From the NCBI GenBank assembly GCA_030324005.1, contig JARDVH010000106.1:59270763-59334762 (forward strand): 64,000 nucleotides of DNA, written 5' to 3'. Of this stretch, positions 1-64,000 are shown piece by piece. This DNA comes from Negaprion brevirostris. Lineage: Eukaryota. The translations under genes were made by a program, and so were the position numbers. Position 1 is the first letter of the stretch; the number at the start of each line of letters is the position of its first letter. The notes beneath the pieces were generated by a model. That model was not told the origin of the DNA, made no database searches, and was given only the letters and a program-made list of their open reading frames with translations.

Positions 1-880
1 GGTAATGGTTAACTAGCAATTTAAAAATCTACACAAAGTTTTAATATACTAACTTGTTCAGAGATCAAATTGAATTAAAGGGAATTCTAAATTCAGCTTT
101 AGTACTGATTAGTGTGATTTTATATATAAACAAATGTTTATGTATAAAGACGTTATACAAGTTGTTAGCACAAAATTCTCATGTGGTTTATTCAAAGATT
201 TGTTAATATCTATTACTGGATCAGAATATCTGTAGCAATCACAATGCCATTCCACTCCTTTTCTCCTACCTTAGTTGGGAGCTGTATTTCCTTTTCCAGC
301 TTTCAGATGAGAAAAATTCAGTGTAGTGGGTTCTCGAGGCCTTCAGTCAAGAGTTGGACAAAAGAAAACCACATCCTCTTTACCATCCATAAGGCAGCTA
401 GGTTTAAAGGACCCAGCCACTTTGAGAAGCCAGAGAGAAGGCAAGTCTGTAAGTATGGGGGTAGGGGCTGTCAGATCTCAGTATTAGCAGGGGACCTGGG
501 TGTAACTGGGGTGGGGGGTAGTCAGAGGAGTCCAGTGGATAATTGGGGTTTTAGGTTGATGGATAATCAAGGGGGTTCTATGGGGTGGGGGCGCATGCTC
601 ATTATTATAGTTGCTCAGGAGTTAGAAATGGTTTTCATTTTCCTGTGTAACTACCCTGGTCACAATCATCCCAAATCTTGATGTACATTGGGAGTATTGG
701 ATGATTCCCAATCCAGGGTGCCAATCAGAAGTTTGAGCTTTCCAGGCAATTGCTGCGCAGTCCTTGTGTGGATCGTCTGGGGTTTCAACCACATATCTTT
801 TGGGATATCCCCTGGATTTGACCCCAACACCAGACTTTGGAAGTTATGGGTCATGCTGTTAGTATATAAAAATATCATAC

Positions 881-1009
881 CTCTTCAGCATCAGGTAAGG
901 TGGATTGCTTTCCTTCAAAAAGGTTTGTTAAGGCCTTTGAAGATTGAAGCAAAACTCTTTCTTTGGCTCTTAATAATTGTTGCAGTTCTTCAAGTGAGGC
1001 CAAGCCTGA
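881..1009 (-). CDS. FANCB: FANCB coding exon 4, 129 bp: SGLASLEELQQLLRAKERVLLQSSKALTNLFEGKQSTLPDAEE (coiled-coil region); the gene continues beyond the window start
   Basis: Acceptor tttttcatccctttcAG, donor GAG|GTATGA, phase 0/0. Matches the recalled FANCB helix ending in AEE. Confidence 0.92.
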
Positions 1010-3029
1010 CTGAAAGGGATGAAAAAGTTGCATACAAAATTAGAAGGGTAACAGGTTGCAACAGCTGTATGTACAAAAAGCATTTCAACATCCACGTTAC
1101 AAAGCTAAAACTGGTACTTTGAAATTTACATAAGAGCTCATTTTTCAATTAAACTTTATATAGTGTCCAACTGACCTTTCAGCCTAAATAATAAACTTGG
1201 CTCAAAAGTGCCATATTAACAATCACATAGAAAAACTAGTAACAAGTATTGGTTTTGTGCGAATAAAATGCAGACCTAAAGCATTTGAAAACAATTCTGA
1301 ATAATTAGTTTCAGTTTCAACAACTCCACATGTTCTGAATTGTGTTTTTTTTTGTTGGGGCCAATGACTAACATTTTTATCACTTTGATACAGAAATGAG
1401 TGCGATCTGGGATTGATTTTTCTTTATATAATCGTTATGGTCTTTTTCAGCACTGTACAGCACTGACTCATGTGCAACTTCGAGGCAGTGCATCTAGAAA
1501 CAACTCAGACTGGAACCAAGAGCTGCTGCTTTATTGTAAATTGCATCATTGGCCCCATGATTACAAACTGATTCCCCACCACACAGCATCGTGCTAAATA
1601 TCAACTATTCACTCNNNNNNNNNNNNNNNNNNNNNNNNNNNNNNNNNNNNNNNNNNNNNNNNNNNNNNNNNNNNNNNNNNNNNNNNNNNNNNNNNNNNNN
1701 NNNNNNNNNNNNNNATATGCAGGAAATTCTCTTTAAAGACTGATAAAACATGTAACATCATGTATCCCTAACTAATACAGTATAGAGCCCTCACCCCCCC
1801 AAAAAAACACCCCATCTATATTGCTGAAGCTCTTGCAGAGAGCTGTTTGGATACAATGGGCTGAATGGCCTCCTTCCCTGTTGTAAACATTCAATGATTC
1901 TATAATAAAAAGCTTTCACCACAGAAGCTGATTGATTTATGTCATAAGTTTCTGTGGAGCAAATTTAAGCACCGCATTGCATATGATGTATAGCAGATTC
2001 AGGCGTTACAAGAATTACAGGCAGGTTATTCATTCAGAGATTAAATCAGAAACCTCTTTACTGTAGTTTAGTTTTCAATTGGATATAAAATCAAAGCAGA
2101 GCATACCTCTAACTAGTTTAAAAACCCACCTCCATGGAGATTCCTCTCCACAGAAAATTCTCATCACCACTGAAGATCGAAAGATTTAAATTGTAGATTT
2201 TTAAACTGGAGTCAGAAGATACATAGTTTAATTTCAATTGACTGCACGTGAATAATTTCTCGTTCCCAAATAACTGAAATCTTTTTTGTTTCTCTGTTGA
2301 ACCATGAATGGATTTTTATTAGATCTCTTCAAGTAACTCCAATAGGAATGCTCCAAAAATTAAAATTTACCAAAATTAATATTTGGTCACATTTGTTTAG
2401 CTATTTGAATTACCCATTTGGACAGAACAAATATTAGTAGATAATTTCCATTTTTATATTGGTTTACTGCCAATATTGCATTAATAGGCATTGGAACTGC
2501 AATGATCTTTCCTAACTTTACAAGGCATGGTATATAAAGTAGAGGCAGGTAGTGAATTGTAGTGCTTACTTATAAATATATGAAATATCCCAATAACTCT
2601 AAAAGGTACAGCCATTTAAGAAATGGACTAAATTACTGAAAAAAACAGATACTCCCAAAGAGGAAATCTGTAATTTTACCAGCAATCCACGTGCAATGTA
2701 ATTTTCTTCAATACTGTGAAGTAAGAGGGTCAGTGACTGGATATTACAATAGCAGTGAGCTGGGAAATAATGAAAGTGAAACTCAGATCAGTCCAGTCGT
2801 CATGTTTTTAAGACTTTTACCAAATATTTTTGTCAAATGTATGACATTACAGAACATACTTCAACTTAAATCAAATTACACTACGAGTTCTGATTACCAA
2901 AGTACATTATTTAAAATAAGGGACAGGTATCATCTAGAATGGTTCCATACATTTCTTCTTTATAATCTTTTCCACTTCTTTTTCAAATTTGTTAAGTTTA
3001 GTAATGGATTACATTTATTAAACTTACAT

Positions 3030-3130
3030 TTCCACGAAGGGGAACAATACTCGACTTGAAACATGAACTGTTTCTCTCTATATAAGTGCTGCAGGCCTGC
3101 TAGGTATTTCCAGCATTTTCTGTTTTTTAT
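3030..3130 (+). mobile_element. Degenerate family B-related fragment
   Basis: gacttgaaacatgaactg...cctgctaggtatttccagcattttctgttttt resembles the 3518-3753 arms. Confidence 0.55.
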
Positions 3131-3134
3131 GAGT

Positions 3135-3517
3135 GGAATGGGTCTATTCTCTGGAGGTTAGAAATGAGGGTGATCGCATTGGAACATTGAAAATTCTTAG
3201 AGGATTCAACAAGGTAAACAACAAAGGTTGGAATGTATGAAATGATGTGTCACAACTACAGAATTACGGGAACAGCCATTATGACCAAAACAAACAAAAA
3301 AAATTGTGAACGTTTGGAATTCTCCACTCCGAAGAACTACGGATGCTCAACTGATGAGTATATTCCGAGATCTATAGATTTTTGGGTATTAAGAGGATCA
3401 AGTAATATGGGGGTTGGGTAAGAAAGTGAAGTTGATGCAGAAATTCATCCAAGATCTTATTAAATGGTGGTGGAGTGGGCTACCGAGGGGCTGTATGGCC
3501 AACACCTATTCCTGTTA
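3135..3517 (+). mobile_element. CR1-type LINE 3' fragment
   Basis: Decayed GL(F)SLExRRMRGDxI coding remnant plus a CR1-type 3'UTR (gggctg(a)atggcc...cctattcctgtt). Confidence 0.75.
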
Positions 3518-3753
3518 TAAAAGCAAAATACTGCAGATGCTGGAATCTGAAACAAAAACAGAAATTGCTGTAAAATCTCAGCAAGTTTGGCAGCATCCGC
3601 GGAGAGAAAATAAAACCAATGTTTCGAGTCTGGATGACCTATCTGGATGAGTCGCTCCTCAAAGGGTCATCCAGACTTGAAATGTTGGCTCTATTTCCTC
3701 TCCACAGATGCTGTCAGACTTGCTGAGATTTTCAAGCATTTATCTGTTTTTGT
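3518..3753. mobile_element. Short palindromic Penelope-like terminal element (family B) inserted into a CR1 3' tail
   Basis: Inverted arms. 14-bp flanking duplication ACCTATTCCTGTTA (3504-3517) / ACTTATTCCTGTTA (3754-3767). Confidence 0.75.
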
Positions 3754-3851
3754 ACTTATTCCTGTTAATGTTATGGTTATATAAATAATACAAACAATAT
3801 ATGGATAATTGAAAAAAAATCAGATAGATATTTTCTGGATAGAATACTAAC

Positions 3852-3950
3852 CTGTAATCTTGCCTCCAGGGCTTGGACTGTGTGGTGAAAATTTACATGT
3901 GCTGTGTCATTAGTCTGCACTCCTTTATCTTCAGCATACCCAGATTTAAC
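3852..3950 (-). CDS. FANCB: FANCB coding exon 3, 99 bp: VKSGYAEDKGVQTNDTAHVNFHHTVQALEARLQ
   Basis: Donor CAG|GTTAGT, phase 0/0. The C-terminal VQALEARLQ resembles FANCB. The acceptor is an atypical ...tttttatgatcgAG, so the 5' boundary is less certain. Confidence 0.8.
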
Positions 3951-4057
3951 CTCGATCATAAAAATAATTTTTAATCATTTTTAAAAATAATAAGAGAGTG
4001 GAAATGTTTAAACAAAAGTTCAGCAATAAAATTCACTGTCAATTCCTGTGGAGGTGG

Positions 4058-4685
4058 TAGGGGGTGATTTGCCCAGTCCGCTGCGCTGCTCTAGCAGTGC
4101 AAAGGGCCAAGTCTTAAGTGGACGCCGTTTAGCGGGCTCCCTGCTGGGAGCCACGGTTTCTGTGCAGCTCTGGCTGCTGGAATTTCAGTGTCGTCAGCTC
4201 CACGCCAGAAATCGGCGTGGAGCTTACTAAAATATGTAAATTTGATTTTACATCCTATTAGCGGGCCCGGGACATCTTACATCCCATCAGCAGGGCACCC
4301 AACTCGAGGTGGGCTGGGGTCAGTGCTGGCCCTGGAGAGGTCTGGGAGGCTAGCAATTGCAGGTTGGGAGGTCGGAGGAGCAGCAATGCAGGGTTGCAGG
4401 CTGCTAGCGATTGAGAGACTGGCAATGCAGGGCTCCTGCGCATGTGCCGATCGCAGCGCTGACAAATTGGCATAGGCGCAGTGGCCTGTTCAGCGATATG
4501 CTGCTGGCCTCTCCAGTGGGAACAGACCCCACTTCTTGGTTTTCAGCGTGATTCACGCTGAGGCATTCTGCAATGCACAGAGTATGGGGGATTCATTTTG
4601 AAAACCCTTCTAAACAAAAATCAGCAGAATTTACTCCAGTTTTTATGCAAATTTAACAGAATTTTTTTGGGAGAATCCCAGCCGT
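4058..4685. mobile_element. GC-rich MITE-like element
   Basis: Abrupt GC/CpG-rich block in an AT-rich intron. Imperfect terminal inverted repeats ggggtgatttgccca ... tgggagaatcccagcc. No credible ORF. Confidence 0.55.
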
Positions 4686-5429
4686 AAACTTCTACAATGA
4701 AAAGGAATTTGCATCTATTTTTAATTCCATTGTGAAGAGAGGTGCCCATCTTTTACATCTCCGCATAGGTTGCTTTCTAATATTTAATTTTTGCCCTGTT
4801 TCTGGAGGTTGTTGTGTTGGCAGTCAGCATTTCCCTGAAAGCATGGCACTTATCATAATTTTGTCATGTGGGCATCTGAACTAAAAGTCTTCTCTGGAGA
4901 AAGGGACATTGTGGCAGTAGCAAGCATCACAGCCATACCCAACTGCAGAAAAAGTTGCCCCAAGAAATCAAGTTAAAAGGACAGCTGGTTAAAATCCCAA
5001 ACTCAAAATGAGAAGATTATGTCATTGTTGAAACTGAAAACGGTTTTCCCAAACATGGACAAGTAATCTGGGCATGGAACTATCTGTTGGCGTTAGCTCA
5101 AAGAGTTATATAATATTTCATGTTGCTTGGGAAAAGGAACGTCTCAGAGTTTACATCACATAGGTAGTTGGAAACAAAGGGGTAACTTCATGAGGTAGTG
5201 TGTCGCCACCACTGTAGTTAAATGTACTGTTGTAGTGTTTTACAGTAGTTTTGAGTGTTTTTTTAAGTTAAAAAAATTCTTTATTAATTGATCACAAAAT
5301 TATTGGACTATTCCTCCTTGGTTTGTATTTCTCACAGTATACCAAGTCCAAAATATACACTATTAAAAAATCAGTGCTCCAAGTTACTCTTCTGGGTTTT
5401 GGGATGCCCACGCACATAACATCAACAGG

Positions 5430-6025
5430 GTTCTTAACACCATTTTACTCTCTTTCTCAACCTGTCCTACCATCTTCAATGGTTTGTGCACAAACCCACA
5501 GGTCCCTCCGTTCCTGCATTCCCATAGAATTGTATCCTTTAGTTTATATTGCCTCTCTTTCTTCTCACCAGAATACATCACTTCACTGCATTAAATTTAA
5601 TTTGCCGTGTCCGTCCATTCCATCAGCCTATTTATAACGTCTTGAAATTTATCACTGCCCTCAGTTTGCAATGTTTCCAAATTTTCTCAATTACAAGCTT
5701 TAAAATAGTGCCCTGCACACCAAAGCCTAAAGCCTACCCCCACTGGGTTATGGAGGTAGGTCCTGGGTGGGACTGTGTTCAGTGCAGACTTGATGGGCCA
5801 AAGGGGCTCTTTCTGCACTGTCGGGTTCTATGATTCTAAATATATCAAGAAAAGCAGTGGTTCTAGTACCCATGTATACTCCTCCAGTCTGAAAAACAAC
5901 CATTTACCACTACTCTCCATTTCCTGTGATTCAGCCAACTTCTTATCTTGGCAACCAATGTCCCTTTTATTCCATGGGCCTCAACTTTGCTGACAAGCTT
6001 ACTACGTGGCACTTTGTCAAATGCA
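5430..6025 (-). mobile_element. Old CR1-type LINE RT fragment, with a short SINE/LINE 3' tail inserted at ~5732-5836 (+)
   Basis: Decayed RT-like sequence (gtggcactttgtcaaatgc = AFDKVPH on minus). The insert ends in gatgggccaaaggg...ttctatgattct. Confidence 0.6.
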
Positions 6026-6414
6026 GTCTTAGCTTCAAGCATACGCTACATTTAGGATCTCAAAATTATACTGGCCCTTATCTTTCTGCAAGTGGTGTGT
6101 GAATAATGCAATGCATCTTGGACAACAACCCTGGATTTTCAGGTTTCACTGCACATTCATTCTTGCCAGAACTTACTGTCCACTTCACTGACTTGTGCTA
6201 AGTAATAGTGAACACTGTTAGCTTCACTAATACTTTAACAGTAAAATAAGACCCCACAGACGGAAGTCAGATTTTCACCTCCAGTGGTACTGACATTAGC
6301 CTAGCACGTGATCTCAGAGCTTTTAATTGTGAACGATGTAGGGGAGAGAGCAAAAAAAACTTAAAACAGCAGAAATAAATAATATGCAAAAATTAAATAA
6401 AAGCAGGAACTTAC

Positions 6415-6570
6415 TGTATAACTGAATTCACCAAGATCAGTTAGTACAAAATCTTTGAAGCAGTCTTCAACAGTGGGAGTTGCCATAGAGAGCAACAAGA
6501 TTTGCTCTGTCCCCATGCCTAAGAAGTCATCCAATTGTACTGACCATATCGCCTGCCAAACAACGGCAAT
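6415..6570 (-). CDS. FANCB: FANCB coding exon 2, 156 bp: IAVVWQAIWSVQLDDFLGMGTEQILLLSMATPTVEDCFKDFVLTDLGEFSYT
   Basis: Acceptor ttttaccctAG, donor GTAAGT, phase 0/0. Contains the conserved FANCB motif DDFxGxGTEQ. Confidence 0.95.
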
Positions 6571-7326
6571 CTAGGGTAAAACAAAGGCCATTATTTTACT
6601 TTAGTCGATGACAAATTGCATGTAATTAGCAACAAGGTTGCATGTATAAACCTTCCAAGAATACACCAATTATTTGTCCATTCTTACACTTGTTTTATTC
6701 TTTCTCAGATGTGGGCATCTCTGGCTAGGCCAACATTTGTTGTCCATCTCTCATTATCCTTGAGATTTGATGGCTCGCAGAATTTATTGCAAACTGTTAA
6801 ATCAGTTGAACTCACAGCATTCAAGTGTTAAAAAGAATCCTGGCAGTAGTATTGCCATTTCAGGAACATATTAACATGTTTTCCAAGTTAATTGTAACTG
6901 CTGTGTTCTTGACAGTAATTTGACAAGTGATGTACTTGTTTGGCTAGGCTATTACATCCTTTCATGATTATTTTAAGTTACTTTTGTAAATGTGTCTTTT
7001 GTTTTGGCCACTCTGTCCCCATCCTGTTGAGCTCATACTTTCTTTCTCAGGGGGAAGGTTTTGGTAATTCGTGTCATCAAATCAACCATCAATATTATGA
7101 TTGCTGGCTAGTCTCCTTGCCCCCTGTCCCCATAATAAAAAGCATAATCTTCTCTGCTAAAGATGAATAGCAAACAACCACAAAGACTAGAAATTAAATT
7201 AGAGTTTCTAGTAAAGATCAATTTTTAGACCTGTGACATGTATACAGCACTAACCGATTTTCAAGTAGTGCTGAAAATGAAAAGCAAAATGAAAGGAAAC
7301 ATATTTCAGCATCATTGAACTGAATC

Positions 7327-7432
7327 AAGAGTTCTGAAGAAGAGCCATATTGGACTCAAAATGTTAACTTTGTTTCCCTCTCCATAGATCCAGCCAGACC
7401 TGCTGAGTTTTTTCAGCACATTTTTACTTTTC
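7327..7432 (+). mobile_element. Single-arm family B-related element with a decayed hammerhead motif
   Basis: AGAGTT-CTGAAGA-A-GAGCC-ATATTG-GACTC-AAA-ATGT-T-AACTTT, followed by the shared ...gacctgctgag...cagca tail. Confidence 0.65.
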
Positions 7433-8375
7433 AATCATCATTTGAAGCTTCTTTACTCTTATTAAAGACTGCAAAGATATAGCAGCAAATATTATTTCAT
7501 CAGGGCATGACACGGATAATTTATCAATATGTATTCATGCATATAAGAACATAAGAACATATGAAGCAGTACTTTGGTATATTCTAATAGGATGAATGGA
7601 ATGCCTGAAGTGCTAAGTTTCCACTTTCACGTTGGTTCCCTGCCCATTGCCAAGTGGGGTCTCAAAGCTTAAGGAGCAATCAGTGCTCTTTCTAGCTTCA
7701 GGGGACCACTCAGTTGCAATAGATGGCAAGTAGCAAGAGCATAATTGAACAAAAACATGGCCTCTTAAATCCTTTTTAAAAACTTTAATTAGAAGGTAGA
7801 GAAGGAAACCAGGCCACCACAGTGGAGTGGGGACAAACATAAATCTAGTTGGCTCAGGGAACCAGCATCATAGCAGGTTGCAATATTTTTGGACTCTATC
7901 TGCCTTTGTTCTCAGCCGGGCCTGAATATCTCACCTGATGAGTGCAACTTCAGCCTGTTAAAGAACATTTTTAAAGAACAACCTACATAATGGCAAATAC
8001 AGACAATATTACTTTATTTTGTGCTTACAATGGCCATTGGGAGTAATCAGAAGAATCTGCTCAAAGTTGTTCTGTTACAGCTGTCCTTTATACAAATCAT
8101 ACAAGTATATTCAAGTCTGTACAGAGCTAATCACATTCCTCAATACAATGGATTTCCTACCTGATTCACCCGATAGATCTTCATGAGAATACAATCAGGC
8201 CCATAACTAAATTACTTATGTGGTTGTAGCTTTTTTCCCTAGAGCATTCCATTCTTTGTATGCTTTCATTTTATTCAAATCATGCTATCCTCTGTATCCG
8301 GTCAAGCCATGCTAACCCATATTTTTTGAATTAGCCTTTTATTTTTATTCGACTTTCTCAAGTCTTAACAGGTAT

Positions 8376-8589
8376 TCATGATGTGGAGGTGCCGTTGTTG
8401 GTCTGGGGTGGGCACAGTAAGAAGTCTCACAATAGCAGGTTAAGGTCCAACAGGGTTATTTGGAATCACAAGCTTTCGGAGTGTTGCTCTTCATCAGGTC
8501 ACTCACTTGATGAAAAAGCAGTGCTCCAAAAGCTCATGATTCCAAATAAACCTGTTGGATTTTAACCTGCTGTTGTGAGTCTTCTTACT
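8376..8589. mobile_element. Short palindromic Penelope-like terminal element (family A) with two decayed minimal hammerhead motifs
   Basis: Inverted arms span 8416-8589. The minus arm reads CTGATGA-A-GAGCAACACTCC-GAAAGCTTGTGA. Flanked by CTTAACAGG(G)TAT on both sides. Confidence 0.7.
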
Positions 8590-8769
8590 TAACAGGGTAT
8601 GGTGGGGGATTCAGCTATGCAACACTGATGTCTCCTCAGTTCCAGCCTCTCTCTGATTCCCACTCTTTCCTTTCTATCTCAGCCTAGGAAGAAAGGGATG
8701 TAAAGAAACTAACTCACTTAAACATAGAAACCATGCCATCACCTGGTTAAACAATCCCCACATAATTGA

Positions 8770-9610
8770 TTTCATTGATTTATTTATCATTGTCACATGT
8801 ATTGGGACGCAATGAAAAGTATTGTTTCTTGTGCATTATAAAGACAAAACATCCTTTTGATAGAGTACATTGGAGAGAAGAAAAGGATAGGGTGCAGAAT
8901 ATAGTGTTGCAGTTACAAATAAAATGAGGAGAAAGATCAGCTTAATATGTGATAGGGGCATTCAAAAGTCTGATGGCAGCAGGGAAGAAGCTGTTCTTGA
9001 GTCGGTTGGTACATGATTTCAGGCTTTTGTATCTTTTTTCTGACAAAAGAAGATGGAAGAGAGTGTGTCTGGGGTGCGTGATGTCCTTGATTATGCTGGT
9101 TGCTTTCCAAGGTATCAAGAATTGTAGACAGAATCAATGGATGGGAGTTTGGTTTGTGTGATGGACTGAGTTGCGTTCACAACTGTTTGTAGTTTCTTGT
9201 GGCCTTGGTCAGAGCAGGAGCCATACCGAGCTGTGATACATCTGGACAGCATTCTTTCTATGGTTCATCTGTAAAAATAGGTCAGAGACCTAGTGAACAT
9301 GCTGAATTTTCTTCGCCTCCTGAGAAAGTGGAGGCATTGGTGGATTTTCTTAACAATAGCATCAGTGTGGAGGGGCCAGAACAGGTTGTTGATGATCTAG
9401 ACACCTACAAACTTGAAGCTCTTGACCATTTCCACTTCATCCCTTTTGATGTAGACAAATGCACGTCCTCCACTACATTTCCTGAAGTTAATGACTATCT
9501 CCTGCATTTTACTGACGTTGCGGGAGAGATTATGATCATTGCACCATTTCTCCAGATTCTTTATCTCCTTCGTGGACTCCATCTCATCATTGTCATCGTC
9601 ATTTCAGATG
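8770..9610 (-). mobile_element. Rex1/Babar-type LINE 3' fragment
   Basis: Minus-strand remnants NLEKWCNDHNLSRNVSKMQEIVINFRK and EMVKSFKFVGV. The 3'UTR is shared with copies at 23.6, 30.1 and 48.3 kb. Confidence 0.8.
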
Positions 9611-9944
9611 AATCATAAGATTTGTGAGCATCTATTTAATAAGTGTGGTAAGGTTGGTGGCGTGATACTGACACACTGGAAGAATAACAATTCAAAAATA
9701 AGAACATAAATGTTAAGTAAGTTGGCCCAATGGGATTAATTGCTATTGCATGTAATAAAGCTCTAAAGAACTTTTATTCCAAAATTTCAATGAATAGCAA
9801 AATGTAGTAAAATGCATCAAAGAACATGTTTGCCTTACTTCTGAGTCACAGCCGTGCCTTTCTACAAACAGGGAGAAGAAAGATATTTTGTGGAGAGATA
9901 AAGGGATGAAAGTCTGGAACCTTGCACCAAACACACTATATTGC

Positions 9945-10727
9945 ATTTGTCAAGTATTTGCCGACTCAGTCAGCTTGTCCCATTCACCCCGCACTCAGCT
10001 TAGTATTATCTGCAAATTTGGAGATATTCCTTCATCCAAATCATTAATGTACAATCTGAGTAGCTGGAATCCCAGACTGAACCCTGCGGTACCCACTAGT
10101 CACTACCTGTCACTCTGGGAAGGACCCATTTATTCCCATTCTCTGCTTCCTATCTGCCAACCAGTTCTCTACCTACGTCACTGCATTATCCTCGATACCA
10201 GGGACTTTAACTTTGCTCACTGATCTCCTGTGTGGGACCTTGTCAAAAGCCTTTTGTAAATCCATAGAATCACAGAATCCATACAGAGTAAAAGAAGGCC
10301 ATTTAGCCCATCAAGCCTGCACCAACAACAATCCCACACAGGTTCTATGTCCATCGCCCCACGTATTTATCTCACTAATCCCCCTGAGAATAAGGGGCAA
10401 TTTAGCATGGCCAATCCACCTAACCTGCATATCTTTGGACTAAGGGAGGAAACCAGAGCACCCAGAGGAAACCCACGCCGACACAGGGAGAACGTGCAAA
10501 CTCTGCACAGGCAGTCACCCAATGCCGGAATTGAACCTATGTGAAGTCTTGTTATACAACATCCACTGGTTCACTCTTGTCCACTCTGCTGGCCACATCC
10601 TCAAAAAATTCTAGAAGATTTGTCAAGCATGATTTCCCTTCAGTGAATCCATGCCGACTTGGACCAATTCTGTCACTGCTTTCCAAATGCTCAGTTATTA
10701 CATTCTTAATAATTGATTCCAGCATTT
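9945..10727 (-). mobile_element. CR1-type LINE RT fragment, interrupted by a SINE at ~10263-10541
   Basis: SRHGFTEGKSCLTNLLEFFEDVASRVDKSEPVDVV RT motif. Confidence 0.85.
10263..10541 (-). mobile_element. HE1-like tRNA-derived SINE
   Basis: ggccaatccacctaacctgcatatctttggac...gagaacgtgcaaactc...ggaattgaacc (B-box on minus), with a LINE-derived tail. Confidence 0.8.
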
Positions 10728-11060
10728 GTAATAAAGTGGATGAATTAACTGCACAGACAGCCATTAACGGATATGATGTAATTGGATTCATGGAGACCTG
10801 GCTGGGTGACCAGGGATGGGAGCTCAACACCCAGGGGTATTTGATATTCAGGATGGAGATGAAAGGAGGGTGGGGCAGCATTGCTGGTTAAAGAGGATAT
10901 TAATGCAATAGTAAGGAAGGACATTAGCCTGAACAATCAAAGGAAACATCAAAGGATAAAAAACGCTAGTGGGAGTTGTGTACAGACCACCAGACAGAAG
11001 CAGTGAGATTGGGATGGCATCAAGCAGGGAAATAGAGATGCATGCAATAAAGGCACAGCA
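10722..11060 (+). mobile_element. CR1-type LINE ORF2 endonuclease (APE) fragment
   Basis: NKVDELTAQTAINGYDVIGFMETWL and GVVYRPP motifs. Confidence 0.85.
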
Positions 11061-11556
11061 GTTATCCTCAAGAAGTCCTAGATCCTCTCGATGCACTGAA
11101 ACCACTTTATTGTTGGATATCTCAGCCGTTTGCAATCATGTCTACTTGGTTGGAGGCGGGGGTGGGTGCGGAAGCGGGCTGGGGTTCTCTTATCGCTTGC
11201 CCTTGAGACAGCTCATCTCACTGCAGCCCTTCAAATCCCACATCAGCATAAACAGGTAAGAGTGACAGACCTGGTGGTGCATGAGAAGCTGCACCAGATC
11301 TCCTCTCCATTCCAGCGCTTGGGTTACCTAACCTCAGAACCCAAGTGCTGAGGAGGTTTTCCTCATGTCACGATCACTTCAATTAGAAATTCATCCTTTG
11401 TTGGAATCGATGCATCATTTCACCCTCCCTAACTGAGCAATATGATGTGAGAACAATTAGCATATCTTAATAAGGAAATAGAGTAAAAGATCAGGATGCA
11501 ATTTATCTGAATGGGGCTCAGGTTTGAACAAGAGGTGAGATACATTTATGCAATCA

Positions 11557-11573
11557 TGTGTGTGTGTGTGTGT
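11557..11573. repeat. (TG)8 microsatellite
   Basis: Read directly from the sequence. Confidence 0.9.
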
Positions 11574-14120
11574 AACAGATTGCCTTCCATCATGGCGTAA
11601 TGCAAATCCTATGAGACTATGGGGAGGAATGTTAACGTCCCAGTTATGGGCAGATTTTTACCGCATGGGAAGTAAAATTATGAGAAATCTCAAACCTGAT
11701 CCAAATCCATCCACTTGCAATATTTGAAGAGATGCTTAGTGTTACAAGTCATCCATTTAAAGTAACTAATATACTGCATGCCCCAGATTTGTTTCTCTAT
11801 TCTAGCTTCAATGCTAGCGGGTTGGGTTTCTCAGCCATTCTGAGACTTGGCAGCTAAAGGAAGGAGAGAACGGCCACATGGAAAATGTAAATGTTTTTCT
11901 AGCACTGCTTGTGGATTGGGAGGAGTTGGAAAGTTTCTTGTCAGTCCTTTTCCACCCCACTCACATCCCCACCTCTCCATTTCCTCACCAAACTAACAAT
12001 TTAACTTCCTCAGCAATTGGACTCCCCCACTCCCACTCATCAACACCCTTCCCCCACAACCATCAAAACACACCATAATCATCAGCTCTGCCCTAGCCCT
12101 CTTCTTCTGATCTCCAACCCTCATCTCTCCCTTTATCATTCTCCCTAACTCTTTAAGACATGCTGTCCCTAGAAGCACAGTCCCTCTCTCCCAACCCCTG
12201 ACTTCTACTTCAGGCCTCTTTCTTGCTCTTGGGATGCAGCTCCTTCTGTAACACTCCTTGCTCCACAACAATGAGCGCAGCTTCACCCCACAGACTGTCA
12301 TGGTTCAAGAAGATAGCTCATTACCATCTTGTCAAGGGTAATTAGAGATGGGCAATAAATGCTGGCCTGGCCAGCAACATCCGTACCCCATGAACGAATG
12401 GAGAGAAAAGGGAGCTGAGCTTCCTCGGTTTTTCAGTTAGAGAAATTTTTTAAAAATGATCCTATGTTTGCAATTTTCTAGCCTGTAACTCCGTTGGAAT
12501 CTTCCATCCCATCTGCCAAAGGCAACATCCTGTTGTGGGTTGCCTGGTCATGGGGCAGGCAAGCCATACAAAGTACCTTAGACTTTGGCGGGACTGGAAA
12601 ATCCCACCAGCAGCCAATGTTGAGCCACTTCAGTTACAGGAAAACACAACATGGGGTGGGGGGGGGACTGGAAAATCTCAGCCCACGGCTATCAGGGGAA
12701 ACCCAAAAGCTAGAACTCCTTCCCAGCAAGTAGAAATCCTCTTTCAGTAAATCTCGATGGCTATGATTCAATCTGAATATATTTCATCCAGCAGAGAGTA
12801 GAACATTTTGTTAACATTCCTGTTGAAGATTAATTACATTACAATAACACTTAGTCTGGCAATTTGATTTAACATCTTATAGTGATTTTATTAAACTTCC
12901 ATGTATGTTATTGACTGGTTTCTTGGATATTCACAAAGTAGCTTACTAATATAGAAGACATTTGGTTTAACATTTAAATACTGTGCAAAATTAGAAATAT
13001 AATTCAACTGCTGTGAATGAAATGGATTTTTTATTGTAATTTTAGAAGATAAATTATATTTGGCTTTCCCAGGAGATGAAGCAGGAGAATGAAAAATTTA
13101 CCCATTAACATTTGACATTTGAATGACTATAACACCTTACATTGTCTATCTTAGACTTGTCCAAGCATGGTTCCAATGGAATTCTACAGTTTTGTCACTG
13201 TCATAACTAGTGATTTGGCAAAAGAATAGTTATTGCATTCAAACACCACAAGAATAAATTTTTGTCTTTTTATTCTGCAAGTATCGGTCCACCTTGTTGT
13301 CAATCGAGGGGCATGCACACGATGGGTCGTGCGNNNNNNNNNNNNNNNNNNNNNNNNNNNNNNNNNNNNNNNNNNNNNNNNNNNNNNNNNNNNNNNNNNN
13401 NNNNNNNNNNNNNNNNNNNNNNNNNNNNNNNNNGCATCCACAGTATTTTGATTTTACCTAATCACTGGATTCGTATATAAAAAGGATGTCATTACTAAAA
13501 TCTTATACAAAAAGGGTATGAACAGGATTGTTTTGATGTCAATTGTAATCTGCACTTCACAAATTCAGGCAAAGTATTAAAAACATTTTTGCTGTCACTT
13601 AATTTTTCTTCTTTAGCTGTTTTAATTAATTACAAATTTTGAAAATTCATAATGAAGGTTAGTGTCATTGGACAACGGAACTAAAACTCCCAAGCTGAGA
13701 GAAAAATCTAAAAATATGCAGAATCGTTATCCTCAAACTTGCAGCTTCCAGTAACAATTATTTCAAAATAACCCATGGGTAACTTCTTACAGGCATGGCT
13801 AGAATTTAGTATTGTATTATTATAGGAGGAAATAATTCCAGACAGGATTTGTAACAGGGATTAACTAATTTAGCGGACACTTTCTCTCTCTTTTCTTTAC
13901 TTGTGTATTTATAAAAAGATTTCTGAATAAAAACAACATTTTTCTGATCAGGTCCAATGAGATTAAAATCAGACAAAATAATAAGGAACAGAAGAAAATT
14001 AATATCATAGGTTCTCAAATTACTACTACTGACTTGAATAACAACAAGCTTCAAACTTTTTGTGAACACAATGATCTACAAAAGGAGTTTAATACTAGAT
14101 GGAAAGTAACAAATTTATTT

Positions 14121-14255
14121 GAAGGCAAAATACTGTGGATGCTGGAAACTAAAACAAAAACAGAAAATGCTGGAAAATCTCAGCAGATCTGACAGCAGCT
14201 GTGGAGAGAATAGAGCCAACGTTTTGAGTCTGGATGACTCTTTGTCAGAGCTGGA
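14121..14255 (-). mobile_element. Single-arm family B element with a decayed hammerhead motif
   Basis: Very similar to the left arm of 3518-3753. Minus strand reads AGCT-CTGACAA-A-GAGTC-ATCCA-GACTC-AAA-ACGT-T-GGCT. Confidence 0.7.
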
Positions 14256-14845
14256 ATATTTATTTACATTACCAAAATCTCTTCTGATAAAATTCAGGCA
14301 AAGATTGTTTGAATATTCTTTTCTAAGTTACTGCAACATTATTGTGTAAACAGTCCCAAATTAATTCAAAATTGCTTCATTCAAGCTATTGAAAATACAA
14401 ATGTTTGAAGCACAAAAAAATCATTTTGATATTTGCATTAATTCTGAAAATTGTAAATGCAAAAATAATGTGAATTATCAGTGGGATATAATCTGAATGC
14501 TGCAATATCTGACTAATAACATCAGCTTTCAAACAGTAGAATTTGTAGGAGGCAAATGGCACTTTGTGATGGCAATAACAACTGCACTTTTAAATCTAAA
14601 TAATATTTCCTTTTGGAAAAATGATTATTTAAATACATTCCATTCTATAAACTGTGGAATTCAAGAGGACCCTTAGAGGGCTGCTAGACCATTGCTGGAA
14701 TTTTACTACCTTGCCCTCCCTGGAATCGGGGCAGGTGAGGCTCTGTTGGCCTCAGGCAGGATTTTTCAAGCTTCACACGAGCGAGGTCTAAAATCCTGTC
14801 CCCTGTATTAGAGACCGAAAAGAAACATGGTTGCTGTATTTGTAC

Positions 14846-15781
14846 CTGCCAACTTTCCTTTGAGACAGCACAAACATGTCCATCCTTAGAAGACACAAGG
14901 AAGAGGCAATTCTCTCTGTCAGTTGTAACCATTTTTATATCAGAGGTCTCTTCAAAAGGAAGCTGGCAGACATTCTTGGGGACACAGTTTTCGAACAAAA
15001 CCAGCTGCTTCTTACAAGTGCTTGCTACAACTGTGGTCTTTGGTTGATGATTGAGGTCTTCAATGGGGCAAATAAATACATTTGTAACTACAGAGCTGTA
15101 AGCATGTGGGATGAAATGATGGCTACACAAGTTTTCCTTTTGTAAGGAATAAGTGATAAATTCACTACCCCAGATCAGTTTATCAGCTTGCCAAACAGAG
15201 GTTTCGTCATGTTTTACAAGTCCAACAGTTTTTCTTACACCCAGTATAATGATGTCCTCATAAGAAATCTCTCCAATCCATTTAATTGCAGTAAATGAAG
15301 TGGGAATGTTCAAAATTCCATGAGTTTCAAAAGATACATAATACACTTGGTCACCATAACTCCAGAAAACACAGGGCCCAGGCAACAGGGTCACATTATC
15401 TTTTATTTCATATTCCAGTTCAAAGTCCAAACAGTGCTCAATTTCATTTGAGCTATGCAGCATAAGTAAATTATATCCAAATTTAGAATGAGCCTTTTTA
15501 TGTTTCTTAAGTAAGATACAAGGGGAATTTTGCCCTGTTCTTGAATCAATTGTACAACAACAGGCAATGATTTGCAAGAAGGAACTTTTTTGTTTCAGGT
15601 TGAATCTTCCTGAAAATGTTTGAATGAATTTCCCAGTCTCTGAATCAAATGTCATCCTTTTGAACTGCAGTACTGCATCATTTTTCCCACCAGGGTATTT
15701 TTCCTTGGATACAATAAAAGCAATCACCTCTCCTTTCAAAGTTGTGACATTCACAATCTTTTTAATGGATTCCAGCTCCAT
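14846..15781 (-). CDS. FANCB: FANCB (Fanconi anemia group B) first coding exon, 936 bp / 312 codons
   Basis: The long ORF MELESIKKIV...HFIPHAYSSVVTNV...ASTCKKQLVLFENCVPKNVCQLPFEE...AVSKESWQ resembles the large N-terminal FANCB exon. It ends at the donor CAG|GTACA (14846/14845), phase 0. An upstream acceptor ctccatttcAG (15861/15860) would add ~78 nt of 5'UTR. Confidence 0.93.
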
Positions 15782-15964
15782 TACAAACAGATGACTGCTT
15801 AAACCAGACCTGATTGTTATTCAGAGAATTGTTTCAAATTAAGTGATCCAAACAACACACTGAAATGGAGATTATGCAGAATAAATTAATTGTGAATATT
15901 TTTTCCAAGTTGTTGATGTATATTTCTATGTATTAAGGTCTCACATGACCAAATCATTTCCAAA

Positions 15965-16330
15965 AATACTTCTCCAGCAGAAATAACACATCGTCTCCAA
16001 TTTATGTTTGTTCAGTCTTCACAAGAGCACATCACATCCACTACATTGGGAACCCACTTCAGCAGACTGGATAATGCAACATCAATCAGTGAGGGTCTCT
16101 CTCAGCAGTTAAAATAACACATTGGTTCCATTTGTGGGACCTCATTTCGCCAGACATGAGAGTACACAATATCCATTATGTGGGGATTTCCTTCAGCAGA
16201 CATGATGCTATATCATGTGTGAATCTCCTGCAGCAGGCACAGCAGTATAATCCCTCCAATGCGTGTGGGCTTCATTTTCACCATGATGCAAAATAACATG
16301 CATAACGTGGGATCCTCATTTCAGTCGGTG
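15965..16330. repeat. Degenerate tandem repeat, ~45-60 bp units
   Basis: Recurring tgtggg...ct(c/t)(a)tttcagcagac...a(a)taacac core, about 6-7 copies. Confidence 0.55.
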
Positions 16331-16509
16331 ATATTTCCAAATTGAAAAATTTAGTACGTACGTAACACTCTCGTTGTCTAGAGATACAATTAAAGCACAT
16401 ACTGTTATACATACCACACAATATGTATACTTGGCAGCAATACATATAACACCATCTTGGTTAATCAAAACACCCACACACATTTCCCACATCTGAAACC
16501 TTTCTTTAA

Positions 16510-17468
16510 ACTTCCATTAACTAGAGCCTTCCCTCCCATTAACCAAGAAATTCACTAACCATCTCCATAACCAGAGACCCTCCCTTAGCACCTTCATTAC
16601 CCTGGATCCTCCCCAACGCCCTCTATTAACTGAGACACCCCCACTCCACTCCTCCCTCATCATCCCTATTAACTGGACTCCTCCTCACTGACTCTATTAA
16701 ATGGACCTCTCTTCCTCAGCATTCCCATTAACCAGGTTAGAACATAGAACAGTACAGGCCTTGATGTTGTGCCCAGCTATGTCCAAATCCAAGATCAAGC
16801 TATTCCCTCCCTATAATTCTGGAGTGCTTCATGTGCCTATCCAATAACCGCTTGAAAGTTCATAAAGTGTCCGACTCCACTATCACAGCAGGCAGTACAT
16901 TTCACAACCCAANNNNNNNNNNNNNNNNNNNNNNNNNNNNNNNNNNNNNNNNNNNNNNNNNNNNNNNNNNNNNNNNNNNNNATGCGCTCTAGTAACAGCT
17001 ACATCCACCTGAGGAAATAGTCTCTGCAGGTCCACTCTATCTATCCCTCTCATCATCTTATAAACCTCTATTAAGTCACCTCTCATTCTCCTCCGCTCTA
17101 AAGAGAAAAGCCCCAGCTCCATCAACCTTTCCTCATAAGTCCTACCCTCCAAACCAGGCAGCATCCTGGTAAATCTCCTCTGCATTTTCTCCAATGCTTC
17201 CACATCCTTCTTAAAGTGAGGTGACCAGAACTGAACACAATATTCCAAATGTGGTCTCACCAACATCGGGTATAGTTACAGCATAACTAGAGGGGTTCCT
17301 CGTCCTCACTGTCCCCTTAATTGAGGCCCCTGTCCTTCACGATCCCCATTAACCAGGCCCCTCTCCCTCGTTGTCTCCATTAACGAAGCCCCCTTCCTTC
17401 CCTATTAAGCGAAGCCGCAGTTCCCATTAAACAAGCCCCTCTCCCTCACCGTCCCCATTAACCGGGTC
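16510..17468. repeat. Degenerate ~30 bp C-rich minisatellite (CCCATTAACCAGG..CCCTCTCCCTCAC), split by the CR1 insertion
   Basis: The c(c/t)attaac core recurs about every 30 bp in 16510-16736 and again in 17289-17468. Confidence 0.75.
16737..17288 (-). mobile_element. Relatively young CR1-type LINE 3' fragment
   Basis: Open [38 protein letters not shown]...[19 protein letters not shown] reading frame, with a (TTCTATG)-type tail. Confidence 0.92.
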
Positions 17469-17471
17469 TGT

Positions 17472-17485
17472 GTTTCTATGGAAAC
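17472..17485. promoter_or_regulatory. RFX X-box-like motif GTTTCTATGGAAAC
   Basis: 14-bp near-palindrome matching the X-box consensus (GTTTCCATGGAAAC type), inside the CpG island. Confidence 0.55.
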
Positions 17486-17738
17486 GGCTGTCGCCGCGCG
17501 CCTTGAGGATTCAAACCGAGCGCTCCGCTCGCGCCGCCCAACGAAGGCCGCGGGCCAGGTAACGATGGTAAATCAAATATTAAAAAAAACTTGATAATTA
17601 GATCTAAACGGGGGGAAGAAGGAAAAAAACGCCTCGGAAAGATCGGCGGCGGCGGCGGCGTATTTTTAAATTTTGTGCGAATGAAGATGACCTGCCGAGA
17701 GGAGGTGAGAGGTCAGCCGGGGATGAGAGGTCAGCCGG

Positions 17739-17748
17739 GTCACATGAC
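17739..17748. promoter_or_regulatory. E-box/M-box (MiT-TFE/USF-type) GTCACATGAC
   Basis: Reverse complement is GTCATGTGAC. It sits within the larger near-palindrome CAGCCGG-GTCACATGA-CCGGCTG, about 30 nt before the MOSPD2 ATG. Confidence 0.5.
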
Positions 17749-17778
17749 CGGCTGGCTGTGGCTGCCGCTGAGAGTGTG

Positions 17779-17784
17779 ATGGAG
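17779..17784 (+). CDS. MOSPD2: MOSPD2 coding exon 1 (ATG GAG = ME)
   Basis: Kozak-like gtgATGG followed by a GTAAGA donor, then a 78-bp intron. Phase 0 fits exon 2. Confidence 0.75.
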
Positions 17785-17862
17785 GTAAGAGGCTGGCAGC
17801 TCTGGGGGTGGGGACGGAGACTCAGCAGCTCAGACAATAACCACTCCTCTTATCTTTTGTAG

Positions 17863-17923
17863 GAAAGAGCGAAGTTAATAGACGAGACGAGGCAGCGTTT
17901 TAACAGCGAATATTTACAACAAG
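17863..17923 (+). CDS. MOSPD2: MOSPD2 exon 2, 61 bp: ERAKLIDETRQRFNSEYLQQ
   Basis: Acceptor cttttgtAG, donor AAG|GTACAG. Resembles the MOSPD2 N-terminus (AKLISETRRRF type). Confidence 0.9.
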
Positions 17924-18160
17924 GTACAGTAGCTGCTGCGCTCATGTTGGGAGGGAGTTGCGGGGGGAGGCTCCGGTCGGAGTGGATCATCCAGAGACGG
18001 GGAGGGAGTTTGGTCTGATCCCCTCCCTCCCCGCACACCCTCCAGCTCCAACGCCAACACCAAATTCTCCCTCCCGTCTCTCCCCTCCCCCCTCCGGTCT
18101 CCCCGACCATTCCATCCCGCTGTCCTTCCCCCGGGCTCTGAAGCTATTGTTTGTGGAGAA

Positions 18161-18712
18161 CACAGATCAGAATGACAGAGAAGGGAAGTGAAGAAGTGGA
18201 ACCTGGAAGTGTGGATGAAGCCTTCAGCAGCAAGCAAGGGAAGCAGATAAAGATTGAAGGTGAAGTAGGTGTTCTTGATAACCTTCATCTGAGGTTGAAA
18301 CAGGACAAATATCACTCACTGCCACATTGAGCAAGAGAAAGCAGGTGGGGAGCTGGAAAGAAAAGCAGGCTCAGAATGAAACATCAGTTGACATTGAGCC
18401 AGGGATCTGCCTTGTGGTTATCCCAAACTGGGTATATATAATGGCTTCTACCATTATTTGTTTATGGACTTGTATGATACATAGACTTGTTACATATTCC
18501 ACATCCTAACTCTACATTCCATCCAGCTCCTAGCTGCTTGCTGTTGCACAATGTGGCAGTGAATGATCTCTGTCCTGTTTCAACCTCAGGTGAAGTTTCA
18601 AATTTCATATCCATTATGTCAAGAGCACGTGCTTCCCTTGCCTGCTGCTGAAGGCTTCATCCACACTTCCAGGTTCCACTTCTTCACTTTCCTTCTGTCA
18701 TTCTGACCTGTG
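18161..18712. repeat. Long inverted repeat (fold-back / MITE-like): ~195 bp arms, ~165 bp spacer
   Basis: 18161-18357 is the reverse complement of 18522-18712, e.g. aagtgaagaagtggaacctggaagtgtggatgaagccttcagcagca versus tgctgctgaaggcttcatccacacttccaggttccacttcttcactt. Confidence 0.9.
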
Positions 18713-19209
18713 CCCTGCTTCGGAACTTGTTGCTTGAATTCCGATCGAAATCAAACCCACCTCACATATTCCATCAACTTCTGCTTGCTCTTCGTTCCCC
18801 AAAATATTGATTTGGAAGTCTGTTCATAAATTGGTCAGGGCTTTGTTCTGATACATACAAATTCCAGACGTTCAACTTGCAATCTCCCTCTGAATCTGCA
18901 ATGTTGTGTAGTGTCTTTTAATCTCACACTGCACTTCCTCGGTTATACTTTTGTTTAACTAGATATTGGACAATAATAGCACACTCCAGCTTGTAGATGG
19001 TTGATGCCTGCTTTTGAGTGATTAATGATGTTGAGTCTGAGGAAATATCTAGTCAGGCCTGTCAAAAGCTTTAACTGCCACATGTGATAAATGGCCACCT
19101 GGGCAGATTATTAAATGGTTGTTGGTGCTGTTGGAATGTGGAATAGTATGGTCTTTGAATTCAGTAGTTGATGGGTTGATTTATGGCAAAGAAACTAGGT
19201 ATAGTTTTG

Positions 19210-19560
19210 GGCTGGATCAGAAGGTTGGAGTTCAAGTTTTGTACAAAATCTAGGCTAACATTACGGTGCTGTCGCAAAGGAGTGATTCAGTGGCAAGGGT
19301 ACTGCCCTTTGGATGAGATGATTAAGCTGAGGCCCCATTTGTCAGTTAAGATGAACAGGAAAGATCCCACGGCACTGTTTGAAGAAGAGCTAAGCAGATA
19401 ATCTGATAATTTACCTTTTAATATTGTTTGTGGGGTAGTTGCTGTGTGGTAATTGTTTGCACCTACTATAACCATGATAATTCAAAAGTACTTAATTAAC
19501 AGTAGAGGTGCCTTGGGAGAGACTGAGGTTTTGAAATGTATGTAAATACACATTTCTTTG
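19210..19560 (+). mobile_element. Deu-domain-type SINE (SacSINE-like), decayed
   Basis: aagatcccacggcactgtttgaagaagagc...ttcaaaagtacttaatt...gaggttttgaaa core. Confidence 0.6.
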
Positions 19561-20014
19561 TTCAATTCGGAGGCTATTGAGATTATGGCTAAGAGATGGT
19601 CTTTTTCACAGGTTGCTTTTTAATTTTTTTTCTAGGGAGAATTTAGCAGAAAAACTACATTTGACAGTTGTATTTTTATAAAATGCTAATAAATGAGGTT
19701 TTGAAGTTGTTTTTCTGTGAACTATAGATAAGCAAAACAACTCCCAGCTGTTAATAAGGCTCTGGTCCTGGGTGCTTAATGGCATGTTTATTATAGATTT
19801 TTTCCCCTAGTTGTGAACATGAAAATGGGGGTGTGTACGCACAAGAAGTCAGGCCTAGTAAATGCTACCTGCTTTTTACCTGCTTTTTCAAATACATTTG
19901 AGGGCAAACTTTTGCATGGCTCGAGTTTAACTCACAGGAAACTATATTATTGTTTTGTTTTAATCAGGATAAATTATCAATCAAAAAGTGGAAGCTTCAT
20001 ATTATTAGATTTAA

Positions 20015-20400
20015 GAAAAACTTGCATTTATGTGACACCTTTCACAACCTCGGCATCCCAAAATGCTTTACAACTGATGAAGTGTAGTCGCTGGTCTAAA
20101 ATATGACACAGTAACTAATTGTACACAGCAAGCTCACAAACATCAATGGCTACATAATCTGTTTTGTTTTGCAATGTTGATTTGAAGAATATATGTTGGT
20201 TAGGACCCCGGGGAAAACTCTCTTGCTGTTCTTCAATATAGTGCCATGGGATCTTTTACACCCACTTGAGAGGGCAGATGAGATTTTGATTTGCAATTCC
20301 CCTCAGTACTGTACCAGTTACTCTTTTTTTCTTGTTTTCAAGTCTCTGGAGTGAGTCTTGAACCCAGAACCTCCTGACTCTGCCACCAACCAACTCGATA
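20015..20400 (-). mobile_element. Deu-domain-type SINE (SacSINE-like), decayed
   Basis: Reverse complement of the same core (gtgccatgggatcttttaca; cttgcattta tail). Confidence 0.65.
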
Positions 20401-22914
20401 ATATAGCTCATTGATAGTATCTGAAGCCACATTTTACTGATTGGATTCAATGAGTTTGATGATAACTGATGCAATATATGGTCATTAACTGTGAAAAATC
20501 ACTTTTCATCTGGCCTTAATCAGGCAAATTTTGAATATTTCTAAGGATTTTAACATTGCTGAATAATTGGTGCCCAGTCATTGGGAAGTCGGTCAGTCCT
20601 CTATCAAACAAAGGAAATTTTCAGTTAACGGGGTGAATAGCCAATTATATTTTAAATATACTCAATTTATCAGCATTTGTGCACAAACAATATAGTATAT
20701 TTATAATTGTAATCAGTTGGAATTGTTGGAAGTTTATTAATGTATGTAGCTTTGATACCTTTGTGAAGAATCACTATCCTGACCAGTAAATAACAAGCAA
20801 AGCAACTTGAAGCCATTGTTAGGAAGTGTCTGGTCATGGGTGCTTTGCGGGATGTTTAACATAGATATTCCCTTATTTACGAACCTGAATATTTTGTGAC
20901 ACACGTATAAATGCACACTTTTGTCATGGCTTTTGCTTTTTATGCTAGATAATTTCTTAGCTTTATAGGTCTAGCGCTGGGACTTTTTATGGGGCAGTGC
21001 ACCATCTCTAGCAGTGCCAAGAGATGTTTGAGATAGTAATCTAATTTTTTCTCAGAACTCCACTGTGTGAGCCAGAAAAATCCAATTCTTGAGATTTACC
21101 AACGAGAATTACCTATTTCACTCTAAATGTGCCCATAAGCCAAATTAATGCAACCTGTCTTCATAATTTAGTCCTGTAAGCCATGTACTGGCTGCAAAAT
21201 GATTTCTCTTGGTACGAATTTTTTTTAAAGTCAGTCAATTAACCAGCATTGGTAAAGAATAAATTTAGATAACCATAAAGCAAAGCAGAAGTGTAGAATA
21301 TTTTGTACTATAATCTAGTTTTTAATGCAGTATGATCACTGCAACATAGAGTGCACTTCTAAATGTAGTAATTTGAAACAAAATATGAATATGTAATAGT
21401 CATCGTTGGATGTGGAGTTGTCTTGATTGAAGGTTGTGGAATAAAGTCAGAGGGAGTGAATACGACAGAAATTCACAACGGGAATTCAGATAGTGTCATA
21501 GGCCATAAAAGTGAAGCTCAAGTGCTTTATGAATTGCCGCCTGTTTCACTTTGACACTTCCCATCCTAATGCTTAAAAGGACTGAATTATATTGAAGTCT
21601 GACTTTATTGTGCTTATCCTGTGGTGCTAATATCTCAGATCACTTGGGACTACAATAAATTATTTTTGTAATTTCAATCAGTTAGAAGTGATGTTAAAAT
21701 TTAAATTATTTTCAAGCATGTTTCTTTTTCCTATAATGTGACATCCCCTTTGGTGTTCATGGGACCCTGAGGATTCCTGGCTTTCATTTTTAAATAAACT
21801 GAAGCCCTGGGATACAGATCGAATACTCGATAATTGTCACCAACTTTTTTCTTTCATTGTTTACTTTTCTTGTTTTCAGGGGAAAGAGAAAATTAAGTTA
21901 GTGGCAGAGGCTGTGTGTGTGGAACTGGGCCCTCTAGCTGGCCTTTAATAATAACTGAGGATAGCGGTTGGTCAGCATTACACAGAGGGTTTTTTGGTCC
22001 AGAAAATGTTTTAGGAAAGTAGACAGTGGTTTCTTGCCTTGACTATCTTAAGGGGCAACTGGATATGTACTTGAAGCAGAGAGAATGGGGCAATGGATTA
22101 GTTTTGTGTTGGTTTGGCAAATAAGAGCCACAGACAAAGGGCCAAATGGCATCTTCGTATGAACTTAAGTGGTTTTATTTGTAACTTCATTCTAATCAGC
22201 AATAAACATTTATTTTACCAGTGATACTTTTTCCTCCTAAGACCAAGATCGAAACCATTGTTGCTTCCAGAAGCAAGCCCAACTCCCTTTATTTTGCAGT
22301 TTACCCTCTGTAGACAATGTTGCAATGTAAATACACGATAAAACAACTGCATGTGGTGTTTTTAAGTTAATGCTTGTGACATGTTTGCTACTGCTGGTAC
22401 CTGAGGAAGGTCTGTACAAGCTGATTGCTTGTGACAGCGTGGGCAGGAACACTCTTGCTGCTGTGTCTGCTGGCAGTTGTGTTTTCTTGGCTCCCTTTGA
22501 CTCTCATGGCAAGCTGTTTGGTATTTACATTGAAAGCTCAAGTTAGGAGGGAGTTGTGCAGCACCTTTTTGTTGGAAATTTGCCAGAGTTTACAGAAATG
22601 CTGAAACCAGCAAGCCCCGACATTAAGAAGGATTTTAACTACCTTTCCAGTTGAATTATTGCAAGGATAGTTTGTTCTAATGAGTAAAGATATTTCCAAT
22701 TTAAAGTATATTATAAAATTCACCCTTGCCACTAGTCCCTTTTTGAAGGCTTGTAATAAACAAATATTATCCAAAAAAAATCAATGGAGAGTTGTGAGCA
22801 GACCAGCATTTGTTAATGGTCCTTAATTGCCCTTGACAAGGTGGTGATGAACCACATTCTTCAGTTTCTCTGATAGACAAGATGCAAGCACACCACAGTG
22901 CTGTTAGGGAGGGT

Positions 22915-24953
22915 GCAATGCAGTTTAATGTGGATAATTTGAGTTTATCCGCTTTCGTAGCTAAAAGGTGAAGGCAGATTATTTTCTGAGTGGATATAAA
23001 TTGAAAGAGGGGAATATGCAACAAAACCTGGGTTTCCTGTTACACCAGTCACTGAAGGTAAGCATGCAGGCACAGTAGGGGGTAAAGAAGGCCTTCATTG
23101 TGAGAGGGTTTGAGTACTGGAGCGCGGATGCCTTGATGCAATTATATAGGGCCTTGATGAGGCCACACCTGAAATATTGTGTGCAGTTTTGGTCTCCTTT
23201 TCTGTGGAAAGATGCTTTCGCTCTAGAGGGAATGCAGAGAAGGTTTAGCGGACTGATTCCTAGGGTGACAGGACTGATAGATGAGGAGATTGAGTCAATT
23301 AGGATTGTATTCATTGCAGTTGAGAAAAATGAGGAGGGATCTCCTTGAAATCTATAAAGTTCCAATAGGACTAGACAAGGTAGATGCTGGAAGGATGTCT
23401 CCAGAACCAGAGATCACAAGCTGAGGGTACAGGGGAGATGATTTAGGACAGAGATGAGAAATTTCTTCATGCAGAGTGTGAAATTTGCTACCACAGGAAG
23501 TGGTTGAGGACAAAACATTGAATGTTTTCAATAGGCAGCTAGATATAGCACTTGAGGCAAAGGGGATCAAAGGATATGGGGACCGGGGGAGGTGGGATCA
23601 GGCTATTGAGTTGGATGATCAGCCATGATCAAAATTTGATTTATTATTGTCATATATTAGTACACAGTGAAAAGTACTGTTTCTTGCGTGCTATACAGAC
23701 AAAGCATACCGTATATAGGGAAGGAAAGGCAAGAGTGCAGAATGAAGTGCTACAGTCATAGCNNNNNNNNNNNNNNNNNNNNNNNNNNNNNNNNNNNNNN
23801 NNNNNNNNNNNNNNNNNNNNNNGGTTGGTACGTGTACTCACGTATCACGTATTTTTGTGTCCTTCTCCTGAAGGAAGAAAGTGGAAGAGAGTATGTCCGG
23901 GGCGTGTGGGGCCCTTAATTATTCCGGCCGCTTTTGAGGTAGCGGGAAGTGTAGACAGTGTCAGCGGATGAGACATTGGTTTGAATGATGGACTGGACTT
24001 TGTTCACGACCCTTTGTAGCTCATTGAAGTCTTGGACAGAGCAGGAGCCGTACTAACCTGTGCTAGAACCAGAAAGAATGCTTTCTATGGTGCATTGGTA
24101 AAAGTTGCTAAGGACATGCCAAATTTCCTTAGTCTCCTGAGAAAGTAGAGGCATTGGTGGGCTTTAACTATGGAACAGGTTGTTGGTGATCTGGACACCT
24201 AAAAACTTGAAGCCCTTGACCATTTCGACTTTGTCCCATTGATATAGATGGGCATGCTCTCCACTATGCTTCCTGAAGTAAATGTCAACAAAATGAAAGA
24301 GATAATCTCTCCCTTGATGACTATTGTCATTGCATAAGTTCACCAGATTTGCTATCTCTTTCCTGTACTGTCTCTCAGCATTGTTTGAAATCCAACCCAC
24401 TGCGGTGATGTCATCAGTAAAAAAAATCGAGTCAGAGGGTAATTTGGCCACAGTCATAGGTATATAAGGAGTATGGTAAAGGGCTGAGGATACAGCCTTG
24501 CGGACCACCTGTATTGATTGCGGCGGAGGTGTTGCTGCCTATCCTTACTGTGGTCTATAGGTTAGGAAGTCTAGGATCTAGTTGCAGAGGAAGGGGCTGA
24601 GCCCCAGGCCACAAAGTTTGGAGATGTCTCGTAGGAATAATAGTGTTGAAGGCTGAGCTGTAGTCTGTGAATAGGAGCCTGACATAGGTGTGTTTGTTAC
24701 CTAGGTGTTCCAGCATTGAGTATAGGACCAGGGAGATGGCATCTGCTGTGGACCTATTGCAGCGATAGGTGAACTGTAGTGGTTCCGGGCAGTCTGGGAG
24801 ACAGGAATTGATTTGTTCCATGACTAACCTTTTCGAAGCATTTCATAATGATAGATGTCAGTCAGAGCCACCAGATAGTAATTAAGGCAGAATGAATGGT
24901 AGAGCAGACTCAGGCTGAATGGTCTTCTCCTGCTCCTATTTTCTATGTTTCTT
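22915..24953 (+). mobile_element. CR1-type LINE 3' part; pieces at 22915-23630 and ~24890-24953
   Basis: [22 protein letters not shown]. The 3'UTR is split at agccatgatc | aatgaatggtagagcag. Confidence 0.85.
23631..24885 (-). mobile_element. Rex1/Babar-type LINE RT and 3'UTR
   Basis: PLQFTYRCNRSTADAISL and TYVRLLFTDYSSAFNTIIP motifs. Confidence 0.85.
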
Positions 24954-27014
24954 GATTCTGTGATAGTGAAAGAAAAGGGACATATTCCAAGTCCGTATAG
25001 TGCGTGGCGTGGAGGTGAACTTGCAGGTGGTGGTGATCCTACGCATCTGCTAGCCTTTCCTTCTAGATGTAGAAGTAACTGACTTGGGAAGTGCTGCCAA
25101 AGGAAATTTGGAGAGTTGCTACAATGTATCTTGTGATTGTCCACATTGCTGCCACTGTGTACTGGTGGTGGAACAAATTATTTCCTTCAGACTTTGGCTG
25201 GGGTGCCATCAAGCAAGTTTATCCTAGATAGTGTTGTGTTTCTTGTGTTGTTGGAGCTGCACAGATCAATGGAAGTGGAGAGTATTCCATCATCCTCCAG
25301 ATTTGTGCCTTGTCGTTCGTGAACAGGTTTGGACAGCCAGGGTACAAGTAACTCACCATAAAATTACCAGTCTCTTCCCTGCTTTTGTGGTCTCGATATT
25401 TATGTAACTGGTCAATGATTATCCCCAGGATGTTGATGGAAATTCAGCCATTGAAATGCCCCATTGAATGTGGTGGTAATAGTTGTATTCACTCTTGTTG
25501 GAGATTGTGAACGTTTGGTCACAATGTTACTTGCTACTTAACTGCACCATACTGTTCGTTGTCCAGGTCTTGCTGCTTGCGAGTACAAATTGTTTCAGTG
25601 TCTGAGGAGCTGCAAATGGTACTGAATCCTGCAATCGCCAACAAACATTCCCACTTCTGACCTTTTGAAACCTTAGAGACCGCTTGGTGTTGACCACAAT
25701 TGGTTTGTTTTTTTTAATTGAATTGATCAACTCTTTCATTTCAAACTTTTGTTAGTTTAATTTGTGTTTTAGTGTGAACAATATTTTTTTCTCAACTGTA
25801 ATAGCAGTTTGCATTTATGTTGACCCTTCATATAAGGAGAATGTTGAGAAGAAGTTCAAGGGTTAAATACTTTTGGATCTTGGTGAACCACAAAGTTGCT
25901 GGTCAATGCCCTAGTTTGCTGCAAGTTTCAGAATTATTTGCTTGTTGTTCAAACTTGATAATGTTTTTCATTTTCACTTGGCATTTCTTCTTTTGAAACT
26001 TAACTATCCAGTCATTACCATGTACTCCAGGTAATCCATTTTTTTACACTTCAAATTGAATTATCTAATAATTTGAATAAAGTAATTTGAGTAACACTGC
26101 AAAATTGAAATTTAATGATGGACAAATCAAATGATTAGACAATTAAAGTTCCTCAATTAAGAAGAGCAGACTATACTGGGAAACATGGTTTGTGCTACTG
26201 TTTGGAAAAGTTGGGAGGTTTGTTGGAGTACCACCCAGTGTTGCAAATGAGACATTACAGGAAAATAATTAACTTTTTAATTTCTTCAGGTTTCATGATT
26301 TCTCTCCACCTCTTAAGAGTTCCAAGGCATTTTTAAGCCTTGTGCTGACAGGTTTTCACCTTTAGCAAATAGTGTATCCATAAGAATTTACTGTACTCTG
26401 GGTTTACTGCTCAAGTTAGGATATTGTCCTTCCTTTAAAAAAAACTTTAAAACCCTTTGAGTTGAGTTTGTCAGATCATTCTAATGATTTATCATTAGAA
26501 TCTGCATTCTGAGGAAGATTATTTGAATGGCTGATGGGATGCTGCAAATGTCAGTGTCAGCCTGAAGCAGAGTTGTACTTTCATCTGCCATGTCAACTGG
26601 CATAGTGGGTGCTTTTCTCCACACTTGACCAAGACTACAGATCGGGTAGTCTCGTGTTCTTGCAATTTGCAGCCTAGAAAACCTTTTGTTTTTGGAAACT
26701 TCACTTAATTCCAACAATTTGAAATGACTGCCATACACAGTGAGATGAAATAAAAGTCTTTAAATTGTGAATTAACATTACATGCAACTTTCCATTTAAA
26801 ATAATATGTAGCCAATGGTATTTAGGTTGCACGTGTGTCAAAAATGGTTTGAGATCTGTGTATCCCACCACTGAATTAATGTGATTTCAAAAAACATAGC
26901 AAGAAATCATAGCTTAACGATATGTTCCTTTTTGTTTGCTGTGGCATGTGTTCACTGACGCTGATTAATTCGCATATTAAGTAATGCTGATCGGTTCAGT
27001 TTTTGCAATATTTT

Positions 27015-27310
27015 TAAAATTCATGTACGGGATATGGACATCACTGGTTAGGCCAGCATTTAATACCCATCCTTAATTGCCCTTGAAGATGGTGATGAGC
27101 TGCTTTCATGAATTACTGCAGTCTCTATGATGTTGGTCCACCATAGGGACTGCAGGGAGGGATTTTGGCCCTGTGACAGTGAAAGAACGGCGACGTATTT
27201 CCAAGGCAGGATGGTGAGTGACTTAGAACTTTTAGGTGATGGTGTTACCAAGTTTCTGCTGTCCTTGCCCTAGATGGTAGGAGATGTGGGTTTGGAAGGT
27301 GCTGCCCTGG
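27015..27310 (-). mobile_element. Old LINE 3' end (same family as 22790; further copies near 6700, 12280 and 63720)
   Basis: Shared ccagcattta(t/a)t(g/a)cccatcc(c/t)taattgcccttga terminus. Confidence 0.6.
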
Positions 27311-27703
27311 TAAGTTCCTACTCATAACTGATAATTTTTGCCTTGTCCCCTGTCAGCACTGTTTAATCCTAATAGGTTTTGGTTGGTGGTATTTGAAGAA
27401 TTGCATTGTGAATGTCTCTAGTTTTAAATCTGCTTTTACATGGATAAGATCATCTGCATCTGATATCATTAGCCTGTGAAATTAATTACTAAATTGGGGA
27501 AGAAAAAGATTGAAGGAAATTTTCTGACTGAGGCCAGGTTAAAATTTGGCCTAGATGAGTGTGAACTATTTGATCTTGTGTCTGAGAAGTGGAAATGGTC
27601 TTAGCGCACTGGGTTAGAAATACAGATAGTAAATGAATGGAAATCAATTTCATTTGTAGGGAAATGTTCTTCACTCTTCTAACAGCAATGTCTTTTCCTG
27701 TAG

Positions 27704-27859
27704 ACAAAGCTGAGAAATATGATTCTCGAGATGTTGAAAGACTACAGCAGGATGATGGGTGGGTCGAGAGCTATCTGCAATGGAGACATCACAACGTGGA
27801 TGACACATTGAAAATGATCGATGACAGTTTTCAATGGAGAAAAGAATTTTCTGTTCATG
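27704..27859 (+). CDS. MOSPD2: MOSPD2 exon 3, 156 bp: (D)KAEKYDSRDVERLQQDDGWVESYLQWRHHNVDDTLKMIDDSFQWRKEFSVH
   Basis: AG/GTAAG boundaries, phase 1/1. CRAL-TRIO N-terminal motif. Confidence 0.97.
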
Positions 27860-29352
27860 GTAAGTTGCCAGCAATATGAAAATATAGGCTGGCAATTACC
27901 TTTAAATTATTTTCGCGTGGGGAGGAATCTGCATAATGCTCATTCATAAAATTGAGCAAGACCATTATGTAGAAAATAAATGCAGGAAAATATTGACCTG
28001 GAACATGTATGGTTTGCACATTTTGTGTAGTGCACGTATTTCTCTGTTATTGAAACACATTCTAAATGTTTAAGTTAATTTAGAAAAACTTGCTGATCAC
28101 CTTTTCACTCAGAAATGTAGATCATGTATTGAGACTGAGGTAGTGCTATGATTTAGTGGAGCTCTGTTTTTAACTTTCTGCATTAAAATGTAGCCCTTTT
28201 CTGAGTTATTTCTTCATTCATTAATGGCCTTTTGTAATGCAGCATACATTTAAATTGTCCTGTTCTGAGTTTTAAAAATAGGTGTAGAACTTTTAAAAAA
28301 TATGGATGCAGTAATTGCATCAATTAAAAATGTACTTTTAAATTAAGATTAACTGATAAAAGATCAGGATTCATTTTTGAAATTTCCTTGACATCCTTAA
28401 TTATTCCCTGGAATATTTTTTGTGGAACTGTTTCCTTCCATTTAATTTATATGCTTATAGCCTTAGCAGAAACATTGATAAGTATAATGTGCTTCTGTTG
28501 GTACTATGCTGGTTTTACTCTGTGAAAACTGTGGTAATCTCAAAGTGTGTATGGCGAGCTATATATTAAAACTTGTTTAATTATTTTACTTGTCAAATGT
28601 GTAATATGCAAAAAAAGTAATATCTTTCAAATTCCAAATAAGTTTTGTTTATTTGAATCACTCGGGACTGCTATGTTCTATTAGTGCACGATTCTGAAGG
28701 CCGCTTCAACGGATACCGACAGCCTGTGTTTTCTACAAGTTTGTCTAAGTATATTGCATCTCTGTTTCTGTAGTTGGATGATTGGCTCATTGAAGCTCCT
28801 AGCACAGCCCAAAGAGCTGTGGTTCTTAGTCAATTACAAAAATTCCCAGTTGCCGTCAGTAGTAATTAACTTGGACAACCTAGTGAGAGTTTCTCTTGTT
28901 TCAGATAAGTGTGCGTTCATCATGAAACCAATATTCCTATTACAAGCTGTTGATCAGGCAAAAGAAGTTCTTCAAAGGTCCGAGGTCAGATGGAAGTGTT
29001 TGATTCTTTTAAGCAACTTGTTTCAGCTGAAGCTGTGCAGAAGTGGTCCTTGCACTCATGCACTTTTCAGCAAAGGCCACATGAATGGGCAGGACTGGGA
29101 ATTTAGGCCTATTTGTTTTCCATCTCTATGTTTACAATAGAAGCTAAGACAAACTGTCATATCTCAATTATTATGCCGATAAGACTGACTAACCCAGCAT
29201 AGAGCTGAGAAGTTGCTCAGAATTTGTGAATCGTGTAGTTCCATTGGCCTTCAATCTAAGGATGTGGCCATATTTTGAAAGGTTTGCTAAGACGTTGTCT
29301 GCAAAGTTATGTAAAAACAGACATTAATCATTAACATTGTTTTACTTAACAG

Positions 29353-29439
29353 ATTTAAGTGAGTCTAACCTTCCTCGATGGACTTTTGAAACTGGAGCTG
29401 TTTATCTTCATGGCTACGATAAAGAAGGCAACAAAATGT
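29353..29439 (+). CDS. MOSPD2: MOSPD2 exon 4, 87 bp: (D)LSESNLPRWTFETGAVYLHGYDKEGNKM
   Basis: AG/GTAAGT boundaries, phase 1/1. YLHGYDKEG CRAL-TRIO motif. Confidence 0.96.
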
Positions 29440-30049
29440 GTAAGTTAAAGCTCCTTTATTTGCAGGGCATAACTTGCAGACTATGCAGGCAAATGGAGTT
29501 AAGATGCATTTTGCCATGGGCAAAATGGTGGATCAGACTTTCGTATTTTTGGTCCTATATTATTATGTCTGACCATCTATGAAAAATGAATCTTCACCTA
29601 TGAGATTCTACTTCCTTTCAAATTATTTAGTTTTAAGAAAACATGGCTGTATTTTGCCTCAATTTGAGTAAGCAATATTCTGACATTCAGCTATCATCTG
29701 GGTTTTTTTCCTGATTTTAAGTTGAATTAGGGCACTTACATTTTCTTACACTGTTATGGGAAATTTACATGGTGCCAATTAATTGTATGTGCAATATAGA
29801 CATTTCAGATTTTGGCAAAAGATGATTGACGTGCAATTGACTGACTTTTTGCTTTCCATTGCATGAGTCTTACCGCACCCTAAGGACAGGTGAAACTGCT
29901 TTGAGAGTATTCCATTGTTGCTGGAGCAAAGAGAGACCATTAATCTATTTATGCTTGATTTGAATAATTCTGAACTGATTTAGTTTTTCCTGACTTTGAT
30001 ACAGTACTGAGCTTTTAATATATTGGAGCAAAAGCAGAAATGATTTTAA

Positions 30050-30768
30050 TGAAAGGGAAGCATTGTCATCGACTTTAGGAAGCATAAAGGAGAACATGTT
30101 CCTGTCTACTTCAATGGGGACGAAGAGAGAGAGTTGAGAGCTTCATGTTTTTAGATGTCCAGATCACCAACAACCTGTCCTGGTCCCTCAAATGCTGACA
30201 CTGTGGTTAAGAAAGCTGACCAACACTGCTATTTTCTCAGAAGACCAAGGAAATTTGGCATGTCAGCTACGATTCTCTCCAACTTTTACAGATGCACCAT
30301 AGAAAGCATGCTTTCTGGTTATTTCACAGCTTGGTATGGCTCCTGCTCTGCCAAAGAGTGCAAGCATTTTCAGAAGGTTATGAATGTCGCCCAATCCACC
30401 ATGCAAACCAGCCTCCCATCCATTGACTCTGCCTACACTTCCAGCTGCCTCGGCAAAGCAGCCAGCATAATTAAGGACCCCACACACCCTGGACTTTCTC
30501 TCTTCCACCTTCTCCCTTTGGGAAAAAGATAAAAGTCAGAGGTCACGTACCAACTGACCCAAGAACAGCTTCTTCCCTGCTGCTGTCAGACTTTTGAATG
30601 GACTCACCTTGCATTAAGTTAACCTTTCTCTACACCCTAGCTATGACTGCAACACAACATTCTGCATTCTCTTGTTTCCTTCTCTATGAATGGTATGTTT
30701 TGTCTGTATAGTGTGTAAGAACAATACTTTTCACGATGATAATACATGTGAAAATAATAAATCAAATC
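30050..30768 (+). mobile_element. Rex1/Babar-type LINE 3' fragment
   Basis: VKKA.Q.CYFLRR.RKFGMS.TILSNFYRCTIESML motif, with an (AAATC)n tail. Confidence 0.85.
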
Positions 30769-31639
30769 AAAGAATGTCAGACTGATTGTATCCATAAGCC
30801 AAAACAAGTGAGATTTATAGCACTGAATGCACTCTGTCTTTGCCCGAACTCTGATGTAGCAATATGCCATTAAACCCCACTACCCTGAATCTTTTAAATT
30901 GAAATGGCTCTAACTTCTGAACTACAAATTGTATGTGTAGTGCTGTGTGCTATTGATAGTTTCCTTTCAGCTTAAGGAATAAGTACAACTGTTCTAAAGC
31001 TGTTCCTCACGTACGCACCACTTTGTAAAGTCTAACGTATGCAACCCTTTGAGATGAATTTATTTCCAAGTGTACATTGAAAACAGATGTTAATATAACA
31101 TGGCATTTGACCTTCAGTGCTCTGAGGATGTGTGACCATTCAGGGGGAGAATATTCTTCTGAATTATTCCTTAGTTCCTCTTCTGTGACACTGTGACATT
31201 GATTGTCACCTATTGTCAGAGATTTTGCATAAAATATCTGCTGACAGTTTCATAATTCTAGCAATGGACTTGAAAGATGTAATGAAACATTAATGTAGTT
31301 GAAATTTCATTGGGCTTTTTATACACCAAGTGAGCGTGAAAATTGCCAGTTCCAAATAAACCTTGAAGAGATGGTAGGACCAACATATAAAGTAAATCTG
31401 TTAGGGTTTATATTATCCCAGCATTTGCATTTAGCACATATAATACGTTGTTCTGACTGGAAAATGGTGTCCCAGACCAATTATGTTACTTTTGTGTCAG
31501 TGGTTTTCAGATGAAAGACATAAAGCCGATAACGTTATTGAATAGTTGCCACTTTGATTCTTGAGCTTACTGTACAGGAGATGTGAAGTGATCTCTTGTA
31601 GGTAGTCTCATCATCCTTGGGCATCCTTTAGGCTTGTGT

Positions 31640-32770
31640 ATTAGTTGTGGCTTAGTCAGTAGCACTCTTGCCACTTGAATAAGAAATTGTGTGTTTTTGC
31701 AGAATTTGAGCACAGAAACCTAGACTGTGCAGTACTGAGGGAATCCTGTATTTTTTTCCATAATGATGTCATACAGATGGAATAGTAAACCCCTACACCC
31801 TGTCTGTCTCCTGGGTAGGTGGAGGAACATAGGATCTGGGTGGGCCTGCTCCACCATTCAATAAGATCATTGCTGATCTGATTGTGGTCGCAATTCCACT
31901 TTCCTGTCTGCCTCAATACCTTCACTCCTTTATCTATCACAAATCTATGTGACTCAGTCTGGAATAAATTCAATGATTCAGCTCCTCTTTCTGGGAAAGA
32001 GAATTCCATCAACTAATAACTGTCTGACAGAACAAAATGCTACTTGTCTCTGTTTTGAACTTGGTTTTTAAACCATATCTCCTTGTTCATTTCTCCCATA
32101 AATGGAAATATCCTCCCACTATCCACATTATTAAGACCTCTCAGGATCTTGTATGTTTCAATAGAATGGTCTCTCATTCCTCTAAATCCCAATGGGTTTT
32201 TGCCTTACCTGTTCAAACTTTCTTTATAAGAGAAGCCCTGCATCTCAGGAATGAGCAGAGTGAACCTTCTGTGAAATGCTTCACAGAACAGTCATATACT
32301 TTTTCAAATAAGGAAATTAAAACTGTACCGTCCTCCCAGTCTCATCAATGATTGCGGAGCTGCAGTAAAACTTCTTTAATATTCCATTCCCCTTGCAATA
32401 AAGGCCACCATCCTATTTGTCTTCCTAATCACTTGTTGTACTTTTATTTTGTGATTCATGTACAAGGGCACCCAGTTTCCTCTGTACCATGGAGTTCTGC
32501 AATAACATTTAAGTAGCATACTGTTTTACTGTTCCTCCTGCCAAAGTGGACAAGTTTACATTAAAGATTGCATTCCACTAATTCGAAGAACAGGGGAGTG
32601 GTACCTGAGGCCTGGCCAGTATATGACCGTCAATCAGCGTATCACACTCTTGTTTGTGGAATCTTGCTGTGCACAAATTGGTTGTCACGTTTCCTACATT
32701 ACAACAGCATTTGCTTCAAAAGTAACAACACCCTGCGGTCATGAAAGTCACTATATAAATGCAAGTCCTG
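31640..32770 (+). mobile_element. Deu-domain-type SINE split by a minus-strand CR1 fragment (~31825-32560)
   Basis: The SINE core breaks at ...ggtaggtgga and resumes at ttaaagatt...gaagaacaggggag...ctatataaatgcaagt. Confidence 0.65.
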
Positions 32771-34526
32771 TTTCACCGAATGCATTGTTTGTCTGAAGCC
32801 AGGCTACTTCACTGCCAGGTAGCTTTTTTTTTGCATCCTTTTATGTTGAAGAGCTGCTCCTGTTGCCACTCAGCATTATTTAACTAGTAGTTGGATGTTG
32901 GCAAACAAGCTTCTGTGCAAAGAGTTATATTATTGTTGAAAGAGTCTAATTCAAGAGGTGGTAGTATGGTACTAAGAGCAATAACCTGTATTGCTGTCCC
33001 CTTCAAAACAGTGAAACCCTTGATGTAAAATATTTTGCCTATGAATGTGTGTGCTTAGAATATGTAAAAAAATGATTTTTGCAATGGTAATGTAATTTTG
33101 GGGGACAGTTGCTGCAAATCCAATTCTGCTTTGTTCATGTGATTTGACATTTGGTTTGCTTGGAGTTTTATGATGACTCACATTGTTTAAAGGTTAATGA
33201 ACCTGGGCTGTAGGTCATGTCATATGGTGCTTTTGAATAATCTGCTTCAGCATGTGCTTAATTTGTTCTGATTTAATGAGGGTCAAAATAATTAACTGCT
33301 AGCTTGTCTCTCAGTCAGACTTTTTCAGTCTGCAGACAAGGATGTGAATGGTGTCGACAAGTGATTATGAAACTTTGCACATCTTGCTGGCAAATAAGTC
33401 AATGCCATGGAACTGACAATGTTAATACAATTTGCAATGTAAATGCACCCAAAGTCATCCATTAATTTCAGCAATTACATTGCTCGGTAATCGTTCATAA
33501 CAAACATGTAATATTTTGGTTTGAAGGCAATTTTGCAAAAGAAAATATGGCGTCTTTGGTTTTATGGTCAGCGGCAAAGAAATTACATTTGTAGACATAA
33601 TAAACAACAAGCGTCTGAGCTTTCCTGGGCTTTTACACAGTAATTTGTGGTAATTAGAAATCTATTTCAACATATTGTCTTCTGTGAAGGATCTGTGGCA
33701 ATTGTGTGCAGGGCTACCAATCAAATTTAAGAATTTGCAAATGAGCCAAGTAGACTCTGAACGAGGAAATTAGTTGATATTTAATTGGTGTAATATCATG
33801 TTCAAGAAGCAACTAGAGAAAGTAAAACAAGATGGTATTGAGAGATGAGAGAAAAGGAAAAGAAAAAGTACCTTTTTCAAAATTCTCAACAATAATGCAA
33901 ACCTGAAGGATTCAGCAGCAGAGGTTGTTTGCAGCAACTATTAATTTATTATAGTATTAAAAATTCACTCAGATTGAAATACAAAGCAGCCCATTTTTTC
34001 CTAGTGTACTTAGTGGGCACACAACTTCACAGCCTCTGTCTTCATCGTGGTGAGATTACAGTGAAATTTGTGGTGGAGCAGAACAAATCACAGTTACTTC
34101 CTAATTTCCCCATTTAACTCTTTTTATTTGACATGGGAGCACTAATGGCCTCACTGTTAACTCTACTGAAAAGTTGGTGCCTTTGTTTAGACAAGCAATG
34201 CAGCATGCAGGAGTTAGCTTCGTTGTGCAAGAATACTGAACTACTGAAAGTGGCTCAGTAGAAATGCATCTTGTTCCAAAAACTTCTTACTGATAGCCTT
34301 CAGGCAGTTATTCTGGATGATGGTCTGAATGGTTTAGTGCAAATGCAGAAAATACGTGGCAAAGGAAAAGAAGTTTCATTTGCATTTCAAATGAGCTGTA
34401 TGTGGGACCCCTTTCAATATTGCCTATAAAGTTCAGTGGTATGATAGGGAATAACACTTGATTGTGCAGCCATAATCAGTTGAGAATTGATAAAGATTTG
34501 ATTTTTTTTTCTCTTCTATCTTCTAG

Positions 34527-34681
34527 TTTGGTTTCGAGTAAAGCTACACGTCAAGGATGCAAAGACATCATTGGACAAAAAGAAGTATGTAGCCTTCTGG
34601 TTAGAACGTTATGCTAAAAGAGAGCAAGGCAAACCTCTGACGGTTGTGTTTGATCTGACTGAGACTGGATTAAGCAATATA
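34527..34681 (+). CDS. MOSPD2: MOSPD2 exon 5, 155 bp: (F)WFRVKLHVKDAKTSLDKKKYVAFWLERYAKREQGKPLTVVFDLTETGLSNI
   Basis: Long polypyrimidine tract plus AG, GTAAGA donor, phase 1/0. Confidence 0.96.
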
Positions 34682-35139
34682 GTAAGAATATCTTGACATC
34701 CCTTTCTTGCATGCATAAAATATTGTTTACGGCATAGTTTGGAGATTTTATTTCTAGTGGGTAATGCCTCCTGAGCTGTGTCAACGTCATTTAAATACCT
34801 ATTAATTGAACGTTATATATATAGTTATGAATTCAAGCTTTGAAGTGAAATGTCACGTTTAGAAAACAATTGGCACCCCTTACTGATTCCAAATTTGTTT
34901 CACAGTTGTTAAGAATAAATTAATTAAGTTTTGTATCTTGAAGTATTACTGAATTTGGCTTATACGTGATGAAATCCTGATGCAGCTGACAAGTGAAGGT
35001 GCCTTTCTTGCATACAAGAAAGGGTACTGTCACTATTTGGGGCACAGCTGGCTTTGGTCTGGTTGTCTTGTCACCCTTTTAACTGGTTTAAAAAGGAGTT
35101 AATATTCTGTAGGAGTACTATCAATTAATTCATTAAAAA

Positions 35140-35438
35140 GTTTACTTATTATTGTTACAAGTAAGCTTACATGAACACTGCAATGAAGTTATTGTGAAAA
35201 TCCCGTAGTCGCCATACTCCGGTGCCTGTATATGAGTACACTGAGGGAGAATTTAGCAAGGCAATGTACCTCACCAGCATGCCTTTCAGACTGTGGGAGG
35301 AAACCAGAGCACTCAGAGGAAACTCAAGCAGTCTTGGGGAGAATGCGCAGTCGCCGCACAGACAGCGACCCAAGCTGGGAATCGAACCCGAGCTACAGCT
35401 CTGTGAAATAGCAGTGCTAACCTCTGTGCCACCATGCA
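35140..35438 (-). mobile_element. HE1-like tRNA-derived SINE
   Basis: Minus strand begins gcatggtggcacagaggttagcactgct (A-box) ... gggttcgattcccagc (B-box). Confidence 0.8.
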
Positions 35439-36714
35439 GCTTTAGCCTTGGCTCAATGACAGCACACTTGCTTCTGAGTCAGTAGATTGTGGTTTAGGTC
35501 CTTCTCCAGAGATTGAATTCCAGAATTCACTAGCTCAGGTACACAGAGAATGTGGCATAGTCATTTAAAAGAAAACCATGATGGGTGAGACGTTAAACTG
35601 AATCTTAATGACCAAAGTTCTTCACTTGATGCATGAAGTACAAATATCTTTCAGAGGGATCAATTCTATCTCTTGGCAGTCCCAAATCAGTGGAAGGCAC
35701 TGCAACAGTTTTCTTACCACCAATGCAACTTTATTGCACTTAAACATTTGACATTAGATTAATAGTTTATCTTTAAACAGGCAAATATGTTTTTAGTTCA
35801 GAGAAATTAATGTTAGATCTCCTTAAATTTATTAACCTTTTATATTAAGTGTTGAATTCTAAAATCTGAAGGAGTGTAAAACAGTCTCATCACATTTGGA
35901 AGAATGGGAGCAGTGATTTTTGTGAACTTAATTGTGCATCTGTGCTTTTAAGCCCGTGTTTCCTTAAAATATCTCATTTGGCGAAATCGCAAGTGTTTCT
36001 AAATTCTTTGTCCTTTCTTTGCAAAAAGTTAAAATTATTCCTTCACTTAAAAATACCTAAAACCATTAGCACTTCACTAACAAGTAAGAGTTGTTTTTAA
36101 GGCCAATATGGTGAAAACTAATGCTGATGACTTTACTGAACTAGACATGGCTGTATTTGTCTGTATAGTGAAAACAATTTTGACTGGCATTATAAAGTAG
36201 CCATTTTCCTTTCCTACCCCTAAACACCACTTTTAAGTATTTGCAGATTATTGAAGAGTCCCCAGTGCACCCCAGAATAATTCTGTCCAGACTAGTTTCA
36301 TTCGATTTTATAAATAATTTCCTCAAAACGTATTTAATTACTTGATGTTGGTATTTGTTTTGCATGTTAATTATTATGCTTCCCAGAGTGAGTAACAACT
36401 GATTTGATTTTTGTTGTCATCTTGTTTCCAGAGATCTATACTTTTTTTTTCAGCAGTAACTGAAAGACCAATTTAAAACCATCTTGACAGAGGCCACTAA
36501 TTCAAGATTATAGTAGCTTGTCAAGAGACTGAGTAGTGGGGAAATAATGGGGTTTTTTGGTGGTAAGGCACTGAAACTGGTATCTTACAAATAGAATTGC
36601 AGAAATATTTGTGAGTTTGCTCAATGTCAAGATATTTGTCATTTTCTAAGAAATTCAAAGTGTGGTTTTTATCTTTTTAAATTAATCCTATTTTTGCTTC
36701 ATAAAAATTTCTAG

Positions 36715-36775
36715 GATCTGGACTTTGTACGTTTCATTATCAACTGCTTTAAGATCTATTATCCTAAGTATCTTT
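36715..36775 (+). CDS. MOSPD2: MOSPD2 exon 6, 61 bp: DLDFVRFIINCFKIYYPKYL
   Basis: AG/GTAAGT boundaries, phase 0/1. YYP CRAL-TRIO motif. Confidence 0.95.
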
Positions 36776-39039
36776 GTAAGTACAGTTTACCACTGGTCTT
36801 TTGATCAGACAAGATCTTTTTTGTATTTGGAGATGGGTTCATCAGTCATTAATTTACTCCTGTTTATGGATTTAAATCATTGAATATCAAACTTTTATCC
36901 TTGTTTATTATGTTTTTACCACTGTTTATGTGATGCCCAATTTACTTACCATGTTAAAATTGCCAAAGCAAATAGATCCTTGCTTCCCTTTGGCTCCAGC
37001 TCTGCTCATTACGTTCAATCATTTTTAAAACCTGCAATTTTGCATGTGTTTATGATTGAAATGTACAGTGAGCTCCACTGATGACCCAGTGAGTAAAGAT
37101 TCTAGTCAATGTAGAACTGAGGCATGCCGGTTAAAATACTCCAGCATTATATTCTGAGTTCTTAACTAACTTAGGCAGCTCTAATCTGTGGTTTAGGGCT
37201 AGGGTGAGAAATCTCTTGTCTTTGTTTACTTAGTCAGTCCTTGCTTCTAGTCAGTGCCCAATGCAAAGTGGAGGTCTGTTAATGGTAGAAAATAACAGGC
37301 TTACTTACTTATACACTCTGTTGTTCTGAAGATCTAAAAACACTGGCCATTCACGCTCCTGCTGCAGCGAAGTTAGAGAATTTGGTGCCCGGCCAAGTCT
37401 CCGTTCACTGCAGTGAGGTGGGAAACTCCTGCTGGCCTGACATCTGTAACATTCCGGCTGATATATAAGCTTAAACATGAAGAATGATTACTTAGGCAAA
37501 GTATTTGAGGGCATCCAATACTGTAGAAGGCCAGCAAGTGAAAACATAATTATAGAGCAGTGAAGTAGAGATAAGCAATTGAAGCGGGGGAAGGACGCTG
37601 TTATCCTTGATCTCTGCACAGATCATTGGTGAGCTAGTCAAGCTTTTATTCATTGTTCGTGAATTCATTAGAGCCCTTCAGTCTACTATGGCCTTGTAGC
37701 AGGTTCCCAAGGTAGGAACACAAAGAAGATGAGTGATATTATTCAACAAAACTTAACATTGAAGTGTAATTCTTTATATGGGAAAATATGAAACAGCACA
37801 TATTACTGAAAATAAGAGTAGTGGAATTCTGAAATTATAACTAATTATATTTGGTTTATGATGACTCCATTAATTTTTCAGTGTTGCTGTCTTAATTTGT
37901 CATTAGTCTTTTGTCATACATTCACCTACTTTTGGTACAATGCTCCTGTCAGGTGACAGTAATGCAGTTATAAGTACTCCTTCTGTGAAAATCTTCTCTT
38001 GGTGCATGAGAAGACCTAATTTTTCCAATTAAATTAATCTCATCCAGCATCATGTTTGCACTAAAATGTTATGGAGTATTGAGAAGTAGCAAAGCTCAAC
38101 AGAATCAGTAGCAGAAGTTAACAACAGCACAAAAAAGCTTGGCAGTAGTAAATGAGATAAAATGAAAAGATTACAACAGAACAGTCTGTGTATATTGGGT
38201 GAACAGAAGGCTAAAGGTGATCTTGAGGTGTTATAAAGGAATTAGTGACCTTCACAAACTTTGAAAATTGCATTCTTCTTTGAGTTTTACAGCCCAGAGG
38301 AAGCTGTTTGCCAATTTCACCAGTGTTTGGTCATCTGAAAAACTATCCACATGGTCCACTTCCTTTTTTGTTCTCTTTTTCAAATATTTATCCGTGTTCC
38401 TTAAATGTTGTTATCTATTCAACCACCATGCTGTTTCACGTGGGGAACTCCATATCCTAAAAACCTTTTCAAATTAAAATCAGATGAGTGAAAGTCGTCT
38501 TGTGTCTTTTGGTCTTGTGTTGATTTAAATCCATGCTGTCTAGTTATTGAAATGCTGATCTTTGGAAATAATTTTCCACCAATGATTTATATATGTTTAG
38601 CATTGCTTCTGTATTTGTACTCTGTATACTCTTATTTATATAACATAGCAATGCATATGTGATGTCATCTGATTTGGCAACTTAAAAATACTTGTGGTCA
38701 TCTTTTCTTTAGAGTTACGATATGTATTTGGCCTGCGATGTAGGGTTTGTCAGGATAGATGTGGGATTTATTTATTTTACAAACTGTTGAAATGGTGCAT
38801 ATGCTACAACATTGGGAAGATGTGCCACATTTTGAAAACAAAACTGAAATTTACATGTTCAAAAGTTTTTTTTTTCTGCAATTACCTCCTGATGGAGAAA
38901 GTGAATTGCGGAGAAGTTCAGCAAATTTTAAATTGCACACGAGAGGCCAACCTTTGAAAGTTTATTTCTTGTTCATTTCCAAGCCCTGAAATTTCAATCA
39001 GTTGAAATGCAAAATATTAGTTAATTCAAGCTGACACAT

Positions 39040-40020
39040 TAAATCATAGAATGGTTACATCACAGAGCTATTTGGCCAGTCATGTCCCCATTAACTCTCT
39101 GAAGAAGCAGCTTAGTTCTCGGCCCTGTTTTACCTGTGGCCCTGCAATTTATTTTTCAGATTATTCTCCAATTCCTTTTGAAAGGCACAATTGAGTCTGC
39201 CTCTACCATGCATTCAAGCATTTGATCTAGCTGCTCACTTTGTAAGAGGTTTTTCTTCATGTTGCCTCTATTTTTTTTGGCAATCACCNNNNNNNNNNNN
39301 NNNNNNNNNNNNNNNNNNNNNNNNNNNNNAACAGATGCTCCCTAGCTACTTTGTCCACACTTCTCAAGATGTTGAATACCCCAATCGAATCTCTCAACCT
39401 TCTCCAAGGAAAACAGCCCCAACTTCTCTAATCTACCCACCTAACTGAAGTTTCTCATCTCCAAAACCATTTATGTATTTGTGCACATCTGCAGATTTTG
39501 AAAATATGCCCTGCGGACTCAAGTCTAGGTCATTAATATTGGTCAAGAGAATCAGCCCTCCTAATACTGACCCCTGGGGAAACTTCACTATTTCCCTCCA
39601 TTCTGAAGAACAGCAAATAACTAATTAATGTTTTTTGTCACACAGGTAACTACATATCCGTGTTGTTACTTACTATCTATTTTATTACATAGGCTTCTGT
39701 TTTGCTGACATTCCTGTTATGTGGCACTTCATCAAACACCTTTTGGAGGCCCATGAACACCACGTACCCTCCTGAGCCCTCTGTATTTCATTCAAATTGG
39801 TTAAGCACAATTTATCTTTAACAAATCTGTTCCTTAATTAATCCACATTTGCCCAACTAGCTGTTNNNNNNNNNNNNNNNNNNNNNNNNNNNNNNNNNNN
39901 NNNNNNNNNNNNNNNNNCAATAAAAAAGTCAATCCTTACACTCTTCAAGCAAATCTCTGGCACCATCGTTATATCTGTGTAGGATTGGAAGATAATAGTC
40001 AATTTCTGTGTAACTTCCAC
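39040..40020 (-). mobile_element. Decayed CR1-type LINE fragments
   Basis: CR1-type tail (aatcatagaatgg) and RT remnants (gtggcacttcatcaaacacc). Confidence 0.6.
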
Positions 40021-40752
40021 CTAAGTAAGGGAGTAAAATATCTGCCCTTTATCAGTTTATCTCTTGCGATGTCTTAACTGTCGCTTCTTTCACCATGGTT
40101 TTTGCAGCATATTCAGCATGAATAATCAAGTTTTTAATTGAGATGATTGGACTGCAATGCCCTCCAGTACTGTGCATTCTTCTGAGGGAAAGGTCCTGTG
40201 GGGAAAATCAAGATAGAAATATAATGTACCTATTATGCCAGCTTCCATTTTCCCCCCTCTCTCCAAATAAATCAAACTGGCAGACTGTNNNNNNNNNNGT
40301 ACTGAAATTGTGCTCCTTGAAAAGCATACTGTTAAAGCTCTTCAGATACCAGCTTAATAACAGCTTTGTCTTTCCATGGCAAGATGAGAGTCTGACTTAA
40401 TAAACAGTCAGAATGCGGTATCTGTCAAAACTTGAAGGCACAACATATGGTATCATTTGAGAGTGCAGATCTAACTCCTGTGCTGTCTTTTGTTACCCAT
40501 GACCAATTGTAGACTTTGATTTGATTGATTTGTGAAATGTTCCTAATGAATTTGCTTTTGACTGTAATATTTTGACAAGCTAGGAGCTATCTTTCAAATA
40601 AAACTGATGTTGGTAGACTAATTAGCTATGGCTTGTATTTAGCTTATTGATCAGATTGTTCAAGGATACATGATTGAACTGATGGAAGAATTATTGTGCA
40701 GTTTCTTGTATTTAAAAACAAAAATACTGTATTTGTCTTTTTTATGTTGCAG

Positions 40753-40791
40753 CAAAAATGGTCATCTATGAAATGCCATGGATAATGAATG
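40753..40791 (+). CDS. MOSPD2: MOSPD2 exon 7, 39 bp: (S)KMVIYEMPWIMN
   Basis: ttgcAG/GTAAGG boundaries, phase 1/1. Confidence 0.94.
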
Positions 40792-40886
40792 GTAAGGAAT
40801 GGTAATGTTTTGAGAAGAATAATGAATAGTTTTAGATAAATGGACAAATAGAAACTTGTGATCTTTTGGAATTTTTTATTCTGTAG

Positions 40887-41011
40887 CTGCCTGGAAGATG
40901 GTCAAATCATGGCTAGGACCAGATGCCATCAACATGCTGAAATTTACCACCAAAGCTGACGTGCAGGAGTATATAAATACTGAGTATTTGCCAACACACA
41001 TGGGAGGAATT
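40887..41011 (+). CDS. MOSPD2: MOSPD2 exon 8, 125 bp: (A)AWKMVKSWLGPDAINMLKFTTKADVQEYINTEYLPTHMGGI
   Basis: AG/GTAAGT boundaries, phase 1/0. LPxHMGG motif at the end of CRAL-TRIO. Confidence 0.96.
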
Positions 41012-41974
41012 GTAAGTTGTTTCTTTTATAGAAGCAAATTTTGACTTGGTGGAGATTTTAAAAATATATATATTTTGAAATAACAATTTGAAAGGGCAGG
41101 TGACATAAACCACCTGAACATGATCAGAAATATAAAATTTAAACCTGAATAGTCCTATTTTATAGAAGAATAATCAGCTTTCAAATGCATAGTGGCACCT
41201 GCAAAAGATTTCATTTGTGGTGCTGCAAAGCATTTTTATTGTCTCATTGTTATTCCGTTGAATTGAAGGCAATGAATTGTTTTTTCTGAGTGCTTTGTGG
41301 AATGAGACAGTTATGTGACCAACGAAAAAGCCAAAAATGCTAATACCCCTGAGGCTAATGCAATATAATGCACCCTAATTTTATTAATAAGGGCAGGAAA
41401 TATGATCTTGGTGTTTAGTTTTTTCTGTACACTCCTTTGTTCTTGATAGTTACCTGAAGCACATTTTTAAAGTTTGCACCTTTTACATCTGAAGGCATTT
41501 TCCAATTTGCTGTTTTCAAAAAAGCTTTTCAGTGCAAGTCACTGAGCACACCTAAGTGTAGAATATTGTTGGTTCTATGTTTGCTAGCTGTCTTTTTCAC
41601 TGTCTGAAACAATGCCAGAGAATCAGGTACCATCTTTAAGGTAATTGCATTTACTTGGAAAGATTTTTTATATTCAAAGCAGTAGCTTAAACCCCTTATT
41701 CCATATATGGATATTGTGTCTTGGTGCTGGAAGTTCAATCACTCTCGCACTCTCTGGTAAACTAACTGCATCAGTGTGTTTTCAGGGATATCTTACAAAT
41801 CTTGCTGTTTTGCAGTCAGTGTGAATCGCATGGGCCTTCTATCTAGGTGGAAATGTTGACGAGCTGCCCTTGAGATGCTAACACTTTCATCTTGGAACTA
41901 AATTTAAACACAAAAGCATATTTGTTACAACCCGACATTCTTAACTTTTTTGGGGGACTTTGGAGACTCGCAGT

Positions 41975-42192
41975 TTAAAGGTAGGGTCCCAGATGATCAT
42001 ATGCTGCTCTCGTCTTTGAGGGGGAGAGCTGACTAGTGGTGGTTTAACCTGAGGATCACCACACCTCTGGTGAGGGGCAAGGTTGAAAAGCAGAACCTTA
42101 ATGAATAACCTCAGCTGGTACAGGAATTAAAAATGTACTGTTGGCATCGTACTGCACCATGAACCAGCTGTCCAGCTGAGCTAAACTGACCC
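41975..42192 (-). mobile_element. tRNA-derived SINE (second family)
   Basis: Minus strand begins ggtcagtttagctcagctgg (A-box-like), with body cctcaggttaaaccaccac. Confidence 0.6.
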
Positions 42193-43874
42193 TACTTTTT
42201 GTCTGTCCATTGTTGGTTGGCACACTGGCTCCTGCCAGTGTTTCTAAATGTAAACACCTTGTACGTTCCCAATGAAATAATCTAGGCCCAGTTTATTCCT
42301 TAGCAATCTAACTATTTGCGCTCATTGTCAGGTGAGCTTCAGAAAAGGTCACATCACCCCTTACATTTTACCTTAAAATTAAAGGCATCGTCCAAACTCT
42401 TTGAAACCTCATAATTGTAACAGTTCACATTGTATATTTGTGAATATGATAGGTGTTATTTTGTGGATTGTTGTAGATGAGTGATATTTATTGGAAGTAC
42501 AGTCACGTCATTGTTGCCCACTTCCGCATTGTGAATATTAAGGAAGGTTAAATTTAAGATTTTCTTTGAAGTTGCTTTTGAGCCCTTTGCAATATAAATT
42601 TCATCATTTATCTGTATGAAGCTGTCAATGAAATCTTTTGAACCACAAATATGACTAAATGTGGTAGTAAAAAATGAGAAAGGGCCAAATGAGATTGCTA
42701 ATTTTAAAATATGATTCATCAAACATCAATTTGGCAGTTGCTATAGGTGTGATTTTCCTAGTTAGGAGATGATTCAAAATGCCATTTGATGGAAGCTTGC
42801 ATAGTAATTTTTTTTTTGCTTGCTGTCATGAACTAGACTCTACCCAGTAATCACATCCGGTTTTGCCTTTTATGTAGATGATTTCAAAGGATGAGCACCA
42901 GAGGGTATTTTTTTCCCTCAATTTTGTGGAGTTTATACTGCTGCTCACTAAGTTTTCTGTGTTGGCTGCCAGTTTTATTCTGTTTGTTCTTGGATGAAAG
43001 ATGCTCATGGATGTTGTGGGTTAACTTGCAATAACTTGATTCCACCTACTGTTTAGAGATTTTCCCAGTAGCATCTATTTGCCATAATCCAATTGTACTC
43101 TAGTTATAATAAGAATTCTACCTTGCATGCCCTGGTGTGACTCTTACTAAAGTCGGTAAAGTTCTACTTTATTGTTTTTGATATGGAGACTTTGGATACG
43201 ATCATTCAAAATATCAGTAACCACTGCTGTTCTAGCTGTTAATTTAAATAGTTGCTGTTCTTAATTTATGATTAAAACATGGAACTTAGCACTAGAAGAA
43301 GCCATTGAGGAAAATAGCAAAAATATACTTAAAGGAAGCAAGTAAGTCGTACATGAGGGAGAAATGAACAGAAAGTTCTATTAATAGGGTTAGATAAAGA
43401 GGGGTGGAAGGAGGGTCATGGGGCACAAGCATGGTCTGAATGGACCAGTTTGATCAAATAGCCTTTTCTGAGCTGTAAGTTCAATGTAAAATGAGAGGAG
43501 TCCTAATTTATGCTGAAGATGTAGTTGTATAGGTCAGGTATCCTTCATCTGAAACTTTTGGGACCAGTTTGCATTTTGGCATTCAGATGTTTTCAGTTTT
43601 TGGGCCTAATTACATTACAATAGCCTAGGCTAGCTGTAGTTTACAAAGACTGGGTTGTTTCTCCTCTTATGCACCCTATTTCTCACCTGTCAACAAAACG
43701 GATTGTGTTTTTTTGGACTAAGTCACAGTCCGTTCTAAAAGTATGAAGATGTTTAAGTGATATAAACTAGAGGTAGTATAATGAGCTGTTTTAGTGCAAA
43801 CTGAAGGAAGCTCATTTATTTCCATTGATGTATTTTTTCTTTAACAGCTTATTTTCACATAATTCACTTGCATA

Positions 43875-43955
43875 CAGACTTGAAATGAGAACTTTGTTCC
43901 TCTTTCCATAGGTGCTGTCAAATCTGCTGAGCTTTTCCAACATTCTGTTTTTCTC
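43875..43955 (+). mobile_element. Degenerate family B-related fragment
   Basis: cagacttgaaatg...gctgtcaaatctgctgagcttttccaacattctgttt. Confidence 0.55.
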
Positions 43956-44061
43956 TCACTTAAACCATTAAAGATTTGAGTAGGACTATTCTACGACAAG
44001 AAATAATGTTAGACATATGAGCTGTAGAAGAAAACCAATGTTATGAGTCTACTAGTCAATC

Positions 44062-44310
44062 TATGGGATGGCACAGTTGGCACTGCTGCCTCAGAGCACC
44101 AGGGACCTGGGTTCAATTCCCAGCTTGGGTCTCTGCAGATTCTGCATGTTCTCCCCATGTCTGCATGGGTTTCTTCCCACAGCCCAAAAGGCCTGCCTGT
44201 TAGATGCACTGGCCACGCTAAATTCTCCCTCGGTGTACCTGAACCAACATTAGAGTGTGATGACTACGGGATTTTCACAGTTGGCATACTTGTGACACTG
44301 AAAACTTTTT
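44062..44310 (+). mobile_element. HE1-like tRNA-derived SINE
   Basis: ggcacagttggcactgctgcctcagagcaccagggacctgggttcaattccc. Same subfamily as 35140-35438. Confidence 0.8.
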
Positions 44311-45994
44311 AAGCTTTATGTCTATGTTCAGCAAAATGGTTGATCCATTTTGAGTTTTTTAATGCTGCATTGTTGCTGCTTAATACTTTGGGAAGGCTCT
44401 TAATGGGAAGACTAGATTGGCTACCCATTTGTTGAGATATTGGGTTTAATGAAGTCAGTAAAGTTAAACAGTTTTAGTGGGCAAGCTGATGTAATGTGTT
44501 CTGTAGTGTGGGATTCATGGCTGCAATCAGGCTGTCTCTTGTCCACTTATGGGGTATGTGCCTGCATCATCTATATCCTGTGTGGATAAGGTTGTGGAAT
44601 ATCCATTGTTCTGGAGGGAAGTTGAAGCCAGGTAGGTACCTGTGCTATCAGACCTGTGATGGGTGTTCATTCTTTAAGCTACTTGCAGTCCAAAATTCCA
44701 TCGATCTGGGTAGTGGGTTGATAACAGCTGTGTGAATATTATCTGCTGTCTTACAGAATGGCTGGTGTGATTTTTAACTGCTTTCTTAGTGGGATTTTTA
44801 GGTCTTTGCAAATGGGAATATTAGTGCTTTTCATAACATTTTCCACCTCTCAGCATGATGGTGCTTTGGTATGGGGGAGATGTGGGAGGGACTTAAGTAT
44901 TCTTAAAGCCATTCTCATGGCAGCATTCAGCTTCAAGCTGACAATGCGTGTGTGGAACATCAGGCAAAGCAGTATCCTTCAGCAGAGTTGACATGGGCCA
45001 CAGTTACAGTGCAAAGCTTTTTTGGCTGTTTCCATGACATTAGGTGAGTGTTCTGTTGAAGATTACAACCAGGTATTTTAACTGGTGGTCGTAAGTTGCC
45101 TTCTGCAGAAGCAAACCTTGAATCCCTTCCCAGTTGTTATTCTGATGGAGCATCAACACAGCAGTTTTTTGTTTTGCTGGGCAAAGGCACCTGGTTCTGA
45201 AATAGCAGTCCAGCAGGTCCAGGTTGTTTGCACGTGTTGTACTTGCTCTAGTGTTAATGCCTATTTAGAGTGCCAGGTTAGTGGTATAGCAGAACTTTTG
45301 AGATTTGATGCAAGCCATGTCCACCCCATAGATGCATAATTAGCTATGCACAAGTTGCATCAACCCTTTATGAAAAAGCTGATTAAACTGAAAGTTGCTA
45401 GTTAGCTAACAGTTGCAATCACATTGGACTCAATTTCATGTCAATTATTCTTTGACATTATGCCTATAGTATGAGAATCCTACCTTTTATTTCTTGTTGG
45501 GACTTCAGTCTCCAAACTAGACAGTTGTGTCTATCAAAATATGGTATGGCAAAGCAATCTGTCTGTCTTTGTGCAGTCCTTATGATTGGAATCCAGTTAT
45601 AAGCAAACCAACATTGGAATGTAAACAAAAATACTGTGGATGAGGATTTGGATAAATGTCACATTTGAAAGACCGCACTTCCTGAGGTATTGCTGCATTC
45701 GGACGTGTCTGCTTCATGTGCCAAGTCTTTGAGGAGTGCGGCTAGAACTTAGGATTTTCTAACTCGAGATTGCTACAAGGTTGACTTTGGTGTCAGAACT
45801 CCAGTTCACGTTTTTGTAATTATCTCGGCCAATCTTCATAAATTCTTTAATCTTTAGGTGGCTAATTAAAATTGTAAAGTTAGCTTAAAAACTCAAATTT
45901 TTGGAAGCTGAACACATGACTAAAATATTTGAACGATCTAATTTAATTTGGCTTTTCATGTTATAGGCACAGGAGGACTTTTGGTGGCATTTTA

Positions 45995-46720
45995 AGCACA
46001 TAAGAAATAGGAGTAGGCCATCTCGCCCTTCGAGCCTGCCCCGCCATTCAATAAGATCATGGCTGATCTGAAGTGGATCAGTTCCNNNNNNNNNNNNNNN
46101 NNNNNNNNNNNNNNNNNNNNNNNNNNNNNNNNNNNNNNNNNNNNNNNNNNNNNNNNNNNNNNNNNNNNNNNNNNNNNNNNNNNNNGACCACACCCACCAG
46201 TGACTTTCTCCCCTTACTATTCCTTATCTCCACCCACAACGATTCCACGTTTTGCTCTTTGGCGCCTATATCGTCTCTCACTATCCTTTATTAACAGAGC
46301 TACCCCACCACCTTTTTCCTTCCTGTCTATTCTTCCTAAATGTCTGATACCCCTGGATATTCAGTTCCCAGTCCCGGTCACCCGTTTCCGTAATGGCCAC
46401 TAGATCATACCCGTTTGTGCTAATTTGTGCCATCAACTCATTCACTTTGTTTCGAATGCGTCGTGCATTCAGGTAAAGTGTCTTTATGTCAACCTTTATC
46501 TGGACCCGATTTGTAGAAGCGCTACTAACATCTCCCATGCCCTCTATTCCTTTAATTAGTGGAACGTCCTCAACATTAACCTGCAGTCGTACCCTCTCTT
46601 TTACTTTTGATTTTGCAGTTCCCTATACACCTGCACTCTCCCCCCCACTAATTAGTTTAAAACCCTATGTACAGCCCTAGTTATACGATTCACCAGGACT
46701 CTGGTCCCAGCACAATTCAT
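45995..46720 (-). mobile_element. CR1-type LINE: 3' end (45995-46085) and ORF2 5'/APE region (46186-46720), joined across a 100-N gap
   Basis: LYLNARRIRNKVNELMAQISTNGYDLVAITET and VESLWVEIRNSKGRKSLVGVV motifs. Confidence 0.85.
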
Positions 46721-47612
46721 GATTCTCTCTCTCTCCACCCTCCTGCCGCCGCCACTCCCCACCATCCCCTTTACTGCAGAAATATGAACTTTAATAAAGT
46801 TCTCCAGGTTCTGAACTTTAGTTGCAGTGTACAGTCATTAACTAAATTGGTTATTAACTCTACTTTGTCAGCTAAAAAAAAGGATATACGCTATCAAAGG
46901 TAAAATTCTGTTTTATAGGGAGCAGAAGAAATACATTCTAATTTCTGTCCCAATAACATTTAATATATAAAGACTTTTCCTACTGCATGGTATATGTTTA
47001 ACTCTAAAATGACAAGCATCTTCCAGCACCTGAAATATAGGCTAGACTTAAATCCTGTCATAAGAACTAGATTCTGAACCATCCACCTTTTTGCTATGTA
47101 CTTCCAGCTCTTCCAAGGTCTTTCTTCAGATTATGCACAATTTTTTTTCAGCTCATGTTCTCAGCCTGCCATAACTAGATTTGCAGCATTTATTGACCTG
47201 GTCATGTCCCAGTAATTTGAGATGTTGCCTTCCTCAAGTTTTCCTAAGACTGCTGTTAATTCACTAAATAGTTGCTAGCTTTCCTGAACAAAAATTGATT
47301 CCTTTTCCAATATTCCTACCTTTAATATTAACTATGCCAGGGATTGATAACACGTTGAGGAATTTGATATTTGAAATTTTAGCGTTGAGCTGATGTATAA
47401 AATTATTGCTTTTATTCAAATATTTTATCTGAAAACTGAACCACAAATATTCTATAGCGTTTAAACCATTACTGCTTATACTATTTGAAATGAAATGAAG
47501 GAGAATTTATTTTGCATTAATTTAGTTGACAGTGAAAGACTTACTTTTTTTGTGTATATTTTGAATTTTTCTTGATTAAACTTCAAATTAATCTAAGCAT
47601 CCCTCCTTTTAG

Positions 47613-47786
47613 GATCCTTTTAAATATAGCTACCCGCCATTGCCAGATGATGATTTTCAAACGCCCATATGTGAAAATGGTCCAGTTCCAGGTGAAGATG
47701 AATTGGATGGAAAAGAAAAAGGAGATGGAGATATCAAGGAAACTGACACTAACCACAATGAAGAACCCTTGCAGAAAGCAAAAAAG
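47613..47786 (+). CDS. MOSPD2: MOSPD2 exon 9, 174 bp: DPFKYSYPPLPDDDFQTPICENGPVPGEDELDGKEKGDGDIKETDTNHNEEPLQKAKK
   Basis: ccttttAG / AAG|GTAGAG boundaries, phase 0/0. DPFKYSYPPL motif followed by an acidic linker. Confidence 0.95.
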
Positions 47787-48299
47787 GTAGAGCTCTTTAA
47801 AATTTACTAAAATTGTAACCTAGCCAAATCAGATAATTTGGAACGTGTAATAATCATTGAGATTGCAATTCTAGTAATTTCATTGTTCACTTTCCAAAAA
47901 AACTTTTACCTGTTTTTGTTAATTGCAATGTTCCATATCCATACATACATTTTGGCTCAAATACATATTATAACATTGCAGCTTACAACTGGACAGGTAG
48001 GGTGTCTACCAGTAAAAACATAACATCTATAAAAGGAAAGGTGGATAAAGGCCATCAAGGCTCATCCAACCATTAGTGTGTGTAACTCCTTCTCACTAGC
48101 CACTGGGAAAAAAACTGCAGCTTATTGTAAGGACATGGGAATCCTCGATGGAGCCTCATTTACGTTTGAAACTGTGTTCTGGATGCAACAGGAATGACTC
48201 TTAATGCCAAGCAATATCATAACACTTTTATTGAATAATAAGTGATATAACAATTATAATTGATAACATAAGAGAAAGTTAATAAAAGACAACTTTGCA

Positions 48300-49340
48300 T
48301 ATGATTTGATGTATTATCACATGCATTGAAAAGATTGTTCCTTGCGCGCTATACAGACAAAGCGTACTGTACATGGAGAAGGAAGGAGAATGCAGAATGT
48401 AGTGTTACAATCATAGTTAGGGTGTAGAGAAAGATCAACTTAATGAGGTAGGTCCATTTAAAAGTCTGGCCATGGGGAAGAAGCTGTTTTTGAGTTGGTT
48501 GGTACGTGACCTCAGACTTTTATCTTTTTCCAAAAGGAAGAAGTTGGAAGAAAGTATGTTTAGAGTACATGGGGTTCTTGATTATGCTAGCTGCTTTTCC
48601 GAGACAGTGGGAAGTGTAGACCGGGAGGCTAGTTTGCGTGATGGACTGGGCTTCGTTCACAACCCTTTATAACTTGGACAGAGCAGGAGCCATTCCAAGC
48701 TGTGATACAACTAGAAAGGATGCTTTCTATTTTGCATCTGTAAAAGTTGGTGAGAGTTATAACAGACACGTCAAATTTCCTTAGTCTCCTGAGAAAACAG
48801 AGGCATTGGTGGGCTTTCTTAACTATAGCGTCAGTATGGAGGGACCAGGACAGTTGATGTGGATAGTATCACACACAAGCTCTCGACCATTTCTACTTCA
48901 TCCCATTGATGTAGACATGTCTTCTACTATGCTTCCCAAAACCAATGACCATCTCCTTCATTTTGTTGAATTGAGGGAGAGATTATTGATGTTGCACCAG
49001 TTCATCAGATTCTCTATCTTCCCTGTACTCCGTCTCGTTATTGCCCGAGACCAACCCAATACAGTGGTATCATCAGCAAATTTCAAAATCAAATTTGGCG
49101 GGGAATTTGACCCCACAGTCATAGGAGTATAAGGAGTATAGTAGGGGGCTGAGAGCAAGCCTTGTGGGGCACCGGTGTTGAGGAGGATCGTGGAGAAGGT
49201 GCTGTTGCCGATCCTTACCAATGTGGGTTAGGAAGTTCAGGATCTGGTCACAGAGGGAGGAGCTAAGCTCCAGTCCATGGAGTTTGGTTGGAATAATGGT
49301 ATTGAAGGCTGAACTGTGGTCAATAAATAGGAGTTTGAAC
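48300..49340 (-). mobile_element. Rex1/Babar-type LINE RT and 3'UTR
   Basis: LLFIDHSSAFNTIIP, LNTGAPQG and ILKFADDTTV motifs. Confidence 0.85.
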
Positions 49341-50189
49341 AAAATATCCTCTATATTGCAAATATAAACTGTATTACAAATGTCACCCACAAATTGATCT
49401 GTTCACAACTAATTTGGTAAAATTCACCTTGGAGCGTACTTCAAGTCTTCAAATACTTCAAATCTACAAATAACCTTACACGAGCAGGCACTTCAGTCAG
49501 TCACTTTGTTCCTGATCATTCCTCCTGTAGTCTTGTGTGATTGACTATTTCATTAGTTGCAGCAGGGAATCATGGAATCAATGTCCCGTTAAGCTAAATT
49601 TCTGGCTTCTTTCCAGACTCTTTGAGGTGCTCTCAAGACAAGACTCTGATATGCATCCTCATCAGATGCTTCTCACTGCAGACTTAGCAATATTCAAGCT
49701 GTCTATGTATCTTTTGATTGTGTCTCCTGTCAATCAAATTGCATGTTCATCAGTCAAACTTCATTTTCTGATTCCAAACCGTAGTTAACCATGTGTAAGA
49801 CTATTCATTGTTCTAGCTTGTAGTTCAAGGGTCGTTGGATTGAGTAAGTAAAAGGACTTCTGATAAATAAAACACAACTTTAATTTAGTAGTCCAGCTTG
49901 AAAATGGAAATCAAAAATGTAGACCAAATACCAAAAACACTATCTATGGAAAACAGTGAATAATATCACTACTGATTAATTATTTGCAAAGCACAATTAT
50001 ACAAGGTCTGCAAAGTAACTTTAAATATTCAATACAGGCTTACAACCCAGTAGAAATAAAATGTAAAAATACACAATTGCAAAAATTAATGGCTATGGAC
50101 CTCGGGTTTTTACTGTGATCATTTTTAGACAAACATCTTGTAAAATTCTTCTGAGAATCAGGCATGCTACAGGAGCCATAGTGAGTAAC

Positions 50190-50905
50190 TTTGAGAGTGA
50201 TGGCAGATGGAATTCAGCGTGAAGTCATCAACTTCAGATTTAAGAAAGACCAGTAAAATTATTTTCTTAATGAAGAAAGATGTGTTATCAGGAGGGACAA
50301 AGGGATTTAGATCACCACATGCACATCATAAAAGCGTAGATACAAAAAGCAATACAATGGCAAGTGGTGGTCTTTATCTTGGAGGGAGGATGTTATGCTT
50401 CAGTTGTACAGAAGCTTAAAACTAAATCCGAAGTACTGCATTCAGTTTTAGGCACCACATCTTGGAGGAAAATAATGTGTTGACTGGATTAGTTACAGCA
50501 CACATTCCTAGAGACAACCGGAGGCTAGGTTGCATAAGCTTAATTGTATTTCCTTAATTTCAGAAGTTTAAGCAGTTTCAAAATGAAGAGATTCAACGGA
50601 GAAGATATAAAACAACTTTTTCCTCAGGTGTGGGGATTCCTGAACAATGATAATGGTGAAATTCGGAGCCTTGAGTATTTTTTCATACACATAATAGCGG
50701 AATGTTGAAACTTTCTCCCTCAAAAGGATGTGGACCTGATTCACTTGAAATTATGAAGACAGTTATTGATGAATTTTGCTAGATGATGGAATTAAAGGGC
50801 ATGGATCAAAGTCAGGCGAACAGAGTTGACATACTGATCAACTGTGCTAGAATGATAGAACAGGCTTGAGAGGCTGAGTGACTAACTCCAGTTCTATATT
50901 TTTAT
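50190..50905 (+). mobile_element. Old CR1-type LINE 3' part
   Basis: Decayed gtactgcattcagtttt(g)ggcaccacat (YCIQFWAPH) and a CR1-type tail. Confidence 0.6.
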
Positions 50906-51964
50906 ATTTTCTCTCATGCAGCTATAGAAAATGAAGAATGTTCTAATTATGTGTGCATGTATACCCTTTGACTAGTAAAACTGTTTGTAATATACTTGGG
51001 GATGTTTCTATTGATGGCACTTATCCACAGGAAGGAATTTGAGTACAAGTTGATATTTTTACTTTGGCTGTTTTACATAGATGGTTCTTCTCCAGCCTTC
51101 CCAATTGTGCATTGGAAAGGATTATTGGGGCATGACCACTCACTATATATTGCGTAATTATGTTGCATTTTATCATCTTTGTCATTACAAAACAGATCTC
51201 TCTACTTGCTGTCATGGAAATTTTGTCTTTTTTAAATGAAGCCTTTGATGCAATCCATGGATACCTCCAAGAAAAATGCAATTTCTATTTTGATTTTGTT
51301 GTGTAGACATAGTCCAATAACTATGAATTATAACATTCATCATCTGCCATGGGAGATGAAGAATGTTATAGCAGTAATGTGCTGTAAAATCTACATATGG
51401 GGGTCTCTTGAAGTGGTCCTAATGTATTGACTTTGTAATATAATGTGTTTTACAGTTCTAGATTAATACACTTTAAACTATTAATTTTGAGCAACGTTGC
51501 TTCATGGCTATTGTATCTGTTTTTACTCACTTTTATGCACTTTTTCCCGAGGTATTCTTTTGGCTTTTCAAAATCATATGAATTACTGTGTGTCACCTGG
51601 GAAGGCGTTAAATGCTATTGAAATAGCTGCTAGAAGTTGCATCATTTCACTGTCCATTTGATTTTTTTGTTTTCCTTTCAGTTTGTTGGGTGATGCAAAT
51701 TTAATTACTGTGTCTCATGTTTTCCGAATCCTCCACCCCACTTCAGCTTGGAAAGCTATTTTATCCAGAACAGAAGCTGCCAGATTCTCCCAATATGTTG
51801 AGAACCATTGTATAATGTGGCTGGTTCCATTATCTTCCATTATATATAATGGAATATGTTGAAATAAAGCTGATTTGTTTCAATCCTGATTTATTAAGTG
51901 CTCTTCTGCCCACTTTCATATTCTTATGACCAATACCTTAAAGGCACCATTTAATGTCATTACA

Positions 51965-52262
51965 CTAGGAATATGGTAGCACAATGGTTGTTACTGGACT
52001 GGTAATTCAAAGGCCTGAACTAATGATCTGCAGACACGAGTCAAATCCTAAGTGGTCGCTGGGCAATCAAAACTCAGTTAATTAAATAAGTCAATATAAA
52101 AAGTTTCTCAATAATGGTGACCATGAAACTACTGGATTGTCATTAAAACCCATCTGGTTCACTAACATTCTTTTTGCAAATGAAACCTGTCATCCTTAGC
52201 TGATCTGAACTATATGAAGTGCCAGATTCACAGCAATGTGGTCACTCTTAGCTGCTCCCTTC
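51965..52262 (+). mobile_element. Dispersed repeat with a tRNA-like head (related to 60990-61310)
   Basis: Shared tactggact(a/g)gtaat...aatggtgaccatgaaact...aacccatctggttcactaa...cctg(c/t)catcctta. Confidence 0.55.
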
Positions 52263-52418
52263 AAACATATCTACATATTTACCTCCCATGTCGGACTGTA
52301 AAATGCGATGCCATGTGATGCAGTGAGTGCATGTTTTCCTTTTGAAGCAGAAAATACTTACGTTATCCCTAGAACTGTTAAACAGAATCATTAAAATGCA
52401 GGACTCCCTTCTTCCGTC

Positions 52419-52443
52419 CACGCACGCGCGCACACACACACAC
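52419..52443. repeat. (CG/CA)n alternating purine-pyrimidine tract
   Basis: cacgcacgcgcgcacacacacacac. Confidence 0.85.
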
Positions 52444-53084
52444 CCCCCCGCCCCCAAAGGGCTTTCCACTGAATCTTTTGAAGATGTGAAGACTCCTTAG
52501 CTTCTGAGAGAACAGGAGACAGGAAAGCACTTCACCTCAATATTAACTTATTTGCTTGGTAGAACAATGGCTCTTTTGGAATTAACGCAGCAGCCATTTT
52601 GTTTTAGCTTTGATAAGGGCAGGCTGCAAAAGCCACTTTGTGCAGATCCCCCAGGAGGAGCTATGAGGGACATCGTCAGAGGGGATTCTGGGCCAAGGGA
52701 GAACAAAGAAGGAAGTATCCAGAAATGTTATTCCACTGAAAAGAATCTAGACAATCTTCAAGTATCATAACCACAAACTAGTGAGGAACAAAAAACTCTA
52801 TCTATTCTCTCATTCGCTCATCCTCTCTATCTGAGACCAAAAAGCTTTAACGTCAACCCTTTGTTCCAGGGAACCAATATTTCAGCTGCAATCTATGCAC
52901 CTGTAATGATATTGGTTAGACTATGAAGAGAGACTAAATAGACTGGGCCTGTACTTGTTGGAGTTGAGAGGGATGAGGGGGGGGNNNNNNNNNNNNNNNN
53001 NNNNNNNNNNNNNNNNNNNNNNNNNNNNNNNNNNNNNNNNNNNNNNNNNNNNNNNNNNNNNNNNNNNNNNNNNNNNNNNNNNNN

Positions 53085-53208
53085 GTTATGGGGAGAAAGC
53101 GGGAAAGTGGAACTGATCCACTTCAGATCAGCCATGATCTTATCAAATGGCGGGGCAGGCTCGAAGGGCTAGATGGCCGACTCCTGCTCCTATTTATGTT
53201 CTTATATC
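53085..53208 (+). mobile_element. CR1-type 3' end next to a 100-N gap
   Basis: Reverse complement of 45995-46085, nearly identical. Confidence 0.8.
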
Positions 53209-53636
53209 TTAAAGGACTGAACTGAATTTTGTTTTAAATTTTTTACTTATTTGCATTTAACCTTTTATGTATTCAGTTGGTTAAGTTGCAGCAGTAGTTC
53301 TGTTAAATGAACCTTTATCTTGTTTAAGACAAAAACTTTGGTTATTTTTCAGTTGAATTACTCAAATTTAAATGGGAGCTGCATATGCATGATCTCACAC
53401 ACACACAAATTCTGAGCTCTTTGAGGAAACAGCTTGTTACATTGTTGTGACAAAATGTTGAATTGGTTCCTTCTGTTTTCTCTTGCTATATTTTTCTATA
53501 TCAATTGCTGATTTTTGTGCTTTGTTTAAATTTACACTTAAATTATTTGTCAGATGAGTGCACTTAGATGTGATGAATATGATTAAATTTGCAATCTTTG
53601 TCTTCAATAAGATGTCAATTTTTCCCTTGCATATAG

Positions 53637-53728
53637 GTTTCTTTTGATGACACTGAACGGTTAGATTCAAAGACAAAATCAGTGAAGAAACCGCAAACAG
53701 TATTCAAAGGATCATTGCTACACATAAG
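53637..53728 (+). CDS. MOSPD2: MOSPD2 exon 10, 92 bp: VSFDDTERLDSKTKSVKKPQTVFKGSLLHI(S)
   Basis: AG / AG|GTATTT boundaries, phase 0/2. VFKGxLLHIS marks the start of the MSP domain. Confidence 0.9.
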
Positions 53729-55052
53729 GTATTTTGGTTAGATTTATATGGTGCATTCCATCTGATGTATTAGGGTATTGTTTAAAATTGTATGCGTGCA
53801 GGTGAGCAAAATTATGAATGTTGGGTATGAAGTCTAGTTATAAGACATTGTTAGTAGTTGAGTGATGGGGGTAATTGAGGGGTGACTGAGGTTATTAGTA
53901 CAATTGGTGGAATGCAACTTGACTACTTGTGTCAGGTCATTGCACTTTATACTGCACTGCATCCAAGTCCTTGTTGCTAGATTCCTGACATGACCACCAT
54001 GGCGAAATGCTCACACTGCCGCCAGAGCTTGTCTGCAGAGCCTGAAGGTGCCTGCTGCCCTCCAGCTCCTGCACTCTTTTAGAGCCAGCATTCTTCCATG
54101 TTCTGTCCTTCCCAGGTCAAGCTCACTTTTACAGTGATTTCTAGTACTTCAGCCAAAATTTCCATGCTGACTTTAAGTAGTTCAGCAGGCTTAAGTTCCT
54201 GTTAGTCCCCCTCCATTTTGCTTTGCTTACTCAGCTCGCAGTTGCTTCACAGCACATTTAGAACTGGCTGCAAGTTAGTCATTTGGCATGAATAGCAGTC
54301 CGCATTTTACATGTTGCCCAAAGGCCGTGGATGTAGCTTAAATATATATTGCAATCCTCATACCTGTTTTCTGGACTAATCAAATTTTATGGCTTAATCT
54401 TTTAGCATTGGAGATGTGTACAATTCTATATCAAGATAGTTTGTAGAAATCTGACTTTGGAAAGTGGAACATTGACTTTAGAAGTAGATGTACTGTAGTA
54501 TTTGTAAATTGTTGTAATTACATACAGAGAAAATTGTTTAATAATTCTGATGTCTTAACTTCAGACCACTAGTTTAAAATTAGATTGTTGCTCCAAAGCT
54601 ATTGCTGGTTATATTGTGGATACTTTTCTTAAGAAGCAAGGAATGAACTTTCCATTGCTTTTTTTACTATATAGTAAATTGAGAGTGGTTGAGATGCATG
54701 CTGCACTGTTTTGGTAATAGTGCTGTGGAAGATGTAGATCATTGACTGTGTTGTAGGTTACAATGGTGCTTTTATTTCAGCAAATGATTAGAGAAAAGTA
54801 AGTTGTACATTATTGGCACTGATGGTTGTTTTGAAGTGCTATGTAATTTTTGAACCTTAGCTTTGGCCTTGAGATTTTGTACATCTATATGTTGAGCTCA
54901 CAGACTTCATGCATGATGCAGAGAAAATGAATCACAACATAAATTGTGTGATGAAGAGAGTTCTTGCAGTACAGACTCTTGTATAATCATTTACGTTCAA
55001 ATCAAACATCTATTTTTTTCAACCAGCTATGCTTTTTCTTTGTTTTAAAAAG

Positions 55053-55149
55053 CCCTGCTGAAGATATTCACTTTGGCTCTAAAGAAAGTGGAGAAACAAA
55101 ATGTTTGATAGTTCTGACCAATGTGACAAAAAACCCTGTTGCATTTAAG
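55053..55149 (+). CDS. MOSPD2: MOSPD2 exon 11, 97 bp: PAEDIHFGSKESGETKCLIVLTNVTKNPVAFK
   Basis: AG / AAG|GTGAGT boundaries, phase 2/0. MSP domain. Confidence 0.96.
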
Positions 55150-55264
55150 GTGAGTTATTTCTCTCAGTAATGAGTGTTCCTGGTATTGGTATCATTCCTT
55201 CGTGTTAAGCTGTTAAGAAGCTCACATATCTGATTACCAATAAAAATAAACATTTTTAATGGTG

Positions 55265-55680
55265 TAGTTCTGGAATTTTGTAGAATGGGCTTATATTCTC
55301 TGACGTTTAGAAGAATGAGTGGTGACCTGTTTGAAACTTAAAGTCTGAGAGGCTTTGATAGGTAGATGATGATTCACTGTTTTCCCCTGGCTGGAGAGTC
55401 CAGATTAAGATTAGGTGCTGCTTTATTCAGAGGATTGTGAATATTCAGGTTCTCTACCCAAGAGATGTGGACACTTATTGAGTGTATTTCCAAGCTGAGA
55501 ACCATTGGTTTCTTTGGACACTAAGGAAATTGAGGAATAATGGTGATAGGGTGGGAAAGTTGAGTATAGGTAGAAAATCTGTATAACAGATCTTTGCTGT
55601 TAATTCAGTGGTCATAGAATGGTGCAGTAACCTCATGGGTTACATGGCAACTTCCGCTGCTGCTGCTTATATATTGGCTA
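55265..55680 (+). mobile_element. Old CR1-type LINE 3' fragment
   Basis: GLYSLTFRRMSGDLFET remnant. Confidence 0.65.
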
Positions 55681-56601
55681 TATGTTGTGAAAGTGAAGTT
55701 ATTTAAACAATTCCTGTAAAAATTCCAAAATAGTTTTGCCCTTGCCATGCAAACTGAGATTTATTCCAAAGTGATAAGTGTATGACTGTGACCTGGTAGC
55801 AATTATACCATGATTGATCCAGATCTGCAAGTCCTAGAGATGACATTTTGTCTTGTGTTTGATCTTCCTCCACCGCAGGATGTGGTGCTTTATGACAGTT
55901 AACTAGTTTTAAAAATGCAGTCTCTTCAGTAATGTCCGAAATACAGAAGCCAGTTTGCATGCAGAAATGTCTAACAAAAGCCATTTGATTATGTCCAGGT
56001 AATCTATTTTAATGTTGATGAATGGGAATGTGTTGACCAGTGTTCTGAGAATCACCTTGCTGTTCTTTGAATACTACCTTGGTTTTATTTTTGCAGGAGA
56101 CCACTTGACATTGTAGCATTCAACTCGTGCTGTACCCAAATATCAGCCTAAATTAAGTATTCGAACCTCTGAAGTGGGGAAGATTAGTTTGCACTTCAGA
56201 ACAGATTATCCTCAGATGCATTTAAAGTTTTTCTTACCTCAGAGATGGAAGTTTCCAATGTATTGAGTTGGAGTGTAATTTGAATTATTTTGGAGCAGTT
56301 GCACATTGCTTAAAATTTCTGTAAGTGCAGAGTATTTAGAATTTTGGGCACTTTTTCTTTTAACATTGAGTAAATAAATCATTCTAGAAATTAGAAACAA
56401 TCTCTAGTTTCTGAACACTTTTCCAAATTTTTTGGAGATGTTTATGCAACTTTGTAGAGTGCTGGAAAATGATTTTTGAAAATGGATCTTCCATAAGTGA
56501 TATTATTTCTCTGAAATCCATATGACATGTTTAGAAAAAAAAATCCTATAGTCAATGGGTAATAACAGTATGGTATGTCTGTCTTTTTTTTTCTGAACAA
56601 G

Positions 56602-56698
56602 GTTAGAACAACAGCCCCAGAGAAATACAGGGTGAAGCCAAGCAATGGCAGCTTCGAGCCAGGGACTTCACTGGATATTCTAGTGTCACTCCATGGAG
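56602..56698 (+). CDS. MOSPD2: MOSPD2 exon 12, 97 bp: VRTTAPEKYRVKPSNGSFEPGTSLDILVSLHG; the gene continues beyond the window end
   Basis: Completes the FKVRTTAPEKYRVKPS MSP/FFAT-binding signature. Donor G|GTATAA. No further exon was recognised before 64000. Confidence 0.96.
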
Positions 56699-59600
56699 GT
56701 ATAACATGTCTTAGTCTTACTGTTTAAATAGAGTTCTAAATAATGGATTTAATTGTGATCAGTCAAGTGTTTTGGTATTTGTAAAACAAATCAAACTGAA
56801 AATAATTTAAGATATTTTATCAGGTCAGCCTATTTTGCAGCCCACTTTAGTCAATTGGCTGAAACTTAAGCATCTTTTATACCTTTTCAGATGTTTAACT
56901 CTCATCACGCCCAAGTAATTGGAAATATGTTTAGTACCTGACTCAAACGGAGCTCCAATCCAGTCAAGTTCTTTGCTCTCAGCCACAATGTTAGTTGGAA
57001 ATACTGATGACTTTGGCCTCTTATAGTAAAATCAGTTAACTCATTTCGAAAGCATTTTATCTTTGTTTGCTGTCCTTGCCATGCATGCACTGTATTTGAC
57101 TATGCTGTGCATTGCTTTATTCTGACATCATTATGAATGATGGAGTAAGTAGTGGCCAGGAGCAGGGGTGCTTATCAAACAGCTATTAAGGACAATGCTC
57201 AAAAATACCTCCCCATCTCTGAGACGGTGGGGCATAGAATAGAGCAGGGAATTGGGAATGAGGATTAAGGGGTGGCCTCTAATTCACCAATGTTGTCTGC
57301 TATTCCAGATTACAATTTGTATATTCCCTATCTTTGGAGCTCTGGGGGCTCCTCACAATTTATGAATTTCCTACTCCAAAGCTTCTTCCCCATAACTCAA
57401 TCATGTCACAGGGAAGAGGCCCAAGAGCTGCAACCATGAGGTATGGAGGTTGTAATCTGAATAAAATCCAACCGACATGGTGCCTCCTGCAAATCTGTCA
57501 TTGAGTTTCTATGCATTCATGAAGGGGATAAATGGCCATCTTGAGTTGGCCAGAGATCGTGTTCATCTTTTGAGAAGGCCATTTTACTGAATTGCCAAGT
57601 GATTCTAAATGTTAATTGTTCATTGTCTATATATTTGCGCCTCTTGGCTTTTGTTCCTTTTTGTACTTTTAAAAATACATCCGTGTAGGAACAGACATTT
57701 GTTACAACGGGGTAGCTTGAAAGCTGTCTTATTTCCTTTAGCTTGGGACGCTTGCTGAACTTTTTTCAATCAGAGATCTCATACACTGACACCCCAGCAT
57801 CAGTACACCCTGATCAGGTCTACAGCTCTTTTTTTGTATCCCAGTTCTTTTTATATCCCTGGGATGGGAAAACTACAAATGGGTCTGGCACATAATTTAC
57901 AAGTTCATAGAAGTTTTGGCTGAGATGGTAATTGGCTTCCATTATCTCCACAGGAGGTGACAAATTTACCACATTGCCCCTTCCTTTGAAATACCCCTGT
58001 ATGAAAAGGGGGTGATATTCCATTGTCTCTTTAAGGGCTTGATATAATCCACAAGAATTCTAGCAAATGGTTACTTTGCAGTCTCAATTTATATTGTCAT
58101 CCTTGGTTTATATGTCCATTTCTGAAAACACACATCTTAATAAAAGTTTTGAGTTATGGTCAATCGTCGTGACACATTTTAAACAGAATTTGTTCTTTGA
58201 GGGTGTTTTTTTTCCTTGACAAAATCATCTTCAGGTGCTGCATAAATATTTGTTCTTGGGCTGTTTTTGACTAATGCAGGTAGAAAAACATGAGTGAACA
58301 GAAAAGTTGCATTCTGCAAACGTTTGGTAAAATATATTCCCTTAAACTCTGTTCAAAAGTTAAAGGTAAGCATAACTCTTGTTCCTCCCTCTGCTGCTCT
58401 GGAGGAACAGTATTGTTTATATCATAGATGTTAGCTCCTTGGGTCAGCTGATAGTAATTAACTAAAGCAATTTTTGATGTGATCATATCAGTCAATCTTA
58501 GCAAGATGTTCAGCTGAAAAGAGCATCGAAGTTTATCCTCAACTATGTTCATAGGTCAGTTAAATTGGTAATTGATTAAACTTTGATTAATCTTGTCTCT
58601 ATAACTGTGCTACTCCAAAGTGGCACACAAGATGAGATTATAGGATGTCTATATATTGAGATTTCTATTTCTTGCACGTATACATCTGTAAAGTTTCAGA
58701 CTTCAATAGCTACAGGTGGTGATGAATATTATTTATGTATGTAATATTTTCAACTGCATTATATAGCAAATTAGTGTCTGGTTTAACTCTGAGATATAAC
58801 CACCCTAAACACTGGGTGTGGTCACAACATAATTGCAAGATGCTGTGCTGCTGATGTGTTTCTGTTTACTTCATTGCCATTTTCATGGTGTCCTGTCAGA
58901 TTTGCAATCAACATAGGTAAAAAAGCATATAAAAAAGTTGTAGTATGCGTAAGACATTGATGCAATCTCTTGTGGCATTTGATAAATGTGTCTAATCTTA
59001 GTTGTTATGAATTTGGATGATGAACCCTCTTGGGCTTGGTACTTGTACATTTAATGAATCCTATCATTGGATGTGGTTTACATAATATGTATTTTAATCC
59101 TTGTTTGAATGAGAAGATTGCTAAAAATGTAGCAGATTTATGAAGTGTATTTAAAAAATTTAAACTTTTGTAGCAATTCCAAGTTTCATGTAATATGAAG
59201 TAGGCTGTCATTAATAATGAATAATATCTGACAAACTTGAAATACTGGTACTAACTGGAACTTGTGCATATCTCTAGCAGTCTATGTTAAAACTGCACTA
59301 TTCTGTCTGTGCACATTGTGTCAATTGACTAGATTAAGATAATAACATTTATGTGACCCTTAAATGTTCCACTACAGTTTAGTCAAATTAAGTATCTTCC
59401 CTTGTCAATGAAATTTTATTTGTTATGCATCACAAGTACAATAACAATTTTTCAAGTGGAAGCCACTTGCATTTATTGAGCATGCTAGTTTGCTGATTCT
59501 GTCACCATGCAATCTTTAAGGGTAGCTGCCACTGTTTTTTTACAAATTAGCACAGCAATTGAGTGTTTGTAAGGAGTTTCCACATTTGAAAAATGCAATA

Positions 59601-60989
59601 AAAGTGGACTAACAATTGAGCTGTTCATTCAACTTTATTGCAGTGAGCTTTCTCAAATCTCTCCTATCAAAGATCATTTGATTCACAACTGAATTCATTG
59701 TACCTCCTGAAACAAGTTAACATAGGTTAGACTGCCTGTCATGATTCCTTTATTGTGCATCAGTTAGAATTAATATAAAAACGTGTATGCTTTTAGTCTA
59801 ATGAAGTTGGCTAAAGGTTTAAATCTCTCAGATTATCAGAACAGTGGGCTGCAGGATGTTCGGGGAAGTTGAGATTTGCTCATGTTAAGGAAAATGTTTG
59901 AGCTTTCCAGTCATCATGAGGCAGGGAAAAATAGATAAGTCTTGGATCTACTCTGGATGCTTCAGAGCAAGTGTAGGTATAGAGAGTGATGAAATAATGA
60001 ATCACTGCCAATTCCACAGAGAAGTTGAACGCAGGAAGACTTTCTAGAATCGTATAGATTACCTGAAAATATATTGGTTGAAAGGTAAGGGCAAGAGGGA
60101 ATTACGATGCAGTCAATAAAATAAATGATGCACCTTGCCCAGAAGCTGAGTAGCCTATTCCTGTTCCTATGACTTTTATTATGAGCAGTGAGGTCTTTAA
60201 GAATTCCACAGTGACAATCTAGGAAATTTTTGACCAAATGAAGAAAAGTCCATTTTCAGAAGTTGTAGTGTGGAATTGTCAGAGCTGATGATTTAGAGAC
60301 AATAAAGAAGAAATGGAGTTTTGACAGTAAGAATGAAGTGAGAAACAAGTTGTTGTGGAAATCTGCTTCTAAAATAAATCAAGCTCATAATTGACTAATT
60401 CTGTTTTCAATATTACCTCCTGAAAAGTAGTAGATTCATTTATTTAATACCCAAGCTCTTAATTGCTGGTACAGTGAATTCAAAACACATTTTCCTTTTT
60501 CTTATATGTGAAGCACATAATGTGTTGAATTTGAAATTCTCTATCTTAAGAGGGAGAGGAGATAAAATAGAATCACAACTAATCCAGCCTTTGACTTCAA
60601 ATGTAAAAGAACAATTTCAATTGTGAACAAACCTTCAGTGTTTTAATGATGAAACNNNNNNNNNNNNNNNNNNNNNNNNNNNNNNNNNNNNNNNNNNNNN
60701 NNNNNNNNNNNNNNNNNNNNNNNNNNNNNNNNNNNNNNNNNNNNNNNNNNNNNNNNNNNNNNNNNNNNNNNNNNNNNNNNNNNNNNNNNNNNNNNNNNNN
60801 NNNNNNNNNNNNNNNNNNNNNNNNNNNNNNNNNNNNNNNNNNCCCAAAGAAAATGCAGTTGACTCTACCACAGCCACTCTCTACTGGGGGCAGAGAGAGG
60901 GGAGAGAGAAGGGGTGAATAGAGAGTGACTATGTCATTTTTAAAACTTGTAGCTCAACTTTTGATCTTCTCTGCTTGAGTAGAATTAAT

Positions 60990-62085
60990 CCTAGTGATGT
61001 AATGGTAATGTTCCTGGACTAGTGATCCAGAATAATTCAGGATGCGGGTTTAAATTTCATTATGGCAATTGATGGAATTTAGGTTCAATTAATTACCAAG
61101 TCTGGAAGTAAAAGCTAGCCTCAATAATGATAGCTATGAAATTGTGAATTATCATACAAGTTCAACTAGATCACTATCTAATGCCTTTTAAATAAGGAAA
61201 CCTGCCATCCTTATCTGCTCGGGCCTACATGTGACTCCAGGCTCTCAGTAATGTAGCTAACTCTTAGCTGTCTTCTGAGATGACCTAGTGAACTACTCGA
61301 ATGTACCAAACCACTATAGAAATGTCAAAAAAAACCTACCTAGCATTGACATAGGCACTAGAAACGATACCATGCCCAGTCAACCCTGAAATGTCCTCTT
61401 TTTAATAGCTGGGAACTTTGGGAAAACTGGGAGATTTGTCCCACATACTAGTCTAGCAATACCCTGACAGAATCATACTCATCAAAGCATNNNNNNNNNN
61501 NNNNNNNNNNNNNNNNNNNNNNNNNNNNNNNNNNNNNNNNNNNNNNNNNNNNNNNNNNNNNNNNNNNNNNNNNNNNNNNNNNNNNNNNNNATCAAAGCAT
61601 ATCTTACAGACAATGTCCCAGACTCTCCATCACTGTTTCCTGCACATCTGTCCGACTGGCCTGACAAATCCACCAGAAGTGGCAGCAGTGACCCTAAGAA
61701 TGCTTAACATTGTCTCTGGCCCCTACAAAGCCTCATGCACCAGGTTAAACATGGGCAAAAATTGCCACCTACCATCCTCCTTCAGCTGATGAATCTATCC
61801 TCCTCTATCCTGGACACCAATTGGAAAAGGCACTAAATAGTAAGAATAAAGTTGGGTGGGAGGCTTCAATGCCCATCCCTTTAGAGTGACTCACTGGCAT
61901 TAGAACTGGCTGCTTGCCATGTCCTGAAGTATACATCTGTCAGAATGGCCTGTGGCAGGTAGTGAGAGAACCAGCATATTTCCCTTACCAATCTACCTGT
62001 CACAGATATATCTATCCATGATAGGAATGAGCACCACACAGTCCTTATTAAGGAAAAAGTCCTGTCTTGGATGCTGCCCGAGTGG
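60990..62085 (+). mobile_element. Decayed LINE-like element with a tRNA-like 5' head
   Basis: Head shared with 51965-52262, followed by endonuclease-like remnants. Confidence 0.5.
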
Positions 62086-64000
62086 CTGAACATTTACACA
62101 TTTCCTAGCTTTGTTTTCAGATTTCCAGCATCTGCAGTGTTTCTCTTGTTGTGTTCAGTTTGGTTACACGCCAGTCCACAAGCATAATATGTAAAAATAT
62201 AAAATTGCAGCCGAAGTTTCGGCCAGCTTGATTTTTTTTTTGAACGCCATCTGGTCTCGTAATTCTGCATCTTGAGCTCAGCCTTTTGTTTTAGAACTGT
62301 TTGCTTACCTGCTGTAATCGCGAACAGATTCTTATCCACCTATAGTGCACCAACATTGAGTTCAACTGTCATGAAAATTCAGCATGAGGGTTGACAATTT
62401 GCAAATATGGTCTATATTTTCATAAGTAGCTAGCTTACAAAGATTACTTGGAGGAAAGAACTAACATTATTGCCTCAAAGTGCCATGGACTTGGGGTCAA
62501 TTCCAGCCTTGGGTGACTGTGTGGACTTTACACACCCTCTCCGTGTCTGTCACCTCTGGATGTNNNNNNNNNNNNNNNNNNNNNNNNNNNNNNNNNNNNN
62601 NNNNNNNNNNNNNNNNNNNNNNNNNNNNNNNNNNNNNNNNNNNNNNNNNNNNNNNNNNNNNNNNNNNNNNNNNNNNNNNNNNNNNNNNNNNNNNNNNNNN
62701 NNNNNNNNNNNNNNNNNNNNNNNNNNNNNNNNNNNNNNNNNNNNNNNNNNNNNNNNNNNNNNNNNNNNNNNNNNNNNNNNNNNNNNNNNNNNNNNNNNNN
62801 NNNNNNNNNNNNNNNNNNNNNNNNNNNNNNNNNNNNNNNNNNNNNNNNNNNNNNNNNNNNNNNNNNNNNNNNNNNNNNNNNNNNNNNNNNNNNNNNNNNT
62901 TTTCCAAAGCTTGGCCACTTTATCACGTTTCCCTCGCATAAAATAACATGTGCTTTGATCCACTAATAGAAATACTGGTGCCTAACAGAATACCAATTAA
63001 CTGTTGATGAATTTAAGACTAGTCGTCTCACGCATCCACTTATCCATGCGGCAGGTTTCACAAATAACAAAGCTGGAAGTGTCTCATTTATCTGCAGTTT
63101 TTTGTAATATTTATTACTGTAACTCCATAGAGTACATAATAGAGTTCAAGAGCATAAGACAAAATGCATCATTTTAAAATTGACTTGTGCTTCTGTGTTT
63201 TTGGTGCATATTTATTTGCTAATATAATTTTTCTATATTAAGGATATACAGATAAGGTTTAAATGTGTTGGATTAATGTACTGTTTAAACCTTCAAAATT
63301 GATATCAGGATGAGATGATTTAGTACACTACACAAGCTTTTTTGTTAGAGATCATTTTGCTACTGTTGAATTTTGGATTATATAATCAAGAGCAAAACCC
63401 TTCCCTCCTATGCAATTGGAGACAATATTTTAATCTATGCATATGTTTTATTAGAGACCTGCATAGATGATTTGATGCACAGAGATGCTTTGTAATGAGC
63501 TTTCATTTTTCTCTAATGCTTGAACAGTGGAACTTCAATATTGGACTAATTACAAGCTGGAGCAATTTCCTTACATATTTAACTTGTAAGTTTTTGTGTA
63601 CTTAAATTCTCATTGATCACCTCAGATCATAACTGGCGAGGGGGTGGAGGAGGCTGGTGTGATTGCAAAGAGTAAACCCTCTTGAAACATTTTTATATCA
63701 ACATATTGGATCTTTTTTCTATATTGTTCATTGGATGTGGGTGTCACTCATAAGGCAAGTATTTATTGCCCATCACCTAATGTCGTGATTAACTCCCTTT
63801 TATGAACTGCTGCAATCCATTTAGTGCAGTGATGATGTGTGACTTGGTGGGTGACTTGATGTTGTTCACATGCATCTGCTGTCTTTGTCCATTTCAAGAT
63901 GGTACAAGTTGTGGGTTTGTAACAACCTGTGCAAAAAAGAATCTTAAGATTCTTTTGGATGTAACTATTCGTTTGTTCAATAGTCAATCTCATTTAATTA

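Follow-up and report, generated by a model that had tools for sequence, protein, structure and literature searches.

Two decayed hammerhead copies in a shark FANCB intron, assigned by sequence to the pseudo-LTR of a Neptune-like Penelope retroelement

The nearest described system to the family considered here consists of the minimal type I hammerhead ribozymes residing in the pseudo-LTRs (pLTRs) of metazoan Penelope-like elements (PLEs), a class published in 2014 together with its covarying families (Cervera and De la Pena 2014, PMC4209133; statements on cited papers refer, here and throughout, to the accessible parts of each). It is described as unclear what role PLE hammerheads play (PMC8557442), and cleavage in the Poseidon element PAc of Anolis carolinensis is protein-assisted (PMC11167929). 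A window of a 2.69-Gb shark genome (the whole stretch of 64,000 nt analysed) carries two hammerhead copies, near 7.3 and 14.2 kb. Judged by their sequence, both are short copies of the pLTR of a Neptune-like Penelope retroelement. The family is a further case of the ribozyme-bearing PLE class already published; the original prediction missed this publication, the Penelope origin and the predicted inactivity of both copies. We think it quite probable that these are decayed, predicted-dead pLTR insertions, likely run-off cDNAs of uncut RNA that likely started at the first base of helix I (+1). Taken singly, both copies are ordinary debris; what is worthwhile is the anatomy of the family at population level.

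Positions follow the customary hammerhead numbering, and coordinates are collected in Table 1. A descriptor tolerating decay of G8 and G12, with at least 4 bp in helix I, found two minimal type I parses in the window; 100 dinucleotide shuffles gave a mean of 0.03 matches and none reached two. The sequences and parses originally put forward are borne out with small offsets (plus-strand copy 7328-7371 with its core at 7334, minus-strand copy 14252-14214). The 6-bp helix I ascribed to the plus-strand copy stands for its inner four pairs, the element starting at 7330; the outer two (7328-7329) are junction or flank, since copies of the B2/B3 group that retain upstream sequence show pyrimidines there. 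The base at 7358 and its 14.2-kb equivalent are A, so that G12 is gone in both copies, and the 14.2-kb copy also has A8. Because G12 acts as general base and G8 as general acid of the hammerhead (PMC6155905), both copies are predicted to be catalytically dead. An Rfam search gave nothing at the gathering score, the monomer folding of the two copies was not better than that of shuffles (z -0.49 and -1.18), and a search for target-site duplications yielded only 9- and 10-bp A+T-rich matches, unconvincing with one mismatch each.

Table 1. Features of the window (strand as read in the window; a point marks a head-to-head pair)
Feature	Coordinates	Strand	Remarks
FANCB intron containing the 7.3-, 8.5- and 14.2-kb copies	6571..14845	-	contig joint and FANCB match
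Subfamily B2 copy (decayed minimal hammerhead and pLTR 3' part, without optional tail)	7330..7424	+	antisense to FANCB
B2 copy, internal parts	helix I 7330-7333/7366-7369; core 7334-7340; helix II 7342-7346/7353-7357	+	
B2 copy, scissile bond	after 7365	+	
B2 copy, lesions	G12A, C15.2U, U10.4C (helix II mismatch)	+	
Junction or flank bases originally counted into helix I	7328..7329	+	upstream consensus of B2/B3 group has pyrimidines there
Subfamily B1 copy (decayed minimal hammerhead and pLTR 3' part with tail)	14120..14252	-	sense to FANCB
B1 14.2-kb copy, hammerhead	14252-14214; scissile bond after 14218	-	
B1 14.2-kb copy, lesions	G8A, G12A	-	both at CpG
B1 arm with tail, without 5' half of core	3517..3638	-	head-to-head partner of 3662..3756
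B1 arm without tail, without CUGA	3662..3756	+	
Family A head-to-head pair, AGCU palindrome	8416..8589	.	hammerhead core from 8497, minus strand
Older partial copy, same Penelope family	3051..3127	+	
Older partial copy, same Penelope family	43871..43958	+	

The lesions bear the sequence marks of ordinary CpG decay. For the population, 213 copies were picked on tail motifs alone (the 70 places listed first in each case, out of 2907, 2771 and 430 matches). In tail-selected copies, G12, G8 (in B1) and C15.2/G16.2 vary as CG, CA or TG, the pattern of such decay. Core and palindrome are both retained in just 3/26, 2/25 and 1/18 copies of three tail-selected groups. The intact core CUGAnGA...GAAA...UH occurs at 540 genomic places against 8 in the control, and the ancestral core proposed from the window is matched exactly at 49 places and at none in a reversed control. 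Subfamily masters therefore carried G8 and G12, whose absence from a consensus had been named as one of the observations that would speak against the family. The words cited as retaining G12 at ~3625 (minus) and 3678-3683 (plus) are present, but both arms lack the CUGAnGA half, beginning at model positions 15 and 11. These arms form a head-to-head pair (3517-3756) with a short rearranged junction between them; at 3504-3767 the pair is bracketed by a 14-bp target duplication with one mismatch (3504-3517 and 3754-3767).

The frame at 14687-15820 matches FANCB (7kzp_B, E 1.1e-61; a Pfam search of this frame gave no family), and in contigs from two related organisms 6415-6570 is joined directly to 14846; both copies therefore sit in one FANCB intron, between the minus-strand exons 14846-16379 and 6415-6570. 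Elsewhere in the window, BLAST alone detected an extra tail fragment of the same Penelope family (62069-62142), and another dispersed repeat of 700-1000 bp, probably the 3' part of a LINE, is present in four copies (8771-9592, 23853-24677, 30062-30774 and 48300-49333).

Assignment to a PLE draws on the long copies of the family, in which the sequence upstream passes a spacer rich in pyrimidines and enters broken frames bearing GIY-YIG, C-x4-C-x2-C linker and RT motifs. To the extent that motifs in broken frames allow, the order upstream of the repeat is RT and then a C-terminal GIY-YIG, as in EN+ Penelope-like elements, with the linker separating RT from EN in loci L023, L132 and L134. With broken frames, formal domain support stays modest: RVT_1 was matched weakly (E 0.045, in one of six element fragments scanned), Pfam gave no family on the GIY-YIG fragments, and a protein-cluster atlas returned a GIY-YIG cluster at 0.95, with the family on 51% of its members. 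Loci of B1, B2/B3 and C all match RT/GIY-YIG fragments; each subfamily has ORF-bearing copies. Copies have two preferred 3' ends ~30-35 nt apart, in keeping with the optional 30-40-bp tail of EN+ Penelope-like elements, and an inverted arm lies just upstream in 60 of 200 copies; an inverted 5' copy and two 3' ends (tail) are PLE signatures (PMC8557442, PMC3846280). A full-length element, with the ORF between two direct pLTRs including a 5' pLTR, was found in none of 14 extended long loci, and no intact ORF was found. At L493:3916-4147 and L499:5590-7552 (oriented), ORF remnants that end in the pLTR of one subfamily are preceded, 0.2-0.6 kb upstream, by short copies or pairs belonging to a different subfamily, an arrangement that may stem from co-insertion or from targeting of older copies.

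A profile search detected 6 arms in the window and 20 in 40 arbitrary 10-kb stretches (~318 kb without N); extrapolation from these 40 stretches puts the genome-wide total roughly on the order of 100,000 arms. A literature search on PLE hammerheads in sharks or cartilaginous fishes, with subscription papers, Repbase, Dfam and the figures of PMC4209133 outside its scope, returned nothing relevant; a prior description of the shark family is possible.

The view that hammerhead family B is distinct from family A, with palindromes ACGU and AGCU, respectively, proved correct. Clustering on the tail alone gave three groups (B1, C and an older B2/B3 group), the last of which divides by loop length into B2, with 6 nt (the 7.3-kb type), and B3, with 5 nt (57 matches, by eye). 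Helix I reads AGCU/GGCU in B1 and AGCU/AGCU in C. The change between AGUU/AACU and AGCU/GGCU, originally presented as helix I covariation, is real between B1 and B2, but its weight was overstated, as it sets apart two subfamilies by one master-level change. Pair 2.2-1.2 is U-A in 10, U.G in 2 and C/A in 3 of 15 B2 copies; B3 (n = 42) has 26 C/A, 6 C-G, 3 U-A, 4 U.G and 3 other combinations. A successful B3 master amplified while carrying the C2.2/A1.2 mismatch at the very pair that had been cited. Covariation was scored on 87 of the 213 tail-selected copies (at most 7 mismatches to a family motif, gapless). Across helices I and II, 80% of cells are paired, far above slid controls, but the covariation is weak, its score being reached by 31 of 500 shuffles. 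The change in helix II is mainly one-sided (G.U/A-U).

Addition of core pair 3-8 alters the outcome, the score then being reached by none of 500 shuffles. Subfamily C has converted C3-G8 to U3-A8 in 22 of 25 tail-selected copies, and B has C3-G8 or its decay product. Among the first 100 listed of 1278 C pattern matches, U3-A8 was counted by eye in 89 and C-G in 1. The association of the pair with subfamily gives a pooled Fisher p of 2e-8, counting copies, not events; U3-A8 represents a single event, and the group that carries it is the least diverged (7.5% in C versus 8.9% and 16.7% in the others, values biased low by the exact anchor). This variant, which the original prediction did not pick up and which also exists in Schistosoma PLEs (PMC4209133), is better evidence for selection than the helix covariation. 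Subfamily C (L191-L220 and L311-L340; 1278 pattern matches) combines U3-A8 with a GUC cleavage triplet, not GUU. Seven copies have U at core position 6 (including L351, L362, L451, L458, L463 and L487), apparently the progeny of a further master that amplified despite its non-canonical core. A further candidate subfamily, in which an A-U pair would close helix II, was not established, its pattern giving six mixed matches.

These data bear on the reading that the paired changes reflect neutral drift among a few masters, cleavage being dispensable and the hammerhead a vestige or passenger. We hold it to be rather unlikely, although it accommodates the shuffle result for helices I and II, the B3 mismatch (26/42), the amplified U6 group, the lack of a 5'-end peak at the cleavage site (below) and the normal insertion in vitro of core mutants of the anole element (PMC11167929). 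Against drift stand the double change that turned C3-G8 into U3-A8 in the subfamily with the lowest divergence and the retention of core and pairing by family A despite wholly different helices. Independent events are few, because U3-A8 and family A each represent one master-level event.

In natural intact copies, some of the core is paired to the 3' strand in the minimum fold of the monomer. Modelled dimers reach -16.7 (B1/B1), -15.8 (B1/C), -14.9 (C/C), -7.5 (A/A) and -3.1 kcal/mol (B3/B3), and cross-dimers of A with B1, B3 or C lie at +3.4 to +7.5 kcal/mol. As anticipated, A and B are thus predicted to fail to cross-dimerise (compare -14.9 to -16.7 kcal/mol for B1/C pairs). The energies cover A, B1, B3 and C; B2 was left out, an intact natural B2 copy not being matched by the pattern. 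The antisense strand of the family A 5' end (8416-8589 and other copies) reads as a consensus splice donor in both variants of the family, and on the sense strand this end may resemble the 5' end of U1 snRNA.

Fourteen of the 213 tail-selected copies ran into N, leaving 199 for counts of 5' ends. The commonest end is +1 (20 of 199), and 70 of the 108 copies that reach +6 end within -3 to +6. The hazard of ending is 0.11 per nt in this interval, against 0.0175 at +7 to +32 and 0.0125 at -13 to -40; the peak is spread over ~9 nt, and chance matches move ends by 1-3 nt. In all, 63 of 171 copies end within the hammerhead. A fossil of cleavage, in the form of a 5'-end peak at the cleavage site (+36), was not found: 4 of 179 copies end at +35 to +37 (hazard 0.0075). 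An extra cap-derived G at -1 was rejected, since the base at -1 varies with +5 as its complement, being G in B1 and mostly A in C.

TATAAA, with at most one mismatch, is found at -28 to -32 in 21 of 24 B1 long copies, in 14 of them at -30 (copies chosen by similarity, 24 of 30 anchorable, search range -40 to -20). The B2/B3 consensus, chosen on another motif, has TATA at -31. In the unrelated family A (60 of 75 copies measured), 18 of 43 copies end within 8 nt of the helix I start in a weaker and broader peak, and TATA lies 30 nt upstream in body copies picked on a TATA-bearing motif. These positions are to be read against the usual TATA-to-start spacing and Inr consensus. A search of the literature for TATA or start-site mapping at PLE hammerheads, subscription papers being outside its scope, gave nothing relevant.

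We envisage a promoter in the pLTR from which transcription would begin at the A of AGCU/AGUU. Like that of the anole element (PMC11167929), the RT would start internally, at ~+100 or ~+135; from the cap-proximal pLTR it would run off at +1, giving copies of ~100-135 bp that might often join head to head via their terminal four bases. From a downstream pLTR, RT could continue into the ORF and give long, randomly truncated copies; the tandem transcript with two pLTRs is an assumption, no 5' pLTR having been seen in the 14 long loci. Selection would have acted on the ribozyme in some masters at least (U3-A8), and cutting would take place solely in the dimer. Linear cut RNA would be an infrequent template, in line with the in vitro result (PMC11167929), and circular templates arising by cleavage and re-ligation might serve for long copies. 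The role we favour for cleavage is a dimer-gated step that would remove the cap and part the RT start from the ORF; alternatively, cleavage might serve circularisation (PMC4209133). Masters with a helix I mismatch (B3) or U6 (7 copies) amplified likewise, which counts against this scheme. Only tentatively do we extend it to the proposition that in these vertebrate Penelope elements the hammerhead is the 5' end of a capped mRNA, set by TATA at -30 in two unrelated families, most copies being strong-stop-like cDNAs of uncut RNA. The selected ribozyme would then be a dimer-gated off-switch, removing the cap from the mRNA and cutting the RT start away from the ORF, and the ACGU/AGCU palindromes would serve as a code that prevents cross-family switching.

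A promoter at this place has a counterpoint in Penelope of D. virilis, where the promoter is TATA-less and helix I coincides with the end of an intron, not a start site (PMC2377424, PMC4209133). With this precedent, a 3' splice site might account for the hot spot at +1 and for the invariant AG in helix I, the copies then deriving from spliced or branched RNA; indeed, in B1, C and B2/B3 the tract upstream of the core can be read as a branch point with a pyrimidine tract and YAG. This origin seems unlikely to us. The short copies share no exon 1 upstream, perfect head-to-head palindromes centre on +1 to +4, the TATA spacing is constant despite a diverged spacer, family A shows the hot spot without such a tract, and among the joints listed (of 93) none of 15 was a GT..AG joint into helix I. 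RNA-like contigs of related organisms have opposite-strand joints at +1 in 4 of 4 runs, although such contigs show neither starts nor strand.

That the majority of copies are short, with many fold-back pairs, could also suggest that the short unit propagates itself as a non-autonomous element, MITE- or retrozyme-like, instead of arising as a by-product when full-length PLEs are transcribed, and retrozymes have been proposed to derive from pLTRs (bioRxiv 10.64898/2026.07.22.740005). We find this quite improbable: the TATA box is absent from short copies, pair junctions vary between loci, ORF-bearing copies exist in every subfamily, and the window contains no array of head-to-tail tandem hammerhead units, a trait of non-LTR retrozymes, its copies being solo or head to head. 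That FANCB pre-mRNA is regulated by the two window copies as co-opted ribozymes, for which one could invoke their place in its intron and the sense orientation of the 14.2-kb copy, is hardly credible with the 7.3-kb copy antisense, G12 lost in both, G8 also lost in the sense copy, and the lesions ordinary CpG decay.

For the question of what PLE hammerheads do, the value of the family is that its very large set of fossil copies constitutes an in vivo readout of template ends; it also supplies a core pair compensated by nature and masters that are naturally defective, which makes the question directly testable with short RNAs. With the hammerheads of PMC4209133 the shark family shares the core, the bulged base after A9, the G10.1-C11.1 pair, the palindromic 15.2-16.2 and a 4-bp helix I (the last four, with helix I scored as short, are all present in column counts over 69 tail-selected copies), as well as thousands of solo copies in consensus families (covarying ones in that paper), opposite-strand pairs and the U3-A8 variant of Schistosoma. 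It differs in its 5-bp helix II. No shark term occurs in the supplement text of that paper as searched, and its accessible part contains no mapping of copy 5' ends or TATA boxes.

The Poseidon element PAc (Frangieh et al. 2024, PMC11167929) is alike in its two internal RT start sites, which yield the optional tail, in uncut RNA as the main substrate and in the lack of reads at the cleavage site. The shark family is unlike it in having a Neptune-type linker and in that the evidence comes from genomic copies in vivo; an ORF start at stem II, as in PAc, was not shown in the shark family. With PLEs of the Neptune clade (Craig et al. 2021, PMC8557442) the family has in common RT, a Zn-finger-like linker, C-terminal GIY-YIG and a 3' hammerhead, along with inverted 5'-truncated copies and the tail; assignment as Neptune-like rests on the CX2-5CxxC linker, which Nematis has as well (PMC8557442). 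Finally, the Penelope pLTRs of Adineta vaga (Arkhipova et al. 2013, PMC3846280) resemble those of the shark in a putative TATA and Inr within the pLTR, junction palindromes, solo pLTRs and a 31-bp tail. Head-to-head palindromes were explained in A. vaga by self-priming on an antisense template, whereas those described here fit sense cDNAs ending at +1.

Follow-up and report, generated by a model that had tools for sequence, protein, structure and literature searches.

What kind of mobile DNA leaves a short palindrome with a hammerhead-like motif on each strand? The question is raised by an insert at 8377-8589 of the window, the whole 64,000-nt stretch of Negaprion brevirostris DNA analysed here. 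A sequence-only reading took it for a non-autonomous, ribozyme-delimited, retrozyme-like unit. The coordinates and letters given in that reading are correct on re-reading of the sequence, and its view that this copy has no coding capacity is borne out, as are the mobile origin, the target duplication and the existence of a parent with reverse transcriptase (RT) and GIY-YIG domains. The nature of the unit appears to be different. The insert consists of two short pLTR copies placed head to head. They were likely made during a single insertion, when reverse transcription started from each nicked strand and ran off an uncleaved, likely capped RNA, the two products then being joined. A ribozyme element that propagates itself is therefore an unlikely description.

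The insert and its damaged hammerheads

The insert is a lopsided palindrome of 213 bases, ending at 8377 and 8589, whose left arm carries an extra 38-nt tail. Its arms (8416-8491 and 8514-8589) are 84% complementary, in agreement with the palindrome first described. Both strands of the unit fold into one long hairpin (z = -17.7 and -15.9; none of 200 shuffles is equally stable), and a transcript of the full palindrome is predicted to form a hairpin of -115 to -124 kcal/mol. The proposed target-site duplication is also present, with an exact 9-nt core, CTTAACAGG (8364-8372 and 8588-8596), followed by 3 more bases past a 1-nt indel. The first 2 nt of its right copy coincide with the last bases of the element itself. 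The duplication score of this copy is reached in 0.4% of controls. The features are as follows, S1 and S2 being the two sites at which the family's outer ends lie.

8364-8375, plus strand: left target-site duplication copy, with the exact 9-nt core
8377-8415, minus strand: 38-nt tail of a Penelope-like element (PLE), which stops at the ATG opening the ORF in longer copies (site S2; L033, L194; PMC8557442, PMC11167929)
8416-8465, minus strand: left arm, pLTR body from the ribozyme to site S1
8466-8499, minus strand: left minimal hammerhead, likely inactive; the cut site would be 8470/8469
8498-8506, no strand: head-to-head junction of the arms, which varies among copies
8500-8539, plus strand: right minimal hammerhead, beginning at the 5'-end hot spot and predicted to be dead; the cut site would be 8535/8536
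8540-8589, plus strand: right arm, pLTR body with its tailless end at site S1
8588-8600, plus strand: right target-site duplication copy, its first 2 nt common to the element end

Two minimal hammerhead motifs are indeed present, but neither arm of this copy is an intact ribozyme with complete core and helices. In the plus arm C3 has become U (8507) and G12 has become A (8528), while helix II is short of two pairs and helix I of one. The minus arm keeps its core boxes, has lost one helix II G and has a helix I reduced to 2 pairs plus a G.G mismatch. A strict hammerhead descriptor misses both arms, and an Rfam search of the stretch matched no family, hammerhead included, even at an E-value of 5. 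CpG decay after insertion strikes G12 and the cut site; among 30 copies, C/T and G/A splits occur at CpG sites in the manner already described from this copy.

The ancestral hammerhead deduced from the single insert coincides with the column majorities over these 30 copies. The majorities contain CUGANGA, GAAA, UH, helix II with G10.1-C11.1, helix I and a palindromic tetranucleotide, and the family ancestor shows every feature that PMC4209133 lists for minimal PLE hammerheads. The core boxes, an extra base before helix II, G10.1-C11.1, the palindromic AGCU and a short helix I are all common to the shark motif and to the metazoan PLE motifs of that paper, the available part of which does not name the shark family. 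A minimal type I hammerhead of Penelope-like origin is borne out. Among 100 arms drawn at random from 238, helix II cells are paired in 88.8% and helix I cells in 75.8%, figures to be read in the knowledge that many of the 238 arms were chosen by patterns containing the core. Double-sided changes occupy 18 helix II cells in the same 100 arms, and none of 500 shuffles yields as many. This compensatory change reflects a few subfamily events, G-C to A-U being found in 11 of the 238 arms. At loci chosen by a downstream motif, the core is kept in 16 of 51 ungapped motifs.

Each strand does carry a motif, as first read, but this is a by-product of inversion, in which each transcript comprises one ribozyme and its complement, and the two pair. 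The ribozymes are passengers: they lie centrally, their template is uncut, every transcript sets them against their own complementary sequence, and in this copy they have decayed. Hammerhead pairs on opposite strands are known from Schistosoma, and most motifs are ascribed to truncated PLEs (PMC4209133). Those pairs lie 100-700 bp apart, whereas the two motifs of the shark insert are less than 10 nt apart.

The window holds other repeats. At 3520-3753 lies a member of a second, unrelated head-to-head family, with a minimal hammerhead and an ACGU palindrome in each arm and a one-sided tail of about 32 nt. The family has 4,400 first-look candidates, and 20 copies have a variable centre and duplication-like flanks; these copies were picked by their likeness to 3520-3753, a choice that may bias the one-tail pattern. 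A guessed centre pattern for this family gave 0 matches. Single arms of it occur at 14122-14253 (ending a few bases before its ribozyme core), 43871-43952 and 62069-62142. A 518-bp element at 18179-18696, which may be MITE-like or an inverted insertion, has long inverted arms that are 97% and 86% complementary. A LINE-like repeat is present in four copies of 72-85% identity (8770-9570, 23630-24690, 30100-30770 and 48320-49340), and the longest open frame of the window has 378 codons (14684-15820, minus strand).

The parent element

The arms both correspond to the pLTR, the 3' end, of a Penelope-like retrotransposon of Neptune/Nematis type that encodes RT and GIY-YIG domains. An element with these two domains and the same terminus, for which the sequence-only reading had proposed to look, exists in the genome. 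Copies that extend upstream pass through the 3' UTR into the GIY-YIG domain, and in 25 of 30 loci found by that domain the arm lies about 200 bases downstream of it on the same strand. On the downstream side, where copies stand in partial tandem, the tail abuts the ATG with which the ORF begins (arm and tail, then ATG, in L033, L194, L204 and L177). The vertebrate distribution of the two clades would favour Neptune over Nematis as the parent.

An open stretch of 300 residues (P0001) contains a CX4CxxC linker (CHSNLCKTC) and two cysteines between IVY and YIG. A CX2-5CxxC linker before the endonuclease is a feature of Neptune and Nematis, which CHSNLCKTC matches, and the IVY-YIG cysteine pair is likewise given for both clades (PMC8557442). 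The RT motifs DKG, DVxALY, GTAMG and YMDD/YIDD are found in related loci, all decayed copies. Shark homologues show 70-77% identity, with RVT_1 in 3 of 7 hits (1,080 candidates). The RT-bearing locus L184 has no arm within the stretch inspected, and the link between arm and RT goes via the common GIY-YIG region. None of the copies inspected has an intact full-length ORF. Pfam gave no match for three open stretches and none for an RT piece, the one match obtained being a sub-threshold GIY-YIG (E 0.012); a PDB sequence search gave no match. A piece of the endonuclease region, at 60-82% identity, also occurs within the shark proteins P0003, P0006 and P0008 (NOXP20-like, septin 5a and PPP1R12A-like isoforms), where its presence may reflect exonisation or an annotation error.

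The family combines the hallmarks of EN+ PLEs: RT with a C-terminal, two-cysteine GIY-YIG domain (in decayed copies), a pLTR with a minimal hammerhead in partial tandems before the ORF, a 38-nt tail at one end, a neighbouring inverted truncated copy and a short target duplication. Published EN+ insertion units (PMC3846280, PMC8557442) similarly have an inverted 5'-truncated copy beside the pLTR, a TATA and Inr-like motif in the pLTR (a pair described in rotifer pLTRs; PMC3846280), a tail of 30-40 bp at one end and a target duplication of 8-10 bp. The shark insert is unlike them in consisting of only two pLTR stubs, without an ORF. The palindromic architecture is already in print (PMC3846280, PMC8557442, PMC4209133), and the shark family is probably already catalogued in Repbase or Dfam. 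Our literature search found no paper on shark PLE palindromes.

The family is abundant. An arm-derived 28-mer occurs, without mismatch, 17,030 times in the 2.69-Gb genome (control, 0), and an exact match to a like stretch is found in 18% of 118 sampled arms, which together put the total, roughly, at the order of 100,000 arms. A first-look search for the insert gave 6,418 candidates, 40 of which were scored. The copies are old, at about 6.5% from the majority, and their arms range from about 40 to more than 600 nt.

Ends and junctions across the family

Two sets of loci define what follows. The first holds 59 loci, the leading ones of 528 strand matches, whose two cores are separated by no more than 14 extra bases. 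The second holds 89 loci on one contig, the first ones matching a downstream 28-mer, with one locus common to the first set. In the second set an inverted partner is present in 43 loci and absent from 46; same-strand neighbours, found in 4 of the 89, represent partial tandems or independent insertions. Arms that stand alone and long arms, with ends identical to those of the inverted pairs, are as common as such pairs. It is this, together with junctions that differ between copies (see below), that speaks against the idea of a unit moving as such.

The outer ends fall at two sites, S1 and S2, located 83 and about 121 bases from the first C of the core (59 loci). The 38-nt gap between them is the PLE tail. 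Inverted pairs nearly always combine the two sites: 35 of 38 classified loci are mixed, against 19 expected (p 3e-8; the other 21 of the 59 are unclassified owing to N or short arms), as are 30 of 36 classified pairs of the second set (p 3.5e-5). The single arms of the second set divide into 22 S1 and 21 S2. Target duplications are frequent, a score of at least 7 being attained in 19 of 35 sister loci versus 1.3% of 1,190 mismatched flank pairs. A duplication is likewise present in 15 of the 28 best BLAST copies versus 1.5% of controls. Of the single arms with a hot-spot end, however, only 2 of 8 have one (4 more were dropped for N). At S1 the duplication starts on the last 2 bases of the element in 11 of 24 loci scoring at least 6 (right flanks of L091-L149), as it does in this copy; short primer-template pairing at that site is thus likely. 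Among the matches listed from four contig sets, in which many contigs of the repeat family occur, there was no empty-site joint, and a search of sequencing runs for the stretch listed no match recorded as RNA.

The inner, 5' ends may tell where the copied RNA began. Among 114 arm ends lying between -60 and +60, 26 fall at -6 to -3 (p 6e-15), a hot spot that also terminates single arms; 5' ends are also scattered over -30 to +45. The local aligner runs past true 5' ends by a few bases. A peak at the ribozyme cut site (28 to 33) was sought among the same 114 mapped ends and is absent, with 1 end there, or some 3 by eye if the numbering is adjusted for short-linker copies. In this copy, too, the cut sites (8469/8470 and 8535/8536) lie away from the ends of the insert at 8377 and 8589. 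The term ribozyme-delimited cannot therefore be kept.

The hot spot has the position of a probable transcription start. Of 42 run-through copies, 24 have a TATA-like box whose first base lies 31-32 bases ahead of the A at -5 (the box lies elsewhere in 8 and is absent from 10), and we infer that the A at 8501 is the first base of the RNA. Arms ending here often have an extra G. Genome matches with G at -6 number 293, and those with A or T at -6 number 356. The base at -7 is A or G in 82 of the first 100 G matches and in 18 and 16 of the first 100 A/T matches, which scales to about 240 : 64 : 57 for G : A : T at -6 with A or G at -7 (hand counts of the first 100; the window is 38% GC). When 30 extra-G loci were inspected by eye, some 6-7 of 26 G could derive from the partner arm, and 4 of the 30 resembled mutated run-through copies. 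At the main site, the first departing base is G in 11 of 17 junction cases without a partner-arm explanation; over three positions the G excess of the junction set is modest (22 of 44, p 0.016).

A templated origin of the extra G was rejected, the base preceding the A at -5 being C in 23 of 24 run-through copies. A splice-junction origin was rejected as well: the run-through copies have no AG before the hot spot, and the bases before the G have no exon sequence in common. An untemplated G at the 5' junctions of full-length L1 and SVA insertions has been ascribed to the cap (PMC3287187), and the single extra G seen here is like it. RT may, however, add C at any template end, capped or not. In contrast to L1 and SVA, run-off here yields a product of just 90-125 nt, since reverse transcription starts inside the RNA. 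Such a short product resembles retroviral strong-stop DNA.

The junctions between arms are diverse, with 49 types in 59 loci. The commonest, found in 9 of the 59, is 9 bases long; with the tail set to the left its centre is G in 8 cases, C in 6 and T in 3. This recurrent junction thus occurs in both polarities, which is not expected from one master copy. Among 30 pairs there are 18 whose tailless arm extends beyond the tailed one by at least 5 nt in the 5' direction, so that neither arm contains the other; in 10 it is the tailed arm that reaches further. An unexplained G precedes both arms in 3 of the 59 junctions. Of 112 pairs, 49 can be classified, and in 48 of these the two arms are of the same subfamily (shuffle mean 22); 23 substitutions are common to both arms versus 8.6. 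Subfamily agreement and common substitutions are explained by fold-back copying or by gene conversion at a later time just as well as by twin priming.

Origin of the inverted pair

The reading that we favour can be set out as a sequence of steps, the evidence for which comes wholly from old genomic copies. RNA polymerase II would start 31-32 nt behind the TATA-like box, at the first base of the helix I strand of the ribozyme. S1 and S2 would mark the two places inside the RNA at which RT begins, the enzyme acting as a dimer by which both strands are cut and extended, as suggested by the anole enzyme. Both nicked target strands would prime reverse transcription on pLTR RNA, one from each start site. 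Synthesis of both cDNAs would proceed to the cap and run off there, in the manner of L1 and SVA insertions, on a template that the ribozyme had not cut. The cap-templated C would make the cDNA ends anneal: two run-off cDNAs ending GAGTC would pair at 4 of 5 bases to give the commonest 9-nt junction, with G or C central, and the remaining junction types would be end-joining with loss or filler. The damaged ribozymes of the present copy would then lie buried in the hairpin.

The model leans on the Poseidon element of Anolis carolinensis, PAc, whose predicted dimeric enzyme cuts and extends both strands, has two RT start sites flanking the tail and uses uncleaved RNA as its main substrate (PMC11167929). 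The same start sites, two-strand extension and uncleaved template are proposed for the shark family. The two elements differ in that Poseidon is another clade and the PAc ORF starts inside the ribozyme, while the shark ORF starts at the tail end. The available part of the PAc study does not treat capped RNA or head-to-head products ('cap' has 0 hits). Twin priming gives no reason why one protein of the pair should choose S1 and the other S2.

In published EN+ units, the inversion has been read as antisense self-priming or endonuclease resolution (PMC3846280, PMC8557442). Applied to the shark family, one cDNA would fold back or self-prime on an antisense template, and staggered cutting by the endonuclease, at two sites, would resolve the hairpin so that the tail stays on one side only; the product would still be that of a PLE and not a retrozyme. 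This course of events accounts jointly for the S1+S2 rule, the subfamily agreement (48/49) and the common substitutions, and has precedent in the interpretation of palindromes at inverted junctions as self-priming (PMC3846280) and in the attribution of the tail to endonuclease resolution (PMC8557442). We nevertheless consider it rather unlikely. The 1-nt centre of the commonest junction is too tight for a hairpin loop, the G before both arms in 3 of 59 junctions is left unaccounted for, and the 18 of 30 pairs with the longer tailless arm would need later trimming. Furthermore, the extra G behind a TATA box suggests a sense, capped template, and the anole enzyme initiates at both sites and extends both strands (PMC11167929). 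The family evidence thus speaks for reverse transcription from a sense template, capped and uncleaved, rather than for antisense self-priming.

Twin priming could also be kept with another meaning for the 5' hot spot, namely a stall of RT once it has passed the ribozyme helices, or a splice junction like that of Drosophila Penelope. The spread of 5' ends over -30 to +45 would suit either version, and in D. virilis the 5' end of helix I is where the intron has its 3' boundary (PMC4209133). We regard this as improbable: a stall would be expected on the 3' side of a helix, the splice version lacks both the AG and a common exon sequence, and the TATA spacing is canonical.

Least probable, and largely refuted for the family, is the original proposal of a non-autonomous palindromic master, ribozyme-delimited and processed, that is transcribed and retrotransposed whole; high copy number, one recurrent junction class (9/59), fixed ends with frequent duplications, and helix II compensatory change between subfamilies (18 cells, 0/500 shuffles, few independent events) speak for it, against 49 junction types in 59 loci with the recurrent one in both polarities, 46 of 89 loci without an inverted partner, arms of about 40 to more than 600 nt, ends that do not coincide with the cut sites, a full transcript that collapses into a hairpin of -115 to -124 kcal/mol, and the head-to-tail arrays of true retrozymes (PMC7229834). 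Non-LTR retrozymes (PMC7229834; bioRxiv 10.64898/2026.07.22.740005) do resemble the insert in having a type I hammerhead, in being non-coding and in their relation to PLEs. They form head-to-tail arrays that are ribozyme-processed to circular RNA, whereas the shark insert is a single inverted pair with ends off the cut site. As head-to-tail tandem monomers and ends set by ribozyme cleavage are both missing (the 3' ends are at S1/S2), the label retrozyme-like has to be dropped.

The literature searched, with repeat databases and supplements outside its scope, yielded no report of a cap-like G in PLE insertions, of a start site at helix I or of junction pairing. The available parts of PMC3846280 and PMC8557442 report no cap-like G, 5'-end hot spot or one-tail count. 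The insert itself is ordinary, decayed repeat debris. In sharks, such palindromes risk being misannotated as MITEs, retrozymes or microRNA-like hairpins. The family bears on how the inverted ends and one-sided tail of PLEs arise, and on whether the hammerhead cuts before reverse transcription. A broader proposal is that the inverted structure typical of Penelope insertions is twin target priming on a capped pLTR RNA that begins with a hammerhead, by a protein pair in which each partner starts at one of two fixed sites and each cDNA ends at the cap, with the cap-templated C giving the homology for joining; we hold the chances of its being right or wrong to be evenly balanced. If it is true, the approximately 100,000 stubs in this genome would be strong-stop-like products that record the start site of the RNA, with its ribozyme uncut.
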